Shown: positions 1 through 64,000 of the stretch, one piece after another
Layout of the letters: every line of letters starts with the position of its first letter
How positions within the stretch are numbered: position 1 is the first letter of the stretch
Assembly (NCBI GenBank): GCA_963799775.1
Contig: CAWCYD010000003.1
Location: 1,536,001-1,600,000, forward strand
Direction: 5' to 3'
DNA from: an uncultured archaeon
Lineage (GTDB): Archaea; Thermoproteota; Nitrososphaeria; Nitrososphaerales; Gagatemarchaeaceae
Length of the DNA: 64,000 nucleotides
The notes under the pieces: model-generated
What the model saw: only the letters and a program-made list of their open reading frames with translations
Told to the model about the DNA's origin: nothing
The model's database searches: none
Position numbers and translations under genes: made by a program

Positions 1-912
1 AGCCTCTTCAGAGTTGGGAGCATTGCGTGCAGGTTCATTCTTGCTTATCACCGTGTTGACGTCATACCACCCCTTCTCCGACAGCGGGCTGACCGTGGGG
101 CGCTTGAGGGCTGGAAGCTCCCTGAGTAGCTTGTCGAGGTTCTTCTCCCTGACGTTCACGAAGATGTGGAGCCGCTTCTGACCCTCGACGACCCCGCTCA
201 GCATTATCTTGAGGTCCTTGATCTTCTCCCTCTTCCAGGGTCACTTCATCGCCTTCTTGTTCGCGACGAGCCACGCGGTCGAGCGCATCAGCGTGCCCAG
301 CTGCTTGAGGTTGTTCTGCTCCAGCGTCGTCCCGGTCTCGGTGACGTCGACTATCATGTCGACGATCTCAGGGGGCTTCGCCTCCGTTGCGCCGAAAGAG
401 AGATAGACCGCGGCCTTTGGGTTCGCGCCCTTCCTCCACCACGGGGTGATTATCATCGGCTCCTTCTTCCCGAACCGCCTCTTGTACGAGGGCTGCGAGG
501 CCAGGTAGTCGGCCGTGATGTTGAGGTATTCCGCTGAGACCCGGAAGTCCTTCCCCTGCTTCCAGAAGCTCTCCATCAACTCGTCGACGCTCTCGTAGGG
601 CTGCGACTTTGGCGTGGCCGCGACTAGTTTGACGCCGCCGAACTCCAGGTCGAGGACCTTCTCGACGCTAGCACCGGTCTCCGTTATCCAGTCGATTCCT
701 GTGATGCCGACGTCTTGGATGCCGTCTGCCACGTAGAGGGGTATCTCCTGGGGCCTCAGGACGCGGAGCTCGACCTCGGGGTCGCCGAAGGCAGGGCGGT
801 AGCTCCTGTCTTGACCTGAGATCTTATAATACGCCTTCTGGAAAATCTCTATGCTCTTCTGGCCGAGGTGGCCGTTGGGGATCGTGAGCTTCAGCTTCTT
901 GTCTGTGGGCAT
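1..912 (-). CDS. hisG: ATP phosphoribosyltransferase (long form), frameshift near 241, runs off window edge
   Basis: LRPQEIPLYVADGIQDVGITGIDW, SFGATEAKPPEIVDMIVDVTETGTTLEQNNL; alternative frame continues DPWKREKI...LPALKRPTVSPL (HisG C-terminal domain). Confidence 0.93.
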
Positions 913-1007
913 TCTAGGACGTCCCTCCGGTTCTCCGAATAGAGGTAGAAATTCTTGAGCCCGTCGAGGATTCGTTTGGGAAGCTTATTCGTGGGCCGAG
1001 AAGGCTA

Positions 1008-1069
1008 ACGATGAACTAGACCAGCTCCGACGACCGTGAACTTCATCGCCTTCCATTATGCTCCACTGA
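1008..1069 (+). ncRNA. Candidate box C/D guide sRNA
   Basis: Intergenic; C-like ACGATGA 1008-1014, D' CCGA 1027-1030, D CTGA 1066-1069; guide CTAGACCAG complementary to tRNA D-loop CTGGTCTAG. Confidence 0.45.
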
Positions 1070-1093
1070 AAATTTCGCCGCGCTGAATCATAT

Positions 1094-2288
1094 TTAAGGG
1101 TTTGTTGGTGTTGACCGGTTTCTTCGCGCTAAACTGGACAGGCCAGAGATAGGCACCCTGAAAGGCATCAGCCCTGTCAGCTTCAATCTTCGACGAATCA
1201 CGTCAAAGAAGATGATTGCGAGGATACCCTGTCGTGCAACCGCTATCCATTGGTCGGGGCTTGTGATCGCCGCCGGATTGCTGGCATTGAACATCGGTGT
1301 CGCAATCCAGAGGATGAGCATGATGTCCAGGATGTTGACGACGAGAGACATCCGATAGCTCCTTCCCGCGAGGGCGAACAGAGGCAAGGCGAGGATCATG
1401 TACTGGGGCGGGAACTTGTAGCTCACGACGAGGAAACCGACGAGCGCCAGGAAGCACAACTCGCCAAGCTCGAACCTATCCCTCAGCCTCAGCAACAGAA
1501 GCAAGACGCCCACCAAGAGTATGCCCGAGACCACCTTCGCAAGACCATCGTTAGGGATGATGTTGAGCCAGCTGTCTTCGCTGAAGTAACCCGCCTGGAA
1601 AGTGTAAGGATAGACGAATCCCTGAAAATCCCTGAGCATGAAGTAGGCGTTCGTTAGGAGCCAGCTTCCTACGACCGCACCCACGAAACCGAGTCTGCTT
1701 GTCCGGCCTTTGAAACTGAGCAGGATGAAGGGCAGACAGACAGCGGGGATTATTCGCACCGCGATGGCCAGGCCCATCGACACACCTGAAAGAGCAGCTC
1801 TCTGGCGATATGCGAGGTAGATGGAGAGCATCATCAATCCTGCTCCAGCCCAGTCGAAGCTGTAGATCGAGTAGAAGATGAAGACGGGGGTGAAGATGAT
1901 GAAGTGCTCCAGGCTGCTGGTGGAGGAGAGACCACGGAGCAACAACAGCTTCCTCGTCGCGAAGACTGCGACCAGCATGAAGGCGAACAAGAAGATGCTC
2001 ATCATCCAGTAGAACGTGTAGACGTTCTGAGGGGGGACCAACGATGCCGCCCAGAGCAACCAGGCAGAGAGCGCGGGGTACTCCAGCATGTAGTCCGACA
2101 TACGGGATGACCCCCTGTCCATGGATCGCTCCCGCCGTGGCAATCCGCGGGAAGATGGCGCCCGCGAGATCCGTGCCCAGGCTCGGGCTCATCCCGGGAT
2201 AGTGGAGCCAGAAGGCGAGCAAGAAAAAGGCGGAGGCGACCACTACGATGTGGAAGATAGAATCCCTAGATTGTCCGTCGTTTTGCAA
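1094..2288 (-). CDS. Multi-pass membrane glycosyltransferase (GT-C, GT87/DUF2029-like), frameshift near 2100
   Basis: N-terminal TM in ORF 1551..2288 joined to PY.DYMLEYP motif and many TM helices, YKFPPQY in ORF 1094..2143. Confidence 0.7.
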
Positions 2289-2300
2289 TTTGCAGCACTC

Positions 2301-2735
2301 TCAAGCTTGTTGCATCAGCGTGGTCAGCGGCACGGAGATCCCGCCTTCAAGATGGGATATGTGAACGAGCGCCCCATCCTTCCACTTGACCATGTGACGA
2401 GTGCTCTTCGGAGCAAATTTCGGACCTTGGACGGCAGCCTTGATGACGTTCTCCTTCGGGATCTGCAGCTTGCGGTCCTTCGAGAACACAAGGATGTCTT
2501 CATCGGAGTAATCGACCAGCCAGGCGGAGACGCGGGAGGCCCCTAGCGCCTGGAGCGCGCTCAACCTATGCACTCCGTCGAGCACCACCATCGTCCTCTC
2601 GTCAACCAGGATCGCCTTCTTCACGACACCCGTGGACTGGATTTGCTTCACGACGCGGCGCACCCTGTCCGGCTCCGCGGCCTCGTGCGTCTTCACCTCC
2701 TTAATTGGGACGAGCGCGAAGCGGACCTTCACCAA
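2301..2735 (-). CDS. ParB/Srx-like nuclease domain protein
   Basis: THE...AILVDERTMVVLDGVHRLSAL (DGxHR motif). Confidence 0.8.
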   Translation of the reverse strand: MVKVRFALVPIKEVKTHEAAEPDRVRRVVKQIQSTGVVKKAILVDERTMVVLDGVHRLSALQALGASRVSAWLVDYSDEDILVFSKDRKLQIPKENVIKAAVQGPKFAPKSTRHMVKWKDGALVHISHLEGGISVPLTTLMQQA

Positions 2736-2823
2736 GGCGAGGGACCGCTCTGGCGGAAGCTGCTCATAAGCCCGGTAGACGTCTGTCCAAGACTTATTAC
2801 CGCTTTGTCGGCAAGCGGACTTC

Positions 2824-2933
2824 GGGCCGGTCGTTCAGCCTGGTTAGGACGTCAGAGCATGTCCGTCAAGCTCTTACACGGCGAAAACGCAAGAGCGTCG
2901 TCACGGCCGAGAGTTCGAATCTCTCCCGGCCCA
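2824..2933 (+). tRNA. tRNA-Val(TAC) with two non-canonical introns (28/29: 2854-2869; 44/45: 2886-2904)
   Basis: Acceptor GGGCCGG/CCGGCCC, T-arm GAGAG-TTCGAAT-CTCTC, anticodon TAC 2875-2877; both introns fold into bulge-helix-bulge motifs. Confidence 0.9.
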
Positions 2934-3026
2934 TCCCTCCCCCTAGCCACGCGGGATAGATTTGACCTCTGAATTTCCTCTCCCAAGGGTTAATAGGGGA
3001 AGGCGTATTCTACTGAGAGACACAAA

Positions 3027-3239
3027 GTGACCCGGAGCACCTATCTGTGGAAGTCGGACGACGGCCTGAATCGTGTCGCCAACGTGCGCTACAAGCACGG
3101 CGCCGAGCTTTCGAAGATACCCGGCGTCACCGGGATTGGCATAGGGAAGGACCACATCATCGCGTATGTCTCCAACGAGGCAGCGAAGGTGCCCGAGACC
3201 ATTGAGGGCGTGGCCGTAATCAAGATATTCAAGGCGTAG
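3027..3239 (+). CDS. Small hypothetical protein
   Basis: 70 aa ORF with protein-like composition (IPGVTGIGIG...VPETIEGVAV) ending just before the IS left end. Confidence 0.5.
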   Translation: MTRSTYLWKSDDGLNRVANVRYKHGAELSKIPGVTGIGIGKDHIIAYVSNEAAKVPETIEGVAVIKIFKA

Positions 3240-3247
3240 GGCTCTAC

Positions 3248-4433
3248 CAGTATCTCCGAATGAGTGCGGATTTTAGCCGTCGCTCAACAAGTTATGATTT
3301 TGGGGCGTAGGGAGTCTTCACCCCGAAGCCTCAGCTATGATCTCCAATCATCTAGCCAGAGGCTTCGATACCGTCATGATGCGATGCCTGCCCCAGCTAC
3401 TGTGCTTCGAGGTGAAGCCCAGCTACTTGTACACGAAGGCGGACTATATCCGTCTCCTTGTCAACTCGTCTGTACTCAATGCCTACGCGGAAGGAATGAG
3501 CAACGTCTCCAATAAGTTTGGAGCCGGGGTACCGAACTCCGACACCGCGCTTATGCGCTTCAAGAGCATCGAGAGATACGAGCTCCAGAGCGTCGTCTCC
3601 ATCGTCCTCGAGGAGCAGGTAGGCGAGCTGAAGAGAAAGGGGTTGCTGAAGAGACCGGTCCCGATTGCGTTTGATTGGCACGACCAGATGTTTTATGGCG
3701 ATAATGAGACCGACATGGTCAACGGGACGAGGCCAAAGGCCGGCTCTTGCTACGCTTACCAGTACCTCACCGCGAGCATCCTCGCCGATGGGAGGAGGCT
3801 CACGATCGTCCTGACGCCCATCAAGAGCAGGGAGTATCTCTTGGATTACATCGAGGACGCCCTCAACCGGATAAGGAACATGGGAATCAGGGTTAGGTAT
3901 CTCCTCTTCGATGGAGGGTTCTCATCGCTCGAGCTCCCCTCTTGGCTCCAGGAGAACGGATACCTGTATGCAATCCATTTCACGCCCAACCGGCTGACGA
4001 AGAGGATCGACCTCAAGGACGGTCAATCTGTCTCCTATCCTTGCGACAGACCGTTCAAGCTCGTCAGGGTCGACGACGAGGAGACGAAGATCAGCTACCT
4101 CTTCGCCACGAACATGTCGTGCAGGCCGAAGCGCCTGCTGAAGCGTTACAAGACCCGTTGGGGAGTGGAGACCGCCTACAGAGAGCACAACATCTTCCTT
4201 CCGAGGACGAAATCGAAGAGCTTCACGGTTAGGCTACTCTACTACGCGGTGGCAGTATGCCTATACAACGCATGGTGCATCCTGAACTCTTCAGAGCGCA
4301 ACGACAATGGAGAGGACGGACGCGACGATGAAGAGCATATCATCGCATTGGAGGTCAAGGTCTCCCTCCTCCTCACATTCCTAATCCCATTGGCAACCTG
4401 ACGGAGGTGACCCTATGTCATTCGGAGATACTG
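3248..4433 (+). mobile_element. ISH3-family (IS4-like DDE) insertion sequence
   Basis: Perfect 16-bp TIRs CAGTATCTCCGAATGA (3248-3263) / TCATTCGGAGATACTG (4418-4433); flanks TCTAC/TCAAC (imperfect 5-bp target duplication). Confidence 0.9.
3337..4401 (+). CDS. ISH3-family transposase
   Basis: IAFDWHDQMFYG, LLFDGGF, YKTRWGVETAYRE (DDE with Y-R-E-K-like motif). Confidence 0.9.
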   Translation: MISNHLARGFDTVMMRCLPQLLCFEVKPSYLYTKADYIRLLVNSSVLNAYAEGMSNVSNKFGAGVPNSDTALMRFKSIERYELQSVVSIVLEEQVGELKRKGLLKRPVPIAFDWHDQMFYGDNETDMVNGTRPKAGSCYAYQYLTASILADGRRLTIVLTPIKSREYLLDYIEDALNRIRNMGIRVRYLLFDGGFSSLELPSWLQENGYLYAIHFTPNRLTKRIDLKDGQSVSYPCDRPFKLVRVDDEETKISYLFATNMSCRPKRLLKRYKTRWGVETAYREHNIFLPRTKSKSFTVRLLYYAVAVCLYNAWCILNSSERNDNGEDGRDDEEHIIALEVKVSLLLTFLIPLAT

Positions 4434-4552
4434 TCAACTCGCACCGCTTTTCGAGGTATCCCCATCAACGATATTCAAAACAGTGCGGGGCTTGAAACGA
4501 GGCAAAAGAGTCGGATGGTAATGACGCCCCTACCCGCCACCAGACGAGACGG

Positions 4553-5495
4553 CTAGCTGCCAGTATATTTGGAGTGCTGCCGGACTATCGCCGTCATCCT
4601 GCACACCCCGCAGACCTCCTGCGAGGAGGGCTTGCCGCACTTCACGCAGGCGAGCGTCTTCTTCTTGGCGGCGGAGTCGTTCGAGAGCCTGGAGGCGACC
4701 TCGAGGGCGGATTTCAATAGGACATTTTTCATGCCCGGATGCCTCGCCTCCATCTCGTTGAGGTAGTCGCGGACCTCGCTCCTCAGGCCCTCGTGCATGT
4801 AGGGGCAGCTCACGCTCTGGAACGGGATCTTCGAGAGGTAGGCGTAGAGGGCTATCTCCTCCTCGTAGACCTCGGTGAAGGGCTTGACCCTGCGGATCGG
4901 GAAGGCCTCGCCGCTCGTCGAGAGGTCGAGCCAGCCGAGCCTGTCGACGTCGCCGTGGAGGAGGTTCATCATGAAGGTCTGGACGTAGTCGTCGAGGTTG
5001 TGCGCCGTGGCGAGCACCTGAACGCCCGCGTTGGCGGCAGCCTCGTCTATCGCCCTCCTGCGGAAGACGCCGCAGATGCTGCAGGAGGAGAGCTCCCTCT
5101 CGTCCTTCCAGTCGAGGGCCTGGTCGAGGCTGAACCCGAAGAGGCCACTGTAGGAGACCAGCACGAGCTCCACGCCCAGCTCCCCGCAAAAGGCCCTCGT
5201 ATGCTCGATGGCCTCGTCGCGGTAGCCCGCAACCCCCTCGTCGACTGTGAGCGCCACCAGGGCCCCCAGGGCCGCCGTTGAGCCCGTGCAGGATCTTGAG
5301 GAGGGAGAGGCTGTCTTTTCCCCCCGAGACGGCCACCCCGACCCTCTCCCCTCGCCGGAGCATCCCGAACTTCGAGATGGTGCGCCTGACCTTCTCGACG
5401 GTGGACTCTCGGAAGCAGTCGGCGCAGAGGCTCTCCCCCGAGTACCTCCTTGTGTAGTATGACGGCTTTTTGCCGCATTTCGAGCAGTCCACCAA
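4553..5495 (-). CDS. TIGR00269/TtuA-NcsA family tRNA 2-thiolation protein, frameshift near 5270
   Basis: N-terminal CxxC zinc finger, SGGKDS PP-loop, SCSICGVFRR, ATAHNLDD, C-terminal CxxC...CxxC. Confidence 0.9.
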
Positions 5496-5577
5496 GGAAT
5501 AGAGCCCGGGTGGGGCAGAGTCGGGTCAAACCTTAAAGGGTTCTCATCGAGGCAGCGGGAAAAGAAGGGAACCGGGC

Positions 5578-6915
5578 TTGTCAGAGACACCAGGGACGGA
5601 GGCGCCACCAGCAGAGGCGCCGGATGCAGAGGAGAAGCCGTACAAGCCCGTCTCGCGGTGGTTCCTCTTCTTCATGCTCAGGACGAGGCGCGGACTCGGC
5701 CTCATGGACAAGCTCGGGGAGTGGAGGGTGACAAAGCCGCTCGGATGGGTGATGCTCGCCATCATCCCGTTCGCTGGCTTGTTGGCCCTCTACGTGATAG
5801 CGGTCGAGGTCACGGCGCTCTACTTCTCCCCGCAGGGCCACGCGATCCAGTCGACCGTCCGCACCATCTCGCCCCTGGCGAACTTCCTCCTTCCGGGTAT
5901 CAACCCCTACCTCCCGCTCAGCGTATGGCTGGCGGTAATAGTGGCGGTGGTGATTCACGAGTCGGCGCACGGCATAATCGCGCGCAGCCTCGGCCTAAGG
6001 GTCAAGGCCGCGGGTGTCCTCCTCTTTCTCATCCTGCCCATCGGGGCGTTCGTGGAGGTCGACGACAAGCAGCTCAAGGAGACCCGCAGCAGGGACTCCC
6101 TCCGGGCCCTGGGGGCGGGCTCCGGCATCAACTTCATCGTCGGCGTGGTCTGCGTCCTGCTTCTCATTCTCACCGTCGCTTCGATGGTCCCGGCCACACG
6201 AGGGGCCGCGATCGTGGGCGTAGTGCATCCCTCCGCGACGGTCCAGTCTCCTGCCTACGCCGCGGGCATCCAGCCGGGAGACTTCGTGACGGCCCTCAAC
6301 GGCTCGCCTGTCACGGACCTCGGCGTCCTGCACAACGGGACTTTCTCCGTGGGGGAGAAGGTGAACGTGACCGTCTGGCGCAACGGCCAGACAAGTACAA
6401 TCGACAACGTGGTCCTGAGCAACTACACCGTGACCACGGTCAACGAGACGAGCGGGCAGAGCTCGACTTCGGTCCAGCCGTTCCTAGGGGTGGACGAGGC
6501 GAGCTATTCCAATCTCCAGTCGGTCGCGAGCACCTACGCGAACGCCTACAAGACGTTCCCGCTCGCTTACCTGGTGGAGATCCCCACGTTCGGGAACGCG
6601 CAATACGACGTGCCCTTCTCCAACATCCTCTCTGGCTTCTACACGTCGCCCCTGGGGAGCCTCACTCCGTTCGTGACGCAGGGCCTGTTCTGGTTGTTCT
6701 TCGTCAACTTCAACCTGGCCATCTTCAACAGCCTCCCCATCTACCCGATGGACGGCGGCCAGGCCTTCGAGACCTTCCTGAGGGGAGCCGGTAGGGGGAA
6801 GATCAGCGACGAGCTGGCGAGGAGGGTCACCACGGGCGTGACGCTCGCGATATTCTTCGCGCTCTTCATAGTCATCGCCGGCCCCTACATCACCGGGGCC
6901 TTCTCGCCCGCGTGA
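5578..6915 (+). CDS. Site-2 protease (M50) with PDZ domain
   Basis: IHESAHG (HExxH), SPAYAAGIQPGD PDZ signature, FNSLPIYPMDGG. Confidence 0.93.
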   Translation: MSETPGTEAPPAEAPDAEEKPYKPVSRWFLFFMLRTRRGLGLMDKLGEWRVTKPLGWVMLAIIPFAGLLALYVIAVEVTALYFSPQGHAIQSTVRTISPLANFLLPGINPYLPLSVWLAVIVAVVIHESAHGIIARSLGLRVKAAGVLLFLILPIGAFVEVDDKQLKETRSRDSLRALGAGSGINFIVGVVCVLLLILTVASMVPATRGAAIVGVVHPSATVQSPAYAAGIQPGDFVTALNGSPVTDLGVLHNGTFSVGEKVNVTVWRNGQTSTIDNVVLSNYTVTTVNETSGQSSTSVQPFLGVDEASYSNLQSVASTYANAYKTFPLAYLVEIPTFGNAQYDVPFSNILSGFYTSPLGSLTPFVTQGLFWLFFVNFNLAIFNSLPIYPMDGGQAFETFLRGAGRGKISDELARRVTTGVTLAIFFALFIVIAGPYITGAFSPA

Positions 6916-6926
6916 CGCGTCCGCCT

Positions 6927-8004
6927 CTACGAACCCTTGTTTGAGATGTCGTAGCGGAGGAGCGCGACTATCCCTCCCAGCGCGGAGACCTGCTTTCCCG
7001 TCTCCAGCGAGGAGTCTGTGAGGAAGATCTTCCCTCCCTTCTTCTCGATGAGGTTGAGCGTCTCCACGAGGGTTGCCTCGTCGACGTTGGTGCCGAAGAC
7101 GTCGTCGGCGACGACGCAGGTCTCGACCGCGCCGGCCTTCGCGGCCTCTGAGACCTTGGGGAGCGCGTAGGCTATCCTCTTCTCGCCCCGCGATATCCTC
7201 CGGATGGCCTCCTCGACGGCCCTCTGGACCTCCACCAGCACGCTGTCCTTCGCCACGTTCCTGAAACCCTCGGACTTGACCAGCGCCCGCACGCCGTCGG
7301 AGCCCGAGAGGTCGAAGCCCTCGACTAGGGTCTCGTTCTTCTTTAGGTCGGGGTCTTTCCTTACGAGGTTCTCCATTACGAGCTTGGTGTTCCCAGGCCC
7401 CGCGATGACGACGACGTCCCCCTCCCTCCACGTCGACTTTAGCAGCTCGAGCACCTTGCGGAAGTAGGGCTGCATGTCAACCTCCTTGGTCCCGGTCCCG
7501 CCCTTGCCGGAGGCACCCGACTCCACGGTCGAGACTATGGTAAGGTGCGACCCGACGAGCAGGCCCACGCCGGCGTCCCTCCTGTCGATCGCCACAAGGA
7601 GGAACCTCTTCTCGGAGACGGTGGAGGACTCGAGGATGCGCGTGTGCGCAGGCGTCCAGTCCTCTTTCTTGATCGTCAGGCTCCTGGCCCGGGGAGATGA
7701 GCAGGGAGTGCGAGCCTGCCTTCGTCACGCTCTCGTCGCTAGCCTCGATGATCTTCCCGCGAATCCTCAGCCGGTCGACGCTGCTGTCGAGGCTTATCCC
7801 CTCGACCTGGAGCGCAATCGTGACCTTGATGCGCTCGCCCTTGTCAGGCCTGGTGTAGTCTCCCTCTCTCTTAGACACCCTGGAGCTCTTAGTGACGACG
7901 ACGTCGCCCGGGGCCAGCAGCCTCCTCAAGGTCCAGAGGTCGTCCGGGGACTCGGGTGTGAGCCGGCATGTTCCTTGCTTGGGTATGAACTCGCTTACTA
8001 TCAA
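6927..8004 (-). CDS. pelA: mRNA surveillance protein Pelota (aDom34), frameshifted near 7690
   Basis: PESPDDLWTLRRL, LRIRGKI, IAYA...AGAVET, GKQVSALGGIVALLRY. Confidence 0.9.
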
Positions 8005-8013
8005 GCGAGCATG

Positions 8014-9293
8014 TCACTCGAGCTGTAGGTCTCTGAAAGTGCCTACGCTCAAGCCGTCGGGCAGGTTCTTGATGTCTCCTATCCTGTGCCCCACGATCCC
8101 CTTTACGCTCGCCTTTGCGGCTGCGTCTATCAGCCTCTGCGTGACGATTCCGTCGAACACAAGGTAGGTCGCCCCCGTCGTCTCCATCTTGGGAACGAGC
8201 TCGCTTATCGGCATCCGGCCCTTCTCGTTGAGGTTCTCGTCGAGGACCATCGCCTCTAGCGTCCCGTTTATCGAGGGGAAGACCTCCTTCACCTTGTCGA
8301 CGACGGGTGCCGGGACGGGTGGTGTCGCGGGGGCCGCGGGTGCTCCTTCCTCCACTCTCGGGGCGCGCTCGTATCTGTCATATCGGGGAGCCCTCTCCGG
8401 CCTCTCGCTCCTCTCGAATCTGGGGGTTCTCTCTCGCCTCTCATGCCTCTCGTATCTGTCTGAGCGTTCCCTTGCCTCCCTCGGGTTGCGGCCCGGTAGC
8501 TCTCCTCTGAGCATCTGGTGGACCTCGATGGGCGTCAGGTCCTCGACCTCCTTGCCGTCGGGGGCCCTGATTACCTTCTCGACTCGCATGACCTGGGCGA
8601 GTTCTTTCTCGATGAGGTCGCCGCCCCTGTCCCCGTCAAGGACCGCGATGATCCTCTTCTTCCTGCTGAGGTCGATAACTGCCTGCGGGATGCTGGTGCC
8701 CTCGACCGCGACCACGTTCTCTATTCCTGCCCTTAGGAACAGGACCACGTCGGCTCGGCCCTCTACTATGTAGACGCCGTCAGCGGTGTAGACGCCAGGG
8801 CCTGCGGGGAGGTTCTCGACCCCGAAGTTGACGACGCGCGCCCTCTTCGTGGACTCTTGCACGTCCTTGAGGACGTTCTCGCCCTCGCTCAGAGTGCGCG
8901 AACTCCACTCCTTCATGATGTCCTTGGCGCGGTCAGCGATCTGCTGGCGCTTTGAAGCTCTAACGTCCTCTATCCCCTCGAGGATGGACCCTCGCGGAGC
9001 AAGGGCCGACCTTGTCGACGCTCTCCACAGCGGCAGCGATGAGCGCCGCCGTGCTCACGTCGGTGGACATCGGGATGAGGATCGTGCCCCAGGTCTTGTC
9101 GTTCTTGGACTCTAGATTGATCTCTATGCGTCCGACTTTCCACGTCTTCTGGAGTTCGTTTAGATTCATCTCAGGGCCGAACAGGCCCTCGGTCTGGCCA
9201 AAGATCGCGCCGATCAAGTCGGCCTTCTCGACCACACCGTCTACGTCGAACCTCAGTTTGACGAGGTATTTTACTATCGCCGAATCAGGCAGT
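8014..9293 (-). CDS. dnaG: Archaeal DnaG (primase-like, exosome-associated), frameshift near 8985; start approximate
   Basis: VVEKADLIGAIFGQTEGLFG, IVEGRADV, LDGDRGGDLI TOPRIM, FDGIVTQRL. Confidence 0.92.
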
Positions 9294-9409
9294 TTCTTTC
9301 AACTCGTTGTTAGCTTGTAACGTTGGTTAGCTTAACTAGGCCGGTCGTGCTTTGGCGGATATTTAAACCCATATGCCTCATCGACGCAAATCAGTCAGTG
9401 GGGTGCTGA

Positions 9410-9850
9410 TCACGAAACGTGGTCGCCTTTTGACTCGGGGGCGAACCTGGAGAGGTTCTCCACGTGCCGGAAGATGCCTCCGGAGGCCGCCGTGAGGCGC
9501 TTGCGCTGGGCGAGCGATGGCTTCACCCCCTCATGGGTCAGGAACTTGACATATCTCGACGCCAGACGCCTCCCCTCGGCGTCCATGTCCGTAAGGATGA
9601 CCATCAGGCGGACGTCCTCTCTAAGCTTCTCCCTGGCGGCCTGGTTGGAGGTGAGGATCGAGACGCTGAATATGGGGCCGGAGTAGCCAAGCGCCTTCAG
9701 TGCCGCGGCGTCCCTCTTCCCCTCTACGAGGACTGCCCCTCCCTCGGCCGCCAGGTCGTTGAGCTCCTTGACGAAGGACTGGAGGAATTCCTCGAACCTT
9801 TGGAACCTCCTCTCGTTTCCTCCCTGGAGCTTGGGCAAGGGGTTGATCAT
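9410..9850 (-). CDS. Small TOPRIM domain protein
   Basis: VLVEGKRDAAAL and ILTDMDAEG motifs. Confidence 0.85.
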   Translation of the reverse strand: MINPLPKLQGGNERRFQRFEEFLQSFVKELNDLAAEGGAVLVEGKRDAAALKALGYSGPIFSVSILTSNQAAREKLREDVRLMVILTDMDAEGRRLASRYVKFLTHEGVKPSLAQRKRLTAASGGIFRHVENLSRFAPESKGDHVS

Positions 9851-10217
9851 TATGTGGCCCGCCTCTGAACGGTCCGACTCATCCTGCGGCTTTCGCCGCC
9901 GTTGCCGAGCCTCTTTGTACGGGCCGAGCCTCGTCGCGTCTCGGTCCTAGAAATGGCTTCCGTCTGTAGCACGACTGGGTAAACCCACCAGATTATAGCC
10001 GGTCAGAGCAGGATACTCAAACGATTGGCAGAGGAGAAGAGCCACTAGTAATCTTGCTCAGAGACTGTAGGTGCTTGCGTGCCCCTTGCGCCTTCGGCCT
10101 TCGGAGGGGCTCAACTTCATTATCTATTCAAGATGAGAAATCAAGAGCGAAATGTGGCGCGTGTTTAACCTCGCCAAAATCCAGAGGTTCATGGCCGGGA
10201 GGGGTCAATTGAAAGTC

Positions 10218-10736
10218 TTAAGGCGTGAAGTTGCCCAGGAATACAAGACAGCCAGTACCATTGTACCATTTCTCCGCAATACAGCCATAGAGGCTTTCGC
10301 CAGCTACCGGACCTTTTCCTCCCCCGAAATCCTGAAACTTGGCGAACATTGTTGCCGAACCCCCGTTGGTTAAAGCGGCTGCTGGAATTACAGTGCACGA
10401 GGATGCAGCATCGGTAACGCCGGCGTTGGCTGGCCCGTAATCTAACCAAAGACAAGGGTTGCCCTCACCAAGGCTGGCATACTGCCCGCCACCGGGCAGA
10501 GTGACATCCATAATTTGGAAGGTGCACGTCTTGTTGCTAATGCTGCACCCTTCGAGGTCGACTGCATAGTTAATGGGAATGGTTTCCTCGACGGTTGTTG
10601 CAACGGTGGTTGTTGATGTCTCCGTGATTCTTGTATTTCCCCCCAATCGGGTAACAACGAAACCCATTCCCGATCCGATCAGGAGGCAAACTGCCACTAC
10701 CACGGCGAGTTTGACTCCCGTCAAGTTAGTCTTCAA
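10218..10736 (-). CDS. Hypothetical membrane-anchored secreted protein
   Basis: N-terminal TM, Thr-rich linker, Cys-containing extracellular domain. Confidence 0.65.
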   Translation of the reverse strand: MKTNLTGVKLAVVVAVCLLIGSGMGFVVTRLGGNTRITETSTTTVATTVEETIPINYAVDLEGCSISNKTCTFQIMDVTLPGGGQYASLGEGNPCLWLDYGPANAGVTDAASSCTVIPAAALTNGGSATMFAKFQDFGGGKGPVAGESLYGCIAEKWYNGTGCLVFLGNFTP

Positions 10737-10826
10737 CTTGGGAAAACGTCCACCTCGGACTTGCGCTTGGTCACTTAAAAAATGAGATTGTCTTGGGAAG
10801 TAGAGTTGGTCGAAAATAGACCCAAT

Positions 10827-12227
10827 TTAGCCAGTTCCCGAACTGCTACTCCACGACTCGGTAAAGTACCCGAGCGTACTTCCACAACAATCTTCGCTCA
10901 TCGCTGACGTTGACGTGTTTGTTGTCCCACTGTTTTCCATGTAGTTCCCAAGCCCCCAGCCGTTGGAATAGTTCGGATAGGCCCCAAACTGTTTCGTGGC
11001 GCCAGTTCCCATCGCATAATCCACGAAATTGAAACTAGAAAACTTTGGCAGGGCGAAGATGCCATGTGTACCATCAGGAGTCTCAAGAATCGCATCTGCG
11101 AAGTACATCGTTGGAATTACGCTATCCGAGTCACGGTGAAGACATCCTTGACTCAAGGTCTCATCAATCGTGTCTGTTACGTAGTAGGATGCGTTAGTGC
11201 CATTCACCTGCCGTTCCGTCCCCGTTTCGGCGAAGATGAGATTTCCCGCAGCCGCATTAATGGAGCAATCGGTAATCTGTCCACCGTTCGAGTTACCTCC
11301 CTTTATCCATTCACTCCAAAGATAGCTGTTGGTGGCGCATGACCCATGAGTGTCACATGTGTAATTCTGGGTGGTTCCGGTTTGGACCACCTCATTCGTC
11401 GAAGAGATACTGCCGAGATAGCCTTCATAGGTGTTGTTCTGCAAGCCTACCCAAAGGGCCAATTCGCACTCTGTTCGCGCGTTTCCGCCGGTTTGCCAAT
11501 TACACTAATCCTGTCCAGAAGGCGGAGTGCTTAGAGTTGGAAGATACCAATCAGCAGCCACATAATCGACAGCGGTAGTATGGGGAGAGCTAGAGTCATT
11601 CGCAACGTAATATCCAGATTGAGTTGGTGAGCTTGTTGGATTGATAGCCGAGGCCGAAGCGTAGCCGTGCTTCACTACACTATAGACGATCCCTAGATTT
11701 GGATTCTCAGCGACGACGAGAACATACTTCGACGTTCCAGATTGCAGGAGGAAGTTGGCGGCCGCGTCGCGCCAAGATACACTGCAGTTAACTTGATCTA
11801 TGTTGAATTCATTGGCGAAACCAGTGTAAGTGGAATTGTAGCCTGATGCCGCCGCCGAGTACTGAGTCGACCCAGATGCGAACGACTGGATGCTCTGGGG
11901 GCTAGATGGGTTTCCCGCATCGGCCATCTCCGCGCTCAGTTTTTGGTTGGAGCAGGCATTGGTGGAGCCGTCAGGATTGCTGGTCGAGCCCGGGCAATAG
12001 TGCGAAAGACCAAAAGAGCTGACCGATCCCACGGCTGTCATCATCCCGAGAACTAGTATCGAGAGCAATACGGCCGCCGAAGCGGTTCTTTGGCTCCCTA
12101 GGATTTTCGTGCCTTCCACTGACTTCATACTTAACCCAGAAAGGAATAGCAGGTAATTAAGAACAGAAGAATGAAACATCACTGATGATTCATCATGGAA
12201 GGATTCTCCAGACTCGGATTCCATCAC
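10827..12227 (-). CDS. Peptidase G1 (glutamic/A4-family)-like secreted protease interrupted by an in-frame TAG at 11505-11507
   Basis: QSGYY, VAADWYLP, ALWVGL, VVQTGT, LWSEW, ADAILETP, LPKFS follow the G1 pattern; ORFs 11505..12227 and 10827..11462 are in the same frame. Confidence 0.7.
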
Positions 12228-12260
12228 GAAGAAAGCCCTTCCACACAGAGCTTGTCTCGC

Positions 12261-12542
12261 TTAGAAATCTGGCGCATCACGCCGCTTTCTAGCCCTATTC
12301 CCTTTCATTCCCTTGTACGTTTCCAGCCACTTTATCCCTTCGTCAGTAATAAGATACCTTTCGAATTTGTCGCGAATTGTTCTAACGAGTCCCAGGGACT
12401 TCATCTCGTCAAGATGTCGTTTGGTATCTTTTCTCGTAAGCCTGGCCGAGATGACCAGGTCACTCACAGTCAAGGATTCATCCATCAAGGAGTCGAGGAT
12501 CGAACACCAGATGGCGAATCTATCGCGTTTCGGTTTGGCCAA
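12261..12542 (-). CDS. Winged-helix transcriptional regulator (COG3432-like)
   Basis: KRDRFAIWCSIL...HLDEMKSLGLV...YLITDEGIKWLE. Confidence 0.8.
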   Translation of the reverse strand: MAKPKRDRFAIWCSILDSLMDESLTVSDLVISARLTRKDTKRHLDEMKSLGLVRTIRDKFERYLITDEGIKWLETYKGMKGNRARKRRDAPDF

Positions 12543-13363
12543 GGAAGGTTGGGCACTCTAGGTGCCGAATTCACAAGCGCATGCGATTATAGTTTATGGA
12601 ACTATACGGGGAGTATGCTCCTAACTTAAGATTCAGCGCTTGCCGGTCGTTTCCTTGTTGCTGTGTTCTAAATGAATACAGAAAGGGCAAGTCTTCGAGC
12701 CTTAGCACCGATTGAGGTCGACTCCCAATCCCCTTTTGCCCTTCGCTGTAACTTTCCATCAGAAGTCGACGGACAGAAGGTACTGCGGGTTCTTCGACGG
12801 CAAGGCGCGTCATCACACTCCACATTCTGGACGCTGAAGCTCCTCAACTCACCTATCGGTGGTCTCATGTCAGCCTGCTAATTTTCGAGGTCCAGAGACT
12901 TCTTAATACCGAACCACCTGATTCTGCCTTACATATCTGGCAACCCCCTTTTACATCCATCGCTTGGTAAGTCGACCGGTGGGTGTGGATTGAGATCCGT
13001 TGCCTCGGTTCACTCACCATGGTCTGCCGTAATGTTTCCGGTGATGGAAGTGTTCTTCTTGGTTCAGGGAGACGGTCTCTAGGTCACCCAGAGTTTTTCT
13101 CCCGCACGTATTACCAAGCTAAACGCCCAATCGGGCCAGCGTAGAGCATGGACCTCTTCTGATGTCAATAGGGCCCAATTCAATGGAGAAAATCCTTTCC
13201 AACTCTTCGTGGATGCCTAAGTAGACAGGTCATATCATTATCAAGTTTAGGAAAGAACCATGTCGAGAAGCACCGTGGTCCGCCATCGTTCCTCGGAACT
13301 GATTGGACGGGGGGTATGCTTGCAACATGGCCGGTTATAACTGCCGTCCCACTCTTCTCCTAA

Positions 13364-15637
13364 TTGCGAAAGAGAGCCGGCGGAACGGTAACCAACGCCG
13401 TAATCGCAGCAATCCTGATCTATCCCTCCGCTAGTGTCGCCTACTTCTACATAAGCGGCCTAAGTTCGAATCACGAGTCTGGAGGTTTCCCTAACCCTTC
13501 TGTTAGCGTCACAACGGCAACCTCTGGGAACTCTACCTCCTCGACCATACCCGCGGACAACATGTCCCTGGCCGAACTGCAGACTCTCTCCTTCGGTAAC
13601 TCAAGCAAGTGCGACGGACTGCTGGACAGCGGATATTGGAGCACCGCGATCCAGACGTCCGGTAACTCCACCGCTCACCTGGTCCCGAACACGGTCTACA
13701 GCCTGACCCAGTCTTGGAACGGCTGGACGGAATTCTTCAGAGACAATATGACGAATCCGCCCGCGTGGCTCTCGATTGGATTCGGCAACTACACTTCCAC
13801 GCTGCAGGCGGAACTCGCTGCGCAGGTCATGGGCACGCACAACATCACTCTCGCAGCAGCCGTCATGAGGAATTACACGTCCGAAATCGGGGCGTTGGGG
13901 GCTGTCGGGCTCGACTTCTTGACGTGGGGCGGGCTCTCTGGAGTGAGGGTCGGCTACGAGACGGGCAGCTTCAGTCAGGCGGCGGCGCAGACATTCCCGG
14001 GGCAGGTATACCAACTCTTCCAGCTCTCGCAGGACTGCAGCTACTCGGAGCAGCAAAGGGCTCAATACCTCGGCACCGCGCTTTCGATGACCGCCATCGT
14101 CCTCGCCACATCGGGGAAGGACGGCTTCGGTCCGCAGTTCAAGGACCTGCTGACGAAGTTGGGGATAGGCGATGCTTGGCCAGGGATAAAGGGCTCCCTG
14201 AAGACCATCAATGACGCATCTCCGCCGGCGGCCTATGAGACGACGATGACACTCGCGGCGCTCGCGAAGAAGTTTCCCGCTAGTTTCAACGATCTGGCAC
14301 CCTTCACGATAAGTAGGATTGCCATAATGGTCCAGGTGCTAAAGAACAGCGGGCTCACGGCAGACGAAATAGAGCAGCAAGTCGCCCAGCTAACCCAGGC
14401 CGTCCAAGAGTCAGGCGACGGGAATCACGTGGCCGAGGTAGCGGACAAGGTCAGTTATGATCACGAAGGATTTCTGAGAGTCACGATAGGTGATGACCGC
14501 ACACCGGCGCTTACATATCCTCAGGGTGGGCATCGCCTAACCGCTTCGTTCCTCGCGAGCATATTGCCCGGGTTCAGCGTTGGTGAAGTGACGGCCCTCA
14601 AAGTCACAGTGCATAAGGTCTGGTATGAACTTCCCAGCTACCATGTGTATCAGGGAGGTCAGTATGTCGCCTTCGCTTTACCAACAGAACAGGTCCAGCC
14701 CGGCGACGCCGTGGGGCTCTCCTTCGAGCTCTTACCGGTAGAAGATTTCGCCGCCTCAGTTCCGGACATGGTGCTCAGCAATACCGGGCACCTGCAATGG
14801 CTAGCCGATACCGCGGTGCTGAAGAACTTCAAGGTCACGGATGGAATGATAAGTTTCGAGGTTCTTCAAAACAATCAGTGGTCGAGCGTAGGGAGCTACA
14901 CAATCGAGGGTCAGGTTGTGAATTATCCAGGAGTGAGCCAGCAGGGCGGCATCTATGCGGAGTTTGTAATCAAAGACTTCGCAGGAATGACGACGAACCT
15001 AAGGTTACGATACGACGGCTTCAGTTTCGGGGGCGGGCAGCTGCAGGTAGTTCAGGGTACGGAGACCCGCCCGATCTCAATGGTTTCGTACGACGGCCTC
15101 AGATTGAAGCTTCTCTACAGCTCAGGCAATAACGTTGCCACGATCTACCTCGAGCCGCCTTCTGGGTCGATCTACAGTCTTTCTGACATTCACCCCTACG
15201 CTGGCCCGTATCTCGACTTGGTCGAGGGTAAGTACACCAATGCCTGGCAGATTGATCAGGTCGTCATGACAAGGAACCTAGAGCGGGCGATGCTTGACAA
15301 TGGAGGAACGACCGAACAAGGCAGACTCGGCGCCGAAATTGCATACGTCGTGGCAGACGAAGACCTCGGCTTGAAGGGCATAGTCCTTCCGGATCCCGTA
15401 CAAGGTGGCCGGGGCCTATACCCGCAAGACAATTCAGTTGCGATTCAAGCCAGGTTCCTCAAGAGCCTGGGTTGGTACCAGGATGCGACCATACAGAATC
15501 AACTCCTCAAGCTTGCGACGAAATTGCAGCAAGACTACGCAAATCAGCCGAGCATGCGAGATGGTTATGCAATTCTGTCCTATGTTGACATGGATGGTAT
15601 GGTGAAGACCATCATTCTTGAGGTGCCAAGATGGTAA
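13364..15637 (+). CDS. Large membrane-anchored hypothetical protein with possible C-terminal restriction-endonuclease-like domain
   Basis: Intact 757 aa ORF; N-terminal basic+hydrophobic signal, Ser/Thr linker, C-terminal GRLGAEIA...GGRGLY...VAIQAR. Confidence 0.7.
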   Translation: MRKRAGGTVTNAVIAAILIYPSASVAYFYISGLSSNHESGGFPNPSVSVTTATSGNSTSSTIPADNMSLAELQTLSFGNSSKCDGLLDSGYWSTAIQTSGNSTAHLVPNTVYSLTQSWNGWTEFFRDNMTNPPAWLSIGFGNYTSTLQAELAAQVMGTHNITLAAAVMRNYTSEIGALGAVGLDFLTWGGLSGVRVGYETGSFSQAAAQTFPGQVYQLFQLSQDCSYSEQQRAQYLGTALSMTAIVLATSGKDGFGPQFKDLLTKLGIGDAWPGIKGSLKTINDASPPAAYETTMTLAALAKKFPASFNDLAPFTISRIAIMVQVLKNSGLTADEIEQQVAQLTQAVQESGDGNHVAEVADKVSYDHEGFLRVTIGDDRTPALTYPQGGHRLTASFLASILPGFSVGEVTALKVTVHKVWYELPSYHVYQGGQYVAFALPTEQVQPGDAVGLSFELLPVEDFAASVPDMVLSNTGHLQWLADTAVLKNFKVTDGMISFEVLQNNQWSSVGSYTIEGQVVNYPGVSQQGGIYAEFVIKDFAGMTTNLRLRYDGFSFGGGQLQVVQGTETRPISMVSYDGLRLKLLYSSGNNVATIYLEPPSGSIYSLSDIHPYAGPYLDLVEGKYTNAWQIDQVVMTRNLERAMLDNGGTTEQGRLGAEIAYVVADEDLGLKGIVLPDPVQGGRGLYPQDNSVAIQARFLKSLGWYQDATIQNQLLKLATKLQQDYANQPSMRDGYAILSYVDMDGMVKTIILEVPRW

Positions 15638-15832
15638 GCCATGCCTTCTGAGCAAGGAGCAAAAGTGGCGGCTCCAACCTATCGCGCAGCTGGGTAAACC
15701 ACCCGATCATCAAAGCATTATTCATGCCTTCACGGATGGCCGTAATCCGCGCATTCCGGCGAAGCCGCCAGACCTGTTCGCCTCAGGCTTGTATATCAGT
15801 CATTGCGAGACAAGATTGGTCGCTCTGTCCCA

Positions 15833-16201
15833 CTAGCCGGTGATTCCTGAGCCTGTCCCGCCTCCGGTGATTCCGGCTGACACCTTCCGTCGCCAGAAAA
15901 GCCCCAGAATCAGGCCCACGACCATGATAGCAAGTCCAAATAGGTTAAGGTCATAGTTCCAATGAAAGATTACAGGTTCCATGTAGACGCCGGATTGGAA
16001 CGGGGACACGAAATACTGAATCGACGAGCAGGAGTCAATGGCCGGCGGGCCGTTGCACGACCCATCAACGCAAGCTTCGCAGGTTTGCCGCGAAGCACCA
16101 AATAAGAGAAGCAGGAAACCTACTACAAAGAGGACGACTCCAAATACGAGCCCCGCCTTGGTCATTCCTTCGTCAGCGCTGACCTCAACAGACTTCCCCA
16201 A
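15833..16201 (-). CDS. Small two-TM hypothetical protein with Cys-rich loop
   Basis: Two hydrophobic helices flanking CEACVDGSC...C; likely start MTKAG. Confidence 0.6.
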   Translation of the reverse strand: MGKSVEVSADEGMTKAGLVFGVVLFVVGFLLLLFGASRQTCEACVDGSCNGPPAIDSCSSIQYFVSPFQSGVYMEPVIFHWNYDLNLFGLAIMVVGLILGLFWRRKVSAGITGGGTGSGITG

Positions 16202-16295
16202 GTCTCTTTCTCTTGGCTGACGCGAGCCGCTTGGGCGGGAGTCTGACCATCCATGGCCATGTGCGGCTTCACGAAGTTATACTGAAACCTGTGGA
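16162..16295 (-). pseudogene. C-terminal remnant of an archaeal DDE integrase/transposase
   Basis: YNFVKPHMAMDGQTPAQAA...WGSLL resembles the conserved YN..RPH..L.G.TPAE tail; no N-terminal part present. Confidence 0.65.
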
Positions 16296-17921
16296 CTAGC
16301 TCTTCGTCGGCAGGGAGAGCTCGAAGCCGCAGACGGGGACATCCAGCCCGAAGGCAGCCAGCGCGCTCGGCTTGACCTCGCCCAGGTGCCCCAGCGAAAC
16401 GCCCTTGACCACAGCCTCCGCGCATCTCCCGTCGGCGAAGGCCCAGTGGGACGCGGGGCGGGTCTCCGCGTCCTCCCCAAAGTGCCTCCTGACGAGGGCC
16501 TGGAGGTGCATCTTCGCCTCGGTGAAGGAGGACGAGGAATGGGCGGAGAGGGCCGCGAGCTTCGTGGACTCGACGACGATCGAGCCGCTCCTGGTGAAGA
16601 CCTTGCCCGCCTCGTAGACTCGTTGGGGATACTCGTTCTTCGTGTTGCGGCTCAGCACCCCCATCAGTGAGGGGAGGAGGGAGTCGCGCAGGAGGCTGTG
16701 CTCCGCGGTCCTCGGGTTGTCGACCTCCAGCCTGGAGTCTGAGGCCCGCCCGAAGCTGCGGTAGAGCATCGCCTCGTCCGTGAGGTCGAAGTTCATCGTC
16801 TCGTCGAAGCCCGCCTCCGCCATGGTGAGGCAGAGGTCTTCCACAAAGGTCATGCGTGGGTCGAACCCGCCGGCGTCGGTGCTCGGCGAATAAGAGGCGG
16901 CCATCTTGTCTAGGCCGTAGCCTATCACGAGCTCCTCCGCCAGGTCGACGGGGTGGAGGATGTCGACCCTGTAGCTCGGGATGACCGCGAAGCCCTTCCC
17001 GTCGAGGTCGAGGCGGCTCCTGCGGAGGGCATCCTTCATCTGCGCCTTTGTGAGAGTCAGGCCCGTGAGTCTCTGGGCGAGGTCGCCGTCGAACTGCATC
17101 TTCGAGGGCGAGAGGTCGGGCGTGACGACCTGCTTGGACTTGTAGTCGATGTTGACCGTCTCGATTGTGGCGCCGGCGTCCGCGAGGGCGCAGCAGACGA
17201 TGGCGAGCGCCTCGTTCCCGAGCCGCGCGTCGGTCGACGTGATGTCGACGAAGAGGTCCCTTGTGGTGGTCTCAACCTTGGTCTGGTCGCCGTTGATTAT
17301 CGGCGGGAACGAGAGGACCATCCCGTTCGAGTCGTAGAGCATAGGGTACGCCTTGGTCCCCGCGAGGATGGGCCCGTACGCGATCCCCGTCTCGGTGTTC
17401 TTGAGGATGTCAGCGACGGTCATCTCCTGCTCGGAGCCCAACGGCTTGAACGCAAAGCCCTCACCCTTGGCGCTGTAGTAGACGGGGAAGGCAATCGGCT
17501 TTAGGTTGTGGAGGCCTATGGCGACCTTCCTCCTCTTCCTCCCCAGCCCGTTGTGGAGGTCATCCTGCATGGAGATGAGCTGCCTGATCGTCTCCTCGTC
17601 GAGCCTGACCTTCCGGGCGACCGCGCAGGCGATGAAGGGCCGGACCTTGGCTAGGCTCTTGTCGGCGATGACCTTGTTCTTCCCGCGCGCGGCGCGATAT
17701 GGCTCGACCCCCGTCTCCTTCCCCACAAGGCCCCTGAGCGCCCTCGCGATGCCGTAGTCGGTGGAGAAGTCGGGCCTGTTCGGGTTGTACTCGATTCGGA
17801 CGGACTCCTCGTCGGTGCCCTCGATGTCCAGGCCCAGGTACGGGAGCCTGTCCAAGAACTTCTCCTTGGAGAGGCCCGAGAGCCTCTCGAAGCGGCTAAA
17901 GTAGATCTTGAGTACTGGCAA
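16296..17921 (-). CDS. pheT: Phenylalanine-tRNA ligase beta subunit
   Basis: EYNPNRPD, RPFIACA, LSFPPIING, YRVDILHPVDLAEE. Confidence 0.96.
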   Translation of the reverse strand: MPVLKIYFSRFERLSGLSKEKFLDRLPYLGLDIEGTDEESVRIEYNPNRPDFSTDYGIARALRGLVGKETGVEPYRAARGKNKVIADKSLAKVRPFIACAVARKVRLDEETIRQLISMQDDLHNGLGRKRRKVAIGLHNLKPIAFPVYYSAKGEGFAFKPLGSEQEMTVADILKNTETGIAYGPILAGTKAYPMLYDSNGMVLSFPPIINGDQTKVETTTRDLFVDITSTDARLGNEALAIVCCALADAGATIETVNIDYKSKQVVTPDLSPSKMQFDGDLAQRLTGLTLTKAQMKDALRRSRLDLDGKGFAVIPSYRVDILHPVDLAEELVIGYGLDKMAASYSPSTDAGGFDPRMTFVEDLCLTMAEAGFDETMNFDLTDEAMLYRSFGRASDSRLEVDNPRTAEHSLLRDSLLPSLMGVLSRNTKNEYPQRVYEAGKVFTRSGSIVVESTKLAALSAHSSSSFTEAKMHLQALVRRHFGEDAETRPASHWAFADGRCAEAVVKGVSLGHLGEVKPSALAAFGLDVPVCGFELSLPTKS

Positions 17922-19398
17922 TCTCTCTCCTCTCCCTGAGCCATCCCAGGTCGTTGTTGTAGAGGTCCCGGATGTCCTCCATCCCTAGCCTCAGCATCAG
18001 CAGCCGCTCGAGGCCGCAGCCCCAAGCTATCACCGGCTTCTTCACTCCCAGGGGCCACGTGACCTCGGGCCTGAATATCCCCGAGCCGCCCATCTCGAGC
18101 CACTTGCCGACCTTGTCGTAGTAGACCATCACCTGCATCGAGGGCTCGGTGTAGGGGAAGTAGGAGGGCCAGAGCTTGACGCCGCTCATCCCAAGCTTCC
18201 CGTAGAACTTCGTGAGCACGCCCATGAGGTTCCTCAGGTTCATCCCGTCCCCGACCACGATGCCCTCCATCTGGTGGAGCTCGGCGAGGTGCTTGTAGTC
18301 GAGGCTCTCGTTGCGGTAGACCTTCGCCACGCTGAAGACCCTGGTCTCGGCCCCCGCGGACTCTTTTGTGGCCTGAATCGTGACTGCTGTGTTGTGCGTC
18401 CTGAGGACAAGGCGGCGCGCCTCCTCGACGTCCCACTTGTAGCGCCACCCCTTGCTCCCGGTCTGCCAGCCCCCCTCGTGTGCGGCCGCCACGTTGGAGA
18501 CGACCCCGGACCTTGTGAGCTTCTCGTCGCGCATGCCCTTCACGTAGAAGGTGTCCTGCAGCTCGCGCGCGGGGTGGTCCTGGGGAGTGAAGAGCGCGTC
18601 GAAGTTCCAGAAGGCGGACTGGACGGACTCGCCGCTTATCTCCTTGAATCCCATCGAGAGGTAGACCTCTCTCACCTCCGCGATGAGCTCCTTCACCGGG
18701 TGCCTCCTTCCGGGGTGGAAGCGCGGGGCGCTCGCGCTCACGTCGATTGGCCTGAGCTTGACGTCAAGGCCCATGGCCCTTATCGAGGAGAGGATCTCCG
18801 GGGTGAGCTTGTCGAACCCCTGGTCCTCGGTGCTCTTGAGGGCCTCTTGGCCGTCGGGTGTTATCGCGATGTTGACGACCTTCGACTCCTTCCTCGTGAC
18901 GAGGCCGCGCTTGACCAAGTCGGAGACAAGGTCCTTATGGTCGGCGGAAACTGCTCCCTCGTCGACGCCCTTCTTCAGCTTGGCGATGAGGTTCAGTGCA
19001 GGGCCTTGCCCGCCTCCTTGTCCTTGAGCTTGACGAACTGGCCCATCATCCCCTCGCCCACCTCGACCCATCCTGCGGAGATGGCTCGCCCCATCGCGGC
19101 GGAGAACCCGCGGTCCTCGCCCACCGCGTTGCGCAGGTATGCGAGGGAGGCCTCCCCTCCCATCTCCTGGAGCTTCTCGATAAACACGAGCTCCGGGGGC
19201 TGCCCTGTGGCGGTGAGCTCTGCGCTCGTAACCTCTGTGACCGTGATGAGACCCTTGGACGAGAGCCACGACATCGACCGCCTGACCTGGTCAGGGAGGA
19301 GCGAGGAGGAGGCGACGAGCTCGTCGAACGACCTTGGTGCGCCTGCGAGGGACGTGAGGAGCCTTGCGCTCGATGGGGTGGAGCGGCGTCTTCTCCAT
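17896..19398 (-). CDS. pheS: Phenylalanine-tRNA ligase alpha subunit, frameshifts in N-terminal part
   Basis: FWNFDALFTPQDHPARELQDTFY, LRTHNT, YFPYTEPS, WGCGLERL. Confidence 0.95.
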
Positions 19399-19403
19399 GT
19401 CGG

Positions 19404-20534
19404 TCAACTCGCGAGCTCGAGGAGCCGCTTCCTGCTAGTCTTCAGGAGCTCCTCGGCGTCCTTCATCAAGGCGTCGCGCTTGCGTCTGTGGTCCTCTAGA
19501 TAACGCTTGACGAGGTTGGCGAGCTCCTTCTTGCAGTCGCCGCACATCCTGATCCCTCCGACGCACTCATCGTAGACGCGCTTCGCGTAGTCGTCCTCGA
19601 TCGCAAAGTGGAACAGGTAGTGGTCGTAGACGGGGCACTTGTCGGCCTCCCCTCCGAGCTTCCTCTGCTCCTCCACGCTGGCGCGCCCGCCCGTGAACGC
19701 GGACATCACCTTCTTCGCCGCCGAGGAAGGGGCCTCGCTCAGGTTAATCGTGGACTCGGGGTTGCGCTTCGACATCTTCGATGAGCCGTCCAGGCTCTTC
19801 ATCAGCTTGTGATATATCGAAGATGGAGGGACGAAACCGAATTCCTTTCGATATGCGAAAGCGATGTCCCTCGTCAGCCTGATGTGGGGGTCCTGGTCCG
19901 CGCCCACCGGTACTAGGACTGGCTTGGGGCCTCCGAACTCCGGCAGCTGGGGCATGAGTATGTCGCCAATCTGGATGAGGGCGGAGAGGTAGAGGCCGAT
20001 CTGCCTCTCGCCGTAGACCGCCTTCAGCATGTTGTTCGTGACGCTCGCCGAGAAAATCGACGAGAGCCTCATCACCCTCACCTCCTCGCTCTGCTTGTAG
20101 ACTATCGCCTTCGCCGGGTCAAGGCCCAGAGCTAGGATGTCAGCGACGTTCTGGATGGCGATCTTCGAGCTCTCCGCGAAGGTGAGCCCGTTGTCGTTGT
20201 AGGCCTCCACGTCGGCTATGCAGTAGAAGACAGTCACCCTCTTCGAGAGGGACTGCCAGTAGATCATGTCGTCGGCGGTCATCTTCGTCCCGAGGTGGAA
20301 GACGCCGCTGGGCTTGATTCCGCTCATCACCGCGTAGGCCTTGTCGTTGTCTATCGCGTCGAGTATCCTGCCAAGGCGCTTCTGCCCAAAGTCGATGCCC
20401 CTGCGGATGTGGAGGCTCGGCTTCTTGAGCCGGGGAAGGACCGCGTCGATGCGCTCGATGCCGAACGCGGAGTGGAGGCGCTCGTAGTCCGCGACCGACG
20501 TCTCTCCCCACGGGTCGAGCTTGTCTTTCTCCAC
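19404..20534 (-). CDS. trpS: Tryptophan-tRNA ligase
   Basis: DPWG, SGIKPSGVFHLG, VGADQDPH, KMSK; GTG start about 26 nt downstream of a TTTATAA TATA box. Confidence 0.95.
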   Translation of the reverse strand: MEKDKLDPWGETSVADYERLHSAFGIERIDAVLPRLKKPSLHIRRGIDFGQKRLGRILDAIDNDKAYAVMSGIKPSGVFHLGTKMTADDMIYWQSLSKRVTVFYCIADVEAYNDNGLTFAESSKIAIQNVADILALGLDPAKAIVYKQSEEVRVMRLSSIFSASVTNNMLKAVYGERQIGLYLSALIQIGDILMPQLPEFGGPKPVLVPVGADQDPHIRLTRDIAFAYRKEFGFVPPSSIYHKLMKSLDGSSKMSKRNPESTINLSEAPSSAAKKVMSAFTGGRASVEEQRKLGGEADKCPVYDHYLFHFAIEDDYAKRVYDECVGGIRMCGDCKKELANLVKRYLEDHRRKRDALMKDAEELLKTSRKRLLELAS

Positions 20535-20600
20535 ACTGGACGAGACCGGCCTGGTCGGATTATAAATTCCTCCCTCGGGTCGAGCGACTCTGGGCCCCAC

Positions 20601-20849
20601 TCACCGAGGGAGGCCCACAAGGATCAGCAGGGCCGTCAGGGCGAGCGTCGCCAGGCAGTAGACCCAGGGCCTGACCCCGCCGAAGAAGCGGGCGCACAGG
20701 CCTACCATGACGAAGACGCCGACGGCGTAGTAGACCATGAACCCTCCGCGGAGATAGGCCTCGGTCAGGAAGATCGACGCCAGAAGGCCCCCTCCGAGCC
20801 CCAGGGAGACCTTGATGACGTAAATGGAGAGCTCCTCGCGGCCTATCAT
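20601..20849 (-). CDS. Small three-TM membrane protein
   Basis: Hydrophobic 82 aa ORF overlapping coaD stop (ATGA coupling). Confidence 0.6.
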   Translation of the reverse strand: MIGREELSIYVIKVSLGLGGGLLASIFLTEAYLRGGFMVYYAVGVFVMVGLCARFFGGVRPWVYCLATLALTALLILVGLPR

Positions 20850-21346
20850 CGCGCTCCCCCGCCCCGCCCCGGGGAACGGACCGCCTTCCCCTGCTCGTCT
20901 ATCTCGCCCTTCCTTATCCTGGTGGAGGAGATTGGCCTCCCGTCCTCGGAGACCACCCAGTCGATGACGACGAGGTCGAGCGGCGGGAAACCGCGCTTCG
21001 CGCGCATCTCGTTTGCCAAGGAGACCCTCTTGCCTGTCTCTGGGCTCGCCACCAGGGCTTGCACCCCGCTGGTCGCGATTCCTGGCCCGAAGAGATCGTC
21101 GAGCTTCGCGATAACGTAACGCCTTCCCGGGAAGGCCTCCCTGATGTAGGCCTCGAGCGCTTCCTTCCTCTCCTTGTAAGAGCGGGCGGGGGTCTTCCCT
21201 TCCCTCTTCGCGAACTCGTCCGAGGTCAGGCCGATGACGACCTCGCCGCCGACCTCGAAGCTCCTCTCGAGGAGCCGCTTGTGCCCGGCGTGAAGGCCGT
21301 CGAAGGCCCCGCCCGTGGCCACCATCGAGTACTTGGTGCCAGACAT
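20846..21346 (-). CDS. coaD: Phosphopantetheine adenylyltransferase
   Basis: ATGGAFDGLHAGH, IGLTSDEF, VASPET, PISSTRIRKGEID. Confidence 0.92.
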   Translation of the reverse strand: MSGTKYSMVATGGAFDGLHAGHKRLLERSFEVGGEVVIGLTSDEFAKREGKTPARSYKERKEALEAYIREAFPGRRYVIAKLDDLFGPGIATSGVQALVASPETGKRVSLANEMRAKRGFPPLDLVVIDWVVSEDGRPISSTRIRKGEIDEQGKAVRSPGRGGGAR

Positions 21347-21353
21347 CGCGCCT

Positions 21354-22661
21354 TTATTCTTCAAAATCACGACGAGTCGGAGATAGTGACATCCACCCCG
21401 GGCGCTCACCCGAGCTTTCAGCGCGAATCTCAGCGCGTTTAGTTCCTGCATCAATGGCAGAGCTTGGTCTTCCAGTGGTCTGGAAGATTAGAGGTTCCGC
21501 CTCAACAGGCTTGAGTTCGGGCATGTCCTGCCCTACCTTGGGTGCGGCGAGGCCAGCTAGAGCCAGACCGCGCTTAAGCACAACATTTGCAGCGTTGTAG
21601 TCCCTCACGAGTAAGCGACCACATCCGATACAAACAAACTCCCTAACGCTCAGGTCAAGCTGGTTGAGTGTGCCGCAGTGGAAGCATTCTTGAGTTGAAT
21701 AGGCCGCTGGCACGCGGACCACCTTTGAGCCCGTGCTCCGAGCCTTCTGCTCCGTGAGTCTCACGAGTTGGTTCCAAGAAGCGTCGCTTATTGCCTTCGC
21801 CAACTTATGATTCTTGACCATGTTCTTTACTCTTAGATTCTCGAACGCGATGAAACTGTGCTCCTTCGCTAGATGGGAAGAAAGCTTGTAGTTGAAATCC
21901 AATCGCTGTCGCCTAACCTTCGCTTGTTGTGAAGCGACCCGTTTGCGGGCCTTGAAGTTATTCTTTGAGCCTTTTTTCTTCCTCGCAAAGACTTGCTGGA
22001 GATTCTTCAGTTTCTTTTCAGCCTTCTTGAGAAAGTGAGGATGTTCAATCTTGTTCCCGTCCGAGGTGGTAATCAACGAAAGAAGACCCAGGTCAACGCC
22101 TATCGGAGTTCGAGCAGACGGTGTTGAAAACTCGATGTTCTGTAGTGGAACGACCTCTTCGATGACAAGCGAAGCAAACCATCTTCCGTCAGCTTCTCTT
22201 ATCACCGTGCAGGTCTTTACTCGAGAGTCTTTCGGAAGAGGTCTGTGTAAGACCGCTCTGACGTTCCCAATTTTTGATAAGAAGAGTCTCTTTCTCATCG
22301 TGTCGATCCTAACGGAACCGTTGTAGGCCTGCGGATAGGTAAAGGATCCAGACTGGCTGAACTTCTTGAATTTTGGATAACCAGCGCGACCTGTGAAGAA
22401 GAGCCTGAAGGCCTTGTCGAGTCTTCTCAACACATCTTGCCCAGCCTGCGAGTAGAGACTACAAACCGACAATCCTCGATTTCGTTCACTTGTTAGTATT
22501 GATGCCTGATGGTTATATGACGTTGATTTTCTCTCACTCTCCCATCTCATTTTCCTGTGCACGAGTGCGTCATTCCAAAGCTTCCTAGAGGCCTCGAGTC
22601 CAAGAAGCATTCTGGCCTCCTGTCTTTGCTCGGGATAGAGGCGGAATTTGTAAGCCCTCAT
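21354..22661 (-). CDS. tnpB: RNA-guided endonuclease TnpB
   Basis: AYKFRLYP HTH, RuvC GVDLG / AFENL / RDYNAA, zinc finger CFHC...CIGC. Confidence 0.95.
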   Translation of the reverse strand: MRAYKFRLYPEQRQEARMLLGLEASRKLWNDALVHRKMRWESERKSTSYNHQASILTSERNRGLSVCSLYSQAGQDVLRRLDKAFRLFFTGRAGYPKFKKFSQSGSFTYPQAYNGSVRIDTMRKRLFLSKIGNVRAVLHRPLPKDSRVKTCTVIREADGRWFASLVIEEVVPLQNIEFSTPSARTPIGVDLGLLSLITTSDGNKIEHPHFLKKAEKKLKNLQQVFARKKKGSKNNFKARKRVASQQAKVRRQRLDFNYKLSSHLAKEHSFIAFENLRVKNMVKNHKLAKAISDASWNQLVRLTEQKARSTGSKVVRVPAAYSTQECFHCGTLNQLDLSVREFVCIGCGRLLVRDYNAANVVLKRGLALAGLAAPKVGQDMPELKPVEAEPLIFQTTGRPSSAIDAGTKRAEIRAESSGERPGWMSLSPTRRDFEE

Positions 22662-22690
22662 ACCTCAAGCCGAATCATTGTCGCTTGATA
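21386..22690 (-). mobile_element. IS200/IS605-family (IS1341-type, tnpB only) element
   Basis: tnpB without tnpA; structured right end finishing ...GGATGTCAC at 21386; left-end hairpin TCAAGC...GCTTGA preceded by TTTAA. Confidence 0.8.
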
Positions 22691-22798
22691 TTAAAAGCCC
22701 CACCATGCGAATCTGTCCCGGGCTTTACGGAGCGTTTCTCGACTACAGGAGATAATAATCACTCCGGTGCGGGGGCTAGGAAGAAGGTCCTTCGAAAG

Positions 22799-23698
22799 AT
22801 GCGCGTCCCTGAGCAATATGTGAGGGCGGGGAAGCTGGCCCGAGAGATGCGGGAATGGATCCTCGAGAACGTGGCCGTCCCCCAGACCTGTCTGGAGATC
22901 GCAGAGAAGATAGAGGCAGAGATCGCCAGGAAGGGGGGACAGCCGGCGTTCCCCACGGGGATAGGGGTCAACGGCGTCACGGCGCACTACGCCCCGCAGG
23001 AGGGCGACGAGACCAGGATAGGGTCCGACGACGTCGTGAAGATCGACTACGGGGTCCACTTCGACGGCTACATCGCCGACACGGCGGTGACGATGACGGA
23101 GAACCCCGAGTATCAGCAGCTCATCGAGGCGACGAAGAGGGCGCTCGAGGCCGCGATGGCGGTCGCGAAGAGGGACCCGAGGACGGGCGAGATAGGCAAG
23201 GCGATAGAGGCGACGGCCCGCCAGGAGGGCTTCAAGACGATAAACAACCTCAGCGGTCACACGGTCGAGCAATACGTCGTCCACGCGGGCAAGAGCATCC
23301 CGAACGTCTTCGCCCCCAACCAACCCGTCCTCAAGAGGGACGACGTCTTCGCAATCGAGCCCTTCCTGACCGTGGGGACGGCCGCGGGCTACGTCGTTGA
23401 CGACCCCAAGGACACGCGCATAACCATCTACTCGCTAATAATGAGGAAGAGGACGGGGGTGAAGGAGCTCGACGACCTCGTGGAGAGGATCTGGAACACG
23501 AGGAAGAGCCTCCCGTTCACGCCGAGGTGGTTCTCGAAGGAGGTGGGGCGCGAGAGGCTCGCGAAGCTCCTGGCGGAGCTGGAGAGGAGGAGGATAGTGA
23601 GGGGTTATCCGACCCTGGTGGAGGCGTCAGGGGCGCCGGTGGCGCAGTTCGAGCACACGATGTGCCTTGAAGGGAACTCGCTGGTCGTCTTCACTTAG
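22799..23698 (+). CDS. map: Type II methionine aminopeptidase
   Basis: AFPTGIGVN.VTAHY, KIDYGVHFDGYIADTA, LSGH, AIEPF, AQFEHT. Confidence 0.95.
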   Translation: MRVPEQYVRAGKLAREMREWILENVAVPQTCLEIAEKIEAEIARKGGQPAFPTGIGVNGVTAHYAPQEGDETRIGSDDVVKIDYGVHFDGYIADTAVTMTENPEYQQLIEATKRALEAAMAVAKRDPRTGEIGKAIEATARQEGFKTINNLSGHTVEQYVVHAGKSIPNVFAPNQPVLKRDDVFAIEPFLTVGTAAGYVVDDPKDTRITIYSLIMRKRTGVKELDDLVERIWNTRKSLPFTPRWFSKEVGRERLAKLLAELERRRIVRGYPTLVEASGAPVAQFEHTMCLEGNSLVVFT

Positions 23699-23912
23699 CT
23701 TTCTGCACGGGCTCTGCGTAGATCAGAGTGATCTTCGTCACGTTCCCGCACTTTGAGCAGTTCGCCCCGTCCTTTGTGATGTAGTCGCCGAGCTGGAAGG
23801 CGCGTTTTGTCTTCTGGCCGCACGCGGGGCACTCCTCGATGGTGTAGACGTTGAACTTGTTCTTTCCCTGCGTTTGCTGCTGGGGCTGGGTGGTCGCCTG
23901 GGGCGTCGCCAT
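23691..23912 (-). CDS. Small zinc-finger protein
   Basis: CPAC...KRAFQLGDY...CSKC; adjacent to DUF1512. Confidence 0.75.
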   Translation of the reverse strand: MATPQATTQPQQQTQGKNKFNVYTIEECPACGQKTKRAFQLGDYITKDGANCSKCGNVTKITLIYAEPVQKAK

Positions 23913-23913
23913 G

Positions 23914-25033
23914 TTACTGGCCTACCCCTAGGGAGTTGCCGATGCCCGCGAGCAATACCTTGTCGCCCTCCTTGGTCTTCTCCTCTATCAGGTTGGAGAT
24001 GAGGGTGTGCACCTTGTCGCTCGCGTCCGTGATCTCCTTCCTCATCACGGTGATGGCCTCTAGGATGCTCTGCTTGACCAGGATCGCGTAGACGGTGGAC
24101 CTTGTGCCTGGACGAGACCTCCTCGATCCTGAACTTGTCGGTCCCGATCCCGCCGATGGCCGCTCCGATGCCCTCGGCGACGTCTCCGGTCTTCTCGCCC
24201 TCGAGCTTGAGCGCTGCGTCGACCATTATGATCGCGTTGAGCGGGATGTTCATCTCCTCGATGACCTTCTGGATCGCCATGCCGGGCTCGCCCACGTATC
24301 CCATCGGGCCTTCTGCCTTTAGGACGTAGAGCGTCCTGCCCTTGTACTCGGTCACGGACATCACGGTGTCCTTGGCCACCACCTGCTTGGGCGCGTTTAC
24401 CATGTACTTTGACGCGATTATCGGGCCGATCCCGTCGCCCACAGGCTGCCCGAGCTTGAAGGTGTCGACCGCGTTGATGAGCGCGTCGGCCTCCATGAGG
24501 ACCTGGGGCATTATCATCTGGAGCTGGACTAGCAGGATGTACGAGTTGGTCTTCTTCCCGAGGAGGTAGTAGTGCCTGACGATCTTGTGGATCATGTTGA
24601 GGGAGCTCGCAATCTCGAGGATGTTCTCCGCGACCGAGACCTTGATGGGCTCGGCGTTGGGGAGCATCTTCTTCACCTCTGACCTTACCCTCTCGTCCCT
24701 CGTCTCGGTGATGTGCTCGATCTTGCCCACGATGCCCTGCGGGTCGAGGTCGACGGGCATGATCGTGACGTACTCGAGGAACTCGTCTATCTTCACCGCG
24801 GGGTCGGCGCTCGTCTTGCCCGTGCCCACGAAGTAGTCGACCGCCTCCTTCCTCGACTTGTCCTTCATGAGCTTCAGCCTGTTGAGTGCCCTGGAAATGT
24901 CGTTTCCAACGATGTAAACCTGGATGCGCTGCCCGTACACTATGAAGACGAAGAACGACATCAGCCACACTATGTTGAGGAGGCTGCTGACGTCGCTCCC
25001 AAATTGGAGGCTCATATTCGCCAGTGTGGGCAT
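23914..25033 (-). CDS. DUF1512 family protein, frameshift near 24100
   Basis: IMPVDLDPQGIV, PVGDGIGP, KAEGP, IMVDAALKLEGEKTG, AGIGNSLGVGQ tail. Confidence 0.88.
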
Positions 25034-25264
25034 AAGTTGGCTCACACGCCCTTTGGGGGTGGACTTAAACGTTTTACCGAATGTTACTTCGGAAGATTGT
25101 CTGAAAATGGAGAGGATGGGCGCCGGCATCGCCACGGTGGACGATGAAATTGCTCTCCGTGCGGGACCAATTTCCAAAAGTCGCGTTCACCTCTGCAAGG
25201 CAATTTACAAGCGCGATTTGCTTGCATCCTTCGGAGTAAAGGCCGATTTGTTTGGAGGAAAAGG

Positions 25265-25381
25265 CGCCGGCACGTGATGGCTTCACGAGCCCTTTCGGAG
25301 CTCACTAACACCCACGCGACACGCGGTTTGACTTCTGGGATCGGACGAGTCCAGGTCGGACCCGCGCGCTATGGCCGGCTG
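25265..25381 (-). rRNA. rrf: 5S rRNA (stand-alone)
   Basis: Minus strand GCCGGCCATAGCGCGCGGG...CCCAGAAGTCAAACCGCG...TAGTGAGCTCCGAAAGGGCTCGTGAAGCC...GCCGGC with paired termini; upstream GTTAAA TATA-like box. Confidence 0.9.
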
Positions 25382-25446
25382 AGGACTGCGGGGCTACCGA
25401 GGGAATTTAACTCTTTTGACGAACGCGCCCGTCGTGACCTCATCTG

Positions 25447-26046
25447 CTAGTCACGAGGACAAACGCTCTGGAACTCGTTTACGGTGACGTTGGTCCTTCC
25501 TGAGGGCACGAACAGACTGGCGCAGGTCACAGACAGAGGGCTAAGCCCTGCCGTGAAGTTGTAGGTCATGCCAGAATACTTCACGGATATCGAGTAGCCG
25601 CCGTCGTTCCCGTAATTGAAAGAATACCACTCGGTGCCCGAGGTTGTGATCAACGTTGACGTTGTTTGACTGGTCGCCGGAGTCCCGTTGCAGGTGGCCG
25701 GCTCGTTGGTGGCATAAACGAGCGCTCCGGGCGCCGAGGTCTGGTTGGAGTCGTAGACGACCCTGAGAAAGAAGCCGTCAGGCTGACCGGTTATGACGCA
25801 CTGAAACGACTGGGTGGAGCTGGTCGTCTCGGCTGTGGCGACTTCGAACAGGGTCAGCGTGCTGGTGGCGAAGGCCGTCACGGTCTCGGGGATTGTCTCT
25901 GTCTTGGTCACAGTGCCAGGGCTTGGCGCCATCGAGATAGCTGCCGCAATGATGACAGCCGCAACCACAATCGAGGCCGCGACGAGAAGGTTGGCCCTCG
26001 GTAGCTTGCTGCTCATGCTGGAGTTTCCCGAATGGTCTTGCTTCAT
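25447..26046 (-). CDS. Hypothetical membrane-anchored secreted protein
   Basis: N-terminal TM, Thr-rich linker, beta-rich domain with four Cys. Confidence 0.65.
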   Translation of the reverse strand: MKQDHSGNSSMSSKLPRANLLVAASIVVAAVIIAAAISMAPSPGTVTKTETIPETVTAFATSTLTLFEVATAETTSSTQSFQCVITGQPDGFFLRVVYDSNQTSAPGALVYATNEPATCNGTPATSQTTSTLITTSGTEWYSFNYGNDGGYSISVKYSGMTYNFTAGLSPLSVTCASLFVPSGRTNVTVNEFQSVCPRD

Positions 26047-26117
26047 TAGAACTTTTGTCCGAATGTGAGGGCCAAAGTCCGCAAATCGTTATATCAAGCT
26101 GAAGTGACATCGGGCCG

Positions 26118-26394
26118 ATGCGCCGGAAGCTCCTTGACATTCTCGCCTGCCCCATCGACAAATTCTATCCGTTGCGGATGATGGAGTTCTCCTCCAATGA
26201 CCCGGACGTCGTCGTCGACGGCGTCTTGCTCTGCGACAAGTGCGGCAGGTTCTACCCGATAATCGACGAGATCCCGGTGATGCTCCCCGACGACCTGCGC
26301 AACAAGAAGGATGAACCTCGAGTTCCTCGCAAAGTGGAAGGAGCGCCTGCCGAAGGAGACGTGGGCCGCGGGCAAGCCCGTGAACCTGTCCTAA
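26118..26394 (+). CDS. Trm112 family methyltransferase activator, frameshift near 26315
   Basis: LLDILACPID...GVLLCDKCGRFYPIIDEIPVMLPD; shifted frame ends EFLAKWKERLP...VNLS*. Confidence 0.88.
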
Positions 26395-26441
26395 ACGAAG
26401 CCTTCAGAAAATTCATATATGAATATCAAGACGGGTTGTTC

Positions 26442-27012
26442 GTGTCTGTCTCCACAATAGACCCGAAGCAGCTCAAGAAGATCAGGGTCCAGCTCGGGAT
26501 CACCCAGTCAGAACTCGCAAAGGCCGCCGGAGTGAGCCAGTCGCTGATCGCGAAGCTAGAGTCAGGCCTCGTCGACCCCTCCTTCAGCACCATGAAATCG
26601 ATCTCGGAGGCCCTGAGGTCTCACATCAGGATGGAGGGCAAGAAGGCGGCGGACGTTATGTCCTCGCCGGTCGCCTCGGTCCAGTCGAACGTCTCAATCG
26701 CTGACAGCATAGATTTGATGAAGAAGAACAACATCTCGCAGCTTCCCGTCTACACTGGCAGCAAGCTCGCCGGGTCCATAACGGAGAACCAGATAGTCGC
26801 GCTTCTCAGCGGGGCGGATGAGCCCTAAGAGTCTCCTGTCGAAACCCATCTCTGGCATAATGCAGCCCACCTTCCCCATAGTGAGCACGGACACGCCCAT
26901 AGAGGCCCTCTTCTCGCTCTTCAAGTTCGTCCCCGCTGTGCTTGTCGCGACTGGGGACAAGGTCGAGGGCATAGTCACGAAGATCGACATGCTCTCCGCG
27001 GAAGCCCACTAG
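26442..27012 (+). CDS. HTH-XRE + CBS domain regulator, frameshift near 26825
   Basis: LGITQSELAKAAGVSQSLIAKLESG; CBS motifs ISQLPV, GIVTKID. Confidence 0.88.
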
Positions 27013-27067
27013 AGCTTCGTCTTATCGCAACACCTTTTTTATACTTCGAAGGTAGAGTCCACTCAAG

Positions 27068-28249
27068 TTGAGACGTCGAAGCGGGTTGGGCCGCTCCGCG
27101 CTTCTGGGAGTGATAGTGATCGTCCTCCTGGTCGTGGTAGCCGGGGTTGTGGCGCTTGAGCTCTCCGGTTCCAAGTCAACGACCAGCAGCACCACGACTT
27201 CTTCGACCTCGACGACGAGCTCATCGTCCTCGACGACGACCAGCGCCGCGTCCACGGGTTCCGCTTACGACCTGTCATCGCCGATAGGCGTGACCTTCGA
27301 CCAGGCGAACGGGAACCTCTACGTGACAGATAATGCGACGGGCACGGTCTCTGTCATCAACATAGCGAGCGACAAGCTGGTCACGACGATTCCCGTGGGT
27401 GTGGGTCCGGCGCAGATCGCCATCGACCCGACGAACGGCTACCTCTACGTGACCAACAACGCGTCCAGCACTGTGAGCGTTATAGACGGAGCATCGAACC
27501 AGGTCATCAAGACGATTGACACCGCAGGGACAAGGCCCGATGGCATCGCGTTCGACCCGAAGAACAATTGCCTCTATGTCGCCGAGCATGGCATCGCTAT
27601 ATTCGAGGCAGGTGGATCGGGGTCTGACATTAGCATAATCAATGCGACGACGAACACCCTCATCAGGGGTATCACAGGAATCAACACCCCGACAGGGGTC
27701 GCCTACGACTCGGATAACGGCCTTGTCTACGTGACGACGGCAGGGTCGTCCGTAGAGGTCGTCGACCCTGCGAACAACACCATGATCACGCAAATCAATG
27801 TCCAACTGATTCCCAGAGGCATTGCGTACGATCCTGACAACGGCCTGATTTATGTCGGGAACTTCGTCTCGGGTACGGTCTCGGTCATAAACGGCTCGAC
27901 CAACACGGTGATTGCGAACCCTGGCGACGGTGTGTCGCATTCGAGCCCATACTTGATGGGTTACAATTCAGGAAAGAAGCTGGTCATGGTTTCTAACAAC
28001 ACTAGCAAAGGCGTGAATGTTTTCAATGCGACCTCCAACACCTTCCTTGAGACGGTCAACTTGGGCGTGGTCGGACCGACTGGCATGGCCTACGATCCTG
28101 TAAATGGCGTGATGTATGTTGCAGCCTTCGATCTCAATGCCATCTATGCTATCTCGCCGAGCCTCACCGTGTCGTATTTCGCCGCCCCGGCGGGTGCTGT
28201 GGTTACCAGCTCGACGTCTTCGACTTCGACTCTGAACCTGGGCGGCTAG
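27068..28249 (+). CDS. Membrane-anchored YncE/YVTN beta-propeller protein
   Basis: Repeated P.G.A.D..NG.LYVT motifs after TM and Ser/Thr linker. Confidence 0.9.
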   Translation: MRRRSGLGRSALLGVIVIVLLVVVAGVVALELSGSKSTTSSTTTSSTSTTSSSSSTTTSAASTGSAYDLSSPIGVTFDQANGNLYVTDNATGTVSVINIASDKLVTTIPVGVGPAQIAIDPTNGYLYVTNNASSTVSVIDGASNQVIKTIDTAGTRPDGIAFDPKNNCLYVAEHGIAIFEAGGSGSDISIINATTNTLIRGITGINTPTGVAYDSDNGLVYVTTAGSSVEVVDPANNTMITQINVQLIPRGIAYDPDNGLIYVGNFVSGTVSVINGSTNTVIANPGDGVSHSSPYLMGYNSGKKLVMVSNNTSKGVNVFNATSNTFLETVNLGVVGPTGMAYDPVNGVMYVAAFDLNAIYAISPSLTVSYFAAPAGAVVTSSTSSTSTLNLGG

Positions 28250-28527
28250 GTCCTTCCAGCGTCAACAGAAACGATTTTCATCTTCGGGCCACCTACCTAG
28301 GGCTCATGGCGCTGGTCGGCACCCTCGCTGGGTGCGTCGGATGCCACAAGCCAGGTCTCGGCTACTCGACCTGCAGCGGGTGCGGGATGCACTTCTGTCC
28401 GTCTTGCACGGGAAAGCTCGCGGGGACGTGCCCCAACTGCAGCTCCAGGCTGGTCTGAGGACCGACACGGCAGAGCCTTCTGCTGCGACGAACTTTTAAT
28501 CCGGTCGTTGGCTCGCCAAGTCCGGAT

Positions 28528-28666
28528 GGGGAGGTAGCCCAGCCAGGTAAGGCAACAGGCTCCAGTGGTCAAACGACAAAAGTTTGATGACACGTTCGCG
28601 TGGATGATTACCCATCGGAGCGGCGATACCTGTGGATCGTCGGTTCGAATCCGGCCCTCCCCACCA
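28528..28666 (+). tRNA. tRNA-Trp(CCA) with canonical 37/38 intron (28566-28627)
   Basis: GGGGAGG/CCTCCCC-ACCA acceptor, anticodon CCA 28562-28564, T-loop TTCGAAT. Confidence 0.92.
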
Positions 28667-29105
28667 CAAAATGAGATCATCGACCGGCTTCGGCCCGGGC
28701 GTCTTCCGTTGACTTCAGAACATTCTTCCTTACTAGCTTAAGAAATCGGCCGCCGCTAATCTCTCGGCTGTGAACGGGCAAGTCGAGACACCCCCTAACT
28801 GTGGGGGCAGCTTGGGCACCGAATACCAGTACTTCGTCCATGTCAAGGCATTGGAGACCTTCACGAACGTCATCCGGAGGCAGATGGTGCTCATGCCCCA
28901 GCGGTGCCCCACTCCGCACATGATTTTCACGTCTCCAAGGCTGCTCGACATGAGGTCCTTACAAAGACAGCGGACTCATCTGGTCCTACAGCATAGTCAA
29001 GTTGCAGATGAACCAGGAGCTAGTCGAGCAAGGCTGAGTCCTTGCTACCTCGCCGCGACTCGGGTCGCAAGGCCCTGATAAGAGAGCTCGGCCCAGGAGT
29101 TCTCC

Positions 29106-29687
29106 GTGGAGCGCCTGGGCCGCGAATTCTTCTCGCGCTACACTCCGGACGTCGCCAGAGACCTTCTAGGCTGCACCCTCGTCAGAAGAGTCAGGGGCCG
29201 CCCGGTCTCAGGAAGGATAGTCGAGGTCGAGGCCTATCGGGGGAGCGACGACCCGGCGAGCCACTCGTATCGAGGGCCGACGAAGCGGAGCTCGATCATG
29301 TTCGGCGAGGCAGGCCACGTCTATGTCTTCTTCTCCTATGGGCCCCACTGGTGCCTCAACTTCACCACCGAGGCGAAGGGTCAGCCAGGGGCTGTCCTGA
29401 TCAGGGCGCTGGAGCCTGTCGAGGGCATCACGCAGATGACCAAGAACCGAAACCTCTCAGAAATCGGAAACCTTACCAACGGGCCCGGGAAGCTCACCAA
29501 GGCGCTTTTAATCGATGGGGCCTTCAACGGCGAGGATCTTGTGACGTCAACGAGGCTCTATGTCTTGGGCAGGGAGAAGCCCGTGCGGGTCATGGCCTCC
29601 CCCAGAATAGGCATCAGCAAGGGACAGGAGCAGGAGTGGCGGTACTTTATTGAGGGCAACCCGTTCGTCTCCAAGAGATCCCCCTAG
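29106..29687 (+). CDS. DNA-3-methyladenine glycosylase (MPG/AAG)
   Basis: GRIVEVEAY, DPASHS, YVFFSYG.HWCLN, AVLIRALEP, NGPGKL, PRIGIS. Confidence 0.93.
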   Translation: MERLGREFFSRYTPDVARDLLGCTLVRRVRGRPVSGRIVEVEAYRGSDDPASHSYRGPTKRSSIMFGEAGHVYVFFSYGPHWCLNFTTEAKGQPGAVLIRALEPVEGITQMTKNRNLSEIGNLTNGPGKLTKALLIDGAFNGEDLVTSTRLYVLGREKPVRVMASPRIGISKGQEQEWRYFIEGNPFVSKRSP

Positions 29688-29800
29688 AGTCTTCATTCAC
29701 AGGGCGTATTAGGACGTCCGAAGGCCGATTGGGAGATGCAACGAAGAGCCTCCGTTTCGCATAGCGAGAGCGCCGGGATTGCAAGAAGTCGGGGTTCAGC

Positions 29801-30799
29801 TTACTTGGTCTGATTCATCTTCTTGGACGAATCTTGCCCCGTCTGGGCTGGGACGATAGGCGTGATCGTGTCTGCGAGGTTCCTCCTCTCGTCCATTATC
29901 AGAGTGAGCGACTTTCCCTCGGGGACGATGAACTTGGTGTTGTTCTCGAGCGCCGCCTGAGTCACCTCAAGTTCTTTGTATGCCTTCGCGTTGTCGACGA
30001 AGTACTGATTGAGCGCTGTCTGTGTGAGCTCGGTGGCCCTCGCCTGGCCTTCTGCTACCAAGACTGCGGCTTGCTTCTCGCCCTCGGCCCTCAGTATCGC
30101 CGACTTCCTCTGGCCCTCTGCGGTCGCCACCGTCGCGTTGGCTTCGCCCTCGGCGAGCACCCTCACCGCTATGGCCCTCTTCTCGTTGGCCTGGCGCACA
30201 TTGTCTGCCTTGAGCACCTCCTCCATGGAGGCGACGAGGTCGGTGGGCGGGACGATGTCCTTGATCTCCGCGCGAGTGATGTGGATGCCCCAGCTGTTGG
30301 TGAGCTCCTCAAGCTGCTCCAGGAGCTTCCCGTTGATCTGACCCCTCGAGGTGTTGGCGTCCACCATGTCCATCCCCCCGATGATGTCTCTCAGGACAGT
30401 CCTGGCTAGGGTGTCAATCTGAGCGTTGAAGTTCGCGACGTTATACTCCGAAGCCTTCACCGAGTCTTCGTCGGGCCGGATCTTGTAGAATATCACGGCA
30501 TCCACCCTGAGGAAGACCTTGTCCTTGGTGATTATCTCCTGCGGCTCGACCGGTGTCATCCTTTCGGTAATGTTGACTTTGATCAGCCTGTCGACGAACG
30601 GCATTACGAAGGCAAGGCCGCCCTGGGCGAACTTGTGGTACTTGCCCATCCGCTCGACCAGACCTCTCTCTGTCGGCCTCACCCGTCTGAATGAAGAGGC
30701 GGCCGCCCAAGCCACCACCAAGAGCGGGATGATAATCGCGGCGTCGGTAACTGGGTCCGAGAGGCTAGCCAACTTCGTCTCGCCATCGCGGTATTGCAA
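29801..30799 (-). CDS. SPFH/band-7 (stomatin-like) protein; true start possibly near 30773
   Basis: N-terminal TM, ERGLVERMG, QEIITKD, LRDIIGGM, AEG repeats. Confidence 0.9.
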   Translation of the reverse strand: MQYRDGETKLASLSDPVTDAAIIIPLLVVAWAAASSFRRVRPTERGLVERMGKYHKFAQGGLAFVMPFVDRLIKVNITERMTPVEPQEIITKDKVFLRVDAVIFYKIRPDEDSVKASEYNVANFNAQIDTLARTVLRDIIGGMDMVDANTSRGQINGKLLEQLEELTNSWGIHITRAEIKDIVPPTDLVASMEEVLKADNVRQANEKRAIAVRVLAEGEANATVATAEGQRKSAILRAEGEKQAAVLVAEGQARATELTQTALNQYFVDNAKAYKELEVTQAALENNTKFIVPEGKSLTLIMDERRNLADTITPIVPAQTGQDSSKKMNQTK

Positions 30800-30864
30800 A
30801 CGCCATTAATATATTTATTGATAATTCTGTTCGTAGCGCTACTATAAGTTTAATTAATAACACG

Positions 30865-31368
30865 ATGGAGTTGCTGCGAGGGCCCTTGCCGGAGTCGCTT
30901 ACGCACAAGGAACTGAAGAGGCACGCGATTGAGAGACTCGTGTCCGAGGGCTACAAGGAAATCGAGATCGACAAGCGCCTAGGAGAGGACGGTCCGGTCG
31001 ACATCTTCGCCAAGAGGAGGTCAGAGACTACGGTCGTGGAGTGCTATGTCTTCCCGACCGATGTGGAGAGCAAGCTGGGGACGGCGAAGAAGGCCGGGGT
31101 TGACAGGTTCATCATGGCTATCCCAGAGGAGGTCACCGTGCCCATGATCAACCCGGGAGTCGAGGTATGGAAGTTTGCGGTAGAACTGGTGGGGGCCCCA
31201 ACGAAAAGGGAGGCGCTTGCTACAGCGTCGTTCCCCCTGAGGGAGGACTTGGACGACCTGATAGTCCAGACCGCGAAGGAGATGGACGAGTCGAAGAGCG
31301 CATTCATCAGGAAGGCCGTCGTGCTGCGTCTTGGGCTTCTTGGCAAACTGGAGGGCGACGAGAGATGA
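30865..31368 (+). CDS. PD-(D/E)XK-like domain fused to C-terminal ribbon-helix-helix
   Basis: HKELK...GY...VDIFA...VVEC; C-terminal SFPLREDLDDLIVQTAKEMDESKSAFIRKAV. Confidence 0.6.
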   Translation: MELLRGPLPESLTHKELKRHAIERLVSEGYKEIEIDKRLGEDGPVDIFAKRRSETTVVECYVFPTDVESKLGTAKKAGVDRFIMAIPEEVTVPMINPGVEVWKFAVELVGAPTKREALATASFPLREDLDDLIVQTAKEMDESKSAFIRKAVVLRLGLLGKLEGDER

Positions 31369-31676
31369 AGAGGCGCGGGTTTGGTCACATCGTCGCGTTC
31401 CTTCTGATCGTCGTGGTCCTTATCCTCGTTCTCGCGGCGGTGGCCAACTACTACACCGAGAGGCAATCCCAAAACTCGTACATCACCGGCACCTTCCAAG
31501 GCTACTCCGCGGTCAACAAAGGGCAAGGCGACCAGTACATCGTGAGGATCTCGAACGCGACCATCACCTGCAACTCGTGGTCCATGAGCGCCTCTGACAT
31601 CTACACGCTTACGCACCTAGAATCGGGGCAGACGGTCACGATGAGCTTGGACTGCTCGGACGTGGCGGTGGGTTGA
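31365..31676 (+). CDS. Small secreted/membrane-anchored protein
   Basis: MKRRGFG followed by hydrophobic helix; ATGA overlap with upstream gene. Confidence 0.6.
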   Translation: MKRRGFGHIVAFLLIVVVLILVLAAVANYYTERQSQNSYITGTFQGYSAVNKGQGDQYIVRISNATITCNSWSMSASDIYTLTHLESGQTVTMSLDCSDVAVG

Positions 31677-31928
31677 TGGCAGACATCTCGCTGGAAGTAG
31701 GCCTGGTCGCGATCATAGTCCTGCTCGTGCTGGCGCCGATCTTGTACTCCGGCATGAAGGGTAGGAGGAGGCAGACTCCAGGCGTCGTCGTTATCCGCGA
31801 AGGCAGACTTCCGGGCGAACCCCGCGTCGAACTTCGTCTGCTCAAACTGCGGCCGCAAGTTTAGGCACACGGTGACCTTCGAGGAGGAGATTGTGAAATG
31901 CCCCTACTGCGGGAGCGAGGTCGCCTAG
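31676..31928 (+). CDS. Small membrane-anchored zinc-ribbon protein, frameshifted
   Basis: TM then shifted frame FVCSNCG...KCPYCG. Confidence 0.55.
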
Positions 31929-32021
31929 AACATTCGCGACTGTGAGATTTGAATAGACATCCAGGGACAATCGGCCGAGGGGAACGCATAACTATCGATT
32001 GGGCTGGAGAGCGGAGGCAGA

Positions 32022-32174
32022 GGGGTCGTCGGCTAGGCCAATGTTGAACTCAAGACAACTTGGGGCTAGTCTGGTCTAGGCTTCAAATCAAAAGAAGAGG
32101 CCTTGGGAACGTTCCTCTATGGGTGCGTTCGAGAACGCTTGAGACCCCCGGTTCAAATCCGGGCGACCCCACCA
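32022..32174 (+). tRNA. tRNA-Pro(TGG) with three introns (15/16: 32037-32069; 29/30: 32087-32099; 37/38: 32108-32135)
   Basis: GGGGTCG/CGACCCC-ACCA acceptor, anticodon TGG 32104-32106; each intron forms a BHB-like motif and removal gives a standard cloverleaf. Confidence 0.9.
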
Positions 32175-32193
32175 CGTATCTCTATCCCCATTT

Positions 32194-32542
32194 CTATGTC
32201 TGCGACAGATATAGTGGGTTCCCGTCTGGGCTCCTTGAAGAAGGCAAGCTTGACCGGTCCGTCGTTGGAGACCCTGCTGAAGTTGACGCCCTTGCCCTTC
32301 AGACTAGTCATGGCAGCTTCGAGGTCCGCGACCCCGAATCCAATGGAAAGGCTCTCCGAATTGCCTGGTCTTGGCCCTTTCTCGACGAGGGGGTGAAGGG
32401 CGATGGTCAGTCCTGGACACGTGACCTCGGCGAACTGGTCGGCGTGTCTCGACTTGAGCTTGAGGCCCAGCGTTTCCACGTAGAACTGGATGCTGCGCTT
32501 CATTTCTGAGATCATGACCGTGACGTTCGCTTCCGTGATCAT
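32194..32542 (-). CDS. VOC/glyoxalase family protein, frameshift near C-terminus
   Basis: SIQFYVETLGL, IGFGVADL, AFFK then shifted PDGNPL. Confidence 0.8.
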
Positions 32543-32738
32543 TAGTGGGCTTGCACAGGCTTGTGATTTAACTCCCTCCAAGGTCAAGGCAATCGTAAGT
32601 ATTCGTGCGAACAAAACGCGAAGGACGCACCAGAGATGAAGGTGAATCCTTGCTAGAATTTCGCTCAGAGACGGTGGATTTTATTTGACTCCGTGGGATG
32701 TCATCATTATATAGTTTCGACCTCGAAGCACGTGGAAC

Positions 32739-34827
32739 GTGCAAGCCGCCCCCCGGCGTGTAAGGACGATTTACAGTGTCATCGCGTCTCCCCAGAGGCT
32801 CGAGATCCTCAAAATTCTCAACGTGAAAGGCCCGCTCACCTACAGCGCGCTGAAGTCGCTGGCGGGCTTCAAGTCGAAGAAGGAGTCCGGCAAGTTCGCG
32901 TACCACCTCAGGAAGCTCGTGCGCCAGCTCCTCATCCAGCTCAACAGACAAGAGCGGAAATACACGGTCACGAACCTCGGGAGGCTGGTCCTCAACCTCA
33001 CCCGCCAAATCGAGGAGCAGTCGCTCATAGAGAGCGGCAAGCTCTACGTCAGGACGACTCGCATGGCGATGGAGGAGTTCAACGCTGACAAGATACTCCA
33101 GTCGCTGGTCAAGGAGGCAGGGATGCCGGTCGAGCTCGCGCAGAAGATAACGAGCGAGACGGAGTCCAGGCTCTACAAGTTCCAGACGCAATATCTCACG
33201 GCGCCTCTCATCAGGGAGATGGTCAACTCGCTCCTCGTCGAGCAGAACCTCGAGGAATACAGGCACAAGCTCACGAGGTTGGGGATGCCAGTCTTCGACG
33301 TGACGCAACTCCTCGCAAAGGCGGGCGCTGACGGGGGCGACGCGGAGTCCCTCCTGCACCAGACGGGCAAGTCGGTCTTCTCCGAGTACCTCCTCCTGGA
33401 GCAGCTCCCCAGGGACGTCTCGGACGCGCACCTCAACGGGGACATCTACATCGCGGAGGCCGGGACCTGGGCGCTCATCCCGGACACCATCTTCTTGGAC
33501 CTGCTCTCGGTCAGGGCCTCAGGTTTCAACCCGAAGGGGAGGCTGCCGGGCGTCCCGATGCTCCCGAGCCCAACGAACCTCGAGGAGGCGATCAACGTCA
33601 TCGCTAACATCACGCCCCTCATCAAGAAGGAGGCGAACCAGGAGATTGTCTACAGGAACTTCCTCCAATATCTGGCGCAGTTCACCCGGTCGAGGACCAA
33701 GAAGGACGTCGCGGACGCGCTCTCAAAGTTCTTCGACCAGGTCTCGGCCTCCCTCCATCCGCTGAGGAAGCCCTCGGTCACGCTGCAGCTGGACATCTAC
33801 GACAAGGACGACGCTGGCCGCGAGCTCATGGAGAAGACGCTCAGCGCCACCATGGACGCCTACAGGGAGTACATCGAGCAGGCCACCAGGCCGGAGGTGA
33901 GGTTGCTGCTGGCGAAGCCCAACAAGTCCGAGGAGTCCTCGTACCTCAAGGACGCGGCTGCGATAGTCTTCCACGGCGGGAAGGTCTCGTTCTTCCCCAC
34001 AGGCCAGAAGAGGAGCGCGCTGGGGATCAACCTAGGGGTCCTTCCCAAAGACCAGCAGAGCGACAACGTCAGCGTCCTGCACAACCTCGGCATCAACCTC
34101 CCCAGGCTCTCCTACGAGTCGAACCAGGACGAGACCTACTTCAGGGCCAAGCTCTCCATGCTGATGGGCGTGGCCGCGGACGCCCTGGTGACGAGAAGGC
34201 ACCTTCTCGAGAGGGTGATGAACAAGGGGCTGCTCCCGGCGCTCAGCTTCGGCTCGGACAGCGTCAGCTCGGAGGTGATGCCTCTGATAATGAACCTGGT
34301 CGGCCTCGACGAGGCGCTCTTCGGGCTCAACAAGGAGACGACCCTTGCGGCCAGGGCGGACCTCGCAGCGAAGATCCTCGGGACCGCGTCCCAGTCGGCG
34401 TCGGAGAAGTCCGGGCGCGGCGAGCGGCTGGGCATCGCGCTCATCGAGGAGGACGGGGCGGCGAGGCTCGCGGCCCTCGACTCGGAGAGATACGGGAGGG
34501 CGAACCTCCAGAGCCTCGAGAGGAGGGGCTACTCGCAGGCGGCGAGGCTCACGATGGATGGACCTCAACAACCCGGACGTCATGAACCACATCGGCAAGC
34601 TGGGGCAGGGTGCGACGGGAGGGCTTTCGGTCTACCTCGACGCATCGTCGCTCGACCTCAGGGGAATCTATAACCTGGCTGTGAACGCGACTCCAAGGCT
34701 GGAGTTCTTCGGGATCGAGAGGCTCGTGTCATTCTGCAGGAATTGCGGCACGAAACTTCCTGCAAAGACTGAGCGGTGCACAAAATGCAGGTCGACGGCG
34801 ACGGCCCAGTATTCGACAGTCGAGTAG
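32739..34827 (+). CDS. ArsR-type HTH + ATP-cone + class III RNR (NrdD)-like barrel + zinc ribbon; likely non-catalytic; frameshift near 34560
   Basis: QRLEILKIL...FAYHLRKL wHTH; EEFNADKILQSLVKEAG ATP-cone; DAHLNGDIYI, INLPRL NrdD-like; CRNC...CTKC; no glycyl-radical loop. Confidence 0.8.
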
Positions 34828-35136
34828 TCTCTCGGAGTCAGGCGCGCTCTTCGTCAACACATGTTGACACGCGGTTATTGGCCGCAAATCTTCGTGGGCC
34901 GAGACCTAGTATCTTCTAGGCCTCAACTCGTTTCCCCGTGTCGTCATCACTCGGTAAGCGTGAAACTCTGCGAAGTTACGGAAGTGAACGGGACCAAGCT
35001 GGCATCCAGAGGATTTAAGGGTTGGTGGGTGAAGAAATGCTTCACCACGAATTAGATAAAGCACGTCGGATGGAGAGAGCGCGCGATTTAGTGTTTGACA
35101 ACTGAGATTGAATCTTCAAAGAAGGAAGGTGGTGTG

Positions 35137-37418
35137 ATGGAGGAGCAACAGCTCCACAAGGCTGAGGTAGTGCTTCCACAGGAGACGCTTGACGCGTTCG
35201 GTGGGGACGAGCTCAGGGCGCGTGTCTTTTACGAGAAGTACGCGCTAAGAGACGAGACGGGCAAGCAGGTCGAGAAAGTCCCAAAGCAACTATGGCAGAG
35301 GGTCGCGAGCGAGCTCGCCTCGGTCGAGTCCAACGCGGAGAAGAAGCACGAGTGGACCGACAAGTTCTACTGGCTGCTTGACGACTTCAAGTTCGTCCCA
35401 GGTGGAAGGATCATGTTCGGTGCAGGTCAATCGAGAAGGTCTACGCTTCTCAACTGTTACTTCTTCAAGATCAGGGAGGACTCGATAGAGGGGATATTCG
35501 ACTGGTGCAAAGAGGCCGCGAGGACCTACAGCTTCGGCGGAGGGGTGGGAACGGACATCTCGCTGCTCAGGCCGCGGGGCACTCCCGTCAACAACTCGGC
35601 CATAGTCAGCTCCGGGTCGGTCTCCTTCATGGAGCTCCTGTCCACGACGACGGGCACGATCGGCCAAGCGGGCAGGAGGGGCGCGCTCATGATAACTATA
35701 CGCGTCGACCACCCGGACATATTCGACTTCATCAACGTGAAGAAGGGCCTGAAGAAGGTCAACTACGCGAACATCTCCGTCAAGATAACCGACGAGTTCA
35801 TGCAGGCGGTCGAGAAGGATGCCGACTTTACGCTCAGGTTCCAGAACGAGAAGGTAAAGTTCGAGAAGACGGTCCGCGCCAAGGAGATCTGGAACCAGCT
35901 GGTCAAGGCTGCGTGGCAGAGCGACGAGCCGGGTCTGATCTTCTGGGACACGATCAAGAGGGACTCCACCACGGAGTACAACGGGATGGCGGTCGAAGGC
36001 GTCAACCCGTGCAGCGAGCAGACCCTGGAGAACTATGGGTGCTGCTGCCTGGGATCGATCAACCTCAGCTCCTTCGTCAAGGACGCGTTCACGGACCGCG
36101 CCAGCATCGACTGGACGGGCCTGACGAAGGCGGCGCAGTACGCGACCAGGTTCCTCGACAACGTCCTAGACTACAACGCGGACAAGCACCCGCTCCCCCA
36201 GCAGAAGAAGGCCTCCCTATGGTCGAGGAGGGTCGGCGTCGGGACCACGGGGCTGGGAGACATGCTCATCAAGTTGGGCAAGAAGTATGACGACGAGGCG
36301 ACCGTCGAGTTCGTCGACAAGCTCTTCGAGAGGGTCACCAACATCATCTACGACTACTCCACCGACCTGGCGAAGGAGAAAGGCCCGGCCCCGGCCTTCG
36401 AGGCGAAGAAGCACCTGGCCCAGCCCTTCGTCCAGAGGCTCGACACGAAGGTCAAGGAGAAGATCAAGAGACAGGGCATAAGGAACTCGGCGATCACCAC
36501 CGTGCCCCCCGTCGGGTCGGGCTCCATATTCGTCGGGTCGTCCAGCGGCGTCGAGCCCGTCTTCGCCCTCTACTACACGAGGAGGAGCAAGTCGCTCAGC
36601 GAGGGCGAGTTCAAGGTCTGGCACCCGCTCGTCAAGGAGTACATGAGGGTCTTCCGCGTGACGGACGAGAGCAAGCTGCCGCCATACTTCGTCACCGCCC
36701 ACCAGATCAAGCCTGAGATGAGGGTGAAGATGCAGGCCGCCATCCAGAAGCACATCGACACGGCGATATCGAGCACGGTCAACCTTCCCCAGGACATCTC
36801 CGAGGAGGAGGTCGGGAAGATCTACTTCGAGGCGTGGAAGCTCGGGTGCAAGGGCATCACGGTCTACAGGGAGGGCAGCAGGGAGGGGATACTCGAGACC
36901 GCCAACGTCGACAAGAAGAAGGAGGGGGCGGTAGCGGAGCCAAAGATGGAGACGGCGACGGCCTTCGATAGGCCTAAGGTAATGACCGGAAGGGACCCTC
37001 AAGCTCAAGCTCCCGCAGGGAGGGCTCTACGTCACTGCGAACTCCGACGAGACCGGGAAGCTCAAGGAGGTCTTCGTGACGCTGGGCAAGCTTGGCGGCG
37101 ACGAGAAGGCCGACGCCGAGGCGATAGGGAGGCTAATCAGTCTCTACCTGCAGCACGGCGGCGACATCCAGAGCGTGACCAAGATGCTCAAGGGCATCCG
37201 CGGCAAGTACGTCTCGTGGGAGGAGGGGATACAGCTGCTGTCGATCCCAGACGCGGTGGCCAAGGCGCTCGAGGTCCATCACCGCCGGCAAGGTGAAGAA
37301 GGAGTCGGCGACGCCGCTCTTGCAGGGAGGCACTTGCCCCGACTGCAAGGAGAACGCCATAATCTTCGAGGCGGGATGTTACAAATGCAACGCCTGTGGC
37401 TATAGCAAGTGCGAGTAA
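35137..37418 (+). CDS. nrdJ: Class II (adenosylcobalamin-dependent) ribonucleotide reductase with TSCPD domain; frameshifts near 36995 and 37278
   Basis: TLLNCY, GGGVG, RRGA, NPCSEQ, CCLGSINL, SSTVN, KGITVYREGSR; C-terminal CPDC...GGCYKCNACGYSKC. Confidence 0.94.
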
Positions 37419-37436
37419 GAGAAGCGTGAGGGCGGG

Positions 37437-37909
37437 CTAGCTACGCTTCCCGCGTAGCTCCCTCTCCATCGCCTTCGCGAGGAGACCCCACTCCTTCGTC
37501 CTAGCTGCTGCGTCGGCTTTCGCAGTGGCAGCGAGCTGCTTCTTGCCGGGGGCCGTCTTCGGGTATGTGAGTTCGTAGCCCGTATACTCGAGCCGGGACC
37601 CGGTCCTTCGGGTATTATCCGGTAGAAGTAGAGAGAGTTCTTGTTCGGGCCGGTCAGGTGGAGGTTGAAGTAGGTAGTCCTCTCCTTGTCAGTCTTGATC
37701 AGCTTCTTCTTGGTCGTGGCCTTCCCGTTTGGGTAGAGCGTGTCCTCGAGGAGGATGGTGTCATCAGACACCCTGGTCACCTTCCTGAATCCCTTGAGGC
37801 CCATGAGGTTGTGGTCCTTTGGGTCGTAGTCGGTGCACCAGGCAAAGGCCTCGGCGGCGGGGGCGTTGAAGTGCTGAGAGAACTCGTACCTTGTGGAGAC
37901 GACTACCAA
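37437..37909 (-). CDS. SRPBCC/START-like hypothetical protein (paralogue 1), frameshifted
   Basis: QHFNAPAAEAFAWCTDYDP; shares motifs and ...AMEREL end with neighbour. Confidence 0.65.
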
Positions 37910-37918
37910 GCAGAGAAC

Positions 37919-38383
37919 CTACTTTAGCTCCCTCTCCATCGCTTTCCCCAAGTTGACCCAGATCTTGGAGTCGCCCTTCCGCTCCTCCTCGGCCAGTTTG
38001 GCGACCTCTCCTTTGGGCATCTTCTTGGGCAGGAGGAGCATCCCTGTGAACTCGAGCCTCGACCCGCCATCGTCCTCCGGGAAGAACTCGTAGACGAACT
38101 GGGAGTGGGGAGTAGGGCCCCCGATGTGGGTGTTCACGAAGGAGCGCTTCGCGTGGTCGATGCGGATGAGCCGGGTCTTGGTGACGGGCCCCTTGACGGT
38201 CTTCCTCGTGTCGTAGAGGATGATCGCGTCGTCGGTGAGCTTCTTGATCTTCCTCGTCCCCTCGAGGCCCATCCTCTTCCAGTCCGCCGGGCCTGGGTCG
38301 TAGTCTATGGCCCACGCGAAGGCCTCCTCCACGGGGACGTCGAACTTCTGGACGAACTTGTAGTTCACGCTTGAGTAGACCAT
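37919..38383 (-). CDS. SRPBCC/START-like hypothetical protein (paralogue 2)
   Basis: QKFDVPVEEAFAWAIDYDP...YEFFPEDDGGSRLEF...W..LGKAMEREL. Confidence 0.7.
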   Translation of the reverse strand: MVYSSVNYKFVQKFDVPVEEAFAWAIDYDPGPADWKRMGLEGTRKIKKLTDDAIILYDTRKTVKGPVTKTRLIRIDHAKRSFVNTHIGGPTPHSQFVYEFFPEDDGGSRLEFTGMLLLPKKMPKGEVAKLAEEERKGDSKIWVNLGKAMERELK

Positions 38384-38431
38384 GATATCTGGCTCTTAGA
38401 AGACCGTCGGCCTAATAATCGTTATAGCGGC

Positions 38432-38884
38432 GTGCGCCGGCTCTCCCTCGTGCTAATCGAGGAGCGAGTCGAGTTCGAGGGCGACCCCGGGGAAGTTTGG
38501 GCGAGGGTCTCCGACATAGACAGGATTCCCGAGTACTGGCACGGGACGAGGTCGCTGCAGATAGCAACGAGGGATGAAAGACAGGGAAGGGTGGTGGTCA
38601 AGGCCGGGTCGAAGTTCGCCTTTGGTGGCTCGGGCGAGGTCGAGATCACCGCCGACGACGCCTCGAAGACGCTCACGTCGAACTACACCTCAGGCCCTTT
38701 CAAGGGGGTGCAGGTCGTGAGGGTCGTGGGCAACGCCATCGAGGCCAGGTGGGAGGTGAACTTCACGGGCCTCTTCAAGCTAACTTCGGGATGGACTGGA
38801 GGCCACTTCAAGAGCGGGACTCGCCACGCTCTGGAGAGGCTTGCGGGGAAAGAGACGCCAGTGCAAAAGACGAGCGAGGCTTAA
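38432..38884 (+). CDS. SRPBCC (polyketide cyclase-like) family protein
   Basis: EVWARVSDIDRIPEYWHGT, SGPFKG, ALERL. Confidence 0.75.
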   Translation: MRRLSLVLIEERVEFEGDPGEVWARVSDIDRIPEYWHGTRSLQIATRDERQGRVVVKAGSKFAFGGSGEVEITADDASKTLTSNYTSGPFKGVQVVRVVGNAIEARWEVNFTGLFKLTSGWTGGHFKSGTRHALERLAGKETPVQKTSEA

Positions 38885-38910
38885 GTAACAATGTCGCCTC
38901 CTTTGAGGCC

Positions 38911-39165
38911 GTGAGCGCAAAGGATGAGCCCGAGCCGCAGAAGAGCCTGAAGAGGATAACCTGGCAGTCTCAGAACTGCCTCGCCTGTGTCTGGTTCAAG
39001 CCCAACGACCCGCTGAACGCTGACATCCTGGAGCGCGGGATGTGCGTCCACGCGAAGCTCAAGGAGTTCGAGCTGGTCGTCTCTGGTCGCGACTGGTGCA
39101 ACCTCTTCACGGAAATCAGGCAGAAGCAGATAGACCTGATCCAAGAGAAAGCGATGAAGGGATAG
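38911..39165 (+). CDS. Small four-Cys protein resembling HiPIP-type Fe-S proteins
   Basis: QNCLACVWF...GMC...VSGRDWCNLF. Confidence 0.55.
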   Translation: MSAKDEPEPQKSLKRITWQSQNCLACVWFKPNDPLNADILERGMCVHAKLKEFELVVSGRDWCNLFTEIRQKQIDLIQEKAMKG

Positions 39166-39171
39166 AGGCCC

Positions 39172-41216
39172 TTACTTCGCTTCTTTCACTACGTCGCTGA
39201 GCGTGTGGGTCCGGGGCCCCTTGAAGGGCGAGAAGGCCCTTCCGCCGCCGTGCAGGAACTTGGAGAAGGTCTCGACGTAGAGGAGCCTTGCGCTCTGGAT
39301 GCCAGGCTCCAAGATCCCCAGGACGAGGTTGAAGATGTGCCCGACGGCCAGGAGCACGACCCCGAAGATCGCGAAGGCTATCCCGCCGTAGACCAGGCCC
39401 GGGGCGGCGCTCGTGCCCACCGCCTGGCTGTCTATCACGAACGCTAGCACATAGGAGGCGAGGAGGATGCCCAGGAGCCTTGTGTATGAGATCACGTGGC
39501 TTACGATGGAGGGGAGCTCTATGACGGCGAGCTTGCCCTCTCCGAAGATGATGAGCCCGACGCCGACCACAGCCATCCCGATGAACACCCCGGCGACCGG
39601 GTTCTGCCCGGGGTTGACGTTGCCGTGCTTGAGGAGGGTGAGCCCGAAGAGCGAGAGGCCCCAGGCGACGGAGAGCCAGCCGACCTTCCCGAGGACGTGC
39701 TTCTTCATGTTCATCCAGTAGGCGTTGAGCATCCCGAGCACCAGGCCGAACGAGACCATGAAGAGCCCGATGTAGCCCGAGTAGAGGAGGAGCGTCTTCA
39801 GGCCCCTCGTGGAGATGGGGTTGAGGAAGACCCCGTCGGCGGGGAGGCTCGTGTGGGCGTTGGTGTTGAGCCAGTCGAAGAGATACTGGTTGACCGGGAA
39901 CCCGAAGTACGCGTTGAGCGTGAAGCCCATCACTATCCCTGCTATCGAGCCGAGGATCAGGGCCTTCGCCAGCTTCTTGAACTGGACGGGCCGGAGGATC
40001 TTCGCGACGAACGACCTCAGGAAGGCAGGGATCACCGTCTTCCTCTCGGGGTGGTTGACCCTCCTGATTATCCAGACGGCGATGAGCAGGATCAGGATGG
40101 CGTAGCCGACGTCCCCGAGCATGAGCCCGAAGAAGATCGGGAACGCGAAGGCGAATATCAAGCTCGGGTCCACCTCGTTCGACATCGGCATGGTGTAGAA
40201 GCGGATGAACGACTCGAAGAACTTCAGGCGCTTGGGGTTCTCGAGCAGGGTGGGAGGGCCTGCGTGGGCGTCGTGCTCGTCGTGGGCCTCCTGGTGAATC
40301 TCGAAGAGCCTCGTCGAGGGGGCGGTCTGTCCCAGGGCGTCCTTGAGCGCCCCCACCCGCTTGGCGGGGCACCCATCCCTCCACTGCGAAGGCGCTCTCG
40401 GTGAACCCGAAGTTGTTCAGGACCTCGAGCTGCCGGGCCTCGATGGAGAGCTGCTCCTCGACCTGCGAGATCATCGTGTAGTGCTGCTGCGAGATGGCGA
40501 GGAGCTTGGCGTCCGTGTCGGCGAGGTCGGCCTGCTTCAGCCTCCGCTCCTCCTCCAGGTTCGCGAGGGCCTGCGAGGCGGTCCCCCTGAGCGCCGGGAC
40601 CCGCGTGAGCCTCACGTCCGCCTTTTGGATCACCGAGCCGAACTTCTCCAGGCCCGCCCTCGGGACGGTGACGATGACCTTGATCGGGTCGCTCCCGGAG
40701 GAGTAGGCGACCGCGGCCTCCGCGGAGGGGAGGTTCTGGATGAGCGTGGCGTAATTGGCGGCGGGGACCGTCCCGAAGAAGGAGACGGCGGCCTCGAGGT
40801 CGAAGATGCTGAGGTTCATCCTTCACGAACTGGAGGTTCTGGACGAGGGCCACCCGGTTCGCGAGGTCGTCGAGCTGGGTCGAGAGCCTCTCCTGGTGCT
40901 CCTTGAGCTTGGAGACCTCCTGGTCGATTCCGACGGACCTCGAAGCCTCGATCACCTCTCTGAGAGAGGAGAACTTCCTCTGCCCCTTAACGGGCGTGGG
41001 GGGGAGGGCAGACTCGAGCGACCTTATCCTGAGGAGCTCCTCGGAGATCTCCTTGTTCCCGCCGACATCTGACTCGGGCCTAAGGACGGAGGCCGCTTCC
41101 TTGGACAGGGGCTCGATGTGGAGGACGCCCATGTCGTAGAGCATGGAGACCACCCGGGGCCTCTCCTCCTTGGTCCCTACTACTGCGACCTTCTGCATCT
41201 GGGCGGGCTTTAGCAT
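39172..41216 (-). CDS. atpI: A/V-type ATP synthase subunit I (a), two frameshifts
   Basis: MLKPAQMQKV, AVEGWVP, PPTLLENP, FFGLMLGDVGY, ISYTRL, RLLYVETFSKF. Confidence 0.93.
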
Positions 41217-41225
41217 TCGTCGGTG

Positions 41226-41552
41226 TCACTTGAGCTCTGAAAAGATTACGCTGTCGTCTATCTTCTTGAGGGCGGCCTTGTCGAGCCTCTTTCCCGAGAC
41301 CTGTTTGGCGTCCCGATCTGCCGCCGCCAGTGCGGTGTCGGCCTCCTTCTGCGCTGCCTTCGAGGTCTTCGCGACGTCGTCGGCGACCAGCGCCTCCCCC
41401 TTCTTCTTCGCATCCGCTATCTGGGCGTTGGCCTGCTCCTCGAGCTGGCGCAGCTGCTCCTCGAGGGCCTTCCTCCTCTCGAGTATCTCCCTGCTGCTCG
41501 CCTCCTCGGTCTCCTTGATCCTCTTCAGCGTCTCGGTGTAGTCTTGTGACAA
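41226..41552 (-). CDS. atpH: A/V-type ATP synthase subunit H (G)
   Basis: Charged coiled-coil LKRIKETEEAS... upstream of atpI. Confidence 0.8.
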   Translation of the reverse strand: MSQDYTETLKRIKETEEASSREILERRKALEEQLRQLEEQANAQIADAKKKGEALVADDVAKTSKAAQKEADTALAAADRDAKQVSGKRLDKAALKKIDDSVIFSELK

Positions 41553-41558
41553 GTGCTA

Positions 41559-41768
41559 TCAGATCCTCGTGAAGAAGAGGAGGAGCACCATCACGAGGGC
41601 GGTGACCTTGGCGGTCCTGAAGGCGAGCTGCACGAGGTAGAACCTCTTCTGCTGGACGTTGATCGGTGAGGTCTGCGCCTTCCTGAATTTGGGCGGAGAC
41701 TTGGCCCAGTAGTAGAACTTGGGCACGCCCATGCGCCGCTTCTCTTCCTTCTTCTCGTCTTCTGGCAT
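41559..41768 (-). CDS. Small C-terminal-TM protein inside the ATPase operon
   Basis: 69 aa, basic N-terminus, one C-terminal TM, tightly packed between atpD and atpH. Confidence 0.65.
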   Translation of the reverse strand: MPEDEKKEEKRRMGVPKFYYWAKSPPKFRKAQTSPINVQQKRFYLVQLAFRTAKVTALVMVLLLFFTRI

Positions 41769-41770
41769 GT

Positions 41771-42406
41771 CTACTGCGCGTCCCTCTGGGCTATCTTCCG
41801 CTTGACCGTCTTGAGCTTGGTGAAGCTCTCCCTCTCCATCTCGTCGAACCTGAACTTGATGTATCTCGCGTTGGCCTGCAGCCTCGGGATGAGGACGTTC
41901 TCAATCGCGTTGGACCTGCGCTTCGTCTTCTCTATCTCGACGAGCAGCTTCCTCAGGGCGGTCTCCTTCTCTGCGACGTCTATGACGAGCTTGTGGACGT
42001 CCTCGAAGGCCTTGATCGACTGGTTGATCGCGGTCGGGACCTCGAGCAGGTATTCCTGACCCGCCCCGCCTGAGCCCTCCCCTGAGAGCTCCGGGATCTT
42101 CACCCCCATGATGTTCTTGGACTTTAGCGTCAGCTCGTGCATCTTGGGGATGCGCATCGACTCGTATTCCAGCCTCAACGTGCCCACGAACATCTCCGTG
42201 TTGTGGATGCCCTCGTACCCCGTGTGGAGCTTGGCCTGGAGCCCGCTCCTCAGGGACGCGACCGTCTTGCTGACCGCGAAGAACTCGAAGATGAGGGCGG
42301 ACCTCTTGAGCTTCAGGAGCTTCAACCCCTTTCGCGAGACCGCTATCCTGCGGATGGTCCTCAGGTATTCCATCCGTGTGGGGCGGACGTTGATCGGGGT
42401 CGGCAT
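41771..42406 (-). CDS. atpD: A/V-type ATP synthase subunit D
   Basis: PTRMEY, LLKLKRSAL, EIEKTKRRSNAIE, DEMERESF. Confidence 0.95.
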   Translation of the reverse strand: MPTPINVRPTRMEYLRTIRRIAVSRKGLKLLKLKRSALIFEFFAVSKTVASLRSGLQAKLHTGYEGIHNTEMFVGTLRLEYESMRIPKMHELTLKSKNIMGVKIPELSGEGSGGAGQEYLLEVPTAINQSIKAFEDVHKLVIDVAEKETALRKLLVEIEKTKRRSNAIENVLIPRLQANARYIKFRFDEMERESFTKLKTVKRKIAQRDAQ

Positions 42407-42416
42407 CGATTTTTCC

Positions 42417-43826
42417 CTATTGCTTGGTGGTCGCCGTCGGTGTAGGTGTCATGGATCTTCGCCGGTACTTTTCTATCATCTCCGGCTTAATCCTCTTGAT
42501 CTCAGAGTCCGCGAGCGGGGCGATGACCTCCCAGCCGAGGTCGAGCGTCTGCTCGATGCTCCTGTCCTCGTTGATTCCCTGCTTCACGAACATCTTCTCG
42601 AACCTGTCGGCTATCTTGAGGAACTTCCTGTCGGTGTCGCTTAGCGCCTCTTCGCCGACGATGGCGGAGAGAGCGCGGTTGTCCTTTCCTTGTGCGTAGC
42701 AGGCGTACAGCTGGTCCGCGAGGCCCCTGTGGTCCTCCCTTGTCCTGCCCTTGCCGATTCCCTGGTTCATGAGCCTGGAGAGGCTCTCGAGGACGTCGAT
42801 CGGGGGGTAGATGCCCGCCCTGTCGAGGTCCCTGCTGACGTAGATCTGCCCCTCCGTGATGTAGCCGGTGAGATCCGGGATGGGGTGAGTCTTGTCGTCC
42901 GCCGGCATGGTGAGGATCGGGATCTGCGTGATCGAGCCCTTTCGGCCCCTTATCTTGCCCGCGCGCTCGTAGATCGTCGAGAGGTCTGTGTACGTGTATC
43001 CTGGGAAGCCCCTCCTCCCGGGGACCTCGTCCCTTGCCGCCGAGATCTCTCGTAGGGCCTCGCAGTAGTTCGTCATGTCGGTGAGGATGACGAGCACGTG
43101 GCTCTCCCGCTCGTAGGCAAGGAACTCCGCCGTGGTAAGGGCGAGCCTGGGCGTGAGTATCCTCTCCATCGAGGGGTCAGACGACAGGTTGAGGAAGAGG
43201 ACGGTCCTCTCGAGGGCGCCCGTCTCCTCGAACTGGCGGATGAAGTAGTTGGCCTCCTCGCTGGTGATCCCCATCGCGGCGAAGACCACGGAGAAGCTCT
43301 CGGAGGCGCTGAGCACCTTCGCCTGCCTCGCGATCTGCGCGGCGAGCGCGTTGTGCGGGAGCCCGCTCCCTGAGAAGATCGGGAGCTTCTGGCCCCTGAC
43401 GAGGGTGTTCATGCCGTCTATCGTGGAGATGCCTGTCTGGATGAACTCCGAGGGCTCCTCCCTGCTGTAGGGGTTCATGGCCGAGCCGACTATCTCGACC
43501 TTCTGCTTCGAGACGATTGTGGGGCCCTTGTCTCGTGGGTTGCCCAACCCGTCGAAGACGCGGCCGAGCATCTCGTCTGAGACTGAGATTCTTGCGGTCT
43601 CCCCCAAGAAGCGGACCGACGTTTGGCCGACGTTGAGGCCCATGGTCGAACCGAAGACCTGGACGATCGCGAGCCCCGCGCGCGAGTCGAGCACCTGCCC
43701 ACGGACCCGTTCGCCCACGGCGTTCGTGATCTCGACCATCTCGCCGTACGCCGCGTTCTCGACCTTGTCGACGAAGATCAGAGGCCCGGCTACCTGGTTT
43801 ACCGTCTTGTGTGAAACTGGCTGCAT
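42417..43826 (-). CDS. atpB: A/V-type ATP synthase subunit B
   Basis: [41 protein letters not shown]. Confidence 0.97.
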
Positions 43827-45614
43827 TTACTGTTGCACCTTGATTTCCTGTCTCAGGCCGGCGAACTGCTGGGCCATGTCGGCCTCGACCTCCTTGATGA
43901 AGGCCTCGACCTGGTCCTCCGGGGTCCACTTGATCTTCGATATCTTGGACTTGACCGGGAAGGCGGCGACCTGGGTCGCGGTGGCGCCCGTCTTGAGAGC
44001 CTCGGCCTCCATGTGCCCAAAGTCCAGTATCGCCTTGATCATGAGGTACTGCTTCCTGATGGACGAGTAGGTGTCCACCGGGTCGTAGGCGCTCTGCTGG
44101 AGGTAGTCTTCCCTGATCATCTTCGCGACGTCCATCGTCCCCTTCTCCGACTCTGGGAGCGCGTCGTAGCCCACGAGCTGGACGATGTCTTGGAGCTCTG
44201 CCTCCTTTTGGAGGATCTCCAGCGCCTCGCTGCGGAAGCCAGGCCAGTCCTTCCCGATGTTGGTGACGTACCAGTTGCGGAGGTCATCGGTGTAGAGCGA
44301 GTAGCTGTTGAGCCAGTTGATAGATGGGAAGTGCCTGCGCGCAGCCAAGCTGGCGTCGAGCGCCCAGAAGACCCTGGTGACACGGAGGGTGTTCTGCGAG
44401 ACGGGCTCCGAGAAGTCTCCGCCAGGAGGCGAGACCGCTCCGACCACCGACACCGAGCCGGTCCTGTCGTCGCCGGGGCCGAGGACGACTGCGCGTCCTG
44501 CCCTCTCGTAGAACTCCGCGAGCCTTCGGCCGAGGTATGCGGGGTAGCCTTCCTCGCCGGGCATCTCCTCGAGCCTGCCCGAGATCTCTCTCAGGGCCTC
44601 GGCCCACCTTGAGGTGCTGTCTGCCATGAGAGCGACGTCGTATCCCATGTCCCTGTAGTATTCGGCTATCGTGATTCCCGTGTAGATGCTGGCCTCCCTT
44701 GCAGCGACGGGCATGTTGGACGTGTTGGCGACGAGGATGGTCCTCTCCATCAGCGGCCTCTTTGAGCGGGGGTCTTCGAGTTCGGGGAAGGTCGCGAGCA
44801 CTTCCGTCATCTCGTTTCCTCTCTCTCCGCAGCCTACGTAGACGATGATGCTTGCGTCAGACCACTTTGCCAGCTGCTGCTGGGAGACCGTCTTTCCAGA
44901 GCCGAACGGCCCGGGGATTGCAGCGGTCCCGCCTTTTGCAAGCGGGAAGAATGTGTCGAAGACCCTCTGCCCTGTGAGGAGCGGGGTGTCGGGCGGGAGT
45001 TTCCTTGTGAGCGGCCTCGGGATCCTGACCCTCCACTTGGTGGCGAGGAAGACGGGGACGTCGCCCTCTGCGGCCTTGATTGAGCCGACCTTCTCTCTGA
45101 TCGTGAAGCTTCCGGCCTTTAGTTCCTTGAGCTCTCCGCTCACTCCGGGAGGGACCATGATCTTGTGAGAGATTAGGGGGGTCTCCTGGACCGTGCCGAG
45201 GATCTCTCCGGGGACGACCTTGTCTCCCGCCTTCTTCACAGGCTTGAACTCCCACTTCTTCTTCTCGTCGAGAGCGGGGATGACTAGCCCTCTGCTGATG
45301 AAGTCGCCGCTCTCCTTCCGTAGGACGTCGAGAGGGCGCTGGATCCCGTCGTAGATGGAGGTGAGGAGGCCAGGCCCGAGCTCGACGGAGAGCGCCTGAC
45401 CGGTGTTGACGACCTTCTCTCCGGGCTTGAGGCCCGTCGTGTCCTCGTAGATCTGGAGCGTGGCCGTGTCTCCCTGGAGCCTGATGACCTCGCCGACCAG
45501 ACCGAGGTCGCCGACGCGGACGACGTCGAACATCTTCGCCCCTTCCAGCCCCTTTGCTGCGACGACCGGACCTGAGACCCTGTAGACCACGCCAGTGTTG
45601 TTACTCTTGCTCAT
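43827..45614 (-). CDS. atpA: A/V-type ATP synthase subunit A
   Basis: [40 protein letters not shown]; no intein. Confidence 0.97.
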
Positions 45615-45615
45615 T

Positions 45616-45960
45616 CTAATTCCCCATCTTTATGTCGACGCCAAGGACGCGCTTTGCGAGCTTGGAGAGGGACTCCTCGGCCACCTCTGCGCCGTCCGCC
45701 GAGGGCATGAAGACGACGAGGGGGACGATGGAAGACTCGAGCTTGTCAAGGACCGCGGGCGACAATCCTTTGCGGGCCTCGTTTCCAACGATGATAAGGT
45801 TGTATTTCCCAGAGTTGAACAGGTCCATCACCGCCTTTTGCGAGTCTTGCCTGGTCACGGGGACTGCGTCCTCGACGCCTAGAAGCCGATAACCGAGAAC
45901 GAGCTCTTTTTCTCCGACGACGGCGATCTTTCCGACAAGAGCTTGAGTCCTCGAGCTCAT
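45616..45960 (-). CDS. atpF: A/V-type ATP synthase subunit F
   Basis: [19 protein letters not shown]...KRVLGVDI. Confidence 0.93.
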
Positions 45961-45967
45961 GTGTTTA

Positions 45968-47032
45968 TCATGCCGCCAGAATTACCGTCTTTATGTATTC
46001 TTCGGTCATCCCATACTGTTTCGCGTAAGTTATCCTCCTGATGTTCTGCCTCTCCACCTCCGCCTGGATGACAAAGCCGAAGACCGAGGTGAGCGACATG
46101 GGGAGGCTCCTGAACCTGGGCAGGAACTTTGTGATGATCATCTTGTCCAGAGAGACCTCGAACTCGGTGAGGTTCCCGGACTTTGTGTAGGCCTCGAGGG
46201 GAGCGCTGAGGTCGAACCAAGGCTCGAATCTCTTCGCCATATCGGAGACGTCCGCCGAGGCGTAAGCCTCCAGGAGGCTGGCGCTCGGGACGAGCCCGCC
46301 CTCGATGACGTGCTTCGCGAAGGTGTCCCTCTCGAGCTTGGACTCTCGGGCCTTTAGGAAGTTCAGGATATCCTTCTTCGAGATCTCCGACTTGATGTAT
46401 TCGCGCAGCACCCCCTCGTCCCCCCTGAGGAAGCGCAGCTCCCAGAGGAGCTTCGAGTAGAAGTAATTCTGCAGAGCCCCCGTGAAGACGCCGAGGTCGC
46501 CGGTCTTCCTGAACTCGCCGAGCTGCTGGAGGAGGATGGCGCCGTAGCCGTATTTCACTAGGTAGTTGATGACAGCCTCCACGTCCGGCTGCTGGAGGAG
46601 CACCTGGAGCTCGCTGAGTGGGATGGTGTTGAACGAGAGGCCAACGGGGAGGTTGCGCGAGGAGACGAGGAACGCCTCCGTCTCCTCGAGGCCCTTGCCG
46701 AGGGACTTCGCTGCGAGTATGAGCTCGATGTTCTCGATGTCCCACTTTGAGAGGTAGGCCAGGAGGGCCTGCTTGCCGAAGAGTGGGGCGGCCTGGATCG
46801 CTAACCTGTTTATCTTGACGAGGTGCCTGTTCAGGGCGATCTCGATGAGCTCAGGGGGCTTGTAGACGGCCGCAGCCGACTCGACCTCAGGCCCGTACCA
46901 GGTCGACTCGAGCTGCTGCGCAATCTCGGCGGTGTCCTTGGCCCTGGAGAGCTCGTAGAGCTTCTCCTTGCTGAGGAAGGATAGCGAGAGTGCCCGCAGC
47001 CTGCCCAGGCCCGCGAACTGGGTCGAACTCAT
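45968..47032 (-). CDS. atpC: A/V-type ATP synthase subunit C
   Basis: RLRALSLSFLSKE, KWDIENI, EVERQNIRRI; operon position. Confidence 0.9.
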   Translation of the reverse strand: MSSTQFAGLGRLRALSLSFLSKEKLYELSRAKDTAEIAQQLESTWYGPEVESAAAVYKPPELIEIALNRHLVKINRLAIQAAPLFGKQALLAYLSKWDIENIELILAAKSLGKGLEETEAFLVSSRNLPVGLSFNTIPLSELQVLLQQPDVEAVINYLVKYGYGAILLQQLGEFRKTGDLGVFTGALQNYFYSKLLWELRFLRGDEGVLREYIKSEISKKDILNFLKARESKLERDTFAKHVIEGGLVPSASLLEAYASADVSDMAKRFEPWFDLSAPLEAYTKSGNLTEFEVSLDKMIITKFLPRFRSLPMSLTSVFGFVIQAEVERQNIRRITYAKQYGMTEEYIKTVILAA

Positions 47033-47042
47033 TCATCCACCG

Positions 47043-47603
47043 TTACTCCTTCCCAAGGATGGCGGCGCGCACGTCGTCCTCGCGCCCGCGCAGGAGCTCC
47101 TCGAATGTGAGGTCGAGCTCGAGGGTCCCGTCCTCCGAGTCGGCGACGAACCCGCCCATGGAGTTGAGGTCGGCGGACGCGACCTTGGCGCCCGCTGCCT
47201 TTAGCGTCGCCTCGTCGGCCTTGCGACAGGTCACGGCGATCTTGCCCCCGAGCCTCTTGGAGGCGTAGCGCGCCATCTTCTGCAGGAGCTCGGGGTAAGC
47301 GGGCGACGAGGCGAGCTCTGCGAGGGACTGCTTGAGGGCGCCGATGTTGCTCTCGAGCATCTTCTCCGTCGCGTCGAACATTATCTTCTTCGCCTGGAGC
47401 TTGGAAGCCCCCTGGATCCTGATCTTCTCCCTCTGGGAGGCCACTGCCGCCTCCTTCTTGGCGTTCTCCATGATGTAGGCGAGCTGCTCTTCGGTGCGCT
47501 TCTTGACCTCGTCGCGCTTGGCCGCGTACTCGGCCTCGAGGGCCTCTAGGGCCTTTTTGCGCCTGTCCTCGACTTCCTTGAGTAAGGCGTCTACGCCCAT
47601 CAT
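47043..47603 (-). CDS. atpE: A/V-type ATP synthase subunit E
   Basis: Coiled-coil N-terminus, MGGFVADSEDG.LELDLTFE. Confidence 0.9.
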   Translation of the reverse strand: MMGVDALLKEVEDRRKKALEALEAEYAAKRDEVKKRTEEQLAYIMENAKKEAAVASQREKIRIQGASKLQAKKIMFDATEKMLESNIGALKQSLAELASSPAYPELLQKMARYASKRLGGKIAVTCRKADEATLKAAGAKVASADLNSMGGFVADSEDGTLELDLTFEELLRGREDDVRAAILGKE

Positions 47604-47619
47604 GGCTAGACAGCCCTCT

Positions 47620-47844
47620 TTACAGGATGTTGAGGAGCAGGATTACACCGAGGACGAAGCCGATGATCCACAACGTCTCCGGGATGACGAAGAAGAAGAG
47701 AACCTGGCCGAACTTCTCGGGTTTCTCTGCGATTATCCCCATGCCCGCCGCGCCGATACCCTGCTGTGCGATACCGGTCCCTATCAGGCCGCCAGCCATC
47801 ACTATCGCTGCGGCGATTGCAAGCTCAGGACTTACTACAACCAT
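47620..47844 (-). CDS. atpK: A/V-type ATP synthase subunit K (c), single hairpin
   Basis: GIAQQGIGAAGMGIIAEKPE...IPETLWIIG. Confidence 0.93.
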   Translation of the reverse strand: MVVVSPELAIAAAIVMAGGLIGTGIAQQGIGAAGMGIIAEKPEKFGQVLFFFVIPETLWIIGFVLGVILLLNIL

Positions 47845-47977
47845 TTGGAAATTCTGTGCTTCCGTTGCTTTGGAGAACCGTATTTATGCATATCTGCACG
47901 TTTGTAAAGTTGGGAGGGACATTCCGGCCCCTGCGCCGGCTGGCGTGACGAGATGAGGACGCTTAAGTAAAGGCCCG

Positions 47978-48334
47978 ATGATGAAGGCAAAGGCCTTGTC
48001 GAGCGTCAAGACCTTCTTCCGTCACTGCCCGTCTTGCGGCCGAAGGTTCGAGATTCGGCTGGTGAAGAAGGAGGAGGTGGACTCGGAGGAGCTTGAGGAG
48101 AACTTACCTCGGCCGGGGCTCGCAAACCCGATCATCGAGAGGGCGATGGTTACGAACCCCGTGACCCCGGTCCTCACCGGGTCGCCAATCAAGTTGAGCG
48201 AGGGCGAACCCTCAATCGTGGACATCGAGGATTTTCGATACACCTACAGGTGCAAGCACTGCGGGCACGAATGGTCGGAGGTCCACACGACCGAGGACAG
48301 TTTCAAGGCCCCAGAGGGCTACACTGGAGACTGA
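47978..48334 (+). CDS. Hypothetical zinc-ribbon protein
   Basis: HCPSCG...YRCKHCGHEW. Confidence 0.65.
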   Translation: MMKAKALSSVKTFFRHCPSCGRRFEIRLVKKEEVDSEELEENLPRPGLANPIIERAMVTNPVTPVLTGSPIKLSEGEPSIVDIEDFRYTYRCKHCGHEWSEVHTTEDSFKAPEGYTGD

Positions 48335-48357
48335 GCAGACCTACAATCGGGGTCGGC

Positions 48358-48696
48358 TCAGGACGTCAGGAGAAGTATTGCCTTCGCCACCTCACCGTCT
48401 GACTGCTCCAGCGCCGCTACCGCCTTTTCTCGTGTCACGTTCGCTTGCTGCTGCACTAGCACTATGTCGTCGTCCGAGAACTTCTTGACCTCCTTGGCCA
48501 TCTCCTCGACCTCGCCCGCCACCTGGAAGACGCGGTTCCCCTGGAAGTTCACCTCGGAGACGGAAGCTCCGCTGATGACGAGGTCCTTGGTGGCAGTCCG
48601 GATGATGACCTCTTCCACGTCGGGGACCTCCTTCTGATTTATCCCCATCTTCTCCATCATCCTCCGCGCGTTCCTGTCGTTGAGTTTCATTCCCAC
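48358..48696 (-). CDS. nac: Nascent polypeptide-associated complex protein
   Basis: MMEKMGI...VEEVII...DIVLVQQQANV...AILLL (NAC + UBA). Confidence 0.92.
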   Translation of the reverse strand: MGMKLNDRNARRMMEKMGINQKEVPDVEEVIIRTATKDLVISGASVSEVNFQGNRVFQVAGEVEEMAKEVKKFSDDDIVLVQQQANVTREKAVAALEQSDGEVAKAILLLTS

Positions 48697-48771
48697 GGAA
48701 GTCGCCTAGCTCTCACTAGCGAGTCCCTGCCTTAAAGTCATCGATGAATGAGAGGGGCCGAGCCCAGGCCC

Positions 48772-49224
48772 TCACTCGTCTGGAGCGGATTCCCTGCTCG
48801 CGGATGCGCGGGTCTTTACGGCCACCCCGTGCTTGAACTCGCGCATGTAGTCCCCGTGCACCTTGGCGCAGCCGACCGCTATCACGTTCCCGTCGGGATC
48901 GAGCACCGCGACCTCCCCATACGGAAGGACGTGCTTGCCGACTTTTCGCACGAACTTGCAGAAGACGGACTTGCCCTCGCGGACGAAAGGGACCGCTGCC
49001 TGGTCGACGGTCACCGTGTTCTGCGCGTAGGCCCTGGACTTGATGAGGACGGTCGCGCCGTAGAAGGTGGGAGCGATGATGCCGGCGGGCCTGATTGTGG
49101 CGAAGAGCTTCTCCTCGTGGATGACCTGCTTCAGCCTGTCCGAGCGCTTCGAGTAGACGAAGCCGAGGCCAGTCTTCGGGAGTGCCTTGCTCGTCCCGGG
49201 GCCGAACTCATAGTCGAGCATCAC
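48772..49224 (-). CDS. PUA domain protein (archaeosine TGT C-terminal-like); start uncertain
   Basis: DYEFG.G, FVREGKSVFCKFV, GVAVKTR. Confidence 0.82.
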   Translation of the reverse strand: MMLDYEFGPGTSKALPKTGLGFVYSKRSDRLKQVIHEEKLFATIRPAGIIAPTFYGATVLIKSRAYAQNTVTVDQAAVPFVREGKSVFCKFVRKVGKHVLPYGEVAVLDPDGNVIAVGCAKVHGDYMREFKHGVAVKTRASASRESAPDE

Positions 49225-49365
49225 CGAGAACTGCTTCCGGCCGTCGAGTAGTCGCGAGCGAGATCCCCGTCCTCGGTCGGCTCCTCACGATGTCTATGTA
49301 AAGGTCTGCGGGATGTCGGTTTCTAGGAGCGAAACTTTAAGGCACCTTCCGATTCACGAGGCTTT

Positions 49366-49798
49366 GTGAAGGCCCAGTGTGAGGTCTGCGGCTCTCCGCT
49401 CCGTGTTCCAAACAGAGTGGAGATAGACGGCGCGACGATGGTGGTATGCGACACGTGCGCGAGGCTGGGGAGGCCTCTGGGGCCCCGCCCTGACGCCGAA
49501 GCCGCGCCCGTCCCCGTTCCAGAACACGACGAGGACGATGTCCCAGCCGAGGATCGAGCCGGAGTATGACGTGGACCCGGACTATAGCCTCAAGATCAGG
49601 CAGGCGAGGGAGAAGCAGGGCCTGTCCCAAGACCAGCTGGGGATGCTCCTGAACGAGAAGCCCTCTGTGATAAAGATGGTCGAGTCCAAGAAGCTCAAGC
49701 CCGACATCGCGCTCACCCGAAAGCTCATGCATCAGTTGAAGATCAACCTCCTTGTCTCGATGTCCGAGCTCGAAGGCGGCGCCTCCAGCTCGATGTGA
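49366..49798 (+). CDS. mbf1: Multiprotein bridging factor aMBF1, frameshifted
   Basis: CEVCG...IDGA.MVVCDTC zinc ribbon plus IRQAREKQGLSQDQLG HTH. Confidence 0.88.
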
Positions 49799-50893
49799 GC
49801 ATGAACAGGGCCCTCCTCGTCACACGTCCCGATAGGGACACAATAGAAGAGGCCGACGCACTCGCGCGGGCCGCGGGCTACGAGCCGGTCGGCGTCGTCA
49901 CGCAGGGATTCTTGCACCACGCAAAGTATGGCGTCGGGACGGGCAAGGCGGAGGAGCTCGCCCGCGAGGTGAAGGAGAAGGAGGCAGACCTGATAATCTT
50001 CGACTCCGCGCTTCGGGCGTCCCAGACCTACGCGCTCGCGAAGCTCTGCAAGGTCGAGGTGAAGGACAGGGAGAAGGTGATACTAGAGATATTCGCGATG
50101 CGGGCCTCCACCGCGGAGGCCAAGCTCCAGGTCCAGCTCGCGGAGCTGGAGTACGAGATCCCCAGGGCGAGGGAGAACGTGAGGATGGCGAGGCAGGCGG
50201 AGCAGCCCGGGTTCTTCGGCCTGGGCAAGTACGAGGCGGACGTCTACACCAGGATGATGAAGAGCCGCGTCTCGACCCTCAAGCGAAAGGTCGAGGCCGT
50301 GGCCAAGAGGCGCGAGATCTTCCGGGAGAACAGGAGGAAGCTCGCCTTCCCGACGATCGCCCTTGCCGGCTACACGGCGGCCGGGAAGACCAGCCTCTTC
50401 AACTTCCTCACCGGGGAGTCGAAGAGCGTCGACGCAGGGGTCTTCACGACGCTTGCCCCCACCACGAGGGCGATGATGGTCGGGGAGAGGAAGACGCTCC
50501 TCACCGACACGGTCGGCTTCATCAGCAACCTTCCGGCCTACCTCATCGAGTCGTTCAAGTCGACCCTCGAGGAGATATCGTATGCCAGCGTCGTCTTCCT
50601 GCTCCTGGACGTCAGCCAGTCCGCGGAGAAGTTCATCAGGAGCTTCGAGAGCTCGGCCGAGGTCCATGACGGAGCTCGGGGTGAAGCCCTCGAGCGTGAT
50701 ATTCATCCTGAACAAGTGCGACCTCGCGCCTGCGGAGCTCATCGAGGAGAGGAAGCAGCAGCTCGGCCCGGTGCAGATTGCGGAGATATCGGCGAAGACG
50801 GGCGCGGGCATCGAGAGCCTCCTCAAGCTCGCAGGCTCGCAGCTCGACCAGATGGCCGAGGAGGAGGGGATAGAGGGGAAGGTGCCCACTTGA
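49795..50893 (+). CDS. hflX: GTPase HflX, frameshift near 50665
   Basis: AEAKLQVQLA, GYTAAGKTS, FTTL, DTVGFI, NKCD, ISAKTG. Confidence 0.93.
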
Positions 50894-50894
50894 G

Positions 50895-51425
50895 TTGGGC
50901 CTTGCCAGCGTCAGGGTCGTAAGGGTCGGGCACAGATACGTCCGGGACTACCGCACCTTGACCCACCTCTGCCTGGTCTCGAGGGCCCTAGGGGCCGAGG
51001 CCATCTATCTCGAGGAGGTCGAGAAGGAGCTCGCAGAGACCGTGGCCGAGGTCAACCGAACCTGGGGCGGGGACTTTCAGATCATCGAGGGCGGCTGGAA
51101 GAAGGTCTTCCAGGAGGCGAAGAAGGAGGGACGGGCCATCGTCCACCTCACGATGTATGGGTCTCCCCTCCAGGACAAGCTTACCGAGCTAAGGAAGCAC
51201 AAGAGCTTCCTGGTAGCCGTGGGAGGCCCCAAGGTGCCTGGCGAGGTCTACCAGATGGCCGACTACAACATCGCGGTGACTTCTCAGCCCCATTCCGAGG
51301 TCGCGGCCCTGGCGATAACGGTCCACGAGTTGCAAAAGGGGGAAGAGCTTAAGAAGGTGTTTGGCGATTATAAGCTCAAGATAATCCCCACGGCGAAAGG
51401 GAAGCAAGTAGAGCAGAAAACGTGA
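50895..51425 (+). CDS. trm56: tRNA (cytidine56-2'-O)-methyltransferase
   Basis: RVGHR..RD.R..TH, VHLTMYG, QPHSEVAAL. Confidence 0.93.
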   Translation: MGLASVRVVRVGHRYVRDYRTLTHLCLVSRALGAEAIYLEEVEKELAETVAEVNRTWGGDFQIIEGGWKKVFQEAKKEGRAIVHLTMYGSPLQDKLTELRKHKSFLVAVGGPKVPGEVYQMADYNIAVTSQPHSEVAALAITVHELQKGEELKKVFGDYKLKIIPTAKGKQVEQKT

Positions 51426-51931
51426 AAATCGAGTACGAGGACACTTTTGTCAAAGTCGCCGGCCTTATAGGCGGTCCTGACTACGTCAGGGTAGCCCGCG
51501 CTCTGCTCAACAACGAGAACGCCACGGACGAGGAGATAGCCTCGGCCACGGGCCTCAAGATAAAGACGGTGAGGAAGGCCCTCTACGACCTATTCGGGAG
51601 GAGCCTCATCTCCGGAGTGAGGGTCAGGGACCCCAAGAGGGGCTGGTTCGTCTACAGGTGGAAGGCCCAGCGCGACCAGACCGACGGGTTCATCCAGACC
51701 CAGAAGAAGAAGATCCTCGCGAGGCTCAAGCAGAGGCTCGAGCACGAGGAGACGAGGGAGTTCTACTACTGCGGGACGCCCACATGCGTAACGCGGACCT
51801 TCGAGGAGGCGATGGAGACCTTCTTCAAGTGCCCGACGTGCTCGAGGCCCCTCAACAGGATAGACAACACTGATCTGAAGGATGCCCTGCGCTGGAAGAT
51901 CAACCAGCTGGAAGAGGACATCACAAAGTGA
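51422..51931 (+). CDS. tfe: Transcription factor E alpha
   Basis: TDEEIA...VRKALYDL, GWFVYRW, YYC...TFEEA..FFKCPTC. Confidence 0.93.
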   Translation: MKIEYEDTFVKVAGLIGGPDYVRVARALLNNENATDEEIASATGLKIKTVRKALYDLFGRSLISGVRVRDPKRGWFVYRWKAQRDQTDGFIQTQKKKILARLKQRLEHEETREFYYCGTPTCVTRTFEEAMETFFKCPTCSRPLNRIDNTDLKDALRWKINQLEEDITK

Positions 51932-51972
51932 CCTCACGGCCAGCCGTCCTGACCTGAAGGTCGGGTGCGCGC

Positions 51973-52509
51973 TTGATACCCAACGCCGCTCAGGCGCTCG
52001 CCCTGCACAAGAAGTACGGGAGCAACGACCGGACAGTCAACCACTGCTCAGCATGCGCAGGGATCTCTGCGCTGCTCTTAGAGAAGGCGGCAGAGAAGGG
52101 ACACAGCCTGGAGGAGGAGGCTGCAATCTCGGCGGCCCTCCTTCATGACATCGGCAGGAGCCAGACGCAGCTGGTATCCCACGGCTATGTCGGTGCCCAG
52201 CTTCTCGAGAAGGAAGGCGTCGACAAGGTCGTGGTGGAGATCGTCAAGAGGCACGTGGGAGCTGGGATCTCATCCGAAGAAGCGACGAGCCTGGGTTTCC
52301 CGCCCGGAGACTACCTCCCGAGGACGCTCGAGGAGAAGATCGTCTGCTTCTCAGACAAGATGCTCGACGGGGACAAGGCGAGGCCCTTCGAGGAGGAGGT
52401 CAAGAGGTTCGTGAAGAAGGGTCACGACGTTGCGAGGTTGAGGAAGCTCAAGGAAGATGTCAGCGCGGCCGTCCGGGCGGACGCTGAATCGCTCGTCCTT
52501 TCGGGCTGA
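51973..52509 (+). CDS. HD domain protein (TIGR00295-like)
   Basis: ALLHDIGRS, HVGAGI, PRTLEEKIVCFSDK. Confidence 0.9.
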   Translation: MIPNAAQALALHKKYGSNDRTVNHCSACAGISALLLEKAAEKGHSLEEEAAISAALLHDIGRSQTQLVSHGYVGAQLLEKEGVDKVVVEIVKRHVGAGISSEEATSLGFPPGDYLPRTLEEKIVCFSDKMLDGDKARPFEEEVKRFVKKGHDVARLRKLKEDVSAAVRADAESLVLSG

Positions 52510-52582
52510 GTGTCAAGCGCCCATTTTTCGACTGGCAACTGCGAGAAGGATATAAGGGTCAGAAATCGGTCTTTCTCTCTGC

Positions 52583-52697
52583 AGCGAGGTGGGGAAGCCA
52601 GACCTTCTCCCGAACGAAGGGGCAAGGTTATCCCGGCGGGCTCATAATCTTCTGATGAGGGACCCGCAGAGCGGTGGTTCAAATCCACCCCTCGCTA
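52583..52697 (+). tRNA. Initiator tRNA-Met(CAT) with introns at about 18/19 (52602-52626) and 37/38 (52647-52661)
   Basis: A1-U72 acceptor AGCGAGG/CCTCGCT, GGG/CCC anticodon stem, CAT 52643-52645, BHB-like motifs. Confidence 0.92.
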
Positions 52698-52741
52698 CCT
52701 TTTCTCATTTGCCGGTGCCTGTCTAATCATCGGCTGGTTCG

Positions 52742-54256
52742 TCACGCTTGAGCGCGGTCAGGTTGTGACAAGAAGATTTTGTTATAGAGATCCTCGCCAT
52801 AGCTGGTCTGCAAAGGCTCCCCTCGGATTATCTTGAAGGTGCGCTCTCCGCCTGCCCTTCTTTCTGCTCGGAGGAAGAGGACGTTTTCCGAGTTCCCCTC
52901 ATACAGACCCCTCGCAAACTCATGCTGGTGGGTGACGAAGAACACCTTCACGCTTCTCTCTAGCAAGGCCGTGACTATCTGCCTAGCAATCTCTGAACCT
53001 TCCCTCTCGTTGGTCGCAGAGAACGACTCGTTGAGCAGGACCATGCAATTTGCCTTTAGATGGTCCACGATCTCGCTCATCCTGGTTAGTTCCTCATCCA
53101 GTTTGCCGCTCCTCATGGTGGTGTCTTCCTCCCGTTTGAAGTGCGTGAAGAGGCCCTCGCATACGTCGGAGGAGAACGAGACCGCCGGCACGAACGCACC
53201 GCACTGCATCAGCAGCTGGGCCAGGCCTACGCTTCGCAAGAACGTCGACTTGCCTCCCCTGTTCGCACCCGTGACGACGACCAGGTCTTTCCCTTGGGCG
53301 TTCGCATCGTTGCTGACCACCTTGTTTCCCAGCTTCAGGGCGAGGCAGGCTTCGTACAGACCCTCAAATGATTGAGAGCGTTCGCCGCGACCTAGCACGA
53401 CGGGAAAGCAGGTGGGCTCGCCCATCTGGACAAGCCGCTCACGCAGGTTCAAACAACCGATGTAGAACGCCAGCTCCGTCCGCAGCGCGGTGAAGTAGGA
53501 GAGAACGGAGTCGCAAGACCGAGCGAGCGCATTTGCGATGGAGTTCAAGCCCCTCTCCTTCAGCTCCGAGAGCAGTCGGGGACCGAGTTCATCGCCTTCA
53601 GCTAGCTTGTACTCCCACTGAGACTTGGACTGGCCGGAGAAGACCTTGCTCAGCCAGCCTCGATCATCTTCCCGCGGCTTACGGAGCGTGTAATTCACAC
53701 CCTTGTTGCCGTTCCCGAGCTCGGCGCTGACCAGGGCTCCGTTTTTGAAGTTGAGGTCGCTCAGGCGGCCTTGGATGTCGACGATGTACTCGTCAGAAAG
53801 TTCTTCTTTGAGGGTCGCGAAGAAGGCCCTGAAGCCTTCTGACTCGAAGCTTCCGGAGTGATCATCGGCGATCCTCCTCAACTCCTTGAACTTGTCTGCA
53901 AGGAAATAGAGCACCTTTGCGGACCCGCGAAGAATCGAATCGGGAGATTTGTCGTACCAGAGCCATTGCTGCTGCTCCCCTTCGAGCGCCTCCACCGCGA
54001 TCCTGTAGATGTCCCTGACGGCGGAAGGATCTCTCAGGCAATCTTTGAGGACGTCTTGCCGGTACGATATCGCGTCGAGCTCTACCAGGCTGGTCAAGAC
54101 CGCCTTTCTAGCCACCTCGAGGAGGAATTTGTCGCCGCGCGCCATCCCGCCGAAGAGGACGTCTAACTCAAGGTCGCTCGTCAGCACTTTCTCGTTCTGC
54201 GGTAGTCTCTGCCCGAGGTCGAAGTCGCGGTCCCTGTGCATGAGGAAGACCTTCAT
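52742..54256 (-). CDS. MutS-related ATPase (domain V only, MutS4-like B)
   Basis: TGANRGGKSTFLRS, THFKREED, GKLDEEL, LLNESFSATN, FVTH. Confidence 0.88.
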   Translation of the reverse strand: MKVFLMHRDRDFDLGQRLPQNEKVLTSDLELDVLFGGMARGDKFLLEVARKAVLTSLVELDAISYRQDVLKDCLRDPSAVRDIYRIAVEALEGEQQQWLWYDKSPDSILRGSAKVLYFLADKFKELRRIADDHSGSFESEGFRAFFATLKEELSDEYIVDIQGRLSDLNFKNGALVSAELGNGNKGVNYTLRKPREDDRGWLSKVFSGQSKSQWEYKLAEGDELGPRLLSELKERGLNSIANALARSCDSVLSYFTALRTELAFYIGCLNLRERLVQMGEPTCFPVVLGRGERSQSFEGLYEACLALKLGNKVVSNDANAQGKDLVVVTGANRGGKSTFLRSVGLAQLLMQCGAFVPAVSFSSDVCEGLFTHFKREEDTTMRSGKLDEELTRMSEIVDHLKANCMVLLNESFSATNEREGSEIARQIVTALLERSVKVFFVTHQHEFARGLYEGNSENVLFLRAERRAGGERTFKIIRGEPLQTSYGEDLYNKIFLSQPDRAQA

Positions 54257-55785
54257 GATTTGATGCGCTCCTTCACGCTCTCGTAAGTGAGACGGTGCTT
54301 CTTGGCTATTGTCAGGGCGTAGGCGAGCCCGTCGGGAGGTAGTCTCACGATCTTGTACGTGCGCACTTCGGGGTTCTCTGGGACCACGGTGCTGAGGACG
54401 CTTACCGTCTTCTCAAGCGAGGACAGTTCGTCGAGGAATGTCACGTAGACGCAGAGCGAATCCAAACGTATTATCTGCTCGAGTATCGTCTTCCCCAGAA
54501 ACGTGGCGTCCTGTATAGTGCTCGAGCTGAACTCCTCGTTCACTATCACGATGCTGTTGGGCGTGCACCGACTCAGGATGGAGCGGATCCTGACCAGGTC
54601 GTCTTCCAGTTTGCTCCTGAGGTTGTCGATGTTCTCTTCTCGCGCGAAGTGCGTGAAGAGCTTGTCGAACAGGAAGAGCTGCGCCTCGGTGCCGGGGACG
54701 GGAAGGCCCAGGCTGGCCAAGTAATGCAGCTGTCCGAAGGCGCGGGCGAAGGTCGTCTTGCCGCCCTGGTTGGGTCCGTTCACCACGAATATCCGCTCAG
54801 TCCCCTTTAGGAAAAAGTCGTTGGAGACGACGGAAGACTTCGCACTTATCAGCTTGATCGCAAGGGCCAGGTCGAACCCCTCCAGACTGCTGACCTCCTT
54901 GCTCTTGTCTGAGACGAAGGGATAGCAAAAATGCAGCCCTGCGCTCTTGAGCCGCGCGACCAACCCTAGGTAAGCGACATAGAATTGAATCTCTCGATCG
55001 AACCTGGCCACCGTCTTGTCGAGGAAGTAGCGGTGTTCCGCGGAGTAGTCTCCAAGCCTTCGGAACACGTCGGGATAGAGCGTCGCGACCAACTCCAGCG
55101 CGGCCTCCTGGATGTGGTTTGTGCCGGGCCCGTCGGAAAACTCGACCCGGTAGTCCTTTCCCGTCCCCTGCCTGAATTTCTCGAACACGCGCTCCATCTC
55201 CTCGCCATAGTCGACTTCGCCTTCGTACTTGCGGACCGTGAACTGGTCGTGCTCTATGAGCAGGCAGTATCTTGCGGCGGAAAGGTCAGCCCTCAGCTTC
55301 TTCGTTTCAGCGGCAAGCGAGCGGAAGGCGGCCGACTCGGCATAGCCCTTCAGGTATTCGAAGATGGCCAAAAAGCCGCGAGATCTCAAGGGTCGAGTGG
55401 CAAGGTCGGCCGCCAGGCAACCGATGGCCTCGCAGTATTTCTCGACCGCGCTCAGCAACCAGCCTTGCTTGTTGTATGTGTACATTAGCCTGTTCGCGAG
55501 GTCCAGATATTGGCGCATCGTCCGCATCCTCAGTGCGAACGACTCGATCACGTCATAGGTCCCCGCGCTTTCGAGCTCTTGCATTATCTCATGACGGTAC
55601 TTGATGGCGTCGACGCTCTTCAAAGGGGCAAGGAAGAACGGCCGAAGGGCATACTCCTCCTTCCCGGCCGTCATGGCGTCTACTACCTGGTCGAGGTTCA
55701 GGTCGACGAAGAAGTCCGGGGCCTGGGGAGTCTCCCCCTTTACGCCATCTCCCGCGCCCTCGAACAGGATGCTTTGGAAGGTCAT
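54253..55785 (-). CDS. MutS-related ATPase (domain V only, MutS4-like A)
   Basis: DLNLDQ, NGPNQGGKTTFAR, THFAREE, VNEEFSSST; ATGA-coupled to partner. Confidence 0.88.
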   Translation of the reverse strand: MTFQSILFEGAGDGVKGETPQAPDFFVDLNLDQVVDAMTAGKEEYALRPFFLAPLKSVDAIKYRHEIMQELESAGTYDVIESFALRMRTMRQYLDLANRLMYTYNKQGWLLSAVEKYCEAIGCLAADLATRPLRSRGFLAIFEYLKGYAESAAFRSLAAETKKLRADLSAARYCLLIEHDQFTVRKYEGEVDYGEEMERVFEKFRQGTGKDYRVEFSDGPGTNHIQEAALELVATLYPDVFRRLGDYSAEHRYFLDKTVARFDREIQFYVAYLGLVARLKSAGLHFCYPFVSDKSKEVSSLEGFDLALAIKLISAKSSVVSNDFFLKGTERIFVVNGPNQGGKTTFARAFGQLHYLASLGLPVPGTEAQLFLFDKLFTHFAREENIDNLRSKLEDDLVRIRSILSRCTPNSIVIVNEEFSSSTIQDATFLGKTILEQIIRLDSLCVYVTFLDELSSLEKTVSVLSTVVPENPEVRTYKIVRLPPDGLAYALTIAKKHRLTYESVKERIKS

Positions 55786-55939
55786 GGGGATTTCATTTGA
55801 GATGCAGAATGCGAGCCTATTTCGGCCTTTTGACTATCAGGACACCGCGCTTGATTTACGCTCTTGGTGAGACCAACCTTCTTGCTCAGGCTGAAGTAAA
55901 GGGGGGACAGACTCGACTAGGCCTCCGCCTCTACACTCA

Positions 55940-55996
55940 GCGACCGTTTCAGGCCTCGTTTCATGTCCTCCGCGACCGTTTCAGAGATCGTATCAG
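55940..55996 (+). repeat. Tandem direct repeat, candidate operator
   Basis: GCGACCGTTTCAG at 55940 and 55972; CGT(T/A)TCA units at 55945, 55957, 55977, 55989. Confidence 0.55.
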
Positions 55997-56045
55997 GCAA
56001 GTGATTTACCCGGACCTCTCCTATGCTATCGGCAGTGAAACGCGA

Positions 56046-56558
56046 ATGACGCAGCAACAATCGGAATATCCCGGGACGGCCTCCACTCTCGCCATAGTTG
56101 GTGGAGCCCTGATGCTCGTGAGCGGTGTGCTAATACTCGGCATCTCGGCGTTCGTCTCACCGGCAATCAGCAGCTTCTTCTCCCAGAACGTCCACTTTGT
56201 CACGCACGGGAACGTCACGTCGATGGTCGTCAACAACAGCACGACCTACACCTTCACCGGGAACAACCACGGCTACAACGGGCACTTCCCGTTCCAGACC
56301 TTCGTCCCCGCCTTCGTGACTGGGATAACGGCGTTCGTCGGGGCGATAGGCCTCGTCTCGGGAGTGATGGTGCTCATCTCCGGTGCGATGCTCCGCAGCA
56401 ACCCCGGCCAGCGCACGCTCTGGGGCGCTCTAGTGGTGGTCTTCTCCTGCCTAAGCTTCTTCGGCGCCGGGGGCTTCGTCATCGGGGCGATCCTCGGGAT
56501 AATCGGGGGCATCATGGCCCTGACCTGGAAGCCGACTGTCAGAGCGACAGTGACCTAG
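56046..56558 (+). CDS. Membrane protein (DUF6114-like C-terminus)
   Basis: Multiple TM helices, GGFVIGAILGIIGGIMALTW. Confidence 0.7.
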   Translation: MTQQQSEYPGTASTLAIVGGALMLVSGVLILGISAFVSPAISSFFSQNVHFVTHGNVTSMVVNNSTTYTFTGNNHGYNGHFPFQTFVPAFVTGITAFVGAIGLVSGVMVLISGAMLRSNPGQRTLWGALVVVFSCLSFFGAGGFVIGAILGIIGGIMALTWKPTVRATVT

Positions 56559-56628
56559 TCCGGGGACTCCGACCGGTGTCGGGAAAGGACAAAGGCAACA
56601 TCAGCGGGGCATGAGTGAGACGGAGTAG

Positions 56629-57177
56629 TTGGAAAAGCTCAAGGCCCTGCTGATACTCCTGCTGGCAGCCGCCTTCGGGCTTGCCTTTTCGCTCTACCTC
56701 CTCGCCCTGACCTTCGCCCCCGAGACCTCGCCGCTGGACGTCTTCTATCAGATCATCGACAGAGGGTTTCCGAGCAACCTTCCTTTCGTCATCCCGCTCT
56801 CTGCCCTGCTTTTCCTGTTCACCCTGCTCGCGAGCATGGTGGGCATCATCTACTTCCTGGTCGTGCCCGAGATGAAGGACTACTATGGCGGCGCCGACCC
56901 GGTTGGGAAGGATGCGAGCGCCGTCGTGATGCGCGCGCTCAAGCCCGACGAGCGTAAGGTCGTGGGGGTGATCAAGCTGCACGGCGGCAAATACATCCAG
57001 AAGTTCATCACGCAGGAAGCGGGCCTCTCAAGGCTCAGGACGCACAGGGTGGTCGCAGCCCTCGCGGAGAGGGGCATCGTGCAGGTGGAGAAGCGCGGTA
57101 ATTCTAACGAGGTCACGCTTGCGAAGTGGTTCCTTGAGGGGATGGAAGGGAATGATGAGAACCCGCGCAATCAATAG
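56629..57177 (+). CDS. Membrane-anchored winged-helix regulator
   Basis: Two TMs then LKPDERKV...Q..I...GLSRLRTHRVV..L.ERGIV. Confidence 0.8.
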   Translation: MEKLKALLILLLAAAFGLAFSLYLLALTFAPETSPLDVFYQIIDRGFPSNLPFVIPLSALLFLFTLLASMVGIIYFLVVPEMKDYYGGADPVGKDASAVVMRALKPDERKVVGVIKLHGGKYIQKFITQEAGLSRLRTHRVVAALAERGIVQVEKRGNSNEVTLAKWFLEGMEGNDENPRNQ

Positions 57178-57214
57178 ACGTCTACTACTTCAGTAGTTAT
57201 GAGGCCGTTCGTCT

Positions 57215-57517
57215 CTACCATGCGGTGGATCTCTGGCAGGGCACGTTTGCTATCTTCTCCGTGTCGCTGACAGTCTCGATGATGGTGGGTAGGTTGATGG
57301 AGAGGCCGAGTATGTCCGCCCTTGCCACCCCCCGGACCCCGTAGCCTCTCGCCGCGTGGGTGACGGTCGCCCCGGAGATCCCGACCTTCTTGTAGAGAGA
57401 GATGATGACGTCGGCCACGGGCTTTCCCTGGTAGGAGTCCTTGGCCTTCACTATCACCGTGAGTCTGAGCATCTTCCTCGAGGGCGGGAGCGGCCCACCG
57501 GCAGATCCGCTAGCCAA
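57215..57517 (-). CDS. DUF190 family (PII-like) protein, C-terminus probably frameshifted
   Basis: GISGATV...GYG...LSINLP.IIE; coupled to crcB. Confidence 0.82.
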   Translation of the reverse strand: MASGSAGGPLPPSRKMLRLTVIVKAKDSYQGKPVADVIISLYKKVGISGATVTHAARGYGVRGVARADILGLSINLPTIIETVSDTEKIANVPCQRSTAW

Positions 57518-57890
57518 GGCCGAACAGCAGAGTCACGACGGCCCTTCCTAAGAGTATCGCTCCGAGCGAGCAGCCCACGTTCAGCATGATGCTGAGCCCC
57601 GCCGTGGCGAACTCCCCTACTCCCATCAGGTTCACCGTCTCGAATGCGAACGTGGACATCGTGGTGAGCGTGCCGCAGAAGCCTATACCGATGAATAGCG
57701 TGTAGTCGCGGCTCAGGCCCAGCCCCGATACGGCGGTCGCGCTCGCGCCGAGGATGAAGCTCCCGATGATGTTCACTATGAGTACGGAGACCGGGAGGCT
57801 CCCGACGAACAGGTTGTCGCCCGTGATGTAGTAGCGTATGAAGACCCCTAGGAGGGCTCCAGCCGCCAAGTACACGAGGTCCAGCCTCAT
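57510..57890 (-). CDS. crcB: Fluoride efflux channel CrcB/Fluc
   Basis: GALLG..IRY, VNIIGSFILG, GFCGTLTTMSTF. Confidence 0.93.
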   Translation of the reverse strand: MRLDLVYLAAGALLGVFIRYYITGDNLFVGSLPVSVLIVNIIGSFILGASATAVSGLGLSRDYTLFIGIGFCGTLTTMSTFAFETVNLMGVGEFATAGLSIMLNVGCSLGAILLGRAVVTLLFGLG

Positions 57891-57923
57891 CTTGTGTCCA
57901 TTCCCGCTCGCTCTATTGGTGTG

Positions 57924-57979
57924 GTAGGAGCTATCGGCTCACAATCGTTTGCGAGCGGTTGATGGCGAGCCCCACCGCC
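57924..57979 (-). promoter_or_regulatory. Fluoride (crcB) riboswitch
   Basis: Minus strand GGCGGTGGGGCTCGCC-ATCAACCGC...GCCGATAGCTCCTAC matches the aptamer pattern, directly upstream of crcB. Confidence 0.88.
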
Positions 57980-58095
57980 GTTCTCCCTGAGAGGGCGGGT
58001 TGAATCTTAAGCTTTTCGAGACGTCACAGTGAGCCGCGGCTCGAAGCCTATCGTGCCGAGTCTTCATTAGACTGTAAGGGTTCGAGGGGGCCGGG

Positions 58096-58446
58096 ATGAC
58101 CTTTCCCGAGGGGAGCGTGTTCTGGCAGGACCAGCTCAGATCGTTGCTGATTGGAGAGGATCCAGAGCTGCTCGCGGAATGGTCAGGCATCATCGAGAAG
58201 AGGGCCAACGACAACTGCAAGGACTCGGCGGTCCCTCGAATCACGTTCAGGGTGTCCGTAGACAATCAGGGGAAATTCGCCTTCGACATCGGCGCACCGA
58301 CCCCGCAAGCGATGCTATGCCTTCTGGATGCTATCCAAGATTGCCTTGATCTGATGCCGACTGCGTCGAAGAGGTTCTACGCGGCCTTCATGGACATCCT
58401 TGCGGAAGAAGCGGACAAGCGGGACGAGACGCGAAGCGATTCCTGA
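58096..58446 (+). CDS. Hypothetical protein
   Basis: 116 aa ORF with plausible composition, convergent with tiaS. Confidence 0.5.
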   Translation: MTFPEGSVFWQDQLRSLLIGEDPELLAEWSGIIEKRANDNCKDSAVPRITFRVSVDNQGKFAFDIGAPTPQAMLCLLDAIQDCLDLMPTASKRFYAAFMDILAEEADKRDETRSDS

Positions 58447-59774
58447 CTCTGGGATTCTATCCAGCCGTCGATCAAGGGTCGAACCCCTTGTTGCTCCCTC
58501 CCGTAACGGATGAGCTGCTTTGTCAGGTGCCTCTGCGCCCGCGGCGAGGGAAGATAGATGCCCGGCTGGACCGACCTTGGCACGAGCTTCCCCACCTTCC
58601 CTTGAAGGCTCTTGTGACCGCATCTCTCGCATTGGAACCCCTTGGCCGTCCCCTCGGATTTCATACGTGAGCCGCAAACCTTGCAGAGAGGGTTCGCCCT
58701 GGTTGTGGTCCCGGCGAGTTTCAAGAGGTCGACCCGCTCGACATTGACCACCGCGGGGTTCCGGGATGAGGCACTCCTCACTCCCCCGAAGACTCTGACG
58801 CGGTCGCCGGGCCTCAACAGTCGCGCGACCCTTCTCAGGTCACCCGCAGGCTCGTAGACCATGCAATTGGCGTTCGAACTCTGGACACTGAGCTGAAGAG
58901 CTAGATGAGCACCTTCGGAGATGTGGGTCTCCGAGACGACGCCCTCAAGCCAGCCGGACGAAAATACTCGAAGCGGGATCTGAAGCTCGGCTCTCAGGTG
59001 AGCGTCCGTGCACTGGTTGGACGCGAAGATGATGTGTCCGAGAGGCACCTCGCCCAGTCGGACCATCCGGGAGGCCTTGAGCACCACTTCCGGAGAGTCT
59101 CCTCTGAGTCCCGTGAGGACCGGGTCTGGGCCTGTCGGTGCGATGAGCATCCTTTCTGACTCGTGGTCGTAGTCGTTGAAAGTGTGAGGAAAGGTAGAGG
59201 CCTCCATCTCGACTACCGATTTCGGGTCCACCGTCCGCATAGTCCCGCAAGTCTCGGGTCGGCGATAGGTGATGAGCTCGTAGGTGTGGTCGTCCTCGTC
59301 GCAGAAGAATCCCAGGCTCGCTGCCGCGCCCACGATGCCCATCCCGTTTCCGAGCAACTTGTGCCGGACTTCCATCTTGGACATCTCCGCGAGGACGCCC
59401 CTGTAGTTGACGACACCAGAGACCGCCCGCAGATAGAGCTTTCTGAAGAAAGCAAGCTCTTCCCTCGAGTCTGCCGAAACCATGACCATCGCGGAGTTTG
59501 CACCGTTTTTCACATCCGCTTCCGACTCCAAGAGGCGCACCGCGGCCGCGAAGGCCTCGTCGAGCTTTCTCTCAGAGCCGGCTTCGAACTCGATGCAAAC
59601 GGCGGCGTTTCCTCTCGTCTTGAAGGGAATGTTGGGGTTCAGCCTCACCAAGCGCGGATAGACGGGCAGGTTGAAGCCGAGACGCTCTAACTCGCAGGCG
59701 ATGAGATACCCTTGATGGGTCGTGCAGTGGCCGAAGCGCGAATCTGTGTCGTCCAGGCCAAGGAGGACTCTCAT
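58377..59774 (-). CDS. tiaS: tRNA(Ile2) agmatinylcytidine synthase
   Basis: GLDDTDS...CTTH, PRLVRLNPNIPFKTRGNAA, YELITYR, SNQCTDAHL, RHLTK. Confidence 0.94.
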   Translation of the reverse strand: MRVLLGLDDTDSRFGHCTTHQGYLIACELERLGFNLPVYPRLVRLNPNIPFKTRGNAAVCIEFEAGSERKLDEAFAAAVRLLESEADVKNGANSAMVMVSADSREELAFFRKLYLRAVSGVVNYRGVLAEMSKMEVRHKLLGNGMGIVGAAASLGFFCDEDDHTYELITYRRPETCGTMRTVDPKSVVEMEASTFPHTFNDYDHESERMLIAPTGPDPVLTGLRGDSPEVVLKASRMVRLGEVPLGHIIFASNQCTDAHLRAELQIPLRVFSSGWLEGVVSETHISEGAHLALQLSVQSSNANCMVYEPAGDLRRVARLLRPGDRVRVFGGVRSASSRNPAVVNVERVDLLKLAGTTTRANPLCKVCGSRMKSEGTAKGFQCERCGHKSLQGKVGKLVPRSVQPGIYLPSPRAQRHLTKQLIRYGREQQGVRPLIDGWIESQSQESLRVSSRLSASSARMSMKAA

Positions 59775-59781
59775 CGGTGAA

Positions 59782-60166
59782 CTACTTTCCGAAGAGCTCG
59801 ATGTAGATCCCGTTCGGGTCCTTGATGTAGGTCCAGCGGCTCGTCTTCGTCTTCATGTCGAGCACGACGGGATAGCCCGCCTTCTCGGCCTGCGCAAGGG
59901 CCTTTGGGAGGTCTTCGACCTGGAAGGCCAGGTGGTCTAATGCCTCGCCAACGCCGTATTTCGTGTCAAAGTCGCTCCCCTTGCCATAGAAGTTCAGCTC
60001 GAGGAGGTGCCCTCCCTCTTCGCTCACGAGGCCCACGGTCTCCCCCTTCGTCGACTCGATCTTCGTCCTGCCCGTGACCTTCATCCCGATGAACCTTGGT
60101 GTAGAACTCGATGGACTTGTCCATGTCTTTGACCCTGATGCCCGTGTAGATGAGACGCGCCTTCAT
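59782..60166 (-). CDS. VOC/glyoxalase family protein, frameshifted
   Basis: YTGIRVKDMDKSIEFYT + LLELN, DHLAFQV, DPNGIYIEL. Confidence 0.85.
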
Positions 60167-60535
60167 TCGCGTAATGTCGTCCTGAGCGGGCATTAAGCTT
60201 TGCAGATTTTTGCGCGGAGGTCGATTACGTTCTCTAGCTGCCTGACATAATCGTCAAAGGACTCTGCGTCACGTTCCCAAGCCCTGACGAGGCGCCTCTT
60301 GTAGGCTCCCTCAACTCTTCTGAGAAACTCGCACGCGTCTTGCTCTGACATTGCGCGCGCCCTTCACCGCCAGGTCGACTCTCTCCAGATACCAACGGTC
60401 GGGCTTGGCGAGAATCTCCTTCAAATTCTCTGTGGAATTCGTCGTCTTCGGGAGAAGGCATCGTCACCTACGTGTAATGATGCGGGACGTAATAAACACC
60501 GATGCGAGCCTGCGCTCGATTTCCTTTCTCTCTAG

Positions 60536-61033
60536 CTAGCCGCCGGCCACTGCGGGGATGAAGTCGACCTCGTCCCCATTCCGCAGAGAAGCGCTCTTTG
60601 AGGCGGGGACGCCGTCTATGAGAATCATCATCGTCGGAATCATCGGGCTCATGGTTGGATGTTTCTGCGTGACTTGGGCGAGAAGGTCGCTGAAGTAAGC
60701 GGGAGTCTGGAGGACGAAGTACTCCTCCTTCACGCCTACAGCTAGGGGCATCTGAAAATACGACGCCTTGACCCTGACCGAAGAGCCGGAGGCGGTCACA
60801 ATCGGCGCAGCCTGGGACACCTGAGGCGTCGACGAAGCTGACGATGTGGTGGTCTCGGCAAATCCGCTGAGCAGCGATGACTGGGTGTTCTTGGAAGGAG
60901 TGGCATCCCCTGCAGCCGCCCTTCCAGCGGCACCAAGGAGGACCAACCCTGCGCCGACGGCAGAGAAGAGAAGCGCCGATTTCAGCAACCGGCGCCTGGA
61001 GATTCCCTTCTCGTCGTCAGAGGTCGAGGCCAA
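60536..61033 (-). CDS. Tat-signal-bearing MoaD/ThiS/SAMP ubiquitin-like protein
   Basis: SRRRLLK + hydrophobic helix + AAA site; Ser/Thr linker; beta-grasp ILIDG...LRNGDEVDFIPAVAGG*. Confidence 0.82.
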   Translation of the reverse strand: MASTSDDEKGISRRRLLKSALLFSAVGAGLVLLGAAGRAAAGDATPSKNTQSSLLSGFAETTTSSASSTPQVSQAAPIVTASGSSVRVKASYFQMPLAVGVKEEYFVLQTPAYFSDLLAQVTQKHPTMSPMIPTMMILIDGVPASKSASLRNGDEVDFIPAVAGG

Positions 61034-61050
61034 GGCGTGCGTCCACTATC

Positions 61051-62432
61051 CTAGGGCGCCGCCTTCACCACCACCGTGCCCTGCATCCAGGGGTGATAGG
61101 AGCAACCGTATTGGTAGGTGCCCGGCGAGGTGAAGGTGTAGGTGAACGTGTCGCCAGTGTTCATCTGGCCTGAGTCGAAGCTGTGGTCGGTGGCTGTCAC
61201 AGTGTGAGGCGCCACGTCGTTGTTGGTCCACTGGACGGTGTTGTTGACGCCAATCACCACGGTGATCTTCGCTGGGGAGTATCCGGGACCTGCTACGTTC
61301 GTCTCGGAGCCTTGTGGGATGCTGATGTGGACCTGTGCGGCCACAGCGCTCGTGCTAGTAGTCGTCGAGGTGGTCGCCGTCGTCGAAGCCACCTTGAAGA
61401 TGCCCTCGTCCCCCTTTGGAACGAACTCGAACTGGTGGGTGACGAAGGGGTTCTTGCCGCCGGGGCCCTTGAAGTACATGTCGACTATCGCACCTCCGGA
61501 GGGTGGGATGTTCAACGTCTGCAGTCCGTACTCGGCGTTCGCGGGATTGCCGTCGATGTAGGTCGTGTTGAAGAGCGCTCCGATGACGTGAAAGGCGCTC
61601 CACTGGTTTGGCCCCGCGTTGAGGATGAACAGCCTTACGAGTTGGTTAGGCAGCACCGGCAGGGGCTTGGTGACATACCCGTTGGCCTTGGCGTTGAAGA
61701 CCACGTAGGTCGGGTCCCTCCAAGCATCCTGGTGTAGTTGCCCGCGTAGTTTCCGTCCGAGCCGGGATTGTTGTTCAGGTAGAACTCGCTCTGGAGGATG
61801 TAGTACGTCCCGCCGGGGGACGGAGGCAACGGCGTCGACGGGTTCACGACTATCATGCCATACATCCCGTTCGCGATGTGCTCTATGGCGGGCGACGTCC
61901 CGCAGTGATACATGAACACGCCTGGGTAGTCCGCTGTGAAGTTGAATGTGATTGACTGGCCCGGTGCGACTGGTTGGTAGTCTACTCCCCAATTTACTTG
62001 ACCGGCGTGGAAGTCGATTGAGTGGGCCATGGTCGTGAAGTTGTTGATGAACTTCGCGATAATGAGGTCGCCCTGGTTGACTATGATCGTCGGGCCTGGG
62101 ACGGTCCCGTTGAAGGTCCACGCGTCATAGGTCACGTTTGTAGCTAGAGTGATGACCTCGGGCTTGGCGACCAGCGTGACATGCCGGGTGGTAGGCGCTA
62201 TCTTCGCGACCGACGTTGTGGCGGCAAGCGTCTGAGTAGATTGCTGCGACGTCGATGTCGAGCCCGAAGAAGACGAGAGCTGGGACTGCAACCCCCTAAT
62301 CTGGTCGAGCTGGGACGCGGCGATGCTGCTAAAGCTCAGACTGAGCAGTATCAATACTAGCGCAACGGCCGCGAGGACCGCGGCAAACCTTCCGTCGGAG
62401 ATCCCCTTCCTTGTGCGGCTCTGAAGTCTCAA
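61051..62432 (-). CDS. nirK: Copper-containing nitrite reductase-like protein with C-terminal cupredoxin, frameshift near 61715
   Basis: HSIDFH, YHC, H..NGMYG, FHVIG, VTHQF (T1/T2 ligands plus catalytic Asp/His); C-terminal PHTVT...CSYHPWM. Confidence 0.85.
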
Positions 62433-62481
62433 TCGTATTTCGCCAGTTCAGCTTGGAGGGGAAAATTTTGCTTAAGGGTTA

Positions 62482-62543
62482 GCCCTAATGATTAAGGGAC
62501 GTGCGGCAGATCTGCGGTCGCCCAGCCCTTTAGTATTAGGGGT
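62482..62543. promoter_or_regulatory. Pair of imperfect palindromes in nirK/hemerythrin divergent promoter
   Basis: CCCTAATGATTAAGGG (~62483) and CCCTTTAGTATTAGGG (~62526), related in inverted orientation. Confidence 0.55.
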
Positions 62544-62579
62544 CAAGGATTTACCCTGCGGAGCCGCTTCCGCATCTCA

Positions 62580-63004
62580 ATGGGGCAGAGGAACCTCGGC
62601 AGGATATCGCCCCTAAAGAGAGACCACAGGGCCGTCGAGCGGTTGCTGCTTGGGCTGACCCTGCTTGTGGAGGACGCTGACTCGCCTCCCGGCGATGTCT
62701 CCGACTCGGTCGATGGAGCCTGGGCAAGATCATCGAGCGACACTTCCTCGACGAGGAGCGCAGCGTCTACGAGCCGCTCAAACAGAGCCTCGGCAGGGGC
62801 AACCCGGTTTACATCATGGCCGAAGATCACCGGGTGATGCGGCAGACCCTGCGGCGGTTGCTCGCAGCCTCGAGCGAGTGGACGAAGGGCCCACGTGGCG
62901 CCGTAGACGTCCGCTCCCAGCTCGGGTCTCTCCAGGCCCAGTTGGCCGCGCACTTTGAGAAGGAGGAGGCGGTGCTCTTCTGGCTCGCGGAACTGAAGCT
63001 CTGA
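62580..63004 (+). CDS. Hemerythrin (HHE) domain protein, multiple frameshifts
   Basis: LKRDHRAVE; shifted HFLDEE; MAEDH...HFEKEE..LF. Confidence 0.7.
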
Positions 63005-63057
63005 GTGCAGGTGCTGCCGGCCCAACCTTAAATTACGATAATCGAGGCGATTCCCTC

Positions 63058-63705
63058 ATGCTAGAGGCGGTGTTGCTGTGTCCGCAGCCCCACAGCTGGA
63101 TTGAGATCGCCGCGAATAGGTTCTCGGGGAGCGTGGAGATCCTCGACTCGAAGATGCTCCCGAAGGACGCCGTGCAGCACCTCTTCGACATCCAAGTCAA
63201 GCCTGAGCTGACGAAGCACCTCCTCTCCGCCCTTGAACAAGACAAGGACCTCATCGACATTGAGACCCTCAAGTCGAAGAGCGGGCACGTCTACGGATCC
63301 GCGACGTCTCTCAGATGCACGGTCTGCAAGGACGTGGTCAAGTCGAAGTGCTTCCTCGCCTCGGTCGACGTAACATCGGACGGGGCGAAGTGGACTGTAA
63401 TCGGGAACAACGAATCCTTCAGGGAGCTCCTCGGATCGCTCGAGAAGCACAAGATCCCCTTCGAGGTGAAGATGAAGAGGAATCTGGAGGACACGGAGTT
63501 GCTCACCGGGAGGCAAGAGCAACTTCTCGCGATCGCGTTCGAGAGGGGATACTTCGACTTTCCCAAGAAGGTGGGGCTCGAGGAACTCGCAGCCCTCGCC
63601 GACGTGAAGACATCGACGCTCGCGGAGATCCTCCGCAGAGGACAGAAGAAGATCCTGGGAGAGTACCTAGCGAGACGTTCTCTTCTGCACAAGAGTAGAG
63701 AATAG
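63058..63705 (+). CDS. Bat/DmsR/NarO-type HTH_10 transcriptional regulator with Cys-containing N-terminal domain
   Basis: LTGRQEQLL.IAFERGYFDFPKKVGLEELA...LAEILRRGQKK; CPQPH, CTVC, KC. Confidence 0.9.
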   Translation: MLEAVLLCPQPHSWIEIAANRFSGSVEILDSKMLPKDAVQHLFDIQVKPELTKHLLSALEQDKDLIDIETLKSKSGHVYGSATSLRCTVCKDVVKSKCFLASVDVTSDGAKWTVIGNNESFRELLGSLEKHKIPFEVKMKRNLEDTELLTGRQEQLLAIAFERGYFDFPKKVGLEELAALADVKTSTLAEILRRGQKKILGEYLARRSLLHKSRE

Positions 63706-63760
63706 CTGCTTCGCAGCGGCCTAGTTTGCTCTCGGCATCATCTCTGCGTCGCGCAGCGCC

Positions 63761-63958
63761 CTATGATTCGAAGACGTCCATCTTCACCCATTCCTTGCTG
63801 GACGCGCTGTTTGGAGATTGTTGGAAGATAGAGACGTCTTGATAGTCTTCCAGACCTTCCAAGAAGTCTCTTAGATTCATGGCCTGGAGCATCGAATCCT
63901 GCTCGAACTTGTTGACCAGGTCTCCGTTCTTGGCGACGACGAGGAATGAGGGCTTCAC
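63761..63958 (-). CDS. Small hypothetical protein
   Basis: 65 aa ORF preceded by a strong TATATATA box at ~63980. Confidence 0.5.
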   Translation of the reverse strand: MKPSFLVVAKNGDLVNKFEQDSMLQAMNLRDFLEGLEDYQDVSIFQQSPNSASSKEWVKMDVFES

Positions 63959-64000
63959 GATTCTGGATGGATATTCCTAATATATATAATCCGGTGACGG

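Follow-up and report, generated by a model that had tools for sequence, protein, structure and literature searches.

The gene directly upstream of nrdJ in the analysed stretch of archaeal DNA (64,000 nt, hereafter the window) is probably a transcription regulator of nrdJ that was built from a duplicated class III ribonucleotide reductase (RNR), NrdD, and that probably senses nucleotides, with binding of DNA and ligand inferred. The suggestion of an earlier note, an RNR pseudoenzyme turned into an NrdR-like regulator, gains support from the RNR gene that adjoins it in 27 of 29 relatives' loci and from a conserved, genome-unique palindrome at which we infer binding. The features of the locus are as follows.

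32684..32704, + strand: inverted repeat TTTGAC-N10-GTCAT, candidate autoregulatory site directly upstream of the regulator TATA box
32706..32714, + strand: TATA-like box ATTATATAG about 25-33 nt before the regulator start codon, kept in aligned relatives
32739..34558, + strand: regulator coding sequence, first frame, amino acids (aa) 1 to about 606 (open reading frame and Pfam)
32769-32993, + strand: winged helix, aa 11-85 (Pfam)
33045-33260, + strand: ATP-cone-like domain, aa 103-174 (Pfam)
33351 onward, + strand: NrdD-type barrel, from aa 205 (Pfam)
34559, + strand: single frameshifting T, absent from 6 of 6 relatives and probably introduced in assembly
34560..34827, + strand: regulator coding sequence, second frame, last 88 aa and stop; end of the barrel and zinc ribbon
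34735-34788, + strand: zinc ribbon CxxC-N10-CxxC (Pfam and alignment)
34853..34868, unstranded: palindrome GTCAAC-ACAT-GTTGAC, candidate operator, conserved and genome-unique
34905-34920: palindrome CCTAG-N6-CTAGG, not conserved in relatives
35014..35020, + strand: TATA-like box TTTAAGG of nrdJ; the group A alignment has TTTAAGG, TTAGAG or TATTAAGG
35028..35046, unstranded: inverted repeat GGTGAAG-N5-CTTCACC, just after the TATA box and over the expected transcription start
35095..37418, + strand: nrdJ, class II-type RNR with a TTG start, in three frames with breaks near 37000 and 37277

Domain architecture and predicted fold

A winged helix, an ATP-cone, an NrdD-like barrel and a zinc ribbon had been read into one protein, and all of them were recovered by Pfam, in this order from the N- to the C-terminus according to Pfam and Foldseek. 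The winged helix is matched by DUF7347 (aa 11-85, profile positions 4-74 of 77, 37.3 bits against a threshold of 27.6), while HTH_20 over the same residues reached 23 bits, under its cut-off of 27. The match to the ATP-cone (PF03477, aa 103-174) is only just over threshold, with 26.9 and 30.3 bits in two scans against 25.8, and other members of the HTH-fused family score 27-39 bits. NRDD covers aa 205-585 of the first frame (profile positions 12-430 of 562), and the second frame supplies positions 467-532 together with the zinc ribbon. Intact homologues are 694-695 aa long; one of them, the orthologue P0002 (695 aa), is about 92-93% identical to the window protein, the figure of 92% covering aa 1-612. 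Its AlphaFold2 model (pLDDT 90.0, pTM 0.82) places three helices and a beta wing at aa 6-77, and in a Foldseek search with this model ranks 1-36 were all class III RNRs (E 4.5e-20 to 1.9e-11, TM relative to the target up to 0.68), so that the modelled fold of P0002 is the ten-stranded alpha/beta barrel of this class.

A profile search of the genome returned the regulator as the sole ATP-cone match. The canonical nucleotide-binding start of an ATP-cone is V-x-K-R-D-G, in which K-R binds phosphate. When aligned with the cones of two class II RNRs (VKKRDG), the cones of the family begin V-R-T-(S/T)-x and thus carry T-S/T in place of K-R, a variant that is also seen in true NrdDs adjoining family members in other genomes. 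Because the match of the family profile to NrdDs in the PDB begins only at profile position 191-227, the cone stays outside that alignment and cannot be aligned to solved ATP-cones.

Dimer prediction with two copies of aa 196-695 gave a score of 0.63 (best of three controls, 0.00), above a mark that 20 of 30 proteins with a solved pair structure attain, as does 1 of 23 solved as single chains, although this pass may reflect mere likeness, since solved NrdD dimers exist. Contact agreement between runs was at least 86% and partner pLDDT at least 84, and the predicted contacts run through the N-terminal barrel helices.

Loss of catalytic residues

Alignment with true NrdDs agrees with the previous description of a dead class III RNR. 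No cysteine precedes the zinc ribbon, as had been noticed for the barrel: intact P0002 has four cysteines in total, all in the ribbon (CxxC-N10-CxxC), where the four are kept in 20 of 24 HTH-fused forms and are at least 90% conserved in a 77-sequence alignment. The active-site cysteine column is filled in 5/5 neighbouring true NrdDs and in 0/24 HTH-fused forms, and the CC columns of the finger loop, which house the thiyl-radical cysteine (T4 Cys290), in 4/5 and 1/24, respectively. The end TAQYSTVE, with its stop codon at 34825-34827, indeed falls at the position of the glycyl-radical loop, as thaumarchaeal forms stop one residue short of the radical glycine (...AQYST(V/A)E versus ...WSRITGYY of true NrdDs). 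The NrdD equivalog TIGR02487 gives 76.3 bits for the regulator, far under its cut-off of 326.35, against 517 for a neighbouring true NrdD from another genome. The NrdG activase, formerly reported as missing from the window, was searched for across the genome (81.7% complete), where no model reached its cut-off: the best matches of TIGR02491 (21.7 bits versus 126.1) and TIGR02495 (36.8 versus 131.15) fall in generic reading frames of 377-403 aa. A search of the same 81.7% complete genome found no second reductase. As both active-site cysteines, the thiyl one among them, are lost together with the glycyl-radical loop and no activase was found, the regulator is shown, as judged from its sequence, to be incapable of reducing nucleotides.

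The protein might still be an enzyme that uses non-canonical radical chemistry, given that the class III fold, the zinc ribbon and the NLPR active-site motif with its invariant Asn are retained and, according to PMC11528403, radicals can be held by relatives of glycyl-radical enzymes in which Ala, Ser or Thr replaces Gly. Against this stand the complete lack of cysteines outside the ribbon, a chain that stops ahead of the radical position and the lack of an activase above cut-off in the 81.7% complete genome, which make such activity extremely improbable and bring this explanation close to refuted already.

The downstream nrdJ gene

That nrdJ lies directly downstream and has no ATP-cone was confirmed by Pfam, which assigned Ribonuc_red_lgN, a barrel and a TSCPD tail to its product. 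No other RNR barrel gene was found in the genome (81.7% complete), so that nrdJ is presumably essential. The TTG at 35095 is conserved as MT(A/T)EIE, with ATG in a sister group, and appears from this alignment to be the more likely start, which sets the gap between the two genes at 267 nt. The positions given previously for three palindromes and a TTTAAG box in this gap hold, while its length of 300 bp does not if the TTG is the start. Upstream, the spacing between TATA box and start codon suggests that the regulator mRNA may be leaderless or near-leaderless.

Distribution, gene neighbourhood and selection

The HTH-fused gene is present in 37 of 41 relatives, intact in most of them, and in 145 of 201 genomes of the phylum. 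The earlier note had considered the family in Nitrososphaerota and next to nrdJ; this scope proved too narrow, as the family spans the phylum and has other neighbours as well. Synteny with an RNR gene directly downstream was upheld among the relatives (27/29 loci), and more widely the gene is also found beside true nrdD and pyrBI. Across the phylum, a sample of 20 loci, five of which had been picked for showing a second NrdD match, has an RNR gene alongside in seven (five true nrdD, two class II type) and pyrB/pyrI in nine, with one or the other in 14 and no nucleotide-metabolism neighbour in six. One sister family still keeps the HTH fusion next to a class II RNR that has a strong ATP-cone of its own (75 bits). 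In the phylogenetic tree, true NrdDs form one clade (support 100), the branch of which separates them from every HTH form, so that a single origin is possible.

The HTH-fused family is under strong purifying selection: over the 15 pairs of six intact orthologues, dN/dS was lowest in the winged helix (0.007), followed by the cone (0.033), the zinc tail (0.081) and the barrel (0.144). Public labels for the protein are 'anaerobic ribonucleoside-triphosphate reductase' and 'ArsR family transcriptional regulator', so the mislabelling by automated annotation that had been anticipated does occur, and the former label gives the false impression that aerobic ammonia-oxidising archaea can make dNTPs anaerobically.

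Candidate DNA sites

Footprinting upstream of nrdJ, which the earlier note had proposed, supported two of the three repeats. The palindrome GTCAAC-N4-GTTGAC is kept in 8 of 8 close relatives, with 11 of 12 arm positions invariant and all four spacer positions varying. A regulon search of the whole 2.47-Mb genome at up to one mismatch gave no second copy (about 0.15 exact matches expected by estimate). Looser TTGAC/GTCAA pairs, also considered, gave 27 and 20 matches that resemble chance. The repeat GGTGAAG-N5-CTTCACC is kept as GGTGAA-N7-TCCACC in most of the eight close relatives and differs from the GTCAAC site, while CCTAG-N6-CTAGG was rejected as a conserved element, the stretch being variable and indel-rich in relatives.

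Among 6-mers, GTCAAC/GTTGAC is shared by most sequences in the intergenic region (23/23 versus 2.65 expected) and TTTGAC/GTCAAA upstream of the regulator (19/21 versus 1.5 expected from shuffles), although these counts overstate the support because related sequences are not independent. The GTCAAC half-site thus recurs at the regulator's own promoter and is the top 6-mer in both promoter regions. The TTTGAC-N10-GTCAT repeat is nearly invariant in 7 of 7 close relatives, but cannot be separated from general promoter conservation, since its spacing differs (N10) and the whole stretch is conserved. Six of the 20 distant loci have the GTCAA half-site ahead of the gene, against about six expected by estimate, so that it is not enriched there.

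An RNA hairpin is a less likely explanation of the palindrome, as the arms are conserved in sequence with no compensatory change while the loop varies. Positions 32400-35300 match no Rfam family at E up to 1, which leaves no riboswitch or leader of a known type. About 146 nt separate the palindrome from the nrdJ TATA box downstream of it, and this distance differs from relative to relative, the intergenic region measuring 189-370 nt in 22 of 23 sequences and 618 nt in one. Such a distance is unusual for an archaeal operator and counts against this reading of the site.

Alternative roles

The genes' adjacency in 27 of 29 relatives' loci, together with an nrdJ that has no ATP-cone in a genome whose only cone found is that of the regulator, would also suit an allosteric pseudo-subunit, i.e. 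a protein partner that supplies NrdJ with the missing cone rather than controlling transcription. We regard this as unlikely, as constraint on the protein is strongest in its winged helix (dN/dS 0.007), the same fusion stands beside true nrdD and pyrBI in other lineages, and the sister family keeps it next to a class II RNR whose own ATP-cone scores 75 bits. Similarly, a DNA-binding protein with a non-transcription role, for example one coupling nucleotide status to replication, repair or chromatin, would fit a palindrome placed at a long and variable distance from the TATA box of nrdJ. This too has a low probability in our view: the palindrome is genome-unique and placed between regulator and nrdJ, which indicates a local, gene-specific role, and half-sites flank the regulator's own TATA box.

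The frameshift in the window

The regulator had been taken as a single open frame, which does not apply to the window, where it is split over two frames by an extra T at 34559. The open reading frame 32739-34673 is out of register beyond about codon 606, where the +1 frame takes over and encodes the tail. At this position, 6 of 6 relatives read ACGNNGGA-GGACC while the window reads ACGATGGATGGACC. A programmed frameshift was ruled out, as all six relatives read straight through without the T. The nearby V-ATPase subunit I gene is also split.

The T is probably an assembly or sequencing error, made likely by the two breaks in nrdJ, the sole gene of its kind. Alternatively, it may be genuine and the gene in this genome a real pseudogene, the product of which would be without its last 88 residues including the zinc ribbon. 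The T lies outside any homopolymer, and no bridging read or contig was obtained: in one sequencing run with 0.32 of the words, the identical contig ends at 34527 and none bridges 34559. On the other side, the presumably essential nrdJ has two frame breaks within 300 nt, the V-ATPase subunit is split as well, the assembly consists of 3 contigs yet is only 81.7% complete, and a split of this kind recurs in a further single-contig genome of the genus, while most fragmented assemblies keep the gene intact. A true pseudogene thus seems rather improbable.

Proposed mechanism

From NrdD the protein retains the fold together with the zinc ribbon, NLPR and the cone at the N-terminus, and it has gained an ArsR-type winged helix. 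As a transcription regulator of nrdJ, it would form an NrdD-like dimer, the two winged helices of which may bind GTCAAC-N4-GTTGAC between the regulator gene and nrdJ and also the TTGAC/GTCA half-sites flanking the regulator's own TATA box. Occupancy or oligomeric state could be set by nucleotides at the cone-like domain, at remains of the NrdD effector or substrate pockets, or at both. In this way the nucleotide pool would set how strongly nrdJ and the regulator's own gene are transcribed, by either repression or activation. Since NrdJ is without an ATP-cone and the NrdR model TIGR00244 gave no match anywhere in the 81.7% complete genome, the regulator would carry the only ATP-cone-type control of dNTP synthesis.

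A broader reading, which we hold tentatively and with somewhat less than even confidence, is that the protein is the long-missing archaeal counterpart of NrdR: ancient, phylum-wide and derived from an nrdD duplication, it may read several NTP and dNTP inputs through the effector and substrate pockets of the reductase and the cone, with the dimer switching RNR genes (nrdJ or nrdD) on or off and, in other lineages, pyrBI too, so that a radical enzyme would have been converted whole into a transcription factor of its former pathway. If true, this would be a remarkable example of an entire radical enzyme put to new use as a sensor. To our knowledge, the control of RNR genes in archaea is essentially unknown, and a conserved candidate with a defined putative DNA site makes it directly testable in cultured ammonia oxidisers.

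Comparison with known systems

Full-text literature searches returned no description of the HTH-NrdD family; the fusion may be mentioned in earlier comparative-genomics work on ATP-cones or archaeal HTH proteins. The closest parallel in function is the bacterial repressor NrdR, whose job is the one proposed for the regulator, namely nucleotide-dependent control of RNR genes and of its own gene via paired sites near RNR promoters, and which likewise has an ATP-cone-type domain and a gene adjoining RNR genes. In contrast to NrdR, which combines an N-terminal zinc ribbon and an ATP-cone in about 150 aa, the regulator has a winged helix and a whole dead NrdD body in 695 aa; the DNA-binding parts are unrelated, and its cone is without the canonical K-R. 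According to PMC9110341, NrdR is known to undergo nucleotide-dependent oligomerisation and occurs in most bacteria and only some archaea.

With NrdD, the regulator shares the fold, the C-terminal CxxC...CxxC zinc ribbon, NLPR, the N-terminal cone and the predicted dimer, but differs in having no thiyl cysteine, second active-site cysteine, glycine loop or NrdG and in its extra N-terminal winged helix. MocR/GabR (aminotransferase fold) and NrtR (Nudix fold) are known fusions of a winged helix or HTH with an enzyme-like sensor and follow the same principle, in which a catalysis-free enzyme fold serves as the ligand-sensing and dimerising body of a DNA-binding protein for the ancestor's pathway. 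The putative sensor of the regulator differs from these as a radical-enzyme scaffold of about 600 aa, and we know of no larger or mechanistically odder enzyme-derived sensor scaffold.

Gene structure and frame break

Pfam divides the product of the putative regulator gene into four parts, which are given below together with the flanking sites.

Features of the regulator gene and its flanks (window positions, or residues of the product)
32684-32714: TTTGAC-N10-GTCAT pair abutting the TATA box, in the regulator's own promoter
32739-34827, + strand: regulator gene
aa 11-85: winged helix (DUF7347/HTH_20; Pfam)
aa 103-174: ATP-cone (Pfam, 26.9 bits, barely above the 25.8 cut-off)
aa 205-585: NRDD barrel (Pfam, profile positions 12-430 of 562)
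Next reading frame of the regulator gene: final NRDD stretch (profile positions 467-532 of 562) plus zinc ribbon (Pfam)
34853-34868: palindrome GTCAAC-N4-GTTGAC in the regulator-nrdJ spacer, kept in 8/8 close sequences

The earlier note had read the regulator as one open frame and missed a break: the ORF 32739-34673 stays in the frame of its homologues only up to about codon 606, and the genuine C-terminus, ...TAQYSTVE*, is read one base further on. DNA alignment with six close relatives traced the shift to one surplus T at 34559. Among public contigs, just one near-identical sequence was found, and it stops at 34527, short of this base. Indirect evidence of several kinds speaks for an assembly error. 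The genome consists of only 3 contigs, yet is 81.7% complete; a similar split occurs in another single-contig genome of the genus, and the 695-aa gene is unbroken in most of the fragmented assemblies. Furthermore, nrdJ (35095-37418), the one RNR barrel gene of class I/II type that the genome yielded, occupies three frames over its final 400 nt, breaking near 37000 and again near 37277, and is intact in two relatives (open frames of 775 and 819 aa), which points to indel errors in the assembly. The V-type ATPase subunit I gene (39116-40819, - strand) was counted likewise, as it is apparently split into overlapping ORFs, 39172-40356 and 39116-40819, with the V_ATPase_I match coming from the former only, probably through another frameshift. 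As the break in the window copy looks like an assembly error, P0002, an intact 695-aa orthologue (93% identical in one comparison, 92% over aa 1-612 in another), was used in its place for folds and searches.

Just downstream of nrdJ, two tandem - strand genes free of Pfam matches, 37400-37909 (apparently frameshifted) and 37919-38383, face an SRPBCC/polyketide-cyclase-like gene at 38432-38884.

Loss of catalysis on a retained fold

Judged by its residues, the regulator has lost catalysis. P0002 contains four cysteines, all within the C-terminal CxxC-N10-CxxC ribbon, in line with the barrel devoid of cysteine described in the earlier note. An alignment to true NrdDs, comprising 24 HTH-fused forms and five true NrdDs adjoining such forms in other genomes, revealed one cysteine column filled in 5/5 true NrdDs vs 0/24 fusions, while the finger-loop Cys-Cys is filled in 4/5 vs 1/24. 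The glycyl-radical loop is indeed missing, since thaumarchaeal regulators stop at ...QYST(A/V)E opposite the enzymes' ...WSRITGYY, one residue short of the radical glycine. The NrdD equivalog model scores the regulator at 76 bits against a cut-off of 326. The absence of NrdG, noted earlier for the window, extends to the genome (81.7% complete), where no hit to the NrdG models reached the cut-off.

The predicted fold is nevertheless that of a class III RNR: the AlphaFold2 model of P0002 (pLDDT 90.0, pTM 0.82) retrieved class III reductases throughout Foldseek ranks 1-36, with E-values from 4.5e-20 to 1.9e-11.

Some distant fusions retain the C-terminal tail, two of them with the glycine (L016h, L017h) and none with the cysteines. 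These two, at L016:5446-7713 and L017:4334-6610, are HTH-fused forms of 756-759 aa with the entire tail and glycine at the radical position (TRIYGRY, TKVFGKI), and may represent an intermediate stage of decay. At another locus, a full-scoring NrdD with active-site cysteines (L004:4179-6083, - strand) adjoins an HTH form and reads ...FSRSIAFY..., with alanine where glycine is expected; an alignment shift is also possible, and the aminoacyl-radical enzymes of PMC11528403 serve as a comparison.

Selective constraint

Across 15 pairs among six intact orthologues (dS ~0.6), dN/dS was lowest in the winged helix (0.007), followed by the cone (0.033), the zinc tail (0.081) and the barrel (0.144). These substitution patterns show a protein under strong constraint and no relic. 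In a 77-sequence alignment, invariant or near-invariant sites cluster in four regions: the winged helix and the cone, the opening helices of the barrel, and the NLPR motif, whose N453 is invariant. The four zinc-ribbon cysteines are likewise retained.

Distribution and gene neighbourhood

Winged-helix-bearing homologues were detected in 145/201 sampled genomes of the phylum (69/94 genera), and in 37/41 relatives. The positional link to nrdJ proposed earlier holds well beyond the window, as an RNR gene lies directly downstream on the same strand in 27/29 relatives' loci; gene order thus shows the regulator to be linked to RNR genes. Among 20 phylum-wide loci, a true nrdD lies beside the fusion in 5, an RNR of class II type bearing a strong ATP-cone in 2, pyrB/pyrI in 9, RNR or pyrB/pyrI in 14 and neither in 6, rates that are biased because five of these loci were picked for a second NrdD hit on the same contig. 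A quick tree placed the five true NrdDs in one clade (support 100) with every fusion on the opposite side, which is compatible with a single origin, and the fusion may thus have arisen once. The protein described in PMC10684826 may be the Sulfolobales member of the family.

Conserved sites around the regulator gene

Alignment of relatives shows GTCAAC-N4-GTTGAC to be a conserved palindromic site: across eight sequences, 11/12 arm positions are invariant, all spacer positions vary and the surrounding stretch is poorly conserved. A sister group carries TTGAC-N5-GTCAA(T)-N4-GTTCAC. An unbiased count ranked GTCAAC/GTTGAC as the top-shared 6-mer of the spacer (23/23 vs 2.65 expected from shuffles) and put TTTGAC first among 6-mers upstream of the regulator (19/21 vs 1.5 expected), both counts being inflated by the relatedness of the sequences. 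With one mismatch allowed, the palindrome has a single match in the 2.47-Mb genome, which argues for a local regulator. Of the three palindromes listed in the earlier note, this first one is real and conserved, and the third (35028-35046, after the TTTAAG box) is kept as GGTGAA-N7-TCCACC, unrelated in sequence to the GTCAAC site; the second (34905-34920) showed no conservation among relatives and was dropped. Translation of nrdJ most probably begins at the conserved TTG at 35095.

In a distant lineage where the fusion is followed by glutaredoxin and a true nrdD, the region upstream of the HTH form (L023:4870-5070) holds a perfect palindrome, AGTCAA-N6-TTGACT, directly before a TATA-like AATTATAAAA; its half-site core equals that of the window. 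In a sister-family genome (L009), a ~30-nt element (ATTTATTTGGGTTCTAT..GATCTAAAA) occurs twice within the 330 nt that follow the HTH form, on the low-coordinate side of 5915, between the regulator and a class II RNR gene; each of the two TATA boxes has GATCAA-type motifs beside it, and the site there looks unlike GTCAAC.

Proposed mechanism

We propose that a regulator dimer would contact the palindrome with both of its winged helices, with an activity set by nucleotides. Complex prediction on a pair of aa 196-695 chains gave a score of 0.63 (best of 3 controls, 0.00), passing a mark reached by 20/30 solved pairs vs 1/23 single chains; runs agreed in at least 86% of contacts, with partner pLDDT of at least 84. 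The existence of solved NrdD dimers may account for this pass.

The least secure part of this proposal is nucleotide sensing: the cone lacks the canonical K-R, replaced by T-S/T, and no alignment was obtained between the family's cone and those of solved NrdDs. In canonical ATP-cones the K-R has a role in phosphate binding. Nevertheless, the cone ranks second among the domains in constraint, and the T-S/T variant is common to the true NrdDs adjoining fusions in other genomes. Pfam detects no ATP-cone in nrdJ, as noted earlier, and the regulator is the sole ATP-cone match in the genome, in which no NrdR was found.

Comparison with known systems

No description of the fusion family turned up in the full-text searches, although older papers may mention it. 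The regulator shares its proposed job with NrdR, but falls outside the NrdR family by its winged-helix N-terminus and by the NrdR model TIGR00244, which matches nothing in the genome; it descends from NrdD, yet is no NrdD by the catalytic tests. Other regulators are likewise built from a winged helix joined to a dead enzyme body.

Follow-up and report, generated by a model that had tools for sequence, protein, structure and literature searches.

A MoaD-like beta-grasp protein with a Tat-type signal and a free di-glycine end is encoded beside nirK in an uncultured archaeon of the Nitrososphaerales

The window analysed here, a 64,000-nucleotide stretch of DNA from an uncultured archaeon, encodes a MoaD/ThiS/SAMP-type beta-grasp protein with a free di-glycine (GG) end behind a Tat-type signal. 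Its gene lies directly after a gene for copper nitrite reductase, nirK (Table 1). We propose that this MoaD-like protein may be a Tat-exported accessory partner of an extracytoplasmic NirK and may work via the region around its GG tail; from the sequence evidence, we give this reading a probability of about 0.5. Export and a location on the outer face are predicted from the signal described below, while we infer the partnership with NirK and the job of the MoaD-like protein.

Table 1. Features of the MoaD-like gene and its neighbours (positions in the window).
Feature	Position	Strand	Remarks
Tat-signal MoaD/ThiS-like gene	60536..61033	-	165 aa, TTG start, TAG stop 60536..60538
Twin-arginine motif, codons R13-R14-R15 of ISRRRLLK	60989..60997	-	
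Uncharged hydrophobic stretch S19-G37 (h-region), then R38 and AAAG	60923..60979	-	
Ser/Thr/Ala-rich spacer, residues 43-84	60782..60907	-	length and sequence vary among relatives
MoaD/ThiS beta-grasp domain, residues 85-165	60539..60781	-	supported by Pfam, model, Foldseek and family alignment
G164-G165 codons, stop codon immediately after	60539..60544	-	
nirK, copper nitrite reductase core and C-terminal cupredoxin domain	61051..62432	-	spread over two reading frames (61635..62432; 61051..62121)
Hemerythrin-like gene, divergent from nirK, split in the window	62580..63004	+	Pfam Hemerythrin at 62816..63004
HTH_10 family regulator, far side of nirK	63058..63705	+	present in 4/4 genome loci and in L069, L090 and L100

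The MoaD-like gene is real and no chance reading frame. Residues 1-42 differ by 12 synonymous and 10 non-synonymous codon changes from one relative (L001) and by 6 and 8 from another (L048), so this N-terminal part is translated; it is also under purifying selection. Over the spacer, the changes relative to the relatives are 19-21 non-synonymous and 11-12 synonymous. GRAAAG sits behind the uncharged stretch S19-G37, the 42 residues of the spacer include 11 Ser, 7 Thr and 6 Ala, and the chain ends in DEVDFIPAVAGG before the stop codon. The gap between the nirK TAG (61051..61053) and the TTG is 17 nt long (61034..61050), exactly as an earlier note on this DNA had it. The same note had described a twin-arginine motif, a hydrophobic stretch, an AAA site, a Ser/Thr linker, a beta-grasp domain and a free GG end, and as far as translation, Pfam and the AF2 model can tell, all of these were borne out.

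The domain is recognised by several comparisons. Pfam ThiS (PF02597) matches residues 103-165 of the window protein with E 2.1e-8 and 35 bits (cut-off 22.5), reaches the end of the model and scores above its cut-off in 91 of the 93 family members. The AF2 model has pLDDT values of 95-98 over residues 85-160, with the strand/helix order of a beta-grasp, and of 53-63 over residues 1-84, with a low-confidence helix at 13-23. A fold comparison with SAMP1 and MoaD had been suggested in the earlier note, and these are the proteins that match the modelled domain best: the top Foldseek matches are MoaD (6jc0, 6jbz and 1vjk) and SAMP1 (3po0 and 4hro), with a target-normalised TM of 0.77-0.85, and the family profile also matches solved MoaD sequences (1vjk, E 1.4e-12). 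In the Protein Atlas, the protein comes nearest (score 0.94) to a 71-member archaeal cluster named "ThiS family", and no other cluster scores above 0.77. The NCBIfam equivalog or subfamily models all stay below cut-off for the window protein: moaD TIGR01682 and TIGR01687 (21.2 versus 66.15 and 20.6 versus 49.5, respectively), SAMP1 NF041918 (13 versus 60) and Urm1-like NF053661 (12.5 versus 70).

An initial search gave 19 relatives of the window protein. At E ≤ 1e-3 there are 128 clusters (50% identity), 85 of them at E ≤ 1e-10, and the family comprises at least 93 diverged sequences with identities down to 23-30%. No fused forms were found at E ≤ 1e-3 among proteins of 290-2000 aa, a search that is weak evidence. 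The signal-bearing form was absent at E ≤ 1e-8 from 400 genomes sampled phylum-wide. Only 4 of these genomes matched, and all of their loci were read: in two (L014 and L015), the MoaD domain extends without a signal into a longer C-terminal part, and these are taken to be MoaD-MoaE-like fusions, assigned without a family scan; the other two (L016 and L017) are short classical MoaD-like forms. A neighbouring family, f2, gave no match in 56 genomes. Within the taxonomic family of the source organism, the weaker matches (E 1e-10 to 1e-17), judged on the five that were read (L031, L034, L035, L037 and L040), are classical MoaD-like and signal-less, and the source genome itself holds three further, classical ThiS-family genes of 86-112 aa.

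The C-terminal GG is invariant in all 93 family members, and 136 of the 144 sequences collected end in it. The earlier note had staked its proposal on a Tat segment, a GG end and a linkage to nirK that recur in homologues; the family keeps the first in 69/93 members, the second in 93/93 and the third in 37/44 assessable clusters. Near-invariant positions in the domain are Y92, M95, E104, P111, H125, M131, M135, G141, L150, E155, D157 and P160, of which four are family-specific (among 93 sequences, M95 in 86, M131 in 88, M135 in 92 and D157 in 85). Methionine makes up 5.4% of the family's domain versus 1.6% in 15 classical MoaD-like matches. M131 and M135 align where classical MoaD-like sequences carry Leu, Met or Ile, and they may serve in packing rather than as ligands. 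Cys is absent from the domain in 88/93 sequences, and there is usually a single His, which is present in classical MoaD too. The tail motif, DEVDFIPAxAGG, retains the classical DGDEV..PPVxGG pattern.

We hypothesize that the working part of the MoaD-like protein would be the end of the domain where the free GG tail emerges. M95, M131, M135, D157 and H125 appear to gather at this end, judged by fold topology and not by measured distances. Tentatively, and at somewhat less than even odds, the GG tail may dock non-covalently into a partner, in which case its terminal carboxylate could reach a copper site, rather as the MoaD tail enters MoaE. That the tail end holds Cu(I) for delivery, a reading that overlaps with docking, seems unlikely.

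The same tail could be used in another way, namely that the protein is activated before export: a cytoplasmic E1-like enzyme would adenylate the GG end, yielding a thiocarboxylate or a protein conjugate that Tat would then export in folded form. Outside, its role would be that of a swinging arm that bears sulfur or binds Cu(I), or of a covalent tag; it would be a ubiquitin-fold counterpart of SoxY. We consider this rather doubtful, even if E1 chemistry is the established reason for GG ends in the known MoaD/ThiS/SAMP families and even if GG stands at the very C-terminus of all 93 sequences while these drop to 23-30% identity and the tail keeps its classical pattern. A ThiF-family E1 (274-287 bits) is present in 5/5 related carriers, but the best ThiF match in the window's own genome reaches 19.9 bits against a cut-off of 28.1 (the genome is 81.7% complete), and no gene for an E1, a JAMM protease or a sulfurtransferase adjoins the MoaD-like gene in any locus inspected. 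That Tat takes folded proteins and that ATP for activation is found only inside the cell would fit activation before export; however, other small proteins with an RR signal and a Ser/Thr spacer are encoded in the genome, suggesting that Tat may simply be the usual route here. Moreover, NirK requires no sulfide, and we know of no exported thiocarboxylate. It is likewise improbable that a charged, thiocarboxylated GG end together with the fixed Met and His forms a mobile sulfur/Cu(I) arm outside the membrane for use by NirK and by other copper- or metal-dependent enzymes. If such a charged arm were exported, it would be the first ubiquitin-type carrier at work outside the cytoplasm and would offer a route for cytoplasmically energised chemistry across the membrane.

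The identity of the upstream neighbour as nirK, claimed in the earlier note, is confirmed by its best PDB matches, which are copper nitrite reductases (E 4.8e-59), and by its copper ligands. Every T1 and T2 copper ligand, together with the catalytic Asp and His (H132, D135, H137, H171, C172, H180, M185, H277 and H328), is invariant in an alignment of 30 sequences, and so is the second T1 site; the enzyme thus looks functional in type. One short-read contig (run X1, depth 3) has an extra G behind 61711, with which the nirK frame is open over 462 aa and 74.6% identical to the intact NirK of L001. Since the extra G restores an open frame that aligns to this relative, the split of nirK in the window is probably an assembly indel. 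The two split pieces score 128.6 and 49.6 bits with NCBIfam TIGR02376 (cut-off 296.3 bits). In the hemerythrin-like gene, two single-nucleotide deletions (62714 and 62718) distinguish the short-read contigs from the window; intact homologues of 140-152 aa occupy the corresponding position in L001 and L002. A hydrophobic anchor is present at the N-terminus of NirK itself, with or without RR, so that NirK needs no carrier. The suggestion of the earlier note that the MoaD-like protein might serve as a piggy-back export tag was rejected for NirK, since NirK is anchored by itself and need not hitch-hike on the partner's signal; the role of a surface modifier, also raised there, is speculative.

The MoaD-like gene is strongly linked to nirK, although the linkage is not absolute. 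In 37/44 assessable clusters of the MoaD-like family, and in all four genome loci examined, nirK is the gene immediately upstream on the same strand; two of these four loci have other downstream genes. The two genes are separated by 9-18 nt in these four loci and the window; in L069 and L090, the stop of one overlaps the start of the other. In a quick, mostly unresolved tree, nirK-linked sequences occur across the whole family and the unlinked ones are nested among them. Conversely, the MoaD-like gene is missing after nirK in 8 of the 18 nirK-bearing genomes of the taxonomic family (in one of the 8, only about 280 nt of sequence lie downstream of nirK), and no family member was found elsewhere in those genomes at E ≤ 1e-10. 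Two genomes, G433 (with two copies) and G432, carry the MoaD-like gene and no nirK at E ≤ 1e-40. The 24 NirK sequences accompanied by the partner and the 6 that lack it are not told apart by any alignment column. Co-folding of NirK residues 70-455 with the MoaD-like domain (82-166) scored 0.13 against a mark of 0.32, was run without controls and counts neither way.

Beyond nirK, the neighbours of the MoaD-like gene are the hemerythrin and HTH_10 genes, a glyoxalase gene and TiaS; neither moaE nor other molybdenum cofactor genes stand beside it in the neighbourhoods read. At least three genomic contexts contain the gene but no nirK. Paralogues in L119 and L120 lie beside a ZnuA-type ABC transporter, a PF09819 membrane protein and a PQQ propeller, and another, in L121, is near cytochrome b, an FeS protein and an RR-bearing propeller. 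In L100, the gene sits between two regulators, again with no nirK, and in L064 it is beside CMD and SDR genes. By gene content, the surroundings of the paralogues appear to be extracytoplasmic or metal-related.

These contexts bear on a further alternative, in which the protein is exported and is a general metal-handling or Met-rich redox-buffer factor that belongs to a nitrite/NO-responsive cluster for regulatory reasons only and is no partner of NirK. Such a role would suit all of the nirK-less copies just listed, the nirK genes that lack the MoaD-like gene (8/18 genomes) and the HTH_10 regulator and hemerythrin that accompany the cluster. Against it stand the immediate, same-strand position after nirK in 37/44 clusters, with short gaps or overlap, the persistence of this linkage despite differing downstream genes and the nesting of unlinked copies among linked ones. 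We regard this alternative as distinctly unlikely. If the MoaD-like protein is instead an accessory partner of NirK, its paralogues would assist other metal or redox proteins outside the cytoplasm.

The proposed export depends on the N-terminal segment. The family consensus, I-S-R-R-R-L-L-K/R followed by an uncharged stretch, is found in 69/93 members under a loose, custom rule (RR, then at least 12 uncharged residues) that is neither TatFind nor SignalP; in the window protein, 19 uncharged residues come after ISRRRLLK. The stretch has a family median of 19 residues and a mean Kyte-Doolittle value of 1.83, and K or R closes it in 41 of the 69. Most of the 24 members that do not fit have KR or an annotated start inside the hydrophobic stretch. 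As a background, the source genome has 5147 ORFs of 120 aa or more, of which 314 satisfy the loose rule and 33 a stricter consensus; these 33 include several obvious RRxFL-type proteins. The genome encodes TatC (122.7 bits) and two TatA proteins (32.4 and 31.5 bits), and TatC was found in 5/5 related carriers of the MoaD-like gene. The curated Tat models PF10518 and TIGR01409 have no match to the window protein; across the family, Pfam TAT_signal (PF10518) matches only 4/93 members at E ≤ 0.1, such short models being insensitive, and NCBIfam gives weak matches over the Tat region of the window protein (E 0.04-0.06). A lipoprotein signal or a C-terminal sorting signal was also considered and rejected; the window protein lacks Cys altogether, and nothing follows its GG.

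It is very improbable that the product is an ordinary cytoplasmic MoaD or SAMP, with its first 84 residues untranslated or forming a membrane anchor that leaves the domain inside: the TTG start codon, the lack of a match to the curated Tat models and some database relatives annotated from internal starts without RR would agree with it, but in-frame starts ahead of the domain are limited to the TTG at 61033 and a codon within the RRRLL motif, an in-frame stop lies 4 codons upstream of that TTG, the RR segment is kept in frame in 69/93 relatives with as many synonymous as non-synonymous changes, three classical ThiS-family genes are already in the genome, and the NCBIfam moaD, SAMP1 and Urm1 equivalogs score far below their cut-offs. 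Positive charges lie N-terminal of the hydrophobic stretch, and the C-terminal part should therefore be outside (positive-inside rule).

Under the reading that we prefer, that of a NirK partner, a beta-grasp protein of the MoaD/ThiS family would have turned extracytoplasmic. The MoaD-like protein and NirK would be made together, from genes on one strand; the former would fold in the cytoplasm and then cross the membrane through TatA/TatC by means of its RR signal. On the outer face, it would be either tethered by the uncleaved signal or freed at the small-residue site behind the hydrophobic stretch, and the flexible Ser/Thr spacer would keep its domain away from the membrane. NirK would be held by its own N-terminal hydrophobic helix with a similar spacer, and both proteins should therefore share one layer. 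There, the MoaD-like protein would be a small, dispensable accessory partner of NirK.

Several known systems resemble parts of this arrangement. With MoaD and SAMP1, the window family shares PF02597, the beta-grasp fold and the DGDEV...GG end with its free di-glycine, but it adds a Tat-type signal and a 40-residue Ser/Thr spacer, has three fixed Met (95, 131 and 135) and a fixed Asp (157), carries IPAxAGG where the classical MoaD tail has PPVxGG, and is encoded after nirK instead of alongside moaE, moeB or other cofactor genes. SoxY, a small Tat-exported periplasmic sulfur carrier of the Sox system, has its working group on a flexible Gly-rich C-terminal arm, where the Cys of a GGCGG motif bears the sulfur. 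NCBIfam SoxY weakly matches the window protein, over signal and spacer only (E 0.056); the fold is unrelated, with no domain homology, and the window family ends in GG itself and has no Cys in 88/93 sequences.

NirV is an exported accessory protein whose gene is directly downstream of nirK in many bacteria and which is thought to aid NirK maturation. The MoaD-like gene has the same position, immediately 3′ of nirK, but the two belong to unrelated protein families, and inspection of the loci revealed no NirV-like gene. CusF, CopC and PCuAC are small periplasmic Cu(I) chaperones that rely on Met and His side chains and accompany copper enzymes. Their fold differs from that of the window family, there is no sequence or fold match, and metal binding by the latter is only putative; its fixed Met residues stand at positions that are hydrophobic in classical MoaD. 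Finally, Tat "hitch-hiker" pairs consist of a small RR-signal subunit encoded beside a larger redox enzyme. The window has such a small RR protein by a redox enzyme, with the difference that NirK is anchored by itself.

AmoA was found in none of four genomes of the taxonomic family and in both control genomes of the same order. By this gene content, the source organism is not an ammonia oxidiser and its lineage is a non-ammonia-oxidising family of the Nitrososphaerales. The lineage is a soil and peat relative of ammonia-oxidising archaea.

To our knowledge, proteins of the MoaD, ThiS, SAMP, Urm1 and ubiquitin types are regarded as working only inside the cell, since activation of their GG end requires ATP. 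A full-text literature search found no Tat-bearing or secreted MoaD/ThiS protein, although "ThiS" also matches "this", which weakens part of that search. Term searches within two comparative studies of archaeal Ubls and of beta-grasp domains (PMC2948915 and PMC1949818) likewise gave none. The family described here keeps the GG end unchanged yet bears an export signal for folded proteins, which suggests that a normally intracellular type of protein works outside the cell membrane in these archaea. Either outcome would be new: an ATP-independent use of the GG tail outside the cell or the export of charged carriers. A conserved, co-encoded small partner would give a direct handle on how archaeal NirK acquires its copper and its partners outside the membrane.

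The gene for the Tat-signal MoaD/ThiS-like protein has an in-frame stop four codons upstream of its TTG, and the only other start codon ahead of the domain falls within the RRRLL motif. The upstream gene, nirK, ends at 61051..61053, leaving a gap of 17 nt, exactly the spacing that the earlier note had given. The protein consists of four parts: an ISRRRLLK motif, an uncharged stretch (19 residues, then R and AAAG), a spacer of 42 residues (11 Ser, 7 Thr and 6 Ala) and a domain of 81 residues whose C-terminus, DEVDFIPAVAGG, directly precedes the stop codon.

Genes of the window and paralogue loci discussed in the text (coordinates are those of the window)
Feature	Location	Strand	Remarks
Tat-signal MoaD/ThiS-like gene	60536..61033	minus	165 residues; TTG start
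Two adjoining ORFs	52742..55785	minus	about 505 aa each; P-loop motifs
Glyoxalase-family gene	59782..60193	minus	two overlapping ORFs, 100 and 75 aa
Hemerythrin-like gene	62580..63004	+	divergent from nirK; two ORFs in the window
HTH_10 regulator (bacterio-opsin-activator-type)	63058..63705	+	far side of nirK
Paralogue L119	G433:C5		after a PF09819 ('ABC_cobalt') multi-pass membrane protein gene
Paralogue L120	G432:C1		after a PF09819 ('ABC_cobalt') multi-pass membrane protein gene
Paralogue L121 / L047	G433:C7 (L121)		just upstream of a propeller gene (>480 aa, Vgb_lyase-family match)

Pfam ThiS matches residues 103-165 and reaches the end of the model (35 bits, cut-off 22.5), and the NCBIfam equivalog models moaD, archaeal MoaD, SAMP1 and Urm1 give weak matches far under their cut-offs. 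Judged by these profiles, the protein is a member of the MoaD/ThiS family, yet the equivalog of no named member. A profile built from 93 relatives retrieves solved MoaD sequences (1vjk, E 1.4e-12; 6jbz, E 2e-10). The AF2 model based on the same alignment has the beta-grasp order of strands and helices, with pLDDT 95-98 across residues 85-160 and merely 53-63 for residues 1-84, and its top Foldseek matches are mycobacterial and Pyrococcus MoaD and Haloferax SAMP1 (target-normalised TM 0.77-0.85). The beta-grasp domain with a free di-glycine end, first read from the sequence, is thus upheld.

A word-indexed search returned 19 relatives (93-174 aa), for each of which a ThiS domain had been precomputed, and an exhaustive search extended the family to 128 clusters (50% identity) at E ≤ 1e-3 and 85 at E ≤ 1e-10. 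The GG end is present in 136 of 144 stored relatives and in 97 of the 103 with lengths of 110-180 aa. It is invariant (93/93) in the alignment, which leaves out sequences below 110 aa and the four with the highest E-values in the length range (P0125, P0129, P0133 and P0141) and whose most distant rows go down to 23-30% identity to the target. Conservation of at least 90% (n = 93) was also found at Y92, M95, E104, P111, H125, M131, M135, G141, L150, E155, D157 and P160.

The Tat-type segment is retained as well: by a home-made and crude rule (RR, then within 8 residues at least 12 uncharged residues), 69 of the 93 relatives carry it, with the consensus I-S-R-R-R-L-L-K/R and an uncharged stretch of median 19 residues and mean Kyte-Doolittle 1.83, closed by K or R in 41 of the 69. 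As a background, the same rule selects 314 of the 5147 ORFs with a length of 120 aa or more in the window's genome; a stricter consensus selects 33, which include the target as well as several RRxFL proteins of textbook appearance. The short Pfam model TAT_signal matches 4 of the 93 relatives and leaves the window protein unmatched. Most of the 24 relatives failing the rule start within the hydrophobic stretch, suggesting that their start codons were annotated too late; others have KR instead or are one residue short of the length threshold. Synonymous versus non-synonymous changes in the N-terminal 42 codons number 12 versus 10 against L001 and 6 versus 8 against L048, and in the spacer 11-12 versus 19-21 against these two related loci, which shows that the signal part is translated and constrained. 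On these comparisons, the family is conserved and the fusion of signal and domain is real. The genome encodes TatC (122.7 bits) and two TatA proteins, one of them adjoining tatC.

Elsewhere in the window's genome (G000:C3, + strand), two further small ORFs, which start near 1239104 and 1443496 and encode 157 and 184 aa, share the build of the target, i.e., an RRRFLK- or RREFIR-type N-terminus followed by a Ser/Thr-rich spacer. Such a Tat signal with spacer may be a common design of small exported proteins in this lineage.

Linkage to nirK was counted in 81 stretches (four genome loci, 13 related-genome loci, 63 metagenome loci and the window), of which 80 gave a usable domain match, forming 55 clusters at ≥90% identity. 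In 37 of 44 assessable clusters the MoaD-like gene is immediately preceded by nirK in the same orientation, and in seven it is not, a count that is neither unbiased nor one of independent events, since the loci were retrieved through the motif DEVDFIP(A) and are mutually related; in the other 11 the upstream sequence is too short to assess. With that reading, the association noticed in the window is recurrent. L003 and L004 retain nirK although the genes downstream are not the ones found in the window, and in L069 and L090 the nirK stop overlaps the listed start of the MoaD-like gene. In a quick tree, most forks of which are unresolved, nirK-linked sequences are spread across the whole family, with unlinked ones nested among them.

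The linkage is tight but dispensable. The taxonomic family was surveyed in 97 genomes: 13 contain a strong full- or near-full-length match to the target (one with two copies), 18 contain nirK at E ≤ 1e-40, and ten have both genes adjacent. In the other eight nirK genomes no MoaD-like gene was found in the stretches around nirK (tblastn, E ≤ 10; one has merely about 280 nt downstream of nirK), nor a family member elsewhere at E ≤ 1e-10, and no column of the NirK alignment discriminates partnered from unpartnered copies. The reverse also occurs: G433 (two copies) and G432 carry the gene and lack nirK at E ≤ 1e-40. Within a few kb of the paralogues L119 and L120 lie a ZnuA/ABC-3-type metal ABC transporter and a 760-aa PQQ-type propeller. 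The propeller next to L121/L047 bears RR in its N-terminus and is rich in N-x-S/T sites, and cytochrome b and 4Fe-4S dicluster genes are near L121. Further contexts without the nirK link are L055, L063/L064, L100 and L107. In one sub-clade (L084, L100), an HTH_20 regulator and an Oxidored_molyb ORF (short, sulfite-oxidase-type molybdopterin-binding, 176-178 aa) lie close to the nirK/MoaD-like pair; in L100, nirK is absent and the MoaD-like ORF is without its N-terminal part (83 aa, stop to stop).

The neighbour itself is a functional-looking, membrane-tethered NirK. It matches structurally characterised copper nitrite reductases (the intact L001 copy at E 4.8e-59), and 30 aligned copies show no variation at the T1 and T2 ligands, at the catalytic Asp and His or at the second T1 site, which lies in a C-terminal cupredoxin domain. 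Every aligned copy has an N-terminal hydrophobic helix and a Ser-rich spacer, with RR present or absent. RR precedes the helix in about half of the copies of the NirK alignment, and most (L004, L060, L067 and others) carry the motif DTxQSLxxQISSLQSQ between helix and spacer.

In the window, nirK is read in two frames overlapping at 61635..62121. A contig from short-read run X1, which may stem from the same sample, has one extra G behind 61711 (depth 3, one contig), with which nirK becomes a single open frame of 462 aa; the split is probably an indel of a long-read-style assembly and not a pseudogene. Short-read contigs also show single-base deletions at 62714 and 62718 in the hemerythrin-like gene, whose intact homologues (140-152 aa) occupy the same place in L001 and L002, and the glyoxalase homologue in L002 is one 127-aa ORF. 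The three split genes suggest scattered single-base indels, which may also depress the completeness estimate of the genome (2.47 Mb, 3 contigs, 81.7%). The HTH_10 regulator is kept in all four genome loci and several metagenome loci, and is a candidate regulator of the pair. The presumed L001 counterpart of the two P-loop ORFs, paired without alignment, matches MutS domain V.

Searches for archaeal AmoA were negative in the window's genome and in three single-contig relatives (93-100% complete), and positive in both control genomes of the neighbouring family; by gene content, the lineage is non-ammonia-oxidising. Besides the target, the window's genome encodes three ThiS-family proteins of the classical kind, in open frames of 86-173 aa (one is 93 aa when read from its start codon).

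The main rival to the proposed accessory role of the exported protein is that a cytoplasmic E1 activates the GG end before export. That GG is invariant favours this; on the other hand, no E1, protease or sulfurtransferase gene is linked in the loci inspected, and other small proteins of the genome use RR signals. We consider this rival unlikely. No ThiF-family E1 exceeds the Pfam cut-off in the 81.7%-complete genome (best 19.9 bits), and all five related carriers have one (274-287 bits) together with TatC; the absence may reflect incompleteness, the E1 being either in the unassembled part or broken by indels.

Apart from its signal and spacer, the family differs from classical MoaD in the tail, which reads IPAxAGG rather than PPVxGG. 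Met is fixed at positions 95 (86/93), 131 (88/93) and 135 (92/93) and Asp at 157 (85/93), and Met makes up 5.4% of the domain versus 1.6% in classical MoaD-like hits (n = 15). H125 is common to both groups, and positions 131 and 135 hold Leu, Met or Ile in classical sequences; their fixation as Met is unusual, yet no proof of a ligand role, and may serve packing. In the AF2 strand order, the ends of strand 1, helix 1 and strand 5, the short second helix and the start of strand 3 lie at the tail-exit end, so that, from fold topology, the fixed Met and Asp residues and H125 should ring the base of the tail.

A full-text literature search, in which 'ThiS' is partly confounded by the English 'this', returned no Tat-bearing or secreted MoaD/ThiS protein, and term searches within comparative work on archaeal Ubls and on beta-grasp domains likewise gave none. 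The MoaD/ThiS family and its fold are already known; what is new is the signal for export, the predicted location and the association with nirK. We hypothesize, with a probability of about one half, that the Tat route carries the protein across the membrane already folded and that on the outer face it would act as a NirK accessory through the tail end of its domain. For this accessory, non-covalent docking of the tail is a tentative proposal and Cu(I) handling a quite doubtful one, and the two overlap. Through the same tail end, the paralogues would assist other extracytoplasmic metal or redox proteins.
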